DNA of 63,996 nt, the filler included, from Atractiella rhizophila (lineage: Eukaryota), in NCBI GenBank assembly GCA_021432655.1. It is 4 parts of 4 records of this genome, joined end to end, with 100 filler letters (N's around TTAATTAATTAA, not from the genome) between each part and the next. Parts side by side here need not be neighbours in the genome. Positions count along the whole stretch, not along the records: positions 23,712 to 47,282 come from MU271802.1; 3 more parts are not named here. One strand, written 5' to 3'. A program made the position numbers and the translations under genes. Shown here one piece after another: positions 1 to 63,996 of the stretch. Positions within the stretch are counted from its first letter, which is position 1; each line of letters begins with the position of its first letter. The notes under the pieces are model-generated. The model did no database searches. It was given only the letters and a program-made list of their open reading frames with translations, and was not told the origin of the DNA.

Positions 1-2774
1 CTCCAGTTTCTTATTCGACATGGTACTCGGAATCGCAGGGCATTGCTCGATGATTTCTGGTACATGCCGTCTGCTGAGCTGCTGCTGAATCGCCTTTTGC
101 ACCATCTCCACCAAATCTTTGTCCAACCGCTTGTGCTCAGGCAGAACGACGAAGAGAGCGACGCGTTCGTTGTTATCTGCTGTCTTTTGGCCGACGGCTA
201 TTGAGTCGACGATCTCGTCACGGAAGTCCTTTTCGAGGATGTAATAAAGCCTGTACCATGGATGAGTGAAATTGCAAGAGGGAAGAGCAAACAGACTCGG
301 CGCTCCCAAACCGCACGCCGGATGGATTGAGCACTCCGTCCGACCGTCCAAGGACGAGAGTGCCGCCGGTGACAGAGTTCATGTAGACGTTGTCGTTCAT
401 GTTGAACACGGGGGATGGGAAGTCGGAGAAATAGGTCTCTTGATATCGTTTGCCGCCTTCATCCCCTGTCCCCGCATTCCTACTTGAGAATCCAGAGACA
501 GCGAGCGGGAAAGGACGAACCGACGAAGCCTACTGGCATATTTGGGAAGGCAGTACGAATGACCATGGTGCCTTCTTGATCGTATACCGGTTTGCCTGCA
601 ATGAATAAATGGTTGGATCAATATCGAGCTCTAGCATGCAAAAACACACTGTACCATTATCATCGAAAGCCGCCAGATCGATCCCCAAAATCGGCACTTG
701 TAACTCTCCTCGATAGACAGGAAGGGTATGAACGGAATGGAGCAACCCTCCTCCAATCTCCGTGCCGCCACAGTTATTGGACAAGAACGCATTTGGTACC
801 TAAGTTTCGAAAATTATCAGCTATCTCCCACTTCGGATGGGTTAAGGAGGAAGACGTGCCTCTCGAGCGATGTAATCGTAGACGTCTCCCGTTATTGGAG
901 CCCCAGTGGTATAAACTTGTTTCAGGGAGGAGATGTCGCGTTCTGCAGAGGGGACGAAGCGATTTCGAGCCAGCGATTGGATGTACCGAGGGGAGATTCC
1001 AAGTTGCGCTACCCTATCGCCGATAGTCAGAATTCATCCTGCAAAGTTAGAGGAAACGGACTTGTATTTCTCGACCAGCCTCCAGAGAACCTCTTGGGGA
1101 TGGAATGGCGAGCCGTCGTAGCACAACATGGTCCCTCCTGTGGCCAAAAAGTTGACAGAGAGGTTATAGACTATCCAACCCATCTGCGAAGCGCTGTGAG
1201 CATTTGTGATCTCGTTTAAATGGGGGAGGTAAGAGAGCGCACGGTAGAGAATTGGAGCACGGTGTCTCGATGGTCTAGGTTCATGTGGAGCATATTCGTC
1301 ATCTTCCTGCTCAAGAGTAGTCCCCCACCAGGTCCTAGGATCGATTTGGGCTTTCCGGTCGTCCCTAACCAGCCAATCGAGCCATCGAGTCAGCACATCC
1401 TCTTGCCGTAAAGGCGTAAAATGAAATGGTAAGGGGCGACGCACCGGAAGAGAAGACGATCCATATTGGCCAGCTGAAATCAGCCCTATGGAACTCGATA
1501 TTCTTCGGCGCGGCATTTCCTGATTTCAAGAAGGCATTCCAAGTTTGGGTCTACACATCGGAATTGAGAAAAGAGAAACGTCAGTTTCATCTTAAAGGCA
1601 CCATCAAGAGAAAGCGCACCTTTACCCCTTTGAATCCTTTCAAACTATCCGGCACAGGTTCGCGAGAAGGGACGAGGTGTCCGATGACGATGACATGCTC
1701 GATCCCTCCCACTTTGACAAGAGCGTCGACGACCTCCCTAGCGCGTTGCGATACGAGATGCTCCTTTCGTCCGTACCTGTACTTGTCGATGGTGAAGAGG
1801 ACCTTTGGCTTGATGATGGAGTATCGGTCGATGACTGCGTGGGATCCGAATTCTGCAGCATCCATCCATAAGTCGGAATCTCAGTTGCCGAGAAGGGAAG
1901 AGAAGGGGAAATATACGCACCGGCGGGTGTGGAACTGAAGATCGCTCCTACAGCTATCACGGCGAGATAGACGACGACCATCTCCACGTTCGACGCTCCA
2001 AAGGTGACGACTGAGTCTCCAGGCTTAACACCCAACTTCCTGAGCGCTACAACCGCTCTTCCAACCTATCCCCAATCCAACGTCAACAACACGTCTCTGC
2101 TTTCAGATATATAATGGATGGGGCGGCCCACTTGGTCATACAGCTCAGCCCAACTCACACGCCCCGTCTCAACAGGCTCGTGCGGAGATGAAGAGGATGG
2201 GTCGGGCTCGACGGTTCCTATTACGGCTGTGGCTGTTGGGGAGCGAGCGTTGGGATGGGAGAGGAGGAGATTTTCTGAGAAGCTGCAAGGGAATAATGTC
2301 AGTTCTCATGATGAAGGAGAGAGAGAAAACGAGGATGATGGCGCACTTGAAGGATGCGCCGGGGAACCACCGCTGTGGTTTGTTCATTGGTATCGACCTG
2401 TCGTGTGCTGGCTGTAATCGTCGAATATATGTAAGAAAGAGTTGTGAAGAAAAAAAAAGAGAGTGACGCACCCCGTTTCCTTTTGAGCCTACGAAGCCGA
2501 AGTAGTCCCAACAGTCGCTCCAGAACTCATCCGTCTTCTGCTCCCACCACCAAAGACATCAAATCAATCCCCCACACTTGTGATGAAGATTGAGACGCAC
2601 GGAAACGCTCCATCGATGGAGATCCCAATAGGATTTGAGGTCGTAAGCACGTCGAGCGTTGACCCATTTCCTAAACTTCTCGATGTGCGGCTCCTCCCCT
2701 TCGTGAGGACGTGGACCTCCCGGTGACCAGAAGAGGGGAGGAGTAGCTCGCTTGGCTGGATTGATGGAGGTCAT
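1..2774 (-). CDS. AACS: Acetoacetyl-CoA synthetase (acetoacetate-CoA ligase), multi-exon, 3' end runs off the window
   Basis: Spliced exons give MTSINPAK..YDLKSYWDLHRWSVS, GVKPGDSVVTFGASNVE..AVGAIFSSTPAEFG, IIKPKVLFTIDKYRYGRK, LFSSGTTGKPK (AMP-binding loop), GTMLCYDGSPFHP and LGRSDGVLNPSGVRFGSAE, all typical of AACS. Confidence 0.92.
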
Positions 2775-3191
2775 GTGATCGATACGTCACGCGTCGCGAA
2801 TATCTCTTCTGTCGCTGTTGTTGTTAGGTGGTATTGGCGGCTGGTGGTCGTCGGATGGTGAATGGAGGATGGAGGATGGAGATGGATCGGAGTGTTGATG
2901 GTTGATGCTTCTTTTAGCTGTAGTAGTGAGGCGCGAGTGCCGGCTGACGTGCCGGAGAACGCCGAGTGGAAAGCAAGCCTCCGGCGTTTTAGTTCGTCCA
3001 CGGTGTTCTGCTCTCGCTTTCGATTTGGATTGTCGGCTATATTATCGGTGTTTTGTTGTGCCGTGGCAGGCGTTTCGTAGGCAGGACATTTAAGATGTCG
3101 CACTCTCTCCATCCGTCCCTTCACCATCTACATCTACCTTATACTTACATCAGCCATTGTCAGCCACCACGGTAGAGTAGAATAGAAGACC

Positions 3192-6100
3192 ATGTCCCCA
3201 GTCGCCATCGATTCTCCCTCCTCTTCGAACGTTACATCCATCAACGGAGCGATCTCCGCCCTCAAATCAGCCCTCCCAAAGCCCATATCAAACATCTCCA
3301 ATGGCGTCAACTTGAACTCGAATGTGAACGGAGCGCAGAGGCTTGACTTGGAGAAGGAACATTCGATCATACCCAGCTTCGTAGCTGACGACCTACCCGT
3401 CCATCCCTCGAGAAAGGCGAACCCGCCAAAGGTCAGCTCGAGCGATGAGGTGTTTGGTCCGAGACATCCTTCTTCTTCGTCAGTCTCCTTCCTTTCCTCT
3501 TCTGTCCATGTTCTTTCTGTTCTGATGACATGGATATTATTGTTGGTTTAGGTATCAGATGCTCCCTCAACCGCTTGGTCAGAGGCGCCCCTTAAAGCTC
3601 ATATATGTAGGAGGCGGTGCGAGTGGCATCAATATGGCCTATAAGGTCAAGACGCACCTCAAGGATGTCACGTTGACCTGTTATGAAAAGAATGCTGGGT
3701 TGACTGGAACCTGGTTTGAAAATAAATATCCTGTAAGCCTCTTCTCTTGTTTCCTCCCTTCATGAGCAATCAGTTACTTCCTTACACTTTGAGATTGTTC
3801 TCCCAAGTTCATGAGGAGCTGAGGATTTAGCCGCTTGAGAGCCGTTATTCTCATTAACTAGTAGAGTTAGTGATATCTCACGGTACCAATTGTTCATTGT
3901 TCCACATTCATGAGCAGCCACTTGTTTGCCTTTTAAGCTTTCAGTGGAGTGGTAGGGATCCTATTTCTATGAGTTCAGCAGGTGTTAGTTATTCAGTTGT
4001 GAAGAGTTGGTTTCACACGGCTGATAGAGCTGTTGGTAACTCTCCGTGGCTGAGAACCCAGTTGTTCCTTCCGAGGGTGTGATGATGATGACTTGAGGAG
4101 TTGTTTATTCCCGATAATCGCGGGAAGACTCCTCTTTTGCTCCAAAGGATTGACCATGCACCGAATAGGGATTTAATTTGATTGCTGAACAGATGATGCT
4201 TCTATTTGATGTCACAAGGGGGTAGTAAGTTCCTAGAATTTATCCAGGGCTACTCATTCTCTATGATCGTCTGTTGGCGATCTTTGTGAGAAGTTGGTTA
4301 TCTTATTTGAAAGCATGAAGAGTAGACATTTGTGACATTGAGAGACTGCGAACAAACAACTTCTTACTCGATTTCATTGGAATCAGGGATGCGCATGCGA
4401 TATTCCCTCCCACACCTATCAGTTCACATGGGCGCTCTACCCAGACTGGCCCTCCTAGTATGTCCTCCACTCGTCATCTCCTTCATGCGCTCATTCATGA
4501 CAGCTATTCGACCTCCGACCAAATTCAAGCCTACATGGAAAAGGTCGTCGACGACTTTGACCTCCGAGGATACTTCAAGACCTCACACGAAGTCGTAGGT
4601 GCTCGTTGGGACGCAGAATCCTCGCATTGGATTGTGAAGGTCGTCTCGGAAGGGAAGAGGGAGGAGGCTTTTGAAGACTGGTGCGACTTCTTTATCAACG
4701 GTTCCGGTACGCCATCGTCTCTTTTTTTCATCCATTTCAAGTGCAAGAAGGTTGATGGAAGCTTGGTAGGGCTGTTGAACGCCTGGAAGTGGCCTGATAT
4801 CAAAGGTCTCCATGACTTTAAGGGAAAACTCACCCATACTGCAGCGTGGGATCGGTCCATTTCGCTCAAGGGAAAGAAGGTCGCCTTGATCGGAGTCGGA
4901 TCCTCAGCAGTTCAGGTGCTCCCTAACATTCAGGGAGAGGTGGAACACGTCTATCACTTCATCAGATCCAAGACTTGGATCACACCCTCTTTTGCGGCTA
5001 AGTACGCTGGACCTGGAGGGAGCAATTTTGATTATGACGAGGAGAGGAAAGAGGCGTTTAGGAAGGATGAGGTCAAACATCGGGAGTAGTATGTTTTCTT
5101 CGTCCTTCGCTTGTAAAGCATTTGCTGATTGGTCGATGCAGCATCCAGAATATCGAGTTCGAACTGAACAAGCGTTGGAAATTCGTCATTAAGGATTCAG
5201 AGGCGCAAAAGGAGATCTTCGACTTTTTCAAGAAGGAGATGATAACTGCTTTAAACGGCAGACAAGATCTAATCGATATCCTTGTCCCCGATTTCGCTGT
5301 CGGTTCGTCTCTCCTCTCTCCATCAAACTTCTCTGTCCACATACTGATTTTCATTGGTGCATGGGTAGGTTGTCGTCGTCTCACACCAGCCCCTGGGTTC
5401 CTTGCTGCTCTACAGAAAGAGAACGTGACACCTGTGACAACTGGAATCGAGCGTGTGACGGAGAAGGGGGTGATGGATAGGAATGGAAAGGAGTACGAGG
5501 TGGACGTGATCATCTGCGCGACTGGCTTCGACATCTCTTTCAAGCCTCGGTTTCCATTACTTGGGACAAAAGGCGTAGACCTGAGGCAGGTTTGGAAGGA
5601 TAGGGCAAGGGCTTATCAGAGCATGTTTGTTCCTGGATTCCCCAATTATCTCGGTACATTCCACGTCTTTCCTTTTCTTCTCCGTGTCCTGATGAGATCG
5701 TTTGTTCAGTTGTCATGGGTCCTGGCTCGCCTTCTGCTCACGGTGCACTCATCCCTTCGACGGAACACGTCTCGGACTACGCGATAAAGGTCCTTCACCG
5801 TTTACAGACTGAACCGATAAAAACAATCGAAGTAAAGCAAGACGTCGTGGATGAGTTGTACGAACATGCACAAGAACAATTGAAAACTACGGCGTGGGCT
5901 AGCACTTGTAGTTCTTGGTTAGTCATCCTTGTTCTATTCCTCCGAGTTCGAAGGGATTGATGGATGTTGGATGGACAGGTTTAAGAACGGTAAACCAGAT
6001 GGGCCTCTCGATTCATTGCATCCTGGCGGAAGGCTCCATTATTTCTCCACACTTCAGAACCCACGGTGGGAAGGTACATTTTCCTTTCTTCATCCTCAGT

Positions 6101-6314
6101 CTGCGCGAGATTGATAATTTGCTTCGTTACAGACTTCAATTATATCTATTCGAACAACCGTTTCGCGCACTATGGGAATGGTTTCACACTTCGCGAAGTG
6201 GAGGAGAGGGATATCGTAAATTCTTCGTTTTCTCATGCACAAGACGCTTCTGATGCCGCTCCACAGACATGGTATTGGAAGACTGGCGAGAGGTTAAAAC
6301 TCTTCGATTATTGA
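3192..6314 (+). CDS. Type I Baeyer-Villiger / FAD-NADPH monooxygenase, multi-exon
   Basis: GGGASG Rossmann motif; GTWFENKYP|GCACDIPSHTY across intron 3733-4386; BVMO fingerprint FKGKLTHTAAWD; second Rossmann motif GVGSSAVQ; GCRRLTP; IICATGFD. Confidence 0.92.
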
Positions 6315-6945
6315 TTGTTGACGCCACTTTGTTTGAATGGACTGCATTCGAGACGGTGTAGAAAGGTACATATATGTAGTATGTAGAGGCTAGAACTCAC
6401 GCTATGCTTATACTTTTCACTCTATGCATGTATTCCTCGCACTGATATTGAAAATATAATGCGAATTGCGACTCATGTCTCATCCTACGTGCGTCAGTTT
6501 TCGAACGAACCGATAAATCTAAAATAATGAGTGAAAGACCCAGGTTCTACATTATGGCCGTAAGGACCATGAAACTCTCAGCTACCTCTCGGCGCGAATC
6601 TCGCTGTTTGGAAGCTGACTTGAAAATATGGCGCGAAGCTGCTTTGATTCCTGCCCGTTTATCATAGAAACATGGCAGTGATCCGTCAGAAGACAAAACT
6701 GTACCTTGTCATGCAAGTCGCTTCTTCCACTTCTTTGACTTACCCCTTCCAGTTCTTATCAGTGCTCTTGCTTGTTGTCCTTGTAAAGGATGGCCCAAGG
6801 GTAAGGAAAGGTGTTAATGCTGGTCCTTTTTGCACAAAGGGGGAAAGATAAAGGGAACGTTTGATGAAGGTATAAAATGACTGCTCCTCTCTCCTGCTTC
6901 TCCAAGTCCACGCAGAATCACTCATTACAGTCATCATTCTACCAA

Positions 6946-7673
6946 ATGTCTTGGCACTTCTTTGTTGTTCAGTATCGCAAGAGTTATTTGTTCAATTCTC
7001 GAACTGGGATGACAACTTTTACGGACTTTCATCATGCCATATTCATGCGAGAGACCAACGAAGTTACAAGCGAAGGAAGGAGCTTCGAAATTACCGGAAA
7101 GGAAGGCTATTTCCGGTTCAAAGAGTAGGCTGATGATCCTGCTTCCTCATACTTAATACTAACAATTCTTTTTCCAGGCACAATGTGACCCCCACTCATA
7201 CGCAACGTTTCATGGGTTCCTTCTACATAGGTGAACTCAATGAACCTGATATTCCGAGAGACCAAATGCTTGGGACTATTTCTGGCCTACTCAATGCAGT
7301 GGATATCGTGAGGATTTCGAGAAACAACGGTAGCTATTCTTTATTAGCTCGGGCCCTGAAACTAATCCGCTTTCTTGTAGAGTGGAATTGTCAAGATTGG
7401 ACTTGGGATGCTGCCAAAACAATTCGTGAGCTGATCATAGAGGTTGAAAGGAAGAGGAACGGCACAATCCTTGCGCCTCTGGATCTCGCTGTCTACCAAC
7501 ATCAACTGATTGAAGCTGCGAAACTAGAGATTGAGAAAGCGAAAGACGACGCAGAAGGTAGCAACGATGCGGAAGGGAATGACGACGCAGACGCGAGAGA
7601 CGATGCAGAAGCACTGAACGTCGCAGAGATTGAGGTCGGGATCGGTTCAGGTCTCAAGGGTTTAAGACCTTAA
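6946..7673 (+). CDS. Uncharacterised fungal protein with HHAIF...WNCQDW motifs and an acidic tail (3 exons)
   Basis: TATAAA at ~6871, ATG at 6946; two short GT-AG introns join ORFs 6877-7128 and 7185-7673 in frame. Confidence 0.6.
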
Positions 7674-8139
7674 GTGTGCGTAAAGGCGTGGTATTAGTTA
7701 CTCTTGTGTATTATAGGCAAACAAGTGATCAATTCAAATTCTAAAACAACACAGAAAACAGTTCTGGAAGAGTGCCCACGTGACGTTTGTAAAGTAACGA
7801 AGTTCTTGCATGGCAGAAAAGCACCGACCACTAGGACCGCTCTCTCAAAGGTCGGCTAGAACCTTTTTCCCTCTTGGTAGCTCGCATAACCCCTGGTCAA
7901 AGCTGCGGAGCCTCGAAACTAGTCAGAACCGAAGAACAGTTTGGACAGGTAAGTAAGTGTGCTGGTGTGGACAAAAGGAAGAACACAACACGTTCGCATT
8001 AATTTAGACTTTAGGTTCTAGGTTAAGTTGATACCTTTGAACGCAACTTTCAGACAAAGGAGCCTGGCACTGAAGTAACCCTAAAGTCACTCTTACTCCA
8101 ACCCACCCTGTCTGATATCGATCAATTCTCACTTCCACC

Positions 8140-9238
8140 ATGCACCGCAATATCAATGGAGTTCCAGTTACATTCAAAGATACTTCTTGGATCCTTCCTG
8201 AAGTCATGAACTCTGACTACACTCCGTCACCAACTTGGTGGGCCTACTTTCCCAAATTTCAACGCCTTCGAAACCGGATTCGAGTTTGCCTCTTCAAATT
8301 ACGATGGAGGTTGGCAGTTTTGCTTTACGGTCGGAGACGGCTTGGTTCCGATCCCAAAGACACTCTTGATCATCGATCTACATCATTTTTGGGATGTGCT
8401 GGCGCCTATCGGTTGGACCCATGGACATGTGTCAAGTTTTGTTATGCCAGCGAATCGGAACCACCTCCGCTCGAGGCTCTCAATATGACTTTTGTGCGCC
8501 GTCACACAAACATCCCCCTCCCTACGGTCCACAGCTTTTTCGAGATTGGCGTGGTGGAAACGTTCAGTCACAGACGGCGACAGTATGCGCTTATCATGGA
8601 GTTTATGCAAGGGCAAGTACTTCAGCACGCCCGTAAAAACTTGAGCAACCTTCAGCTCAAGAACATAACGCAACAGCTCCGGACGCACATCCACAGTCTT
8701 CGTTCTATCCCGCGATTTACAAGTGCGGCGGTTTGCTCAATTGTCGGAAGTCGGTGTCATGACACTCGACTTGATGGTACATTTCTCCCCCTGGAAGTTG
8801 AATTTGGGCCATTTCATTCTGTTTCCGCTTTCCACGATTACATTTTCGAGAGAGCCACATGGGCCATGAAAGCGTCGAAGTACCCGATTCCAGAAGAAGC
8901 GTTCAAAGCTCGAGAAACCTTTCCGGACGACGCAAAGGTTGTTCTTTCGCACGGAGATCTGTCACCTCACAACATTTTGGTGGATGGCGACGGAAATGTC
9001 GTCGGAGTCATTGATTGGGAGAACTTTGGATTCTGGCCAGAGGTAAGGTTGTCTGCCTGGTTTTCGCGAGATGTAACTGAATTTTGATAAGTGGTGGGAG
9101 TATCAGAGAGCGATGTACTATTGGTACGGCGTGAGAGGTTATTGGGACAAAATCTTCAACAATATTTTCCAGGATTACAGGAAGGAGACTGAAGCTTACG
9201 GAGTAATGCAGTCATATGCTGGGGGGATTTACATTTAA
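8140..9238 (+). CDS. APH (aminoglycoside phosphotransferase)-like kinase, copy 1
   Basis: EALNMTFVRRHTNIPLP, ALIMEFMQG, Brenner motif SHGDLSPHNILVD, IDWENFGFWPE|WWEY across a 50-nt intron; stop TAA at 9236-9238. Confidence 0.88.
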
Positions 9239-10767
9239 AGGTTCATTCTCCTGTTTACGGGCGATATTGTGAAATCTCTTGGAGCAGAACATATGATGCT
9301 GATAGATAAAACAAATCGGCAATGGCTATCCTGCCAATCAAGTTGTAGCGATGTATAGATGGCTGAAGCCGAATCGATGGAATTCCATCCTTGCTCATCA
9401 ACCCAAAGATTTATTGAGAACTTGTTTACCACTGCATTTCGTGGCCCCAAGATTAGGTCTTTGAATTTGAGGGAAGGCATAAAGGACTGTGGAACAAAGC
9501 AAATATCAAAAGGCAACAGGATTACAAAGAATTTCAAAGACATCATGCAACGAGTCGGAGTGAATAGCGAAGCTTTCCGTGCGAGTTCCGCGCAAAATTC
9601 TACACGAAAGATGATAAAGTCACAAGCCCGTTGTTTGATGAACGGTCTAAATAACCTGACACCACAAATCATTCCTTCGAACTTACAGGCCCTTGTTGCA
9701 CAAAGGGATCTGAGTTGGTTCCCTCCGTTGCACTGGGAAGCGACTGACTGGCATTATTTGCTAAATCTTGATGCGCACAAAGGCTTCCCACTCGTAGTAA
9801 ACATAAAAGCATGCTCTGGATTGGCCTCTAAACACAAATCTTGAGTGAAAAATCAAGGGAAAATATCCAGACGTCAAAATGCCTTGGATCAACTTACACC
9901 CACTTTACTCGAGCAGGCTTACCAAATCTAAGAGATGGTTCGTTCCCCTTGCACTCGTAACATATAGTTGAACATCGTGGACTTGGTAGGGTCGCCCGGA
10001 AAGCGATGATCGCCATGCCTAGCGGCGAGATACATGATCCGAATTTACACCCTCACTATGAAACTGATGATGCCCCATTATACCCTTGGACCTCTTCCAC
10101 CTTTCCAAGGCCAAAGGGGAGCCAACACGATCAACAGCTCCGATACCGCGTCCAAGAAAAGTGCAGAAGCCAATTCCGGGCAGATCCGACTGCAGGCAAC
10201 CAGTACGGTTTTCGGGAGGGTGTGGAACCCATTTATGGCCCGGAAAGGCCTCGAAGCAATCTGCATTGTAAGTAATTCTTTCCTCCTCCACGTAATTGAC
10301 GATGCATCAATGGTGGTCAGCCCGCAGTATAATTCAACGAAACATCCGTGTTTTTCCACGCTTGGGGAGATGGGGTTGAAAATATGTTCCTCTTGAACAA
10401 TAGTGTACCACCGTGATGAACTGTGGAAGGAAGAATTGCCATGAAAGTCCTGTGATCACGTGAAGTGCAACATTCATCTGCTACCGCTAATCTACCACTA
10501 GTATCTTCAAAACTGCTAATTGGCTTACAAGCCTTGTGGCCATCCGCTGCATAGCGTATCATCACAAGTAGCAAATTTCAAGTGAGTGCCGTAACAATGC
10601 CGTGAGTCATTTTCGCATTTCGCATGATGCAATCACATAACTTTCCATGATGCAACCCAGCAGAGAGTTTCATGTAGTTCGATTCATTTTAGATAGGCCT
10701 GCGCGGATCTTTCTCGTTCGGATAGCGTATATAAATGGTAGATGATAGCGGATACGTACCAAGAATC

Positions 10768-11417
10768 ATGATGGTCGACACATCGTATGGCCCAAACTCT
10801 TTTCTGGAGAATCAGTTTCTAGAGAGTCCAAAACGCAAAAGAAATGTAAGTATTCCAGTCACGTCTTCACTACGTCTATTAATTTATCAATAGCAACCAG
10901 AATGCAATGAACGACGGCGACAGCAAACGGCATTCCTGGGGAAGAAAGGTGAGCTAGCCTCCAAGTCTGCCTGATGTATATCCAATATTTTATAGGCATT
11001 GTTTGGCAGCGACGTGACGGGGTGCCTATTCTGGGGTCGAGGAGAGTGCGCCGGGTGCTTCTAGCAGCCACCTTTCCGGAATTTTACACGACACATGAGG
11101 TGGACGCCTTGCATAATCTGTTGGACGAAGCGTGGACGGCAAGATGTGACTTCTTTGGAGAGACAAACAGCGTTCCGCGTCGTCACCGTCTGATGTGGAA
11201 CTGTACAGAAGGACAGTTTGAGTCCATTCGATGGGTTGGTTCTCGTTCGAGGGACATGTTTGGTGTGTCTCCATGGTGGGCTGGCGGCATCATTTATGGA
11301 TTATTAAACGAAATGCCTCAAGAATACCATGAGCACATTGGTGCTTACCTGGAGGTTGAAGCGGTGATTCACATAGTGGATCGAGTCCCAAAAACATCAA
11401 CATCTGTACTGCGATGA
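10768..11417 (+). CDS. Hypothetical protein (3 exons)
   Basis: TATATAAA ~10728, ATG 10768; introns gtaagt..caatag and gtgagc..ttatag keep the frame into ORF 10974-11417. Confidence 0.55.
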
Positions 11418-11823
11418 AGCACATAACAAATGAACGTCTGCAAAAAACCAAAAGCACGTTATTGTAGGAAAGATGTCCAAAAGCGAAACCTGGTTTACAA
11501 TAAAATAGAGCCCCTTGTGATGTTTATTCGTTTGTGAACGCCCGAGAAGTTTACGTCCAGACCTTGAGGCTACGATATCAACGATGTTGCCCTCTAGCAT
11601 GTTCGTTCGATGATATTCGGATCGTTCGGAGTCTCAGAGGTCTACCACGCCTTCTACCACTTGGATGTGATACATATGTGATACATGTGATACTTTACTA
11701 CTGACTTGAAACAGAACCACCAGTAACACCGTGACCCTGACCTCACAGGCCGAAATATGAAATGGTGGAGACGATTTTCTCAGACCACGAAAAGATAGTA
11801 TTCATTTGTCTCGGGGCCTGGTT

Positions 11824-12853
11824 ATGAACGTTGAGTGGATACAGACATCAACATGGTTGACTCGCCTGCCCTTATTTCAACGTCTTCACAACTGGTTTTT
11901 AGTCTCCCTCTTTAAACTGCGATGGCAGTTTGCAGTCTTCCTTTACGGTCGAAGAACGGTTACTTCTGATCCAGGAGCAGGAACAACTTGGGATCGTCGA
12001 AACACTTCATTTTTGGGATGTGCTGGCGTTTATAGATTAGACCGGTGGACATGCGTCAAGTTTTGTTTTGCGCGGGGATCTGAGCCACCTCCGCTCGAGG
12101 CTCTCAACATGTCTTTTGTACGCCGTCACACCAATATCCCCCTCCCTAAAGTCTACAGCTTTTTCAAGTCGGCGTGGTGGAGACCTTTAAATGGCGACAG
12201 TATGCACTTATCATGGAGTTTATACCGGGGCGAAATCTTTGTGTAGCCTGTAAAGACTTGAACTATGGTCAGTTGAAGAAGGTGTCGCAACAAGTCCAGG
12301 AGCACGTTCAGAGTCTTCGATCTATTCCTCAATTTACCAGCCCGACAGTATGTTCAGTTATCGGGACTCGGTGCCATGATACTCGTCTCGATGGCACATT
12401 CCTTCCACTTGAAGTTGAATTTGGGCCGTTTCATTCCGTGTCCGCTTTCCACGATTATATTTTCGAGAGGGCGACTTGGGTCATGAAAAAATTGAACGCC
12501 CCAATCCCAGATGAGGCTTTTGAAGCTCGAAAAGTCTTTCCCGACAATGCAAAAGCCGTTCTCTCACACGGAGATTTGTCGCCTTTCAATATTTTGGTCG
12601 ACGACGATGGAAATGTGGTTGCAATCCTGGATTGGGAAAACTTTGGATTTTGGCCAGAGGTAAGATGTCATTCATCCCATGAGACAGAGTAACCGATTTA
12701 GGAAAGTGGTGGGAGTATCAGCGCGCAATGTACTATCGGAGCTACCTGAGTGGTGATTGGGACAAAATTGTCGAATCTATGCTCTCCGGATATGAGAAGG
12801 AGACTCAGGCCTATGAAATAATGCAATCTTATGCTGGTGGAGTAAGCATCTAA
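11824..12853 (+). pseudogene. APH-like kinase, copy 2, with a 1-nt frameshift at ~12167 (pseudogene or sequencing error)
   Basis: Colinear with copy 1, same intron position and SHGDLSPFNILVD motif. Copy 1 reads ttc gag att ggc where this copy reads ttc aag tc ggc. Confidence 0.8.
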
Positions 12854-13187
12854 TGGTCCTTTAGCTGTATCAGAGTCTCCAGCAATACGATGTCTTTCTG
12901 ATTTAGAATTGATATCGCAACTTTTCTATCTCATGTTTATCTGAGTCTCAGCATGAGTCTTTTTCCACATAAACATCCTGGTCTCGATGGGAAGAAGAGA
13001 AGATGCATTGCAACGGGCGGTCAGATTGTGGTACTTACTTCAGACTCAAACTCAAACAAAACAAATCAGCAGTTAAAGCACTGCAGACGTAAAGCAGAAG
13101 AAGGGATAACTCGTATATGATAGGATATCGATATCGTACAACATCATAATTTCGCCTTGGAATCACGGCAGCTGAACGCATGGGGGG

Positions 13188-14924
13188 AAAACAAGGTAGG
13201 ATAGAGGCAACGGTGGACGTTCTCGGAAGGACGTAGCGAGTAGATGATAGATCGTACGGAGATCATTACGGCGTTAGTGATGAAAATGAAGTCTAATTGG
13301 AAAGCGAATAACTGATGTTGAGGCCGGAGGACGGATTGTAGAAGAGGATCAAGTCTCGCTACGGAGGGGAATGGAGAAGGTGGTTTATCGAGGAGGAAAA
13401 GGTATTTTAGGCGACGGCGTTCGTGATTGAAGATGGCCAAATGGTAAGATGGACGTGAAGGACATAACGTGAGGGCCGTAGACGGGATGACTGGATCATA
13501 GAAGGGCGAGAGCGAGTGTCAGGGCTCCACCAAAAACCATGACCTTCCAAGGTATGGTTCTCCTAGGAGAAGTTGCTGCTGACTGGCTGTTCGCACTAGA
13601 CCCTGCGCCATACGTTTCGGTAGGGAAGTCTGAGCAAGCACTCGTCGCGGTGGCGTAGCCATTAGCACAGGTGCGGAAACGCCTTTGGTCAGGGAAAGGA
13701 CAGCCGAACGCTTTTGATAGAGTCAGGTTGAGGATTTGGCTGTTAGGGAGGACGTACTGCCGTTTACGAAGGCGGGAAGGGAACCCCCTACTTGACAGCA
13801 TGTTGCTAGGGTATAGTTATTCGTCGAGACACACCCGATGAAGTCTGGCGGCCTATGGCCATGATTTTGTCAGTCTCGGGGGCGGAAGGAAAGAAGGAGC
13901 GCACAAGAGATCAGATGCAGCCATGCTTTTCATGTATCGTCGGCGAAGGCTCTTCTACTCGCAGTGATTGTTTATAAAGTCTTACTGCACTGGTATTTTC
14001 GAAGAACACGACTGAGCTGGACCGATTCAGCCTCAAAGGACACGAAGGCGATCAAGGTACTCTGCTGGATTCCAGGTCCTGGGGTAAAGAAACGGAGAGG
14101 ATCCTTTTAAACCGCCTTTTGGGATCGTAAGGCAAGGGGAATTGCAACATCAGCCATGGGGTTTAATAGTTCGATCAAGTGGGAGATTAGGAGACAAACA
14201 AAGGAAGGATCGCCTATTCGGGAATTTAGCCTGCATGTGATCCTGTGCATTTATCTTGTTTGAAAAGGTTAATGCTTGGCAATCAATTCGCGGATATACG
14301 CTTATACAGTCACTTCTCCGTCCACCGCGACGCCTGAATCACGAATGAGCAGCCATTTTTATCTTCAGAGCATTGTAAACGATATTTCTGAGAGCACCAT
14401 CAACATTCCACGAATGTATGAACATTAGCTGACTGGACACACTGATGAGCACTGAGTGGACAGGGGACAATAAAGTGGGAAATGTCTTGAACTCACACGA
14501 AGTTCTCACAAACAGATGTAAACTCGAGGATCAGATCCACATCTACCTCGACTAGCTTGGACTTGGCTGTTTTCGAGGCGTCATCGGCGCATGTGTGAAT
14601 TCGCGTGCTTTTTGCACCCTGCTTTCCTTCTGACCTATTCTTCGTGGCTCTGAGTAAACTCAACACAATACATTTGCCTTTGCACGCTGCTCCTTATCAC
14701 GCCTCTTTCTGCACACACTCAATACAGCATTCCTTCTCCTCCCTACAGTCCACGACTATGCATGTCGTGTCTGCAGCTAGCGGAGCCCAGCAGACCAGAA
14801 CTTTCTAAGATCAATAGTCCATGAGCAAGATAGATCCAGAGCCATCCAAAGCAGAGACAGGTGAACAAAATAGGTATCTCTTTTCACGGAAGAGGATGAA
14901 CAACGGGAAAAGACGCAGCATCTC
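13188..14924. repeat. Tandem duplication A, unit 1 (1737 bp)
   Basis: Runs aaaacaaggtaggatagagg...gacgcagcatctc and is repeated immediately at 14925-16668. Confidence 0.95.
13496..13933 (-). CDS. Small Cys-rich protein with C-terminal hydrophobic tail (~112 aa, 3 exons), copy 1
   Basis: TATAAA, then ATG 13933; introns gtgcgc..catag and gtacgt..aaaag give MKSMAASDLLPPDFIGCVSTNNYTLATCCQVGGSLPAFVNGTFGCP...CANG...ACS...VMVFGGALTLALALL. Confidence 0.7.
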
Positions 14925-16668
14925 AAAACAAGGTAGGATAGAGGCAACGGTGGACGTTCTCGGAAGGACGTAGCGAGGTAGATGATAGATCGTACGGAGA
15001 TCATTACGGCGTTAGTGATGAAAATGAAGTCTAATTGGAAAGCGAATAACTGATGTTGAGGCCGGAGGACGGATTGTAGAAGAGGATCAAGTCTCGCTAC
15101 GGAGGGGAATGGAGAAGGTGGTTTATCGAGGAGGAAAAGGTATTTTAGGCGACGGCGTTCGTGATTGAAGATGGCCAAATGGTAAAATGGACGTGAAGGA
15201 CATAACGTGAGGGCCGTAGACGGGATGACTGGATCATAGAAGGGCGAGAGCGAGTGTCAGGGCTCCACCAAAAACCATGACCTTCCAAGGTATGGTTCTC
15301 CTAGGAGAAGTTGCTGCTGACTGGCTGTTCGCACTAGACCCTGCGCCATACGTTTCGGTAGGGAAGTCTGAGCAAGCACTCGTCGCGGTGGCGTAGCCAT
15401 TAGCACAGGTGCGGAAACGCCTTTGGTCAGGGAAAGGACAGCCGAACGCTTTTGATAGAGTCAGGTTGAGGATTTGGCTGTTAGGGAGGACGTACTGCCG
15501 TTTACGAAGGCGGGAAGGGAACCTCCTACTTGACAGCATGTTGCTAGGGTATAGTTATTCGTCGAGACACACCCGATGAAGTCTGGCGGCCTATGGCCAT
15601 GATTTTGTCAGTCTCGGGGGCGGAAGGAAAGAAGGAGCGCACAAGAGATCAGATGCAGCCATGCTTTTCATGTATCGTCGGCGAAGGCTCTTCTGCTCTC
15701 AGTGATTGTTTATAAAGTCCTACTGCGCTGGTATTTTCGAAGAAAACGACTGAGCTGTACCGATTCAGCCTCAAAGGACACGAAGGCGATCAAGGTACTC
15801 TGCTGGATTCCAAATCCTGGGGTAAAGAAACGGAGAGGATCCTTTAAACCGCCTTTTGGGATCTTAAGGCAAGGGGAATTGCAACATCAGCCTTGGGGTT
15901 TAATAGTTCGATCAAGTGGGAGATTAGGAGACAAACAAAGGAAGGATCGCCTATTCGGGAATTTAGCCTGCATGTGATCCTGTGCATTTATCTTGTTTGA
16001 AAAGGTTAATGCTTGGCAATCAATTCGCGGATATACGCTTATACAGACACTTCTCCGTCCACCGCGACGCATGAATCACGAATGAGCAGCCATTCTTATC
16101 TTGAGAGCATTGTAAACGATATTTCTGAGAGCACCATCAACATTCCACGAATGTATGAACATTAGCTGACTGGACACACTGATGAGCACTGAGTGGACAG
16201 GGGACAACAAAGTGGGAATGTCTTGAACTCACACGAAGTTCTCACAAACAGATGTAAACTCGAGGATCAGATCCACATCTACACATCTACCTCGACTAGC
16301 TTGGACTTGGCTGTTTTCGACGCGTCATCGGCGCATGTGTGAATTCGCGTGCTTTTTGCACCCTACTTTCCTTCTGGTCTATTCTTTGTGGCTCTGAGGA
16401 AACTCAACACAATACATTCGCCTTTGCACGCTGCTCCTTCTCACACCTCTTTCTGCACACAGTCAATACAGCATTCCATCTCCTCCCTACAGTGCACGAC
16501 TATGCATGTCGTGTCTGCAGCTAGCGGAGCCCAGCAGACCAGACCTTTCTAAGATCAATAGTCCATGAGCAAGATAGATACAGAGCCATCCAAAGCAGAG
16601 ACAGGTGAACAAAATAGGTATCTCTTTTCACGGAAGAGGATGAACAACGGGAAAAGACGCAGCATCTC
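14925..16668. repeat. Tandem duplication A, unit 2 (1744 bp)
   Basis: Near-identical to 13188-14924, with scattered substitutions and small indels, including an 8-bp acatctac duplication near 16277. Confidence 0.95.
15234..15671 (-). CDS. Small Cys-rich protein, copy 2
   Basis: Same exon structure as copy 1; the coding difference I found (GGG->GGA, Gly) is synonymous in the spliced frame. Confidence 0.7.
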
Positions 16669-16889
16669 CAGCACGGCGGGTAGCAAACCTCTCTAACAGC
16701 CAACGAATTGTGGTCTAAAGAATTAGAGAGATTCTCTTGCGTCGATAAAGAAAGGGCTTTTCTCTTGAGGGAATGCCGCGGTGACAATGCCTCACCAATG
16801 AGCAGACTCAACAGCGGCCTTGGGTTTCGTTGCGTCACTTGTAGTGAGTCAAGGACACAACTTCGTTTCCTGACGGACTTGTCAACAGA

Positions 16890-17448
16890 TTAGAAACAAC
16901 AATCACAATCAAACGGGCACTGATCCGTGTCTACACTCACGATCCTTAACCATTCCATTCCCGTTGGAGCTGGCAGAAAGATACACACCTCCACCCTTCC
17001 CTATTCCAAGCTCCTCAACCGCATAAATTTTCAATCCATCCTCTGTTCTCCGCCGATTTACCTCTGGGTCTATTTCTTCCCCTTTTGGCTTCGCTTTCTG
17101 TGTAACAGTGGAGAGGGCGAGGGAAGGATCTTGCAGAACTTCAGGCGCTTTGGAAGCGTTGGTCCTAGCAGATGTAGGAGCGGCGGATTGCTTCTTCTTC
17201 TTCTTTGCTGGTTCGTCGGGCACGGGAGAGGACTTGCGCTTCTTCTTCTCTGTCTCTTTTGATGGTATAAATGTAGAGCTAGCCGTCGAAGCAGTGCGTT
17301 TCGAAGACTTGGTGGGCTTTGTGGAAAAGATTGCGTCGATATCCTCCTTCGCTGTGCTCGCCTTTTTCTCCGTCTTGACACCGTTTTCGACCTTCTTTCC
17401 ATTCGATGCGGACGCCTTCATACTACTTGTGCTCGGTTTGCCTAACAT
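16890..17448 (-). CDS. DUF1764-family protein
   Basis: Lys-rich body with IDAIFS; C-terminus RRRTEDGLKIYAVEELGIGKGG|DTDQCPFDCDCCF* after a short intron. Confidence 0.88.
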
Positions 17449-18032
17449 CCTGATGAACTTGGTGCTCGTTGTGCTGAGCTGAGATCGAATTCGAGATGGA
17501 CTGATAAAATATGTCGCGAAAAGAAAAATGGTTCCGCGTGTCCGGAAGTCATGTGATTAAGTCTCCAGTTGTCTTGTGGATCACAACCTTGGGGAGTATG
17601 GGATGGATGAATGTGAGGATATAGAAAGCCATGGGTCAATGGAAAGTTGAAGGGAGCCTGAGAGATAGCCAGGGATTCGGTGTCTGTGTGTATATCATAT
17701 ATCATTTCCAAGATGGATTGGGGCGAGTTAGCTGGAGTTGGGGAGTACTCATGATGTGAAGAGGACTGTTTTCTTGAATTCAACATCAGGTCCAAAATTA
17801 AATGGTGTTAGGGTTCCTTCACATTTGCGCTCATTCATAGCTGTGTGAACTTGTTTCCACCAATTCCATTGAGGCTGCCGATGTGTGACACGCAAGGAAG
17901 AGACGGTAGAAACTTCATTTTCTCGCGAATTCCTCCTCTTTCTCCATCCTATGTTCCTCTGTTGCTTTTGTGAGATTTACCTCGTGTAAAGGAAATATGT
18001 TGGCTCATCCTTGTGTCCCGTAACTTAAGGGA

Positions 18033-18720
18033 TTAGAAATTATGAAAATAAGTAATACGAAATGTCACCTTTCGTTTTGTGCTTCGGTTCAGCCAGTTCG
18101 TCCGTTCAAGTGGTTGACAACATGTCAGCATTCCGCAGAAGATATACCCATGAAGGAGGTTATTCTGGGTTGTTGCTTGTCTTAGATTGCTAGACCCACC
18201 TAACGAGAATATCTCAAGAAAGGAGCCATGGAAACGTTTGACACAACCGTTGCTTTCGTGGCAGACACATGGACTACGAACTCTCCGGTGAGGGACCGGC
18301 TCCAGTTCTCTGATCGTCACCTCCAAATAGTCCCTCTCTTTGCTCTTCATGAAGCTCATGTCGGGGTCAATTTTGCAAGTTACATACGGTACCAACATGC
18401 TTGGTGGTTCTGGGGAGATGTGACCGTTGTACATTACCCAAAAGTAGTGCAGATCTGGGGTTGGATAAATTCCTGCTTGGCCCCCCAGCGTCCTGCGTTG
18501 AGCACGATGGGGCAGAGCAACAACAATATGGGTAATCTTTTGGGCTGTATATTTCTCGTCGTCGAACTTAAACGTAAACCTGATCAACTCTTCGTGACCC
18601 AACCACCCACCGACATCTGTCATATATGTGCCTCGAGGGGTACGATGATAACGAGCTGTTATGCAAACAAATGGATGGATCGGTATTGCTCGATCTGGGG
18701 CTTCATGGATGAACTTCCTT
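18033..18720 (-). CDS. Hypothetical protein or pseudogene fragment; ends uncertain
   Basis: Open frame KFIHEAPDR..MTDVGGWLGHEELIRFTFKFDD..LEVTIRELEP after a plausible acceptor; upstream sequence looks decayed. Confidence 0.3.
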
Positions 18721-20219
18721 GCATCGGGTCAGCTGACCACAATCGCCAGTTAAAATTGGCTTATTTGGCGAAATGTAGCTTCCGTTGCTTTCGCTGGACG
18801 AGCCCAGGGCGACATGTTTGAAATGCTATATGAGTTCGTAGTTCGTACATCTCGTTCTGACACGTATATTTGGCGGTATGACTTGATGACCTCATCCCGA
18901 ACCTAATCTTGCCCGGAGATTTTCGCAATGTTTGGAAACCTCCTTTTAAGCTCCTCTTTGTCTGTCCCTCATCTTCACTTCTGTTTTGCCGATCCGTAAT
19001 TGGTACCTTCAGGTGATGCAGGCTAATTCGTGCCCAGTGTAAAGCTCGTTATGGTAAATGTACGAGACATTTCCCAACGAAACAGGCTATAAAAGCGCTC
19101 GGCCATGTTATCACAGTCAGGATCGGTAGCTTCTATTTTGTCTTCTTCCTTTCGTCCCTAGGCTGTCTCGACTCGCTTTCTTCTTTCTCTATCTTCGGTG
19201 TTTGCTATCTCGACTTCCTCGTCAGCCCTCACCTTGCTGTTGTTATGTTGCTTCGTGAATTCTTCCTCCGCATCCCTTCAGTCGTTGGCTAAAGGTCTTC
19301 ACTGGACAGGTTTGCCTCTATCTATCCGCTATCCGCTGCGTCCATCGGAATTGGTCGTCCTCGTCTTCTCTCAGAAGCAGTCTTTCAGCCTCTAAGTTAT
19401 CTCGTTTTGTTTGTCCTGTTGCTGGTACGTTTTATTCTTGTGAAGTAGCAAAGCAAGAATGATTTAACGGGAGCTTGCCAGTTCGCTTTTCAAAGTTGGC
19501 ATTCGAAACCGTATCTTTAGACCTCTGAGTGATATGCATGGTCTGTTTTGGTTTCGTCTGAGTAAAGGCTTTCGGTTATTTTGGGTAAGCAATCATCGCT
19601 TGTTCTGCACCGTCAACTCAGGTGTGCTGTATAGCTTGGGCTACCATGCTTAATTAAGGGAGAGATGATATTACTCTCTCAATATCACCCACGCCATTCC
19701 AAGGTCGTTGGTAAGACCTTTTTCCGTGTGTTTTACTGCACTAATCAACATTTTTGAATGACAGAACGTTCGAACATCCTCCTCTGTTGTTTTTGCATCC
19801 ATGGAGCATGTTCCACCTGGAACCTGGCTTACACCTATACCGCCAACATGGTTGTGGCGTAACTGCTGGCTGCTCGGGAGCAGTCTCACTGACAAGTCGT
19901 TCAACCAACGTTATCAACTTTGTACCAGTTCCTCCTGAAATCTAATTGCGCTTCCAAAGCTACATTCATGCCTTGCCATCATGACGTTTGCTGCACAGCG
20001 AAAATGTGTGCTCCTGCTCCTGGACACATCAACTTGCTGAACTTCCATGGCAAAGTTCTAACGGCATCCCGCCTTTCCGGGATGGCTGAGATGCGGGGTA
20101 ACCAGTCCCAACGCAGGAACAATGTCGCATAAAAGGAGTCCGCGCTCTCACAGCGACCCGATTCTCCTTTGGGCTTCCTCACGCGTCCATCCAGCAACTC
20201 CATCCCCGTCTAGAGAAAG

Positions 20220-23200
20220 ATGTATCGACGCATTCGAACAGCAAAACACCTCCGTCGCGCCTTCTCCTCCAGCGCGTTGGCTCTTTCTCCCAACGCGTAT
20301 AGGCGACACGGCCACCTCTTCAGCTCCTTGGATCCGTTGAAGCTCTCGGTTGCCTCAAAAGCGAGCCTTGAAAATGTCACTGGAGTGAAGCTCGATGAGA
20401 TGGACCCCCTTTACCAGGTCTACTGTGGAAACACAGGCTGGGAGTTCATGCACCTTGAAGTTCGTCTCCATTTTGATTGATGGCTGGGGCATTGACTTAC
20501 CCCCATTCATACAGAGTGAGAAAGAACGTGAATGGGTAGCTTCACAATTAGAATCAGCAAGCCGGGAGGAAGGAGAGCAGGAGATGATACGCCGGTGGAA
20601 GACTGTGCGACGCTCAGAAATCTTGGATAAATGGATAGGAAAGAAGTTTCCTCAGGTTAAGAGGTATTCTCTTGAGTAAGTTAAGGGATCTTACGCTTGC
20701 CGCTATGGCTGAAGGTGTTCCAGAGGTGCAGAAGCACTGCTTCTTGGTCTTGGGACTATCGCTTCCTCAGCTGCTACCACGCAGCGGCAAGTAATACTCA
20801 GCATGCCACATCGCGGCCGTTTGAACGTTCTTACTTCTCCCGATCTCTTGCAATTCCCGTCCTCGAGTCTTATAGCAAAGCTCTCTGGCTACCCTTTCCT
20901 CCCAACCGATGAAGGACGATACACCGACGACGTGCTCTCCCACCTTTTTGCTTCTACCGATCGCATGACTCTCCTCCCAAATCCCTCCCAGCTGGAAGCT
21001 GCTACACCTGTCGGACAAGGGTACGCTTACGGTCTTTCTCACCTAGCCTCTAAATCGACACCTCCATCCAACCCATTGAACGTCACCATCCACGGGGACG
21101 CAGCTTTTACAGGTCAAGGAGTAGTGGCAGAGAGCGTGAATATGGCTTCATTGAAAGGGTACGGAGTGAGAGGAAGCATCAGAGTAATTGTGAACAATCA
21201 GGTTGGGTACGGTGTCAGTTTCTTCCCCTCAATGATCTTGCTCAAATGCACGTTTTCGTCCTGCTCAGGTTCACAGCGGAAGCACGAGAAGGAAGGAGTT
21301 CGAGATATGTGACAGATAACGTTAAGGCTGGAGCATTAGTGGCACATGTCAATGGTTCGCCATGTTCCCTTCCTCACTGCGGAGGATGATCATGAGGGTT
21401 CCCTCATCGCAGGCGACGCTCCGTCCGACGTAGAGGCAGCTATGCAGGTACTTGTTGACTTTAGAGAGAAGTTTGGGAAAGATGTGATTATGGACTTGGT
21501 AACTTATCGGTACGCTGGTGCTTGTCACTGAGAAGATAGAGCTAACTCTTATACGCTAGGCGGTGGGGCCATAACGAGCTTGATGAACCGTTCTATACTA
21601 ATCCTAGTACGCACCTTCCTGGTTCCTTTTATTTCACATCTGATGAAACTGCAGGGATGTATAAACGAATTCGGGAAACAAAGTGCGCCTCACCCCTGTG
21701 CCTAACATGTATTTGATTCAGGCTCCCACAGGACCTTATCTTCCCAAATCCAAAGCGAACTTCTCTCCTCCTCATATATCAGCGAAAGCGAAATCCGAGC
21801 ATTTGATACTGAAGAGACTAGTAAACTAGACGAGGCACTTTCCTCCATTTCGTCTTCACCTGTAACATCTCCGCATCTTCCACACCTCAACAATGCATGG
21901 CGTACCCACACTGTCGCGCCAATGGAACAAGATCCGTCTAGTGCGAAGCAACAAGTAACTGGTGTCGCAAAGGAGGAATTGGTCGAAGTAGCGCGCGAAA
22001 GCATCAAGGCTCCAGATGCCTTTGTGAGTGCTCCTCTCAATTCTCTTTTTAGTGTTCCTTAGATATACGGCAGGCTGTGCATCCCCGTTTAGAGAAGATT
22101 CTCGCAAAACGTTTACAAGCGGTTGAGGAGGGCGAAGGAATTGACTTTGCAACCGCTGAGGCATTGGCATTCGGGACTCTTGTCAAGGACGGATACGCAG
22201 TGCGTGTATCGGGACAAGATTGTGGACGCGTTGGCTTTCCCCTTGTGTCAATGATCCCAATGCTGAAGGCAGGATACAGGGAACCTTCTCACAACGTCAT
22301 GCTGTTCTCAGGGATCAGAATAATGGCGATTCGTTCCTCCCTCTCGATCACTTGAACCAAACAGATGCTGGAAGGTTTGAAGTTATCAATTCTCCATTGT
22401 CGGAGTACGCAGTGCTTGGGTTCGAGCAAGGGGTCGCTTGGAGTTCACCAGATGTCCTGCCAATTTGGGAGGCACAGTGTAGGTCACTTCTGCCAGGCAT
22501 CATCTAGCTTACCTCAACCCGTAGTTGGTGATTTCTTCACTGGTGCCCAAATCACCATCGATACCTATTTCGCGAGTGGAGAAGCCAAGTGGGGACTTCC
22601 TTCAGCACTAACGCTGCTTTTACCTCACGGCTACGGTTTGTCTTTGTTTTTCGTGACTGTCATCCAATGATAGAAAAGAGTAGATGGAGCTGGCTCTGAG
22701 CACTCGTCAGCACGGATAGAACGATTCCTCCAACTCTCCTCAGAACCGATTCGCAGAGCTGAGAGGAAGTGGGTACCGAATGTTAGCCTTGTCAACGCAT
22801 CCACAGCGGCTCAATACTTCCAGTCAGTGTCTGTTTCAACCTACAACAATCAAACTGAAGCGGAAGTAGTGTGCTACGACGACAAATGAAACAACCGTAT
22901 CGACGGCCACTCGCTGTCTTTACTCACAAGGCACTCTTGCGATCTCCGGTATACTGATTCTCCCTTTATCCCAATTCAAGCCACTGACAAGACTCTTCTG
23001 CAAGGTCGCATGCTCTAGCCTCGTTGACATGGCCGAAGGCACTTCGTTCCAACCAGTCATTGACGACTCTACAATAAAAAGCGCAGATGCCTCCGCTGTA
23101 CTCTTCGTGTCCGGCCAGTGGTATTATCAACTTTTGAAGGCGCGAAAGGAGAGAGGATTGGATGCTAAAGTCGCCATTGTTCGCGTCGAGGTTCGTTTCT

Positions 23201-23514
23201 TGCAGTCTCCTAAACGGTTTAACGGACATTGATGACTTTGGTGCTTTAACCAGGAACTCTCGCCTTTTCCCTACAGTCAGCTCGAACAGGTCATCAAGAA
23301 GTATACGCAAGCAACCAGTTTTGTTTGGGCACAGGAGGAGCCGGAGAATGCAGGAGCGTGGACATTCGTTCAACCTAGACTCTCACAACTCTTGCAGGAC
23401 AACCAAACGCTTCTCTACCGAGGCAGAGAGGCACTCCCAGTGCCGGCTAAATCTCTGGGCAATCGTTTCAAGGAAGAGGCCGGACGCGTATTAGAGGACG
23501 CATTTACATTTTGA
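20220..23514 (+). CDS. DHTKD1: Mitochondrial 2-oxoacid dehydrogenase E1, DHTKD1 (2-oxoadipate dehydrogenase)-like, many introns
   Basis: Arg-rich presequence; [23 protein letters not shown] (DHTKD1 type rather than OGDH DVKYHL), TPP motif [51 protein letters not shown]. Confidence 0.85.
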
Positions 23515-23611
23515 TTCGGCTATTGCATTTTCTCATTCAAGGTGCTTGTCGCATTCACAAGTAGAAATGTTGGTAAATCATGCCACTATCGTTATTGTGC
23601 ATCAGCATCAT

Positions 23612-23711
23612 NNNNNNNNNNNNNNNNNNNNNNNNNNNNNNNNNNNNNNNNNNNNTTAATTAATTAANNNNNNNNNNNNNNNNNNNNNNNNNNNNNNNNN
23701 NNNNNNNNNNN
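23612..23711. other. Artificial contig-joining linker (N44-TTAATTAATTAA-N44)
   Basis: Exactly 100 nt with a six-frame stop cassette; identical at 47283 and 60866; genes beside the linkers are truncated. Confidence 0.97.
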
Positions 23712-24368
23712 GGTGCGATGTCGCAAAAGAAAAGGGAAAAGGTCATTGCCGAATTTTCAGCCAAAGCAGAGGACTTGATTGATAGTCTCGGCTTCGCAAC
23801 GAGAAGTGGAAAGCATCGTGCCATTGATAATGGGCCGCCGACTGTCATGCTCATCTCCTTAAAGGCAGGGGCAGTCGGTGAGAATTTCGGTTAAGAGGAC
23901 TCCCGATTTTTAATGTTCGATAAAGGTCTTAACCTCACAGCTGCCAGTCAAGTGGTGCTTCTCGATCCGTGGTGGCAGTCTGCCATTGAGCAGCAGGCTA
24001 TCGGTACGGTCTAGAATTCCGTCGATTTCATCTCATTATGATTGCAGATCGTGTTTATCGAATTGGCCAAACGAAGCCCGTTCGCGTCATTCAGATGGTA
24101 GCTGAGAACACCGTTGAGGACAAGGCAAGCTAACAACATTTCCAGCTATTTCTCGTCGCTGAAACTCTTAATAGGTCCTCGACATCCAGAAGCAGAAAGA
24201 AGAGCTTGTATCTCAAGTGGGTACCTCCATTATTCTTGGAGCCGGTATCTGAACATTAGGCAGGCATTTGATGGCAAAAGAGGAGCATCAGGCAATCGCG
24301 ACCGCAACAGAGTCGCTGATATGGCTGCATTGTTTGGAGTGCGGTTAGGTGGATCGAACAGAACTTGA
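23712..24368 (+). CDS. SNF2-family (RAD5/RAD16-like) helicase, C-terminal fragment
   Basis: [56 protein letters not shown] across short introns; 5' part cut by the linker. Confidence 0.92.
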
Positions 24369-24706
24369 GCGGAGCAGTGTTCACCTGCTAGTAAAGAGAA
24401 GAGAGAATGATACTATTTCGCGAATATGGTAGCATTTCGAACAAATAAAGGGAATAATCTAGATAATCTAGACTGTTGCCTGAAGGATACGCGATTGCAT
24501 CTGGTTTGAACCCTTCGAACAGGTACTGACATTGTTCCGGGCCCATTGCGACGTTGATGAAGAGAGCTCAGCGACCCTAAGAGAAGTGAGTAATTTGAAA
24601 ACACAAGTGAGCGATCGCACTCAGTACTCGGCCTTTCCACTCAGTACCAGGAAAAGGAGGAAAAGCTAATTCAAGGGCTCAGTAAAATCATCCGTCTTGT
24701 TGCATA

Positions 24707-25531
24707 CTACAGGTTCTCACTGTGATAGTGCCGTATCGACTTTTGAAGATGAGGTCCTGATAGGTTGTCTGCTTGACTCTGCCTCTGCGATGATTTTGCT
24801 TCAATTCTTCTCATTTCCCTCCGCAATAGATCACGCATGAACTGGGCGCTTTCTGGTTTCACGGCAGCCCTGAAGTTGTCCTCATCATCACATAACTCGC
24901 GCGCATAGTAAAGCAAGCAGTAATTGATCATGTCCCTGATCTGATGTTTATGTTGTACTTCGTAATAGTTGGTGTCTTCAAGATATTGGCTAGAAATCAT
25001 CGAATCGAAGAATGCGGCAAACGTTGGAAAGTAGACCCCGTCATCCTTTTCGCAACAGGCGATCTTCATCATGGTCTCTGAGGACAACTCAAACTTGAAA
25101 GCAGAGGATGGTATCAAGCAGATCCAAGGCGGAAGTTTTCCATCAGTACGCTGGAAACGAATAGGTCGTGGCACACCATCGTCTACGATAATCAAATCCT
25201 TCCGAATAATCGTGCAACCAACTTCCATGAGAGGTAAATTCGAAGCTCTCAATGCGTCAGCTGCACTAGACAGCATTCGATCCGGTATCAGCAAATAAAG
25301 GTCGAAGGTTGCCGTTGGAATGAAGTGAGCATATGCCAGCGCATGCTCCATGAAGACCACAACAGGTTTAAGGCGAGAAGCGGCTATGATTCGAGCGGGT
25401 TCGAGAGACTGCCGCTGTTCTCGCTGAGAATAGTAGTCCATTCTTTCTGGAATCTCTTCCTCTTCTTCAAACTCGAATGCCACCTCTTCTTCAAGTGTTT
25501 CGAGTCGAAGCCTTCTCCAGTGTCGGTCCAT
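24707..25531 (-). CDS. Intronless hypothetical protein (274 aa)
   Basis: ATG-initiated 274-codon ORF with a partial paralog at ~26545-26700. Confidence 0.7.
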   Translation of the reverse strand: MDRHWRRLRLETLEEEVAFEFEEEEEIPERMDYYSQREQRQSLEPARIIAASRLKPVVVFMEHALAYAHFIPTATFDLYLLIPDRMLSSAADALRASNLPLMEVGCTIIRKDLIIVDDGVPRPIRFQRTDGKLPPWICLIPSSAFKFELSSETMMKIACCEKDDGVYFPTFAAFFDSMISSQYLEDTNYYEVQHKHQIRDMINYCLLYYARELCDDEDNFRAAVKPESAQFMRDLLRREMRRIEAKSSQRQSQADNLSGPHLQKSIRHYHSENL

Positions 25532-26544
25532 AGTGCAGAAGGAGTGATGGAAGGAGGATTAGAGACGCGGGACAGTACGAAAGCTGTAATTCATTTGTCA
25601 GGTGAACGTACATCAATATCAAGGTTGATAAAACGAAACTAGCATGAGCAGTGCAAACTAGACTCGGCAAGTCATAATTAGATGCAGCAGAAAGAAAAGC
25701 GCTTCAGAATTCTCAGGCACAGAAAGCAAGGCGGACATGATTCTGGACAACCTGAAGAGATCTCTAGAATCTTGTGATTGTGAGGATTGTGACGAAAGTT
25801 CACAAACAAGAGTTTTGATAACTTTTGTAAACTCTGTTCTTTGCCCTTGCCACGAGAAGGGACATTCGCCAGGGGGTGCATAGAAAACTAGATATCTTCC
25901 GCCTTAGCCATGGGTACCACCCCACTCGCAACCTGATATTGCTTGAACCTCTCAGGCCCTTGTTGTCACTCCAACCTCCATAAACAACTCGATAGCTTCA
26001 AATCCTGGATGTCATGAACCTTTGATTAGCACAGATTCACAATAGAGCCTCTTCAACTGTTTTGACCTCGACTAATCTGAGGAGAGTGTCATTTCAAAAT
26101 ATTTTGGCACGCCTAACAAAAGAAGAGAACAGTGTAGTGTACGGCGTGTAGGAAGGCAACGGACTTCACCTGATCTCACAAGAGCTTCTCTCGAGACCAG
26201 CCAATTTTGGTTTGTACCTCTCATCATGCACCTTGAGCCATACTCTAGTGACCGGCAAACAGTGAGAGGAGTCAGGGAGGTTGGCGCACTCTGAAACAAC
26301 TTTCCCTCTTCGTTTGTCTACAACTTGAAGACGGGTAGATTAAGATTGCCGTGAAAGTGCTGTTTGTTTAACTTCAGCGCAAATATATCAAAACCTTTTG
26401 AGAGCACCAGTTCTCCATATGGTGGCCCCTCTTGGTATGACCAGACGTTGCGAACAGGGAATGTCATTGGTTCTCTGGCGATAGCTATCTTCTGTCATTC
26501 TTTGGCGCTCTTCCCAAAAATCCAACATATGCGAGCGGGTTCAT

Positions 26545-26700
26545 ATGCCCGAGCGTGCTCCCTGAAGACCACAACAGGTTCAATGCCAGAATCAGCGATG
26601 ATTTGAGCGGGTTCGAGAGACTGCTTTTGTTCTCGCTGAGAATAGTAGTCCATTCTTTGGGCAATCTCTTCTTCTTACCATTCATCAGGCTCATTCGTCT
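26545..26700 (-). pseudogene. Partial, disrupted paralog of the 24707-25531 gene
   Basis: Matches ~25335-25470 at nucleotide level (e.g. gagcgggttcgagagactgc..gttctcgctgagaatagtagtccattct). Encodes EEEIAQRMDYYSQREQKQSLEPAQII with an in-frame stop just upstream. Confidence 0.75.
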
Positions 26701-27586
26701 CTCCTGCTTCGACTGCTTCGAAAGATAACCGTTTGCGTATAATTCTATAGCCCAGGGGGGGGGGGGGGGCAAGAGGGCGACAAAGGCAATGGGCAAGCAG
26801 CCCATCCGACAAATGAACAGTCCTCAATGATGCCACAAGAAAGGAACTCACAAAAGGAGTTAGCGGAACAACAGACCTAATTACCTTCAGCGTCCGAAGT
26901 CAATAACTATCTATGACAGAGGTAAAATAGTTCAAAAGTTTCAAAACACAGGAATGGGCGATATTTCAAAGTATCTTTGGAATGACGTCCGAGAATGGTT
27001 TGCTTTGATATCTTTCTGAAATTCTGAAATGGTTGCACATTTGTTGAAACGAGATGCAGTGTAGTTAGACAAATCATAAGATGCTGAATGAGAATATATC
27101 CACTAGATGAGCAACATACTGAACTGTTCAGACTTTGAAAACTGTTTGAAGCACTCTCCTACTCCTCCTGCATCCACGCATCCACTAGTTTTACTAACAG
27201 CCCAGAAGGGGAGGAGTCTGGAGGGATAACTCCAAACTGGACAGGCTGCAACACGGTCTGGTCATGGAGACCATTGTCCTCAGAAGCTTTTTGGACGAAT
27301 ATATAAAGGGTATCGAAGCTGCAAAACGGTTGGGAAGGCTCACCAGATAGGATACGTATTCTTTATCTACTAGCAAGCCTTTCAATTTTGTGTCTTTAAC
27401 CATAATCCGACCGCCGGCTCCGCGGCATTCCGTCAGAGGTATTTCGCCTTGATTTCGCCATCTGCGCTCGAGGTTTACCATCAGCTTACCTTCTCAGCGC
27501 CTATAAAGCCTTCGCCCGCCCTCTCCCGCCACCCGCCTTCATAGCCAACCATCAGCACTGGATTCCCACACCCATACTCACTCGAC

Positions 27587-30500
27587 ATGCTCAAAACTTC
27601 CTCATTGGCGGGCGTACCAGCGCTGTCGCCTGCCCTCTTCTCGCCCCTCGACTTCCCAAGCACCTCTTTCCTCCCCTTCTATCCTGAAACCCCAAAGGTC
27701 TCGAGTCCGCCCCTGCCGAGTCCAACAAGCCCTAATCTGAACGGAGATGTGGACATGATCATGGAGGTCGAGGAGAGCAAGGTGCCAGTCAACAAGGATG
27801 GACAAGTGCCAGAGGGGACCCCGGGTGGAGACTGTAGGAGGCTATGTGGCAGACATCAACGGATGGCGGATAAGGGTCTCAGGGGTCAATTGCAAAAGGT
27901 GAGCTTGAATGCATTTCTGGTTGTGTGTAACAAACAGCTTGGGGTGCGGGGAACTATCTCCTTGCTTTCGTGTTTCTACTCTGCGTCTTCTCCTGAGAGC
28001 GCTTGTTGATACAATCTCTCCCTGTTACTTCGTGGCCGGAAGATCGGGATGACTGGGCATATTCTGATAACGCAGTCAGTCGTCTGGGCAATCAACTGCT
28101 ACTGCGCCGCCCAGAAGTTGACTTGCTAAGGCGAATTTCACATTGCACCATACCGCACCATCCCCAAAGCCATCAGTCTTTGATGAAACGGGGGTCCTTC
28201 TTTTTTCGATCATTCTGGATTCTCAACTGTGTTGACGTCCCAGAGTGGCGTTCCTATCTACTCCTCCGATTGTTCAAAGAGATAAGGTTAGGTTCATCTG
28301 CGAGGTTGAGATTGATGTGAAGCTTGGGCCGAAAGGAGGTCGTCTGCATCCTTCCTTCTGTCTATTGTCTTTCCGTTTACAGTACTGGTAACTGCCACAG
28401 CAGTTGCCCGCCATGGTTCAAATCGAGGGAGTCTGACTCGGTTGGCCAATGGCTATTGCGCGATTGCGCAATAAGGAACTAGAGCAACCCGTCGTTGTCT
28501 TGTTCTTCTACAGTTCTACTCCTGCCTTCTCGTTGCCAGTTGGGCAACTCTTTAAGCCGAGTCTGAAATCGAAATCAATGAGCGAAAGGCGCCTTGATTC
28601 TGGGGCATTGCGCAATATTACCCCGGACAAACGAGACTCCGCGTTTTGTGCGAACTTACACCGTTACATATCGGTGATTGCCCAGAGCAAATAACACCAT
28701 CAGTCGCCATTAGAACGTTACTGACTGTCATCGTTTCACCTTCTCCAGTCGATTGACAACCTTCCTTCCGAAGCCCAACAACGGATAACGAACATCTGGT
28801 CCCTCTTCTCGTCATCTCCCCGTCATCATCGCACCATCATCCTTTCCGGCATCCTCACCATCTGTTGTCCCTCCCAACTCTCCTTCCTCTCTACCCAACT
28901 TCCACTCGAAACACGCATCGGAGATCCGTTCGATCTCCTTCCTCGAGAGTTGTCCCTCAAGGTCCTCGGGTACCTCGATCATCTGAGCTTATGTCGGGCA
29001 GCGCAGGTGAATCGGATGTGGAGAGCGCTGGCGGACGACGATGTGCTCTGGCGTTTCATTTGCGAACAACACATCGAGAAGCGATGCGTCAAATGTGGAT
29101 GGGGACTTCCGCTACTCGAGAAACGGAGGAGGGAGAGGGAGAGGATGCGAAAAACCCTCACGGAGAAAGTTCGATCCAGCCTCCTCCCTCCTCTTCACGC
29201 CGGAATCGTAGGTTCCAATTTAGCGAACCTCTCCATCTCTCCGCCTATAGCTGCATCAGCAATGGACGTAGCCCGCCCACTAAAACGTCCACGGATTGAT
29301 GACGGTTATTCCGACCTCTCCTCCCCTTCGAACGTCACCCCAAATTCCTCCCGTCCGTCTTCCCCTGTGTCCTCCTTCTCCCGTCCACATCCACTTCCAG
29401 CCTCCTCTCTTTCGTCTTCCGACTGCCTAACGCGACCGTGGAAGTCGGTCTACAGCGAAAGATTGGGGATAGAGCGGAATTGGCGAAGCGGACATTGTAG
29501 CGTTCAGGTCCTGAACGGGCACACGAATGCGATCACCTGTCTACAAGTCGAAGAAGGTCTCACCCATCCAAACTTCCCCATCCTCATGTCAGGTGGCTGG
29601 GATCGAACTGTGCGGATTTGGAATCTCGAGACGGGAGAATGTCTGAAGGTCCTCAAAGGACACACGAGGGGAATTCGCGCGTTGCAGTTCGACGGCGTCA
29701 AGCTCATCACTGCGAGCATGGATTCGACTCTCAAGATCTGGAATTGGAGGACGGGAGAGTGTATTCGCACCCTCGAGGGTCATAGAGAGGGTGTGATCAG
29801 TTGTTGTTTCGATGATGAGATCCTCGCTTCTGGTAGCGCCGATAGTACGATCAGAATTTGGAATTTCGCCACCGGCGACTGCTTCGTCTTGAGAGGTCAC
29901 ACCGAATGGGTAAACTCGGTGAGGATTTGGAATAGCAATTCGAATGCGAAGGGGTGTGGTGGCGTAGGTGCGAATGGGGCTGGAGCGGAGAAGGAGAAGG
30001 CGGACGATGCTCTCGCGGGAAAGTTACTTTTCTCGGCGAGCGATGATGGGACGATTCGTGTGTGGGATTTGAAGACGAAGGAGTGCATTAGGAAACTGGA
30101 GGGACATGTTGCGCAGGTACAGGATATCAAGGTGTTCAGTTATAACCCGGATGAGGAAGAAGAAAGAACGAAAGTTATCCCTGAGCGAAAGAAGGACGAG
30201 ATGGAGACTGAAGGCGAGGATGAAGGGGAGGACGACCTTTTCAATGTGCCTGATGGCAGTGCCTGCTCCAGACCGCTCATTTTCCTCCCACCATCTCAAC
30301 CGGCAACAACACCTGCTTCCCGCTGTACGGCCAACAACAACCCTTCTTCTACTCGTCCTCGTCGAACGCCATCACCGCGGCGCCATTCTCCCCTGCCTAT
30401 TTCACCCTTCGGTCCCAAACCAAAAGTAGTTTCTGCAGGTCTCGATAATACCATCAAGATATGGAACGTGGAAGAAGGTCGATGCGAAAAGACGCTCTTT

Positions 30501-30872
30501 GGACACATTGAGGGAGTGTGGAGCGTCGATGTCGATCGACTCAGATTGGTGAGCGGTAGTCAGGACAGGACTGTGAAGATTTGGGATATGGATATGCGGA
30601 AGCCAGTGCACACTCTGGTCGGACACACCGCTGCAGTTACATGTTCCCACCTGGCGGACGATAAAATCGTCACTGGTATGCATTCCCTTCTGTTAGAAGA
30701 GACGCAAGCGCTGATGAAGGTTGGAACAGGGTCTGACGACCAAAAAATTAGGATATGGTCTTTCTCCCCTCGATCCATTACCAATATCATGACCGCAACA
30801 ACTTCAACCTCTTCTGCCATCTCCACTGCATCTTCGTCCTCCACAACAACTTCAACTGGCGACGCAAGTTAA
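27587..30872 (+). CDS. MET30: F-box/WD40 sulfur-controller protein (MET30/SCON-2/SconB ortholog)
   Basis: LCGRHQRMAD..QLQK|SIDNLPSEAQQRITNIWSLFSSSP..ILSGILTICCPSQLSFLS; F-box LPRELSLKVLGYLD; CEQHIEKRCVKCGWGLPLL; RPWKSVYSER; WD40 repeats. Intron 1 spans 27899-28748. Confidence 0.93.
28455..28616. promoter_or_regulatory. Cluster of bZIP-type palindromes in MET30 intron 1 (candidate Cys3/MetR sites)
   Basis: ATTGCGCGAT 28455-28464, ATTGCGCAAT 28463-28472, AAGGCGCCTT 28586-28595, ATTGCGCAAT 28607-28616. Confidence 0.45.
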
Positions 30873-31327
30873 TCTCCCTTTCAATGCTTATACCAGATTT
30901 CGTTGTCTATGATTGTGCTTTGGTGTCGTAGTCTGTAACTGCATTCGCTTTCGTCTGGTCTTGTTCCTGTTGGCAGTATTGTGCTTGAAATTTAGGTCGT
31001 GTAATGTTATGCACAGCTTCCTCTCCTCACAACCTTGAGTGCCGCGACAAACCAAACCAATGTGTTGTAAGTTAGGTGCCGTGAGAGCGATTGTTTAGTA
31101 TCATATAAATTACTGACAGCTGAGAATATAAAGTTTCTCTCCTTGTTTACCCGCAGTAGAGCTTGTTTGCTCCATCCAAAAGAGGAAAGGGTCACAGTTC
31201 GGCCCTTGCGACATTCTTTCTGCAATTTGCGTCACGCCGTTTAAACGAACCAGCTCTACTCCCATCTACACCCATTTACATCTAGACGAAACTCCTTCCC
31301 GCTTTCTCCATTGAACTCGATTCCAGC

Positions 31328-32212
31328 ATGCTCCGACTCGCAACACGTCGTTTGCACACTTCCGTCCCTCGTCTCGCCACATCAATCGATGGACCCATTA
31401 TCCCAGCCCCAACAGCGACTTCAACTGCTTCCCTTACAGCGGAGGGAGATAGCAATGCGACTTCTGCCGTCACTCCCCCAAGAATGACACATCGTCAGAG
31501 AGCACAGTTGCAAAAGATGTTGGCGAAGAGGAAGGCCATGCTTGTCTCGAAAGGACGGCCGGAGACAGGTGCGTTCTACTTTGCTTTCTTCTTTACTGGG
31601 CTAGGTTGTAATTGCGGTTTATGACGCGTCGCTCTGAGTAGAATATTGGACTTGGTTGAGGGGCTTTGAGAACAATGCGCCTGAGGTTTGGGATGTGGCC
31701 CAGAAATTGAGAGAAGAGGTTTTAGGTGCTTATTCTGTAGATATTAGGTGCGTTGCTCTATCCTCTGCTCAGACGATCCCGCGTATTAATTATTACATGG
31801 CAATCAGAGAGGGGTTACCGAGTTTAGAGTTGATGTGGAAGATGCAAGAGTGGGTTTGTTCTGTTTTGCGAGCAAGAGTTGCTATTGACGTCGTAATATC
31901 AGAATACCGGCGATTCACACACTTTCCCAACGTCTCCTCCTCCTCCTCTCCGCACAAGGACATTCCACAACACCCAACACCCTCGCATCCATATACGGCT
32001 CTTACATCCACTCACTAACTTATCGCGCAATGACGCTACGTCGAGATCAGCTATCGTCCCTACAGGAGAAGATTGAGAAGCTCCAACCAAAGTTTGAAGC
32101 TGTTGTCGAGGAGAGGAAGAGCGAATTGAAAGAGTTTAATAAGAGGGTGGAGGAAGCGTTGGAGAAGGAAGAGAGGAAGAAGGAGAGGAAGGCAAGGAGA
32201 AAGAGCTCGTAG
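31328..32212 (+). CDS. Hypothetical protein, probably mitochondrial, with coiled-coil C-terminus
   Basis: MLRLATRRLHTS presequence-like start; short introns link the ORFs through to KKERKARRKSS*. Confidence 0.65.
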
Positions 32213-32776
32213 ACACACATACGTTAATGTTGACCCATCATTGTCCCCTCTACTGCATTTGACCGTCTTGCATTGCAGGAGTCTGTATGATGCAGAGCAG
32301 GTTGTCCCTCATCTCGCGGAATATATCATACTTTCCCTTTCCCAATCTGTCTCGGCATATACTGTGCTCTAGCTTGTTCACCGACAGCGCAACCCTTCAC
32401 AAAGGATCCGAAGACTCATGAATCACGCCATGGCTGCCAGAACTTGGAAAGACAGGAAGTTCGCGAGCTTGTTTTGGGGATTCTCACGTGCTGAGTCACC
32501 TTAAAGTAAAGGCTGCTAAATACCTCGGTGTCTCTACTGGCCACAGTAAACGGCTGATAGTACGCTGTACAACGCTGCAGCTTCAATATTTCAACTTCTT
32601 AGTTTTACGAGCCCGTTCTACAGGCTGTGGAGCTCGACCTATTCTGTTGTGGCAGTTGACATCTTCCATCCTCTTCGAGACACTCTTTCAGATTTTCATG
32701 TGAGTTGTCGCTTCCTTAAACTGGCACCTTGTCATCCTGAGAAAGCCATAAAGCACTCAGCGCAGCGGCCCTCGAA

Positions 32777-35010
32777 ATGGCGCAAACACTCGATGTGCTT
32801 CACAACCACCAACCGGCTACGCTCATTGTTGGACCGGACGGGTTGAGGATCAAAAGCGAGGGGAAAGTAGGTCACGGATCGAGTGCGTATTCTGTGCCGT
32901 GTTATTCTGTGCCGTGTTATTCTCTCTTCACATGAACATAACCGTCTGATGAACTCCAAGACGTTATAGATAACATCCTTTCAGCTTGTCTGCCGTCTTC
33001 AGGTCCGTCCTTCCTGACAACACATGCCACTCTCTTAGGAAGTTGGTCTTGTTAGGTTCTGGCAAGGAAGACTTCTACGCCTTTGCACACATTCTCAATT
33101 TGAACGTCGAAGACCAATCTCGCACGATCACTCTGCATGCATTTGCTTCTTTAAAGGCTTCCAAGCTATCTGTCCTTCGCTTCAACATACCTGAGAATTT
33201 GAAAGATGCCGGGCTTGAAGAAGCGAAGAAGTTCGCGAACCACATTCTAGAGCTTGCTTATCAGGGTGAGGTTTAATTTTTCCAACGTTCATCATGGCTT
33301 ATGCGCATTCCTGAAAGGGGCAATCGCACCTCCTAACAAGAGGAGTATTCTTTTCATTGTCAATCCATTCTCAGGCCAGGCAAAAGGACAAAAAGTCATT
33401 ACGCGCATCCTTCCATGGTTTAAGGCGGCTGGGATCGCTGTTAAAACGGAGCGTGTGTCCCACATTTTTTCTCGTTGACGATAACATTGAAAGGAACGGA
33501 AGTGACCAAACACGCTCAACATGCCTCTGAGATAGCGGCCAAAATGTCTCTTGACGAATATGACACCATCACCACTGTCTCTGGCGACGGATTAATCTAC
33601 GAAGTCGTTCAGGGTCTTGCTAATCGACCGAAGGATGCATGGAAGGCTTTAAAGACGATAAACTTCGGAGTCATACCAGCAGGTAACCGTTCATGCTCTC
33701 TTCTGTCGCTCCACTATTCCCTATCCATGGCCGGACGGTCTAATCGAGACATTGTGCAGGCTCAGCAAATGCCGTCTCCGTCTCTATGAGAGGACCGGTA
33801 GAGACCAGGAATATGGTAGCTAGTGTTCTTGCTGTCATCAAAGGTGAGATTTGCCAAACATCTATGAACGACCATCATTCCTTAGGAAACCGGGTTAGGG
33901 AAAAGGACTTCGCTCGGCCTGAGCGTGGTCACTACAGGGACAAGAAGGATCTACTGCCTACTATCCCAAGTGTATGGCATCATCTCTGACCTTGACATCG
34001 ATACCGAACACCTTCGGTACAGTCTCCTTGATCTCGCTCCGGAAGACGGATTGACCTAGTGTGAGTGCAGATGGATGGGCGAGTCGCGTTTCGTTTATGG
34101 TTTCATCCGTGGAGCCCTTCAAAAACGACACTGCGATGGCATTTTAGAAATGAAGCTTGCACCAAATGGAGGGAATAAGCGGGCTATGCTCGAAGAGTTT
34201 CTGCAGAACGGGAATAAGAAAAATTTGGACGAGTCAGACTTACATCCCGTCGACCAGGACAATGAGGAGACTTGGAAACTCCCTGCGCTCAAATACGGTA
34301 CAGTGAACGATCCTCTCCCTGAAGCTGCCGCCAAGAAGCCGTTGATCACAACAACGACACCAATTGTTTCTGACGACGCAAACAGAAAGAAGCAGTTAAA
34401 TGGAGAAGACGGAAGGTGGCTCAGGTTGGACCTTAGTATGGTTTCCTTGATGGCAGGCAAGCTACCCTACCTCGCATACAACCTCATGGCCTTTCCACTC
34501 GGCAATCCTGCTGACTCGTATATCGACGTGCACATAATACCCAAGGCGAATTCGGTAGGGGAGATCCTTTCTTGTCTTGATGGGACTGAGGCTACCGGAG
34601 GCACCTTCTGGAAGGACACAGTAAGCTCCTCCTCAATTCTTCCAATTGCATCTCACTCGCGCGTCCGTGCCCAACAGCAATCCTACTACAAAGTAGAAAT
34701 GTATCGCTTCACGCCCGTGAGAAGTTCCTTCCGCTTTGGGTAATATTTCTTTTGCCGCTGATGATGTGAAACAGAAAGCGGTACCAAAATTCCATAAAGG
34801 AGAGATAGCACCAATCGCCTTTGATGGGGAATATCTCAAGCCTTACGAGGCTTTTCAGGTGGAATGCCTGCCAGGAGCGCTTCAGTTCCTGACTGTACGA
34901 CACCTCTCCTGCGTCTGAGATAATGTGCTTTGCTGACGTTATTTACCAAGCTCGACGGATGGTACCTCCCTCCGGATCACACGGAACAAATCAGTAAACT
35001 GGAAAAGTAA
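32777..35010 (+). CDS. Sphingosine / long-chain-base kinase (LCB4/LCB5-like, DAGK domain)
   Basis: IVNPFSGQAKG, TVSGDGLIYEVVQGL, GVIPAG|SANA, DLDIDTEHLR|WMGESRF, IAFDGE; ends LDGWYLPPDHTEQISKLEK*. Confidence 0.9.
32888..32923. repeat. 15-bp tandem repeat (tattctgtgccgtgt x2.4) in kinase intron 1
   Basis: Read directly from the sequence. Confidence 0.85.
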
Positions 35011-36108
35011 TACGTTAGCTTTGAAACTCCAGGACTTGTCACACCTCACAGAGGGCCGTTCTTTTGGATTTGTTTTGCTTGCGATTTGATAGTCAGCTAC
35101 GGTAATAATCGGTGTCATTCATCACGCAGGATCAGTTATTTATGATAACATATCCCAATCATTCGTTCAAAAAGCAAGCAAGTCTCACGCAATAAGACGA
35201 ACAAAGAGAATTTTGAATCAAGAACAAACCCGAAAAGAGGAAGGATAAGTAAGCGACGAGAATACGAGTACAATTGCTGATTACACAAGATTTATCCTTC
35301 CAACAGAGCGTCGTAATATAACTCAGCAGCGATCTCACAGTCTAAAGGTTCGCACAGAGGTAATGTATCCGTCTAAGCACTGCAGTTGAGAATCTGAGAA
35401 GCAGATATACTAATTGGATAGAACGTGGATCTAAGAGTTGGGTTTCGGCCGTGAGGAATCTGTTGATGATTCTGAAGATACCATCTCGTGACTGCGTAGA
35501 TGATGATTGAGAGCGAGAGGGGGATACGGCGATGCTGCGTTGCGTGCAGCTTGGCGAGAATTTGTGGCAGGCTGGTCCTCCATGCTCTGTTTACGATTGC
35601 GAGAGGCAGCAGCGCGTTTTGAGGGATCTTTTGTTCCTTTCGCTCGATTGCGCTTCTTGACGATGCCGGTATTCAGACTCAATGGGCGATCCACGCCATG
35701 AAGATTGCGGAATAGACCACAACTGAAGAGAGACAAAGTTAGCTTAAGACCACTCTCGCAAAAGGAACATACGCATTGCAAAGCGGACGACCTTCCGCAT
35801 CACGCCTCCAAAGAGGTGTGTTCTAGCAGTCATCGATTTGAGTACAGCTCCTCAGAAAGTGAGGGGATACGCACAGATGTTCTACAGTTCCCACAAACCA
35901 TGGGTATATCGGAACTTGAATTCTTATCCGAAATCCTCGCAGCAGCTACTTTCCCAGCTAATGACACTTCGCCAATGGAGTTAGACCTCTTCTTGCTCGT
36001 GCCTTCACCGAGATCTTTATTACTGGACAATTTCTCTCCTGCTTTCGATTTGCTGTCCGTTATACTCGACATTGCTAAACTGGCCTTATTTGGGAGAGAA
36101 CCCCGTTT
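34297..36108. repeat. Tandem duplication B, unit 1 (1812 bp)
   Basis: Runs ggtacagtgaacgatcc...gagagaaccccgttt and is repeated at 36134-37957 after an A25 spacer. Confidence 0.95.
35431..36108 (-). pseudogene. 5'-truncated duplicate of the GATA factor's zinc-finger exons
   Basis: Copy of 37276-37957, truncated at the poly-A junction. Confidence 0.85.
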
Positions 36109-36133
36109 AAAAAAAAAAAAAAAAAAAAAAAAA

Positions 36134-36842
36134 GGTACAGTGAACGATCCTCTCCCTGAAGCTGCCGCCAAGAAGCCGTTGATCACAACAACGACACCAA
36201 TTGTTTCTGACGACGCAAACGGAAAGAAGCAGTTAGATGGAGAAGACGGAAGGTGGCTCAGGTTGGACCTTAGTATGGTTTCCTTGATGGCCGGCAAGCT
36301 ACCCTACCTCGCATACAACCTCATGGCCTTTCCACTCGGCAATCCTGCTGACTCGTATATCGACGTGCACATAATACCCAAGGCGAATTCGGTAGGGGAG
36401 ATCCTTTCTTGTCTTGATGGGACTGAGGCTACCGGAGGCACCTTCTGGAAGGACACAGTAAGCTCCTCCTCAATTCTTTTAATTGCGTCTCACTCGCGCG
36501 TCCGTGCCCAACAGCAATCCTACTACAAAGTAGAAATGTATCGATTCACGCCCGTGAGAAATCGCTTCTGCTTTGGGTATTCTTCCTTTCGACACTGATG
36601 ATGCGAAACAGAAAGCGGTACCAAAATTCCATAAAGCAGAGATAGCACCAATCGCCTTCGATGGGGAATATCTCAAGCCTTACGAGGCTTTTCAGGTTGA
36701 ATGCCTGCCAGGAGCGCTTCAGTTCCTGACTGTACGACATCTCCCCTGAGATAAGTGTGCTTTGCTGACCGTATTTACCAAGCTCGACGGGTGGTACCTC
36801 CCTCCTGATCACACGGAACAAATCAGTAAACTGAAACAGTAA
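36134..36842 (+). pseudogene. 5'-truncated duplicate of the sphingosine kinase 3' exons
   Basis: GTVNDPLPE...ISKLKQ*; no 5' half. Confidence 0.85.
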
Positions 36843-37957
36843 TACGTTGGTTTTGAAACTCCAGGACTTGTCACACCTCACAGAGGGCCGTTCTTTTTGG
36901 ATCTGTTTTGCTTGCGGTTTGATAGTCAGCTACGGTAATAATCGGTGTCATTCATCACGCAGGATCAGTTATTTATGATAACATATCCCAATCATTCGTT
37001 CAAAAGCAAGCAAGTCTCACGTAATAAGACGAACAAAGAGAATTTTGAATCAAGAACAAACCCGAAAAGAGGAAGGATAAGTAAGTTCTTGCTCAACGAG
37101 AATACGAGTACAATTGCTGATTACACAAGATTTATCCATCCAACAAAGCGTCGTAATATAACTCAGCAGCGATCTCACAGTCTAAAGGTTCGCACAGAGG
37201 TAATGTATCCGTCTAAGCACTGCAGTTGAGAATCTGAGAAGCAGATATACTAATTGGATAGAACGTGGCAATGATCTAAGAGTTCGGTTTCGGACGTGAG
37301 GAATCCGTTGATGATTCTGAAGATACCATCTCGTGACTGCGTAGATGATGATTGAGAGCGAGAGGGGGATACGGCGATGCTGCGTTGCGTGCAGCTTGGC
37401 GAGAATTTGTGGTAGGCTGGTCCTCCATGCTCTGTTTACGATTGCGAGAGGCAGCAGCGCGTTTTGAGGGATCTTTTGTTCCTTTCGCTCGATTGCGCTT
37501 CTTGACGATGCCGGTATTCAGGCTCAATGGACGATCCACGCCATGAAGATTGCGGAACAGACCACAACTGACGAGGGACAAAGTTAGCTTAAGAGCAGAC
37601 CACTCTCGGAAAAAAACATACGCATTGCAAAGCGGACGACCTTCCGCATCACGCCTCCAAAGAGGTGTGTTCTAGCAGTCACCGATTTGAGTACAGCTCC
37701 TCAGAAAGTGAGGGGATACGTACAGATGTTCTACAGTTCCCACAAACCATGGGTATATCGGAACTTGAATTCTTATCCGAAATCCTCGCAGCAGCTACTT
37801 TCCCAGCTAATGACACTTCGCCAATGGAGTTAGACCTCTTCTTGCTCGTGCCTTCACCGAGATCTTTATTACTGGACAATTTCTCTCCTGCTTTCGATTT
37901 GCTGTCCGTTATACTCGACATTGCTAAACTGGCCTTATTTGGGAGAGAACCCCGTTT
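36134..37957. repeat. Tandem duplication B, unit 2 (1824 bp)
   Basis: Near-identical to 34297-36108 with scattered SNPs and indels. Confidence 0.95.
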
Positions 37958-40450
37958 CGTGAGCTTCAAACTCCCCGTACGAGTGACTGGAGGAGAAGGT
38001 GAGCCATTCCTGGAGCTTTCACCACTGAGGAGGGAATTGGGACTGAAAGTAAACGATGCCTCGCTTTCAGACATGAAGTGACCGTGATGTCGGTTAGTCT
38101 GAACTTGAGACAGGTTGACGAGTGTCGGTCCCACGGAATCGAAAGATCCGACCAGTGAAGTGTCTCCTGCGTGTGGTGAGACTCCGAGTCCAGGTGCGAA
38201 GGGGTCGAGCATGTCAGGTGGGAGGAAAGGATGGTGGAAAGCTCCATGGGGCCAATGAGGAGGATAAAGCGCTTCAATTGGCGGATGGTGGCTTCCATCG
38301 AAGGAAAACGAACCCGTGAAGGCAGACTTCATCTCTTCTGGGATTGGGATAGAAGAAGAGTCAATAGGAGGAAATTGGTTCATGCTGAGATCGGGCGGGC
38401 GGGCGAGACTGAGTCCCGAAGGTGCACCGAGGTGGGGTTGCCCGACTGGGGCAAAGAGTGCCGGGTAGGAGTCCAGACTGGTTACAGGAGGAGTGGAAGT
38501 TGGGAGAGGATGACGGAAACCGGGATTGGGCAGTGATTGGGAAAGACCTTGTGAGAGTCCCCCCAAGACAAGCGGAGAATGCTTTAAACCGCGCTGGAGA
38601 CCCTGTGGCACCATGTCACGCCATCGGCAACACATCTTACTTGATGAAATACATACCAGGCTGGTTTCAGGTTGCGGGTAGTGAAGGGACTGAGGAATCT
38701 GTGGGAATGGTGTTGGAACAGCTTTGAAACCTCCAAAGCCTAAGCCTTGAGGATCAAGAACACCATTGTCCACCGTGGACGAAGCATCCCTATCCCCTTT
38801 CCGTGTCTCCAGGAGGAATTTCAAGTTGCTTGTAGAAGATGAGGTGGAGCTAGGGGGATCCATGTTCTTGAAAATCGTCGCATGAGTTTTACCAGGTGAC
38901 GAGTGAGAGCTGGCCGCGGGAGTGAAAGAAGGGATGTCGTGGAGCGAAGTTGGGATGGAGGTCGAGTTGTTTTCGAGCGATTGGAGGTTGATGAGCTGGT
39001 TGATCGTGTCTTCAATACTCCCAAAACCATCATCGGCTCCATGAACCTGCTGGCCCTCTGGTGAACTCTTCTTCTCCTCCCCCTCCTCATTACTCTCAAG
39101 TATAAAGTTCTGTTCACCGAAAAAGCTAGTGTGTCCCAACTGAGGAAGAGAGATTCGATTCCCTATTGTGGCCCTCGAACGAGAGCGGGATTTCGATTGA
39201 GCCCTCCAGTCCATCGAGATCGTGTCCGTCCTCATCCAGTCCATCCTCGACCGCGAACGAGATTGCGACTTCGCCCTCCAATCCATCGCATCGGGATCGA
39301 CGTCGTTGGGAGGACTATGGCTAGTGCTTGCGCTACCCCTACCCCTTCTACCCCTCCTCTCCTCCGCTTCATCAAACGACACACGTCTCAGCGACTCCTC
39401 GTTCTCCTCCTGTGACACCTGCACACCTTTAGGCTTCTCCGTTTCTTTCTCCCTTTCATCCACTTCTCTACGATTATTCTTGAGATTCACGCCCATCATC
39501 CTCCACGTCAAATTCTCCATCCTTTCCCCATTCGGCAACGTCTTCCTCGCCTTGACAAACAGCCTCCACACCTTCGCAGCCAACGGATCATCCTCCTTCA
39601 AAAACTCATCTCCCCCAAACTCGAGTCCAGCGAGGTCCTTCCGGATCTGATACGGCGTCACAAACTTCTCCTTCCTTGTCGCCACGTCTTTGACTCCATA
39701 CGAATCCAAACTTTCCTCCTTAAAAGTTCCGACAGATCCCTGAAAGCTATCCAATTCCGCCTCGAGATGCCCAAGATCGCTCCTCAAATCTCCCGGCAAC
39801 TTTCTCCCTTCTCTCTGTCTACGTTCTTCCGCCTCCACCTCCGTCTCGACTTCCTTTCCTTTCCCCTTCTCCGTCTCCTTCCCTATCTCCTTCTTCTCTT
39901 TCTCCTGCGAAGACTTCTTCCTCCTCTCCCTCTCCTTCTCCTTAGCGCTCTGCTTCTCCTTCAACTGCTGATGCAACTGTTCCTTCGGTACGAGACCCGG
40001 AAGACCCTTATCAAAGTCTTCCGGCTTCACCGGATTCCCAACCGTCGCACTTGATCCAAGGATAGAAGGAGCATGACCCTGTAAGGACATGCCCATGAAG
40101 CCCTGCTGCAAGGTGGGGGACTGCAAGACGTAACCGCCCAACAATTGAGGGGACAGCGCGCTCGGAGAGGGGAATGTGGGCGGACGATGGTACGTTGCGT
40201 AATTGAAGTGTTCCATGGGGAGGGGCAGGGGGTACTGGGGGAGGTGATGGGAGGTCGAGGGGATCGAGGGCGTGACGGAGGGAGATGGAGAGATGGTCTG
40301 GCTTGATGTTCCGGAGCGTGAGTGAGGGTGGTGGGAGGACGGAACGCCCCCGCCGCTGTCTACTGTGAACTTGCCGCTCCTTTGACCCGATCGCCAGCCG
40401 GGTGGCGGGTTCGTGGGATCGTATGTGTGAGGGAGGGACGAAGAAGCCAT
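37276..40450 (-). CDS. areA: Nitrogen-regulatory GATA transcription factor (AreA/NIT2/Gat1-like), AUG-initiated form
   Basis: DUF1752-type segment DPLAAKVWRLF..LPNGERMENLTWRMM; spliced GATA finger CGNCRT..TPLWRRDAEGRPLCNA|CGLFRNLHGVDRPLSL..VKKRNR. Confidence 0.9.
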
Positions 40451-40814
40451 GGATCTGGTGTAAATAGTTAGCTCCTTATTGGTTGTGCTAATCGTTATGC
40501 AAATGCCAGAGTCGGCTGAAACATGCATGGGCAAAATAAATTGTTCCCTCCTTGTGTTGGGATGATGCCATCGGCAATGAAACTATTGACCTTGCGGATG
40601 ACAGGAGGACAGTACATAAAGCGAAAATAAAATAGTGATCCCAATGGAGAAGATACACAGGGATGCCGTAATCCATCAATTAAGCATGCCCAACAGGTGC
40701 CTTTCAAACACTCTATGTGTGTATGCGGTCACAGGCATCGTTCGCCCCGTTCACATTCCGCTCCATGCACCACCCAACACCTAACGAAACAAACGAGAGC
40801 AAAGAAGGACTCAC

Positions 40815-41374
40815 GCAGCGTGTCCAACTCTATCCTCTTCTCGAGCGTTCTCTTTCCCGTGCACAAGAGAAGAAGGAGGATTGATGAACCAGCTATCGTC
40901 GGTGTCCTCAGTCCCGGCGCTATTCCTTCCGCTCGCGCTTCCGCTTCCCTCGACGCTGTCCACGCTCTCTGCTTCGAGACTACCCTGTTCGATGAAGGAA
41001 TCGAAAAAAGTGAGAAAATCGCCGTCTGAGATGCTGACTGCGGCGCCGTCGGAGGGCTGAGGGGTGCTGGGGAGGAGGGAGGACAGGGTTGTGGTAGCCA
41101 CGGCGCTTTGTACTTCTGGATAGAGTGAAATGTGCACCGAAAGTTGGTTAGGTGGAAGTATGGATGGATGACTGGACGGAGGATCGTGAGCAGTGATCGC
41201 TTTTCGGAGTCGGTTCAGTTCGATCGGTGCTTTGGATCGTGAGAGTCCTATAACTAGTTGGCTAGAGAAGGAGCAGCTGGTGAGTGCAAAAAGATGCTGC
41301 GGGAGGCTGAGGATTCGTGAGATCGTCGTCGAACTCGCTGAGAAGAATAACTTGAAGGAAGAGGAATGCGATGG
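40815..41374 (-). other. Upstream exon of the GATA gene: AUG-free leader, open and in frame with the CDS
   Basis: Donor GTGAGT at 40814, branch GCTAAC ~40470, acceptor CAG ending at 40455; the junction reads gc|a tcc ATG. Confidence 0.7.
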
Positions 41375-41535
41375 TTATTAGGCACAGCCGGGATATCCCG
41401 GTCCGCATTCCACGCTGGATAAAACTTTAACCTTGCATTAACATTGCACACGTGATATCCTTCAGCATCACTCTTGTAGTATAGCTTATCAAGTACATCC
41501 ATTGCAGCACGTCTGTTATAGAGTCATCTGCCAAC

Positions 41536-42078
41536 ATGTCAACTTCCACAGCACCCGCTCCCTCGCCCTCCCTCGTCCGATTCGCCTCCAGCGTGCTCTC
41601 CCTCCTCCGCTCCTGGTCCGCACTCACCCTCGTCCTCTCGCACAACCCCACCACGGGCTGCACCGTCGAGTCCTTCGCCGAAGAGATCGTCTCCCTCTTC
41701 CTCTCCGAAGAGACGATCCCGTCCCAAGAAGCGGTCGAGGATTTCGTGCTCGGGTATTTCGATGAGGACCTTTCGACCAGTTTGGAGGATGGGTCTGAGG
41801 TGGGGGTTGCGAGGGATTTGAGGATGTTGTGGACGGAGAGTCTTGCGGAGGGTGAGGGGGAGACGATGCGGAGGGTGAGGGAGGTGGAGGGGAGGATGAA
41901 GGGGAGGAAGGTCGAGGTGAAGGTGGATGAAGATGAGGAGGTTAGTGGGAGTGATAGTGAGGAGAGCGGAGAGGACGACGTGCAGATGGATGTTATGGAA
42001 CCTTCTACCAAGGGGAGAACAAAACCTGAGCCTGTTGTCGATGAGGACGGTTTTACGTTAGTCCAGAAGAAACGGTGA
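41536..42078 (+). CDS. TSR2: Pre-rRNA-processing protein TSR2
   Basis: LLRSWSALTLVL..VEDFVLGYFDEDLSTSLEDGS..VARDL; acidic region; VDEDGFTLVQKKR tail. Confidence 0.88.
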   Translation: MSTSTAPAPSPSLVRFASSVLSLLRSWSALTLVLSHNPTTGCTVESFAEEIVSLFLSEETIPSQEAVEDFVLGYFDEDLSTSLEDGSEVGVARDLRMLWTESLAEGEGETMRRVREVEGRMKGRKVEVKVDEDEEVSGSDSEESGEDDVQMDVMEPSTKGRTKPEPVVDEDGFTLVQKKR

Positions 42079-42477
42079 TGTGAGCTTTTCATTGTTTGTT
42101 TGGGATCCAGTGTATTCATACAGATCAAGTGTAAAATGCGTCTCTCCTGCTTCCAGACGATCTCATATAACAAAATGCTCCTCTCCCTACTGCATCAACG
42201 CGTCAACAAGCATCGATCGTCACACGCAAAAAGTAGATATACAGATCTGTGACGTCATATGTCGTTGTGTCCAGCGTTCCGTTTTCAGTTTCTTCTCCAT
42301 TTCCATTTAAATGCTGCCCTGCTCTACCTACTATCGATATAATATCCTTGGCAGGAGCATCCCAGCAAGCATCCCATATCCAACAAAAGAAAGGGCATCG
42401 GCCAACCCTCGCTCCCGCGCCGACTGAACTCGTATATAACAAACCTGAATCTGGTAGCATAGCTTGAGGAGGTCAAC

Positions 42478-44896
42478 ATGGCTCCCACTCTTCCAGAGGT
42501 ACTGTACACGCTCCATGCCAAAGCTAGAAATGCTGAACGCACGGCTCAGGATCCAAGGAAAGGAAAGAAGTGAGTATCCTCCCCAACGCGCTAAACCACC
42601 ACACTCATCCATGGACTCAATAATTGACGATGTTGGAAAGGCCAACGGAGGAATCAGAGGCACATCGAATCTTCAGAAGCTACCCAGGCACGACTCCGAA
42701 GAAGGAATACCACCATCATCACAAAGCGAGAAAACATGGGATTCCCACTCCCAGTTCGGCCGTTGGGGTCCTCAAGAGCGCCATTTCGCCTGATGGTGGG
42801 TTAGGGAATGAAGAGAAGCAGAAGGAGGCGGAGAAGGAGATGGAGCAGGATAACCATTCTGAACCTTTACCGGGAATTCAGAATCCTGGAGGTCTGTTCG
42901 TTGGTTGGTTTCTACTGTGGTTTGCTGATTATCGTTACAGCTACGGGTGACGCACTTTTACAGTCGGTGCTGATAATGGTCAGGGACTGATTCGGAGGGA
43001 TGGCAGGTGTAATCTTCGTTATGGATCGAGCGTTTGCGAACGGGTTCACGTACACGAGCGATGAATGGGCGAATTTCGGACAAGGTCCCTTCTGCTGCTT
43101 TGGATTGCCTGGGTGATTAACACGAATTGTGTAGGCGCACCGGAAGTGGGAGAGATTCCCGGAGCTCCACCTCGTCCGAGATCGATCTCGCTCGACAGCA
43201 CACCGGATATCAACGAATATGCTCCGACCACAGGAGTGAAAGAGCTGAGACAGGCTGTGGCGGATTACTACAACTATTCGTTTAGGGAAGGGAAGGAGTC
43301 CAAGTACACTTATGAGAACGTGTGTATCGTGCCTGGCGGACGAGCTGGTAGATTTTCTCTCACCATTCAGTTTTCCTGCTGATGTCGTTGAAGGACTGAC
43401 GAGGGTTGCGGCTGTTGTTGGAGACGTTCTTGTATCCTATTCTTTGCCCGAGGTAAGCCAATTTTCTCTCACCTCGACTAAGACTGAATATTTGCCAGTA
43501 CACGGCATACGATCAAATGCTGTCGGTTTTCAAAAGAATGGTGCCCATACCCACGTCGCTCGATGCTACGGTCAGTGTTCCGTTTTCTTGTCATTCATGC
43601 TGAACTGGTTCACCACAGGACAATTACAGGTTGAATGTGGACAAACTTCGAGAGAACATCCATAAGATGGGCTTATCGGTGGTAGTCGTGTCCAACCCCA
43701 AGAATCCTACCGGTCAAGCGATCGAAGGTCCGTTTCTTGTTTTTGGTGATATTTTGGATTGTTGCTGACCAAATGATCATTCAGGAGAGGAATTGGAACG
43801 CCTTGTGTCTTTGTCTCGAACAGATCAGACCACGCTAGTCCTCGATGAGTTCTATAGCGCCTATAATTATGAGGGGAAGGAAGGAGACGCTTTGAGCGCT
43901 TCGAGATACATTGAGGATGTCAACAAAGATCCTGTCATTTTGATCGATGGCCTTACGAAAGGATTTCGGTAGGTCCTGCTATTCACATTACCCTGAACAT
44001 TCTTGCTGATCGTCTTCAGGTTGCCTGGATGGAGATGTTGCTGGGTTGTCGCTCCACGAAACATCATCTCAGCCCTCAGCGTACGTTTCTCGCCTTGATA
44101 CTGGTTCGCAATCCAACCTAGGATTTCTCTAGCAATCGGGCAGTTTCCTTGACGGAGGCGCCTCTCATCCAATCCAGATCGCTGCCATCCCATTCCTGAA
44201 GAAGGAATTCGTCATGCAAGACCGCCTTGCTCTTCGTTCGTCCACTCCTCCTCTCTGGTTTCGTCTTATCAGTTGAATTGAACAGAGCGACACTTCAAGA
44301 TGAAAAGAGATCACGTTTTGAAACGCTTGAAGGACATGGGTTTAGAAGTCAAGGTTCCTCCCAAAGTGAGTCTCTTCTACACAGAGCTGAGAAGACTTGT
44401 TCCTGAGACTGGCCATAGTGGACTTTCTATATCTGGTTGGACCTCTCCGACCTTCCTGAACCTCTTAGCTCCGGCTTGGTATTCTTCGAAGAGCTGCTCA
44501 AAGAGAAGTGTATTGTGGTCCCTGGCCTCTTCTTCGACATGTGCGATTCCTTCCCTTCTGCTCCCTGATTTCCCTGACGTTTGTGCGATAGAAACCCGTC
44601 GCATCGAAGAAACCTCAGCGATTCTCCCTGTCACCATTTCGTCCGTCTGTCCTTTGGTCCGCCCCTCGAACAACTGGACAAAGGTCTGCCTCCCCCTTCT
44701 TCTTGTCGAACTAGAACGTTGATGGCTAAACCTGTTTGGCATAACAGGACTGGACTCGATCGAAAGGGTGTTGAAGAAAGCTCGCGCACACATGGAAGAG
44801 AAAGGTCATTTGAACGAGTTCGGCCAGAACCTCAAGTTCAGCGGTCCCTCGCATTTCTCCAATTCGTCGACGCACGGCAGACCCGGTTGGTCATGA
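42478..44896 (+). CDS. PLP-dependent class I/II aminotransferase (aspartate aminotransferase-like), many exons
   Basis: TATATAA ~42433; WANFGQGAPE, EYAPTTGVKELRQAVA, SNPKNPTG, LDEFYS, DGLTKGFRLPGWR (PLP lysine), VPGLFFD, VRLSFGP. Confidence 0.9.
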
Positions 44897-45077
44897 ATAC
44901 CATGAATACGAAATGTGATGGTGAATCTGTAACTCGATCGAATTCCATGGTACGAATACAATGATGTGCCGTCGTCTCAATAGTGTACATAGTCAAATGC
45001 GAAGGAATATATACAAAAAATCATCAAATGCCCAATTTTGACGTGATAGATTAAGCACTCAGAGATCGAAAGAGGGA

Positions 45078-47282
45078 TTAACGAACGAAGACACGATAGG
45101 TGATCCAAGCGCCGCAGATTGCTATTGCTGCCAACCCTGCAAGGATGGAGAAGAACCAGTGAAGGTTCTCCACGTCCTGTCCGGGAACATGGACGTTCAT
45201 CCCCCATAGACCAGTGATCAAGCTATCCCTCTCTCAGTACCAGTTACGATCTAGTGAGAGTGAAGGGGACAAACTTCATTGGGAGAAGGATTGTACCTAG
45301 AGCTGTGAGGCGACCGAGCACGTCGTTGATTTGATTGTTCGCCTCCGTCACTGTACCCAACGAGAATCAATATCTGCTAGCTCTATTAATGCAAAGGGAG
45401 AGAAAGAGCGCACTTTCGATTGATATTTGTGCAAGGTAATTTGAATGCGACCTCGACAGGATCTTTTCGTAGTGATTTAAGTTCTGGGTCATGGTGATCA
45501 AGTGATCCTATCATCGAAACATCCGTCAGTACAGCCATTCATACAGTTGTTGTTGTTGAATGATGAGGTGTCGAGATGACGGAGAGGGAGGAAAGCGCAC
45601 CTGGATATCCGAGAGATAAAGCCCGATATCGCTCTTAGGAGCCACGCTCCAATTCTCATTACACCTCTTCGCGAGACCCTTCACCACATCCGCCTTATTT
45701 CCCATCAGCCTCAACAAACCCATCACCTTCTTCCGACACGTTCCTATCCTGCGTCCCTCCCCTCACCTCAGCCACATCCACAACCATGGGAATGAAACCA
45801 TGGGGAGGGAGGGAGGAGAGGAGACGCACCGACGGAGCATGTCGCTTTGTTCGGTCTCCTTGAGTATGAGCACGAGCTCGTCCACGCTGTCTACTTCGTA
45901 TTCGATACCTTGAATCAAAGGACCGAAAGCGTCGGTGATGTCGTCGATGAGCGCGTAGGATATCCAGTCCGATGTGACGTTGATGTAATCCTTCAGTTGT
46001 TTTATCCTCCTCCTCACGTTCTGAGGATGAGGTGTGCCTCTGAAATGAAACTGGCGTGACATATCATATGAGTAAAATGGAAAGGTAATCAAAATGAAAA
46101 GAGAGAGGACATACAGAGAGAGTGCCCTCTCGGAAGACTATGATATACATATTGAGCGGTTCGAGATAGGTCCTGGAATAAGGATCCTGGTCGAAAGATC
46201 TGAAAGAGACGAGGTAATAATTCCTGAACAGCTCGATCTTTTCACGCGTTTCTTCCATCAAAACGTCCTCCGTAGTGAGCGGATGTATGCCGAACGCCTT
46301 TCGTCACTCATCAGAATCCTCCTCTCATCCTCCTCCTCCTTCTGCAAAGGCATAGAGAGATGTAAGGACGGACCTTGGAGAGGACCTTCATCTCCCCATC
46401 CGTCGGACACAACACGTCCAACCACCAAGTGTTCGCTTCCGCATCCTCATCGCTCCTCACCAAACCCATCATTCCTGACATACCCGCTCCCATAGCAGCC
46501 GATGCTCCATAATCCCTCCTTTTCGTGCCCGCACCCATCGTCCCCATCCCAGCGGCACCATCCCTAGCATACCCCATCCAGCGTCCTGCACCGACCTCCT
46601 CCATGTTTGTGTTTGTGTTTGTGTTGGTGGTGGCACTGGCGGTGGTTGAGATTGTGGGACTGGGTCGATTTCCGACGAAGAGTTCTTCGAAAGTCTGGTC
46701 CTCTGAGCTGGGGAGCTCGGAGAGGGATTTGGCGTGGATGGTGGCTGGGAGGGAGTTGGAGTAGAACGAGAACCGATATGGACGTTCGTCTACTGACGAG
46801 GTCGTCGTATCTTTCCTCGTCGGAGAGGCTGCCGAGGCTGACGGTTGTCGATGGGTCGAGGAGGGTTTAAAGGTTTGAAAGTCTGGACGGTTATCCGTTG
46901 CTCCGCTCGCACCAGTGCTGGGATGGTGGGAAGAAGAGAGGAGAGGCGTCTTTTGGTCTGCCTTCGGCTTCACTCCTCCTTCTCCACCTTGGCGACCGAA
47001 AGGAAAAGCGCCGAGAGCGGTCCCCTCTTCGAAGAGAGCCAATTTCTTCTGTCTGACCGGGCCTATACTCTCGCTCAATCTCCTATTCGGCCTCCTCTTC
47101 ACTCCCTCCCTCCCTCCTCCGGGCGCTCCTCCCTCACCGGGAGAAGAGGATGACATGGCGGCATTGACGAAAGCGACCCTCCTCCCCTCCTCTTTCTCCC
47201 TCCTCAAACTCTTCCTCTCCTCCCTCGCCCACTCCTCCAACGCTCCAAAGTCGAAAGGATACAAGAAACCAGGCAAAACCCC
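45078..47282 (-). CDS. ALR1: CorA-family Mg2+ transporter (ALR1-like), 5' end cut by the linker
   Basis: WWLDVLCPT, FGIHPLTTED..EETREKIELFRNYY, DWISYALIDDITDAF, ITGLWGMNVHVPG (GMN motif). Confidence 0.9.
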
Positions 47283-47382
47283 NNNNNNNNNNNNNNNNNN
47301 NNNNNNNNNNNNNNNNNNNNNNNNNNTTAATTAATTAANNNNNNNNNNNNNNNNNNNNNNNNNNNNNNNNNNNNNNNNNNNN
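47283..47382. other. Artificial contig-joining linker
   Basis: N44-TTAATTAATTAA-N44. Confidence 0.97.
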
Positions 47383-48602
47383 GGAATGTTGATGTTTTTC
47401 GCTATTCTGAACGAAACGATGATAGTGGATTCGCGTGAAGATAAACACAGTGAATTACAGATTAGGGATGCCTTGCAGTCTTAGGCTCCCCATCCCCCTG
47501 GTTGCACTTGAAAATCTGCAAATACTAGAAAGAATCTGAAGGTTGAGAGGATGGATTTTGCTTCCCGATCCTGTCCCTCCTCCTCCACTGTGTCCTTCCC
47601 AAAACCAATCGCCAATGCTGGTACAGCAACACCTGGGACCTCGCCGTAACGACGCGAAGTCGGAACAGAACAGACGAGCAAGGAGGGGCCTAGGAGTCCT
47701 GACTTGCCCTGTTTGCTTTGCGGGAGGTGGGAAATGAGAGGGAGGCGATTTGGCAAGTGTGAAACACGACCAGAGTGTTCGTCACAAAGGATAGACGCCA
47801 TCCTTCTCGCTCGTTGACATTATTTCTAGTAAGGAGGAAAGCTGCCGGCGAGAGAGGTGGCGTGTGAGACGAGAAAGGGAAGCGGGATGAGGTGACGTGG
47901 GGGGAAAGTTGAGTTGTTGCCAGGATGATAGCATGGACAACATAAAGAAAAGGTCTGGGAAATAATTGAGCTTATTCGTTGGGATATCCATAAACGTCCC
48001 TAAGACTCAGAGATGAGAGAGACGGCTAGAGGGATGTTGATGAGGGAGTGGAAAATTGTTGGTGTGTTTTACGGAGGGATGAGGTGCCCAGAGATAGTGA
48101 AAGATCATTAGTGCGACTTCATCCCAACCGTTAAAACAAACGACTATGGCACGTTGATGGCTTTCCGGTTGGCGACGTAGAGCCAGGTAGAACCTAGGTA
48201 GAACAGTTGGAGGAAAGGAAACGGGAAGGTTTGGCGTGCCTTCGAGCTGCTGTCAAGTTGAGGAACCCGGTCGACCCCCGACCGTGCTAGTGGTCAGCAA
48301 TAGGTCATCACTATTCATCGCATATTTAAAGGTGGGTAAGCCTTCCCAAGACCTCTCCACTTGAAATGGAGGGGAGGGGACTTACCTAATTACGGCACCG
48401 AGGTGGATTGGAATCGATGAGACGTTCCCAAGCTAGAAAAAGAGGGCGGAGAAGGCGGGGATGTGTCTGGGGAATATAGATGAGACGCTTGGGGATGTGA
48501 AGAGCGAGAGCGTGGTGCGGCGAGGTGAAGCTACGACGAAATTTCAGATTCGATGTTGAGCTACATACAAAATCACCCTCCAGTCGCAAATCCGACATAG
48601 AG

Positions 48603-49130
48603 TTAGGCACTGACCTCGACCAGCTGGTGCGATGTTTGCAAGTCGAAAAGGCGGGCAGTCAGGATGTCCGTGAACTCTTGATTCAGAGAAATGAGGCTCG
48701 AAGGATGATTATCCCTATCCATTTTATCGAGGTAATCGGCAGCCCCCGAGAGATGGGCGATGCGACAACAAGCGGAGTGAAGTCCAAGGTATTTTGGGTC
48801 AGGCAGGTCAAGTTGGGGATCACGGGTGGTTAGGGTAACCTGACGTGGAACTTTATACCTATGAAACACCTTGCGTTCATGGTCCTCTCGTGTTTTGACA
48901 TTGTAAACGTTGGGAACGATCTTATCCAAACAGACAGACACGATGAGCAAACCACAATCGGACACTTAGACACATACTGTTGGCTGCAGCCACAGTTTGA
49001 GGTTGTCAAACCAGTCACGCTGACAAGGTCATAATGTTGCTGAGACGATGTACGTTGTGTCCCTCGAGCTCCTTCCGTATTTCAGGATAACCAAATGTTT
49101 GCAAGATGATCGGCGTGTCCTTAAAGTCAG
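48603..49130 (-). pseudogene. Fungal HNH-endonuclease-like (HNH_2) pseudogene
   Basis: ILQTFGYPEIRKELEGHNVHRLSNIMTLS, then a frameshift into DWFDNLKLWLQPT, an intron, and LDLPDPKYLGLHSACCRIAHLSGAADYLD. Confidence 0.7.
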
Positions 49131-49506
49131 CTGGTAAATCCATCTTGCATGTGTGGCCGTATTGTCAACTGATGTTCGGTTGGAACAAAGCTCGGAAACA
49201 ATCCATTTTGACTTGACTTGACTCATCGAGGAGGATGTAGTTTATTCTTGCACGGAATGGTGGTCTTTTCCTATTCTGAACAACAATTTCTTGTGAGCTG
49301 TTGACACTTACTGTACCGTTATCTTCTCCGGAGATAATAACGATGATGTTATTCCAGGCACGCAGGATAACAGTAGATTAAGGAGAGCTCTCTGCGAGAG
49401 CTGCATGATATGAACATGTATGCCAGAACAACAACTCAACTTGATGGACCTACGAACTGAGGAAAATTTTGAACAAATAAACATAACCGATGCTTCATCC
49501 CTTAAA

Positions 49507-49556
49507 NNNNNNNNNNNNNNNNNNNNNNNNNNNNNNNNNNNNNNNNNNNNNNNNNN
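49507..49556. other. Scaffold gap (50 N)
   Basis: Plain N run with no linker cassette. Confidence 0.97.
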
Positions 49557-49949
49557 AAGCCTCGTCGTCGCCTCCGTCGTTACAAAGGAATAAAAGGAAG
49601 CAAGAAAGAAAGGAAAAGAGAAGAGAAAGGGAGCGAAAGCCAGAAAGACGGCATCAGCAGGAAGAAGGAGAGAAGAAGGAGAGAGGGAGAGAAGGAAAGA
49701 GCAAGCGGACGTCAAGTCTATAGTTTGGGTGTTTAGTGGCGCCACCTTCGAGTGCCACCTTTAGACTTTGAGCGTCCAGCGGCAGCGCAGTTTGTTTTCC
49801 AGTTTAAAGTTCAACCTGGTTCAAGCTGCTCGACTCCTCTACCGAAGGGAGGGAGGGCTTCGCGAGCGATAGTAGGTTAGGTAGGACCCTAGGTGTGGTC
49901 TTCCTCCGTTAGGTAAGGAACAGCGAAGACGAACATTCAGCAAGTAGAA

Positions 49950-51900
49950 GGACACATGCGGTGCTCCAACGTCATGACTACGCAAGTGTCTGAAGCTCTC
50001 GCTCAACATGGAGAGGGACGGGTGGCCTATGAAACAGTTGGAGATGTAGGAGAGGACCGAGAAGCGGTAGAGGGAGTAGCGGAGGGAGCAGTGGGAGAAA
50101 GAGGCGAAGGCGGCAGCGGAGAGGAAGCGGGAGGAGGCGGAGCAGGTGTGCGGTGCGCCACAGGAGGAGAGGGGAGTCTGTCGACAGTGGAAGGGGGAAA
50201 AGTGCCCGGAGAAGGAGCGTCAGCGAGTCCCTTGCCACACCCAATGTCATCCGCACATATTCGTATTTGTCTCGGTCTATTTAAAGTAACGGACCTTCTG
50301 AAAATAGAAGCAAGGCGAGATAGGTCGAGAGTAGACGCTTCAGGCAGAAATAAGTTGTGAAAAAGGGTACGAATGGCATAACCGTTGTCCATACCCCGAC
50401 GAAGTATTGCATGTAGGATTGGTCGCGTTTTATGTGGCAAGGTTGGGGGACCGACGGAGGAGGTTTTAAGTATTTGTAGAAGAAGGGGTGGTTGGAGAAG
50501 GAGCAGGAGGAGAGGGTTAAGTGGCAGGAGAGTGAGCGGTTGTTGGTGAAGTTGTTACGGAAGAGACGGATGGCGCTGGAGGTCGTAGAGAAACAGGTTA
50601 TGCGACCGCGTATACTGCCTTTGGAACTGGGCTTGCGACAGCAACCTCAGCGGCCTGGCGACTACTGCAAGAACTTTCTCAAGCTCACGCGAAAGAAAGA
50701 AATAAATAATAAACACGCTCTTATTACTCCAACCACGGTCGCTGAAGGTCGCGGACAAATCCTAGCCTGTGTAGGAGACCTACCAGATGGAGGAAGAGGA
50801 AAGAGAGCAAGCAGGGAAAAGGAAGGTAGATGGTGAGAGAGCTGAATGTTGTTCGTGGGCAATAGTGTCTAGATGGAGGGGGAGCGGAAGAGGATGTAGG
50901 CGTACGAGTCTGTGGTTTAGGCTTGGTATTTCAGGAGGATGAGGGTGGGGGAGAAGTTTGCGGGCGGTTTAGTCCAGACTTGCGTCGCCAAAGCCCACCC
51001 TACCATTTCTGCGTGATGCTCTCGTACGTGGTGGTGTAGCAGAGGTGAGGAGCGCAGTAGAGAGGGAGGCCGTAGCAGCTCGCGCTTCGACCGCACGTCT
51101 AGGTCTGGTAGGTAGACGGGGGTTGAGTCTGAGTTGTCGTTGCGCTCCTTCTAGTCGAACCTGGTGGTGGCGGCTGACCCTGCCCTCTTTTCTCACCTAA
51201 GCCCAAACCTAAAAAACCTCCTTGCCCGCCCTCATCCTTCTAACCCAGCCGCCTATGCCCACCCTCGCTCTTCTCTTCCCACCAACTCTCGATATTATCA
51301 AACTAGCGGTCAACACGCCGATATCAAGAGCGAGAGTGTGAGATGCACCGGGTCTGGGCACGCAGAAGAGGATATGGAGGTAAAACCGAAGACGCCGGGG
51401 AGGAGATCCGATTGGAGATCTTACATGGGATCACACCTATTGCCAGCTGCAGGTCAGCCAGTAAGCTGTGTTTCCAGGCGAGGTTCATTTGCTGCAGCCG
51501 AGGGAGATGCAAATGCGGTAGGACCCACCTCGTCGGGTGCAAGAGTAGGAGTAGGCGAGGGAAGCGAGAGGTGGGAGGTGTGCCAGGTTGGTGACGGTTG
51601 TGGTTGTGTGCCGCCCCATGCGCTTGCTCCCCCTTACGCCTCAGGTTGCCCCTACATAACTCGTCCTCGAAGGACCGAGGGTGTCGCCTCGTGAAGTTGG
51701 TTGTGTAGAGGGAAGGACCAGCGCCTGATCGCGTCCTGCTTCTACCTGCTGGCAACTGAGGCTGCTCCTCGGTGTGAGTCTCAATACAGGTCTCCAAACT
51801 CCGCAGGCGAGAGAAACCTGGCTCCCTTGAACCCGGATACCAGTGGAAACGTTTGGGATAATCTGGCCTAAAAAGCAACCGTCTCTGCCCTATAGTGTGC
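49950..51900 (-). pseudogene. Decayed coding-like region of unknown origin (gene or transposon relic)
   Basis: Pro/Ser/Thr-rich frames interrupted by TAA/TAG; no recognisable domain. Confidence 0.35.
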
Positions 51901-53477
51901 ATATTCGCGCTGTTCACTTTTCAAATCTGTGGCGAAGAAGTAAACAGAAATAAGATTCGGACTATTCATGGATATTCGTCATTCGATTCAGTTATAGTTT
52001 GGATGTTTGTTCTGTCGGATTCTGTCCCATTGTGTCTTCTCAACATGGACGGTCCTGTCATGATTTTCTTTCGCTTTTCGTTTTTGAGAATCTCACCCTT
52101 CGTTTTCCTGTGCTGTAAAGCTCAATGATCGACATCCATCATTTCAACGCTCCACGCTCCTCTTTCAATCTTCGCACAACAGACTGTGCTGCTGCGAGCG
52201 ACTTGCCTCTTTTCGGAAAGGAGCAAGAGGACGGCTAGAGTATCAAATTGAATCTGAGATGAAGAAGGGGGCCGTCGCCCAGGTTGCCATGATGAACGGG
52301 AACCGTGACAGTAGAATAGCGGATTACCACTCGTTTCTGTCATACGTATGCAAATCATAGACGAGCAGTCAAGACATCATCAGGGCAAGGAAGGTTGAGA
52401 GGATGATCGCCGCCGTTCCATTCGATCGAGGTACGTTACAGCTGACAGCTGCGCGACGCGGTAATAGGCAGCGCGAAGTCATGGATATTTTGGATCGGGT
52501 AGGGCGAGCCGTGGACCGTGGGTGGTTTGATGGAGCTGAGGAAGAACTCTGTGAGGGAGAAATAATGCTTGTTTATGGTCTAGTCGTGTTGTGGCAATGT
52601 ACACAGTGGATTCGACAAGAATTCGACGAGCCTGACTCCAGCAATGTAGAATGGACCATCACATTGAAATATTGGATATTTACCGTTGGTCGAAGCCATT
52701 ATTTGAGATTATGGAGCTAGTCGTGCATTGATGCTGACAAAGCGATATCGTTGTTGAGATGATGTACTTCCTCTGGCTCTCTGCGTATTCCAGGGAGCCA
52801 AAGGACTCCAAGTCTTTGAAGCGTCACCGGAATGTACCGCGCTTGTAACTCAGAGCAGAGCGCGAAAATATAACGCGTACCTTTTCCTTGTCGTTAGATT
52901 GCTGTCTGCCAGTGCCGATGCTTAAATATGTCAGAGCACTCGGTAGATCAGGCATTGTATTTATATTTCTCACAGTCTATAAATGTTGTTATTGACAGCA
53001 GCACCTTGTTCTAGTCGACCACCAGTGACACGACGAACGTTGTCGTCGTGGAGCAGTGTTTGGCTCAACATTTAGTAGGTACTCAAAGTGCAAGTCGGTT
53101 GGTTGCCGATGCTTCGTTTTGCCGATCTGGGAGCCCTAGGATGAAGAACAAGCCAGACTTTTATCAGGCCACTAGATGGAGATGGATGTTCTGAATATTG
53201 GGCATGGAAGCTTTTGATTTTTGATTTGTGTATTTGATGAGTTACTAATGTTCCTCCCGTCTCTCTCATCTAATGGAGTATTCTTCTGAAACCTTGTCTT
53301 GCTCTGCTCTTCTCGATTGATGTGAAATTGCTGTTGTTTATTTCGGAGCCGTCTTGTACGTACGTATCCGATCGATCATTAAACATCTTAAACCCCATTT
53401 GTGCTGACTTTGTGCTCAGTCTCGATATCTTGATAGAATTATATCCAAACCAGCCGCACAAAGTGGCAGTAACCAGC

Positions 53478-56400
53478 ATGAAGGCCTTCTTTCGTTCCTC
53501 CTCCTCTCCCTCATCCCTCCCTTCAGCCGAGCCATCTCACCCTAGTCAATCTCAGCCAACTCCTTCCATCGCCCAGCTGGTCGAAGAAGAGTCCGCCTCC
53601 GAGGACGAGGGACTCCCTCCCCCAGGCGCGGAAGGTGCCAAACACGTGCGCTCGCGGTCGTCGCTCTCTTCCAGCTCCACGCTCGAGATTCCAGGACAAG
53701 ACAGACACGGCAGATTGTACCATGCTCCGTCCAGCGACTCGTTGGTCGGAAGAAGCGAAGGGGCAGGCAGCAATGGCGCCGGCGGTGGGATGCTGGGTGG
53801 GTTTGCGATACCCAAGATCGGTCGGATAGGCAGCTCCACCTCGTTACGCTCCAACGCGTCCGCAACCACCACCGGCTCGTCGTCGAGTTTCGGGTTCGGC
53901 AAGTTCTCTCCATCGTTCACTGGTGCTAAGCTGCCCGGTGGTGCTGGCGGGGGAGCGAAAGCAAAGTCGTCCGCCTCCGCCTCCGCCTCCGCCCTCTCCC
54001 TCCTCTCCCTCTCTGCTCTCTCTCCCCTCTCCCCCACAGCCTCAGACGGCCTCCCGTCACCTACTCAGTCCAAATCTACCCTCCTATCCTCGCTCAAGGG
54101 TCTCGCACCCGAAAAATACCTCGCTTCCCTCTCAGCCCATCCAGTGTCCGTCCGCATCGTCAATCGCACCGGATGTGAGATCAGGTGGGGGAAGTGGCCT
54201 GTTAGGGATAGACGGCATGGCAAGAGTAGGGTCGACATTGGAGGTGTGAAGGGAGAGTGGTGGGAGGATATCTGTAAGGGTCTCAATTGTATGACCGTCG
54301 ATGAGTATGGCAAGGAGGAATTGGAGGTCGCGAAGATGAAGGGTGTCGGGTTGACCGGCGATGGGATGTTGGGTGGGAAGAAGGCTCATTTTGGGTAAGT
54401 CGTTTGCTTTCGATTGTTATGGGAGAACATGAGGAAGGCAGAATATCATCCATGTCTGGCACTGCTATTTGGAATAGTGGTGTCTCATCAACCACTTAAG
54501 GTGGTTGGTCTGTCCTTACTGTTTATGTTTCGAGCTCTGCAGTAGGTGAATGAATAGAGTTGATGGCAGAAAGGCTTGCATTACTCGTATTTCACCCCAT
54601 GGGAAGTGCCTCTACTTGCACCCACCTTATCAAACCTCTCCCAGCGAACATATGCATGATAGTTGGGTAGAACATTTGTCGCATGGGGAGAACACGTTTG
54701 AATGAAATCTTGTGGAATCAATATCATTGGCAATTATGAAGCCCTGACGTTTCCCCAAGAAGGTAAAGTTGTGACGCAAGAGCTAAGAGAGACTGATGGA
54801 TATTATGTTGTCAAAATTGTTTCTTGGACAAGTAGTCTGTATTGTTCATGTTGGAGGACTTCATCATCCATCAGTCATAGTAATATAACAGAATCAGGTT
54901 TAACCCATTTTGGCCCCCGCTAACATCGACCTATTAGATGGTTGTATCTCGATTTAGTGCTTCCCAGTGGACGACTGCTCCATTTTCAAATATACCTTCG
55001 CTTACGACGACCCAGTCCTATAACCCCATCGCCAGTGCACACCGCTTCCATCGGTCGTTTTGACCTCGATTCCACGATGGAGAACCCGCAATCTTCAGGG
55101 TATTTTGATCACGCACTTTTGCTTGCAAAGGACAGCTCGGATGAAGAGCTGAAGGTGGTCTTCGTGTTGGAAGAGGGTTTGGGCAGTGAGCGTAATCGAG
55201 TAAACGATGAGACGATGCGCCAAAGCTTGTTGGTCCCTGCAAAAGGAGTGAGGATTTCGAGCTGGTGCAGTCATAAAAAGGGGACCATTAGCGTTTCAGC
55301 TGCGTGAGTTTACCACCTCACTGGTATATGAAGCTCAAAGAACAATCAGAAAGGAAGCACGATACCATGAGTACGATTTGTGGACAAGTGCTCGGAACCC
55401 TAACCTAGGTATGCATGTTTCTGTCATTTGCTTCCGAGCTAAAGGACGATACAGGCGTCATTGTGCATTCGAAACATGTCCTCGAGGGATTTTTGGATAG
55501 CAAGCATATTTGGATACATGTTCAACACGATGGGGACCATGTCATGGCAGGTTCGCACATCCTAGTCATGCCTCTACCGACAACTAAGTTATCCCTCTTG
55601 AAGATTATGTTAAAGTCAATCCTTTAACGTAGGAGTTTTCTTGGATGCCATAACGTGGCGCTGATCAAATACAGTGGTCAAGCGTAAGCGATTTCATGGC
55701 GAAGAACAGAATGTAACAAGGAGTGAAGGTCGACCAAAGGACAACTTGCGTCAACGCTCGAAACGCCTGCGAAGATCTTGCGTGAGATCGACATGAGCAT
55801 CAACTACGGATTCTCAGATGCTGGAGTGAAGAAGAGCAACCAGGTGCGAGCTTTTGTGGTTCTCAGACGCAAAAGTGACGGCAAAAAGGTATATGTATAT
55901 GTCACGCACTTTCGAGGCAATTGGCTCGCACAGCTCATCCAAGATGATCCCAAGTGCGTCCCCTTCAAATCGTCCGCTGCGATCGTTAATGAGAGTGAAG
56001 TTGGCTCAAAGTGCCTTTCTGCAAATTAGCTCTCCCTGGTTCTCACGACTGCGGAATGTTTACCAAGTGTGCCCAATTTCTCCAATCATTTTTACGCTTA
56101 TTCTGGCAATAGGCTCGATGGTGGACTGTACAATTTCATAAAGCACGGCTCCAATTCATTGGTCAAAACTGCAGCAAAGGAAGCTGCCAATGAGCAAGAA
56201 AATCGAACAGGTGATCTGTTACCGTTAGTACAATTCTTGATGGGCAGTCTCAAGCTCTTCAATATCGAGCCGCACCGTGTGAGTCTTGTTTTCAGGCAAG
56301 AAGTCACAAGTTGAATGGAGTACCAGGCTATCCACAATATGGCGTAAGCCCTGCCTCTTCTTTTCTTGAAGCCGCTAAATCAGCTTTGATTTGTCAGAAA

Positions 56401-57775
56401 TACGTGCGTGAGCGCTTAATAACTACTTGCGATGCACTAACTATTATTGTTCCAGCCAAAAGGACTCGATAAAGACACAGCTGGAGCTCGGGGTAAGGTT
56501 CTTCGACATGCGCCGTATTCTTTCTCCTTACCCACAACTTGCCTAAGCTAAGGATGTAACTTAGCTGGTTGGTGTTTCTATGACTGCTACGACAACCAGA
56601 AGACAGTGCTTCATCATCAACACTCCATTGTACCAGGCGTCCATTACGTTCAATTCCTGGTCGATATTTTCAACTTTCTGGGTGCTTATGAGCAGGAGAT
56701 TGTTTTAGTCGAGGTATGAGCCCCCTTTGACGATTCGAATCTAGCTAAGTGGGTGTCACAGTTAAAAGATGACAGTGTGTACCTGCCCTTCGCGATACAA
56801 CTTCTGACAAGCATTAGACATCATCAAGAAAGGCAATTTGATTCCTATTTCGATGGTTCCTACCGTTGATGAACTCGAACGAGCAATGGAGGAAGCGAGG
56901 CTATCGGTCGCAGCCTCCGCACGCGCTATCAAACTTGCATCGAAAGAAGACTTGGCACGACCGATCGGGGAACTGATCAAGGAGAACAAACGGCTTTTCT
57001 TCTTCGATAGAGTACACGAAGAGGAACCGTGGCAGAGGGCTGACAGCTACGGTGCGCCTCACGTTGTCCCCACGTCCCTCATGTATTGACTCATTATCAT
57101 GCATAGATGGAAAGGCTTACAACACTTTCAAACCTGAGCCTATCTTAGAGCGGTTGAAGGAGACGCACGCCCGATTTTCGAAATTGACGGAAGAGGATGC
57201 AACGTCGCCCACAAAACCTCCAAGGGGGACAATTTATCAATTGTGAGTTTCCCCACCGGCTTGATTTTTTTCCTGATTCTTTGAGTAGACAAGGTATCCC
57301 GCTCTGTCCTCTTCCAATTCTCCAGAACTTACGCACATACTATCGTCAGCAACGCCGACTGCGGACATTGGGGCTGACATTGCTGCTTCGCTCACGTACT
57401 CAGATGCCTCGTCGCTGCTCGTCTACATGAAGGTTCGTCTCTTGAGAAAGTTGCAAGGAACAGATCGTAACAGGACAAATTTTTAGGCAGTGATGGATCG
57501 AGAAACTTACAGCTGGATTGGCAACCACGACTTCGATGATCCTGGTACGATTCCCTTTACATCGTCGTTGGCAGCGTCTCGTAATGTTGTTATGCGTACC
57601 AGGCAATCCTGTGTTCCTGAATGATTTTGTCGACGGAGCGTTGGTCGAGCACTGCATAGAAGTCTCCAAACAGAGAGCAACAAAGCATCTCAACATCCTC
57701 GAACAAACAGAAGAAGAGGTAGCAGAGGAACGGGAGCACATGCCTCATATCGAAAGTATCAACATCGAAGGGTGA
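53478..57775 (+). CDS. PLC-like phosphodiesterase (PI-PLC X-type TIM barrel) with long low-complexity N-terminus, many exons
   Basis: FLGCHN, ANTQKDSIKTQLELGVRFFDMRP, HHQHSIVPG, EQEIVLVELK, VFLNDFVDG. Confidence 0.8.
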
Positions 57776-58596
57776 TGGATCATTGGTTTTTTGGGTGTCG
57801 TGTCTCATTATTACAGGAAATGCTAAAATAGGACAAGGATCAAAGGTGCATTTGTACTTTTATCAATCCGCCTTGTTGGACAATCTCAAGTTGGTTCCGT
57901 GCCTTGCCTTTTTGGGGACCATCTCCACGCGACGATCGCTCGTGCGGCCATGCCTGCGTATTAATCTACCTCGATCAGATCTACTATACTTATTAGGTCG
58001 ATTGTGGATCACGAAGTTGACCCAGAGAGTAAAATTTCCAGAGTATAATTTTTGAAGCCATTAGTAACCACAAGGACTCGTTTCAGCTGCTGTTTATTAG
58101 CTACTTAGCTTGTTGAAGCCTCCGGGCTTCGACTAAAGGTCCATTGGTCGCCAGAAGGCCATTCTGATGAACATGCTGCAGAAACTTGTAACGCTGAGTT
58201 GAGCAAAACGATCAATTTCAATATTGAGCTTGAAGCACGATTGTGAAGCACAAAGACTGAGTGTAGGCAACAAGGCCGCGAGCAGCCTAGAAGAAAAGGC
58301 GCGGCTTTAATTCGTTAAGGTCGTGAGTAAACGATGAGGTAATGAGGATGCAACTGGATGGATATGACGGTGTAGACGTTGAAATTTTGAAACTTATCAA
58401 AGTTCCCACAGAACAATAGAACTGAACCAAACTGCAGCAGAAGGACGAGAAGAAACCAGAATACAGAACCCTTTGAATCGTCTTTGATAAATGGACTTGG
58501 GTATTTTTCGCAGTTTAATGCAAAGCAACTTGGCAAACATCAGCCAGCTAGGGGTATTGATAGAAATGGAGGTAGACGAGGCAGACAAGAAACCGA

Positions 58597-59906
58597 TTAT
58601 GATCTGCCCGTGACCTCTTTGAGTCTCTTGATCCACTCCTTGACCTGCTCTCCTCCCTCCATCTCGAAGAACCACTCGTCCTCCTTCCTGGTCAGCTCTG
58701 TGCCTGTTCGGTGCAAGGCTAGCCCTGTGACCTTAAGCACGATCGTCACCCTCTTTTCGAGCCTTGTGCTCGCCCCCGGGTAATCTTCGCACACGCAAAT
58801 GACGGACGAAGGCAGGATTTGGAGGCGTTCGAGTTCCGGCGAGGTGGGGGAATTGGACTTGTAGACATGTAGATGGGGAATGAGTACAGGAGGTTGGCTC
58901 GTCGACGGGGGGGAGGGGAGGTGGAGCAGAGTGATAGAGATGTGCCGTGGCTTCCACAGTCGGGATTTCTGTTTGAGGAAGGATGTGGAGGAAGGATGGT
59001 ATTTGATTGCTGTGTCGGAGAATCTATTGCCTGGTGTCAGCACCGGTACCAAACAGGCAACAAGACAACACACATCTCCTCGCCGCCCATCCGCTCCTTC
59101 TCGGTGCCTAAGTCTCCTAAATACTTGGCGATCCTGCCAGCGTCAGGAGCTGCGGACATATGTAAGGAATCGAGGAGGGTGCCCTCGACGGAGAGACTCC
59201 TCTTGGTCTTATGCATGTCCATCTGGGCGTAGACTCGCACGTTCCTCTGCTCTATCATCCGCTTCCTTCGCTCCATCTCGTCCTCCAAGATCAGGGCCTG
59301 GATGTTCGGCAGACTGACGGGCATGCTGGACATGCTCGCATGACTCCGTAGACTGTGACTGCGCTCGAGACCTGACTGGACCGAGGTCCGGTTTGGAGGA
59401 ATCTGTCCCTTGGAAGGGGAAGGAGGAGATGGATAGCGTGCGAGAGGAGGACTTTGGCTCCTGGTTGACGTCGACGACGGCTGGGCGTTGCCGTTATCGT
59501 AATTGTTGTAATTGTTCAAGGCCATCAGCCGCCGACGCTCGAGGTCGTGGATGACGGAATCTCGTCCCGAGTCGTAAGAATTCCAGGACCCGTTCTCAGA
59601 GGACAAAGAACCTGAGATTGAGGGACGGGATCTCATGTTGGTGGAAGAAGTCGACCGCCGAAGCCTTCGATCGTCCTCCTCCTCCACTTCTTCTGGGATC
59701 TCAGCGATCGGTAGTTTCGAGGGCGGGAACGAGGTCGGCGGTCGCTCTTGAGCAGGCAGGGTGGTGGACCTCCCCCTAGGTTGGTAGGAGGGCCGCGCGT
59801 AGGACGACTTTGGCGGTGGGAAGAGGAGCATGTCGTGCGTGTCAGTTGTGCCGAAGTCGAGGAACGATTGGCGGAGATGTTGCGATGAACTTTTGGAGGA
59901 CGACAT
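58597..59906 (-). CDS. Ser/Pro-rich protein with C-terminal PH-like domain (2 exons)
   Basis: MSSSKSS.. ORF joined by an intron (gtgtgt..aatag) to RLWKPRHISI..HLHVYKS..VLKV..WFFEMEGGEQVKEWIKRLKE. Confidence 0.7.
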
Positions 59907-60865
59907 TTTATCCCCAGCTTTTCTGTGCTGCTTGATCTGATCTCTAGATGACCCCGCCAAAAACGAAAAAGAAATGACCTTGTTGTCTGGAGCGTCGAAT
60001 AAATCCTCCCCATCGATCCAACAGCATCCTCGGCCGAGATAGTTCTGTCCTCATGTATTCGGATGACGCTCGCAAGTGTCCTTCCATGCCTTTCCGAAGT
60101 CTACTCAGGACGACCCCATTCAAGGTCAATGTATTTCTCCCGACCTACGCGGCTGCTTCCTCGCGCCGACTACATCCTCCGCCAGTCCACGCACCGCGAA
60201 AGAGCTGCCAATTGAGCTGATCGTATATATTCTAGTTCTTTCAGCATCAACCGTGCTATGCAAGGTCTAGTGGTTCCCATTGACGACTTGGAGTACTGGA
60301 AATAAGTGGAAGTCGCAATGCATTGCTCTGAAGGAGTAGCCGATGTCCCAACTCCATCCTCCTGAATCAATAATTCCTGCCAACCCCTTCCAATTCCTGT
60401 CACGCATTAATAGCACACATTCATCGCATTCACCAGAACATTCAATCCCCATCACCCAAACTGACTGATAGGACCGATCACGGGAGGAGCGGGGGTTCTC
60501 TCCTACTCCGCTCAAACTCGGACCGAAGAAATCCGAGGAGAGAATCATTCCAGCCTGCGAGAACCGTCAACACTTTCATTGCTGTTTCTGACCTCCGTTG
60601 GCTTTCCTAGATCCACTGCTGATTGCATTGGTGTGGGTGCCTGCGTGCCTACGTTTATTGACTGCACTGGTGAGACGGTGTACTGTAATTTATGAGCTCA
60701 TCCACTTCTCCTCCGTACAGTCAAGATGCGCTCATTTCGGGGAGAGAATCGGGACGTCGAAGTGGGCTGGGAGGACGCTCAGCTCATCTCCAACCAATCG
60801 CTGTCACCATGTCAGTCTCAGAGCCTCAAACGAGTGACAAGTCAAGGTAGGGTTAAGTGGATCCT

Positions 60866-60965
60866 NNNNNNNNNNNNNNNNNNNNNNNNNNNNNNNNNNN
60901 NNNNNNNNNTTAATTAATTAANNNNNNNNNNNNNNNNNNNNNNNNNNNNNNNNNNNNNNNNNNNN
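60866..60965. other. Artificial contig-joining linker
   Basis: N44-TTAATTAATTAA-N44. Confidence 0.97.
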
Positions 60966-63013
60966 TGACATCGTTCCAAAAAAGGAGGCATCGGAGGCCA
61001 TCAACGAATTCGCGTCTAAATGGGAAAGAGAAGGATGATTTCCAGTTCGCGGACAGTGATTCAGACATAGATTTTGGAGAAGGCGGTGAGGTGGAATTTG
61101 ATGAAAAGGGAAGAAATATACCATCTGACGAGGAAGAGGATGAAGAGGAATACCCAGAGTGGAAGAAGGACCTCGCATCAAAAGCGTCTGATTACTTCTC
61201 TCAGTCACTCAAAGATCAGCCCAAGGACATCACCCGATTGTTGTACGAGACCGATCTTGACGCTCGACGTATACGTGGAGGCGGTGTTGTGCAGGAACAG
61301 GAAGACGAGGATGATGATGATGAACTTTTCAAGCGCGTCAAAGAGGTAGATGAAGACGAAGAGGAGGACCGTTTTCGAGCCTTGCCGAATGACGAGGAGT
61401 TGAGAGCTCTAGAACAAGACCTTGATTCGTTTCGTTATCTTTTTATCACTGGAGAAGAAGCGGCGGAAGAGGAAGGAGCAGAGAAATTCGGGGATTTCGA
61501 AGACTTAGAGAAAGATGGAACAGAAGGGGAGCAGAAGGACGAGGAGGCGAAGAAGAAAGAAGAGCTGGAACAAAAGAAGAAAATGCTGAAGCGGAAATTC
61601 GATCGCGAATACGATGGCTCGTCTGACTCGGAGGGAGATGGAGAAGGGAAGAAAGATTTCTTCACGACTGCGAAGGAGGAGATCTCGCGGCGTCTTGAAG
61701 CGAACCGCGATGCTTTCAAGGATTTAGATCCAACGGCTCGAGCCGAATTAGAAGGATATCGTCCAGGAACTTACGTGCGAATCGAACTTTCAAACGTTCC
61801 CGCCGAACTGGTGGAGCAATTTGATCCTCGATTCCCTCTCATCGTCGGCGGTCTCCTAGCACACGAGGAAAGTTTCGATTACGTCAAGATTCGAATAAAG
61901 AAGCATCGTTGGTATCCCAAGATTTTGAAGACAAACGACCCTCTCATCCTCTCTGTTGGCTGGCGACGATTTCAAGTCACTCCCATCTACTCCCTCGACG
62001 ATGGAACGCATCATCGGATGCTCAAATACACACCTGAGCACATGCACTGTCTCGCTACCTTTTACGGGCCTGTCAGCGGACCGAACACTGGAGTTTGCGC
62101 CTTCACCTCTCTCTCTGGCTCGTCATCGTCCTTTCGTATTGCGGCCACAGGTGTCGTCCTTGACTCAGACAGTGCACCGAAGATTGTCAAAAAGCTCAAG
62201 TTGACAGGAACAGCGTACAAGATCTTCAAGAACACAGCTTACATTAAAGATATGTTTACGTCGGCTCTCGAAGTCGCAAAGTTCGAAGGTGCCAACATTC
62301 GCACGGTGTCTGGCATTCGTGGGCAAGTCAAGAAAGCGTTGAAGAGTCCAGAAGGAGCATTCAGGGCTACATTTGAAGACAAGGTTCTAGCTAGCGACAT
62401 TATCTTCCTGCGAGCGTGGTATGGGATCAAACCCAGGCAGTATTATAATCCAGTGTCTTCGCTTCTGTTGGAGGATAAAGGAACTTGGAAAGGTATGCGG
62501 TTGACTGGAGAGGTCCGGCTTGAGCAAGGAAAGAAAGCTCCTGTGCCATTGAACTCCCAGTACCAGGTACGCTTTCCTCGCATGTCTGAAGTGAGGTCTG
62601 ATGTCTCACCCCTGGTTTAGAAAATTGAGCGTTCAAAGCGCAAGTTTAATCCTCTCCGAGTCCCACGCGCTCTGGAGTCTTCCCTTCCATTTGCCTCAAA
62701 GACGAAGAATGCGCGTCCACAGAAGGAACAGACGTATATGCAGAAGCGGGCCGTCGTGCTGCAACCGGAGGAGAAGAAGGCGCTGGTGATGATGCAACAG
62801 TTACGAGCCATTGAGAGACAGAAAGGGGAGAAGAGGAAGGAGAAGAAAGGTCTGGAGCGGGAGAGGTATGCGAAGAAGGTCGAGGATTCGACTGAGAGAA
62901 AGAGGGAGAGAGAGAGGGAAGCGAAGAGGGAGCTGTGGAAGGAGAAGGGATTGAAGGAGAAGAGGGACAAAGAGGCGGCTGGACGGCCAAAGAAAAGGAG
63001 AAAGACTTCATGA
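60966..63013 (+). CDS. BMS1: Ribosome biogenesis GTPase BMS1, 3' half
   Basis: [83 protein letters not shown]. Confidence 0.96.
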
Positions 63014-63591
63014 GCATTACTGTATTACGATTCCAGCCAAATGGCAATGCAGTTGCCACATTCAAGTTTGCATCCGAGTTACAAAGATACATGGCTTTCT
63101 CAATCTCTCTAATCCCAATCCATTGGCGAAAAAAATTATCGTTCCCACCGTCTATATCATTATTGGTATTCACAATACCCTCATTCAGATCTTCAGCAGA
63201 TCCATGCTTGGATGTTGTGAACCAGCAGGAAGGTTCAAGGTAAGGTTTCGATTGAAGGCGCTGCGCAATAAAGGTTTGAGTATGGCTTGTTATCTCCGAA
63301 CTCCGAACCATAAATGAATCCCGACACCGACAGGCCCCAACAGAGTTCCCAAATAAATCCAACGACGACGAAGGGCGTGACCATCAGCTCCAGCATCAGC
63401 CTTTGGTGTGCCTTGTCTCGTTTTTTGGGGGATATCACCAGCAAAGTTCCAGACACATCATCAAATCACGCTGTCACTTGCTTCCAACTGACATCGACGA
63501 CAGCTTCGCACAAACCAACACTCGCTCTTCAATCGCACCCTAACCATCATTGTTCATCTTTACTTACCAGACTCGCAACGTCCTGCCCATA

Positions 63592-63996
63592 ATGGACAAA
63601 CTAATGCACCTGGGCTCCTCCCAGCAACAAGAGACCTTTCTTTGCACTATCAAGGTACACTCACTCACTAACATTCCCCTCGTCGCTGGCTCTTTTCGAG
63701 TCCGCTGGAAGTTCCGTTCTCCTGCAAAGGAGAAGCACTTCGAGTCGCTGGACGAGACCAAGGATAAAGACAACGAATCTGGAGCTTCGACCACAGACAA
63801 CTCGGAGGACGAGTCCCATTCCCGTTCGGGGTGGAGGTCGAGGCGACAGACGCACACTGAGGAGGAAGATTCTGAGAAGAGAGGGAAGGTGGGGCAACTC
63901 CTATCGACAGCTTTCAACTCGCACCACCGTGGAGCGTTTTCGGAGAGGAGTAGACCACGGTCCATATCCAACGTGTCCGCTGTGCCTCCCGCTAAT
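63592..63996 (+). CDS. NT-C2 domain (EEIG1/EHBP1-type) protein, 5' fragment
   Basis: MDKLMHLG..FLCTIKVHSLTNIPLVAGSFRVRWKF; frame stays open to the window end. Confidence 0.75.
   Translation, partial: MDKLMHLGSSQQQETFLCTIKVHSLTNIPLVAGSFRVRWKFRSPAKEKHFESLDETKDKDNESGASTTDNSEDESHSRSGWRSRRQTHTEEEDSEKRGKVGQLLSTAFNSHHRGAFSERSRPRSISNVSAVPPAN

Follow-up and report, generated by a model that had tools for sequence, protein, structure and literature searches.

We propose that in the Pucciniomycotina basidiomycete Atractiella rhizophila a GATA factor of the AreA/Gat1 type has an N-terminal extension of 92 to 97 residues that would be translated from a near-cognate codon in a spliced leader, and we put the probability of this reading at roughly 0.55. 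The gene lies on the minus strand of the part spanning 23712-47282 (23,571 nt) of the window, by which we mean the whole stretch of 63,996 nucleotides that was analysed and in which contigs are chained via spacers made up of 44 N's, TTAATTAATTAA and another 44 N's. The translation of 40450-38657 is 100% identical to the annotated protein P0105 (BT69DRAFT_1341738, 1004 aa), which starts with MASSS at ATG 40450. Exon 2 contains, in the N-terminal half of the protein, a GATA_AreA motif (PF08550, residues 294-320; E value 1.6e-13, 50.7 bits against a cut-off of 20.9), and a single C-terminal GATA zinc finger (CGNCRTS..NTPLWRRD..CNACGLF) can be read in the translation. Since P0105 carries PF08550 together with PF00320 among its precomputed domains, a pair shown by nearly all of the protein matches, the minus-strand gene is, by its predicted product, a nitrogen regulator of the AreA/Gat1/NIT2 type. 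The nearest relatives of this factor are distant: their identity does not exceed 41-43% and extends over roughly a fifth of the query. The gene and its neighbour are laid out as follows.

37276..38602, minus strand: remaining coding exons, in which two introns interrupt the GATA zinc finger, with the stop TAG at 37278-37276
38657..40454, minus strand: exon 2, with the annotated ATG at 40450-40448, the FTVDSGGG motif and the GATA_AreA motif
40455..40814, minus strand: leader intron of 360 nt, with donor GTGAGT at 40814-40809, GCTAAC at 40472-40467 and acceptor CAG at 40457-40455
40815..41328, minus strand: leader exon 1 to the extent of its RNA contigs, which end 5' at about 41322-41328 and only weakly hint at where transcription starts
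41536..42078, plus strand: TSR2-like divergent neighbour (PF10273, 6.1e-11)

The initial annotation had described the minus strand from 41374 to 40815 as free of ATG and open in one frame for 186 codons, and both direct reading and computation reproduced this. There is no ATG in the sense strand of these 560 nt (the ATG-free run extends over 41407-40767), and frame 0 has no stop in its 186 codons, with 3 and 7 stops in the other two frames. Two adjacent stop codons, TAA TAA at 41380-41375, stand immediately 5' of the open frame. The leader intron contains 9 ATGs in 360 nt, versus none in the 560-nt exon stretch. The GTGAGT donor and the GCTAAC..CAG acceptor are present in the sequence as they had been proposed: exon 1 ends in ...GC directly before GTGAGT, exon 2 begins at 40454, and the joined sequence reads gc/a tcc ATG (the slash marking the joint), in frame with ATG 40450.

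The predicted splice from 40815 to 40454 is also seen in RNA. Our RNA data were Logan contigs of four runs (X1, X2, X3 and X13), and such contigs cannot fix transcript ends and drop rare isoforms. The joint 40815/40454, reported as 'skips 360, CT..AC' and equivalent to GT..AG on the minus strand, is present in one contig of the soil metatranscriptome X3, with 90 letters on its shorter side. Of the 223 letters of this contig that align, 8 differ from the window, and the contig would therefore come from a slightly different strain or a relative in which the junction is kept. In X13, a run whose library kind is not on record, contigs have loose ends at both sides of the junction, which fit the spliced form, and a contig that retains the intron has a depth of 48 versus 900-5800 for the exons on either side. 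Among the RNA contigs of the four runs, 40815/40454 was the one joint reported.

Codon usage points to the 3' part of exon 1 as coding. Our model compares in-frame with out-of-frame codon frequencies and was trained on Pfam-backed ORFs of the window; as a positive control, a six-ORF model applied leave-one-out to 95-codon windows picked the right frame in 93% of 107 CDS windows. With this six-ORF model the 3' half of the open frame (41101-40817) gave a delta of 12.3 versus a CDS median of 9.6, a value reached by 1 of 500 open-frame mononucleotide shuffles, and the 5' half scored 2.5, which 153 of 500 shuffles reached. When the GATA gene was left out of training, which leaves only 2025 training codons, the stretch 41101-40817 had a log-odds score of 18.0 in frame 0 versus -6.2 and -12.5 in the other frames. 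In this the 3' part equals the highest-scoring parts of the true CDS, whose six 95-codon blocks range from -4.2 to 19.5 under the GATA-excluded model. Among 12446 windows drawn from the six reading frames of the whole window, only 0.67% reach 18.0; they belong to 12 loci, mostly real genes, with two located opposite long plus-strand ORFs. None of 1000 open-frame dinucleotide shuffles reached the statistic of the 3' half.

The 5' half (41374-41102) looks non-coding: 741 of 1000 open-frame dinucleotide shuffles attained its statistic of -7.0, and by codon usage it is indistinguishable from non-coding sequence. Cumulative log-odds are flat from 41374 to about 41104 and then rise steadily by about 19, and sliding windows concur, with an onset of the coding signal at about 41100 and a precision of about +/-40 nt. 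Codons 1-95 of the true CDS score just -4.2, which shows that the codon-usage test can miss real coding; therefore, the signal-free 5' half is not proven to be untranslated. The extension of 186 codons that had first been suggested is thus open throughout, with a coding-type signal in its last 95 codons only. The 3' part is acidic, with 17 D+E versus 4 K+R, and its frame continues across the splice into ATG 40450. Its features, and the 5' half, are as follows.

41102..41374, minus strand: first 91 codons of the open frame (its 5' half), rich in C (36% C, 14% G) and without coding signal
40815..41101, minus strand: 3' part of exon 1 with coding-like sequence, comprising 95 codons and 2 bases of a split codon
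40982..41026, minus strand: acidic-aromatic patch DGDFLTFFDSFIEQG, read in translation
40886..40909, minus strand: acidic-aromatic patch EDTDDSWF, read in translation

Two further observations concern the boundary between the halves. An acceptor-like CTAAC...CAG (41151, 41118-41116) is found right at the onset of the coding signal. The leader frame is open for a further 91 codons 5' of 41101, and a start at 41101 or 41086 does not explain this.

It is also possible, if unlikely in our judgement, that exon 1 is an ordinary long, spliced, untranslated 5' leader in which upstream AUGs are selected against, and that the open frame and the codon-usage signal arise from chance, from composition or as the fading trace of an N-terminal exon that once began at an AUG. 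An open frame is not rare in such a C-rich exon. Among 20000 dinucleotide-preserving shuffles of the 560 nt, this frame stayed open in 230 and any frame in 664, and the chance of about 1e-4 that the initial annotation had given for the open frame was too optimistic; no ATG occurred in 683 of the same 20000 shuffles, and an open frame together with a lack of ATG in 19. Two of the three frames are open in the 3' half of the leader exon, as an untranslated leader would allow, but the signal resides in the one frame of the three that continues into the ATG, it equals that of the best CDS blocks and the open-frame dinucleotide shuffles do not attain it. The codon test is known to give false positives, the intron reaching 5.0 in one frame (40-codon windows) and 2 of the 12 top-scoring loci lying on the strand opposite a long plus-strand ORF; the leader, however, has no plus-strand gene opposite it and its splice polarity is minus. 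The onset of the signal at near-cognate codons in good context is likewise not what an untranslated leader would predict. Conservation fits an untranslated leader more readily: the X13 contigs have 12 differences in 386 nt of the exon versus 7 in 389 nt of the intron, and the exon is no better conserved. The variants in the 3' part comprise a synonymous change at 41078 and two replacements, P to A at 41062 and H to Q at 40859 (n=3); at 1 synonymous versus 2 non-synonymous changes purifying selection is not apparent, with n too small for a selection test. Those in the 5' part replace S with T at 41172 and R with Q at 41211. None of the variants makes a frame-0 stop or an ATG, and no indels are listed.

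The lack of a homologue or a motif match for the extension also favours an untranslated leader. A HMMER search of the extension against 1.84 billion representative proteins found no homologue besides its own gene model, P0001 (KAH8915116.1, BT69DRAFT_1341739), a 170-aa 'hypothetical protein' that is the only annotated match to the extension; a word-index search of proteins with lengths near that of the query returned P0001 alone. Pfam searches of the extension and of the 170-aa product gave no family, and the ESM Atlas yielded no usable match for the extension. Metagenome scans found 591 pattern stretches for the extension and 301 for the main exon, of which none was confirmed in either case.

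Orthologues of the GATA factor offer a different kind of evidence. In many basidiomycete orthologues the motif WR..G.FTVDxGGG occurs 16-30 residues after a Met, and many models begin at that Met, as the Atractiella model does. In two other basidiomycete classes, orthologues have coding blocks that are conserved and precede the Met aligned with the Atractiella start. A block GPSPRSTTSSKSSP...RPLLPKP upstream of this Met is common to P0017, P0051 and P0096, of which P0051 does not have that Met, and the Microbotryomycete N-terminal blocks are DVDFSAF[VIL]D, STPTAS..SSGGSP and ESALTSASTSPPF, the first of them within 8-22 residues of the start in most Microbotryomycete models. Because such blocks lie upstream of the Met, an N-terminal part at this position is common in the family and the prior for one in Atractiella is raised. 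The Atractiella extension resembles the N-termini of Microbotryum P0002/P0009, Phenoliferia P0066, Kwoniella dendrophila P0017, P0051 and Cryptotrichosporon P0096 in having coding-type sequence upstream of the Met that precedes WR..G.FTVDxGGG; unlike the Atractiella extension, which has no AUG and no detectable similarity, these basidiomycete N-termini have annotated AUG starts and are class-conserved.

Comparisons of the extension with orthologue motifs were negative. The Microbotryomycete N-terminal motif DVDFSAF[VIL]D[DE], built from 13-16 orthologue N-termini, had no hmmsearch match in the extension at E values up to 100; the best PSSM score of the extension against the Microbotryomycete motif was 2.5 (training minimum 20.7), rank 49 of 89797, and the DF..FFD patch took ranks of 32-68 among about 77-90 thousand positions when compared with the orthologue motif. 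The patch at 40982-41026 thus looks like the acidic-aromatic Microbotryomycete motif DVDFSAF[VIL]D without scoring as it. With a profile made from the N-terminal blocks of the Microbotryomycetes the extension scored -1.1 bits, and 848 of 1000 shuffles did as well. For the Agaricomycete motif DWxxIFxxPLNPxxFAxL (PSSM, 16 non-redundant segments) the best scores of the extension were -7.8 or -27.1, rank 39-58. Of the suggestion that the acidic-aromatic patches are like activation domains, the presence of both patches stands and the likeness is one of resemblance only, as the tests against orthologue N-terminal motifs failed; the patches are best described as apparent functional look-alikes whose homology to the orthologue motifs is not demonstrable. 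Two weak matches were set aside. Residues 72-109 of the extension matched a conserved Rhodotorula block (blastp E 0.034 among 117 orthologues), which in the orthologues is downstream of the FTVD region and so not colinear, and part of this match falls in the signal-free 5' half of the extension. A match to residues 59-78 of P0008, with 10 of 20 residues identical, was not significant (blastp E 4.3).

If the 3' part is translated from a near-cognate codon, the position of the start is constrained. All four near-cognate codons that had been named at the outset (ACG 41326, CTG 41218, GCC-GTG-G 41101 and ACC-CTG 41086) are in frame 0. Two of them, GTG 41101 and CTG 41086, adjoin the onset of the codon-usage signal and remain as candidates; ACG 41326 and CTG 41218 are poor candidates because the first 91 codons have no coding signal.

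41099..41101, minus strand: GTG, candidate near-cognate start in the context agcgccGTGgct, with G at -3 and G at +4; product of 1101 aa
41084..41086, minus strand: CTG, candidate near-cognate start in the context acaaccCTGtcc, with A at -3; product of 1096 aa

Initiation at 41101 would lengthen the 1004-aa protein by 97 residues and initiation at 41086 by 92, and GTG 41101 is unchanged in every RNA contig that covers the position. The annotated ATG 40450 has the context gcatccATGgct, with T at -3; the ATG of the TSR2 gene has A at -3. A purine at -3 is described in the main text of Wallace et al. 2020 (PMC7049704) as a hallmark of the start context in Cryptococcus/basidiomycetes. RNA structure after the GUG was unexceptional, with z = -1.47 and 15 of 200 shuffles folding as well, and Rfam gave no matches over 40300-41600 at E values up to 1.

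We consider it rather improbable that the extension is coding but takes its AUG from an upstream exon. This exon would be either the mini-exon of the public model P0001, which reads MLKDIT from ATG 41468, or an exon that has escaped recognition, with its joint near 41247 or 41116. P0001 consists of this hexapeptide, a model intron at 41451-41307 and the open frame up to a TGA inside the GTGAGT donor, and it thus uses an upstream AUG exon in frame 0.

41452..41468, minus strand: ATG mini-exon (MLKDIT) of BT69DRAFT_1341739, from the public model and unsupported by RNA contigs

An upstream AUG exon of this kind is therefore a proposal of the public annotation, but the RNA contigs lend it no support. 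The mini-exon has no RNA cover in the four runs, its donor, GTGTGC, does not fit GT[AG][AGT]GT, and the sole donor of this type on the minus strand of 41600-40800 is the real one at 40814. The X1 contig (41024-41322) and the X2 contig (41070-41328) have no differences from the window and no loose ends; they extend 16-22 nt beyond the model acceptor and then stop. Acceptor-like sites at about 41248 and at 41118-41116 (CTAAC at 41151) could in principle receive another exon, but X1 and X2 follow the genome sequence without a break across each of the three putative acceptors, X3 has a contig over 41055-41193, and the X13 contig, which spans 40877-41262 in exon 1, runs through the site at 41116. 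Joined to 41115, the mini-exon would by simple arithmetic be out of frame. It also lies 12 nt from the start of the RNA contigs of the divergent TSR2 gene, which begin at 41480-41482, about 150 bp from the GATA-factor transcript. No RNA cover was found over 41331-41471 in any of the four runs and no second joint was reported, although the dropping of rare isoforms from contigs and the mere 5.9 kb of the same contig upstream leave some room for an upstream exon.

The X13 contig provides a further point in favour of an upstream exon, as at about 41262 it leaves the window and continues into 31 unlike letters; these letters, however, contain no ATG and are absent from the window at up to 3 mismatches. 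Of the 12 differences in this exon contig, 4 are listed (41062, 41078, 41172 and 41211) and the remaining 8, by reckoning, crowd into the last 30 or so letters, so that the leader of the related organism in X13 would differ from that of Atractiella upstream of about 41240. Because exon 1 has contig cover as far as 41322/41328, transcription does not start downstream of it, and there is a weak hint that the mRNA starts near 41328, some 150 bp from the divergent transcript.

The public annotation divides one transcript into two gene models and adds an ATG via the mini-exon. As annotated, and as an intron-retaining contig in X13 might suggest, BT69DRAFT_1341739 (170 aa, with its end at the TGA in GTGAGT) and the GATA factor BT69DRAFT_1341738 would be distinct genes; this is very improbable indeed, since the splice links both models (the X3 joint, with fitting ends in X13), the intron-retaining contig has a small fraction of the exon depth (48 versus 900-5800) and the 170-aa product has neither a homologue nor a Pfam family.

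Our preferred reading, near-cognate initiation, would work as follows. The mRNA, from which the leader intron of 360 nt is spliced out, would begin near 41328 with an AUG-free exon 1 of 514 nt. The last 290 nt or so of exon 1 would, on the codon-usage signal, be protein-coding, with a frame that continues through the splice into ATG 40450; the public annotation pipeline likewise called the leader frame coding, in P0001. Because the mature leader, if it begins at about 41328, has no AUG, this coding part could be read only via a near-cognate start at its 5' edge. Some scanning ribosomes may start at CUG 41086 or GUG 41101, giving a long form that would consist of the 1004-aa protein preceded by 92-97 acidic residues with the two aromatic-acidic patches, while most ribosomes would continue scanning to AUG 40450, whose T at -3 is weak, and produce the short form that is annotated. 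The extension could plausibly serve as an extra activation or regulatory module. More speculatively, the ratio of long to short form may depend on start-codon stringency.

AreA/Gat1 factors decide which nitrogen sources fungi use, and their known controls act on transcription, mRNA stability, localisation and partner proteins; to our knowledge, control by the choice of a non-AUG start has not been reported for them. In Aspergillus nidulans, areA has an upstream intron, a dispensable N-terminal region and several in-frame AUGs. The Atractiella gene is like areA in having an intron near the 5' end and, as a candidate, alternative N-termini, those of areA being AUG-initiated. Our search of open-access main texts found no report of a near-cognate start for AreA/Gat1.

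Non-AUG extensions of fungal transcription factors and AUG-based N-terminal isoforms of Gat1 are both already described, in the texts of PMC5487733 and PMC4615157, respectively. The bZIP activator cpc-1 of Neurospora crassa, the GCN4 homologue, has a conserved non-AUG N-terminal extension according to the main text of Ivanov et al. 2017 (PMC5487733), as the initial annotation had noted. Like cpc-1 as there described, the Atractiella gene encodes a fungal transcription activator and has a long leader with an in-frame near-cognate codon 5' of the AUG that would give a longer isoform, and in both cases the use of this codon may respond to the stringency of initiation. Unlike the Atractiella leader, that of cpc-1 has AUG uORFs, and the main text presents conservation and cell-free translation in support of its extension; the Atractiella factor is of the GATA type, its leader is spliced and AUG-free, and it is known here from sequence and RNA contigs. 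In the main text of PMC5487733 nit-2, GATA and nitrogen have 0 occurrences, and the only match to 'areA' is the word 'area'. The Gat1 isoforms of Saccharomyces cerevisiae start at M40 and M95 and have reported alterations in cytoplasmic retention, according to Georis et al. 2015 (PMC4615157), who cite Rai et al. 2014. The Atractiella factor is like yeast Gat1, as presented there, in belonging to the nitrogen GATA activators and, as a candidate, in having several N-terminal isoforms from one gene. However, the yeast starts in that text are AUGs, for which alternative transcription starts are the simplest explanation, whereas the Atractiella candidate would use a non-AUG codon on one spliced mRNA. 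In Cryptococcus, ArgRS (AUU) and LeuRS (ACG/AUU) have near-cognate N-terminal extensions, and leaky scanning to a downstream AUG gives two proteoforms, as set out in the main text of Wallace et al. 2020 (PMC7049704). These cases, as described, share with Atractiella a basidiomycete host and near-cognate codons in a strong purine -3 context upstream of the AUG. The Cryptococcus extensions in that text are mitochondrial targeting signals with ribosome profiling, whereas that of Atractiella is an acidic, disordered-looking segment of a transcription factor, recognised from sequence. GAT1 and GATA are absent from the main text of PMC7049704.

In summary, the public annotation is shown to cut one transcript into two genes. 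If the leader is not translated, it serves as a caution that an AUG-free open leader can mimic coding sequence. If the near-cognate reading is true, the leader offers something concrete to test, since it comes down to two named codons, a single junction and a single tagged protein. The wider picture, which we hold tentatively and regard as doubtful in its entirety, is of an AreA/Gat1 factor whose short form would come from a weak-context AUG and whose long form would gain an acidic aromatic module of the activation type only via a CUG or GUG, both from one spliced, AUG-free leader. Because Tremellomycete and Microbotryomycete orthologues have conserved blocks upstream of the 'canonical' Met, at which many models start, such hidden N-terminal isoforms of AreA/Gat1 may possibly be widespread in the Basidiomycota.

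The GATA gene, an AreA/Gat1-type nitrogen regulator on the minus strand, is represented in the public gene models as two genes: a single spliced transcript has been annotated as BT69DRAFT_1341739 (41306-41468 and 40811-41306) adjoining BT69DRAFT_1341738 (37276-40450). The first of these models supplies the leader frame, the AUG-free open frame upstream of the GATA start codon, with a mini-exon carrying an ATG; the RNA contigs give this mini-exon no support.

Within the leader, the minus strand at 41116-41151 resembles a fungal 3' splice site, with CTAAC at 41151-41147 followed 30 nt on by tatccag, whose AG lies at 41117-41116. This acceptor-like site coincides exactly with the start of the coding signal. 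All four RNA contigs continue through it unbroken. One contig, from a related organism in run X13, matches the window at ~97% identity across 40877 to about 41235, and then diverges at about 41240-41262 into 31 letters that are absent everywhere in the window. These letters may come from a rearranged leader or a further exon, or the contig may be a chimera. On the side of the divergent TSR2-like gene, the metatranscriptome runs X1 and X3 each contribute one ~135-nt contig at 41480-41616, with the same ends (41480/41482 and 41616) and with adapter letters flanking both; the TSR2-like mRNA may have its 5' end here.

The window is made up of separate contigs rather than one unbroken genomic piece; at each of its three joins stands a [44N]TTAATTAATTAA[44N] spacer.

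Make-up of the window
23612-23711, spacer
23712-47282, contig bearing the GATA gene (23,571 nt)
47283-47382, spacer
49507-49556, run of 50 N
60866-60965, spacer

A direct tandem repeat with a unit of ~1.84 kb (34291-36110 and 36128-37960; identity 94-99%, spacing 1832-1849) reaches into the GATA gene: its second copy takes in the gene's 3' part, with the exons and introns of the zinc finger. A run of 25 A closes the first copy on the plus strand. The two copies may have arisen by genuine duplication or by retro-copying of an antisense transcript, or the repeat may be an artefact of assembly.

Among basidiomycete orthologues, conserved coding blocks lie 5' of the usual start Met in Tremellomycetes (P0017, P0051 and P0096) and Microbotryomycetes (P0002, P0009 and P0066). 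This Met is the first residue in most Cryptococcus and Kwoniella models and in the Microbotryum lychnidis-dioicae model; in P0051, it is replaced by T. The upstream blocks and this replacement suggest that many of the AreA/Gat1 starts annotated in Basidiomycota may have been placed too far 3', or may belong to a second isoform.
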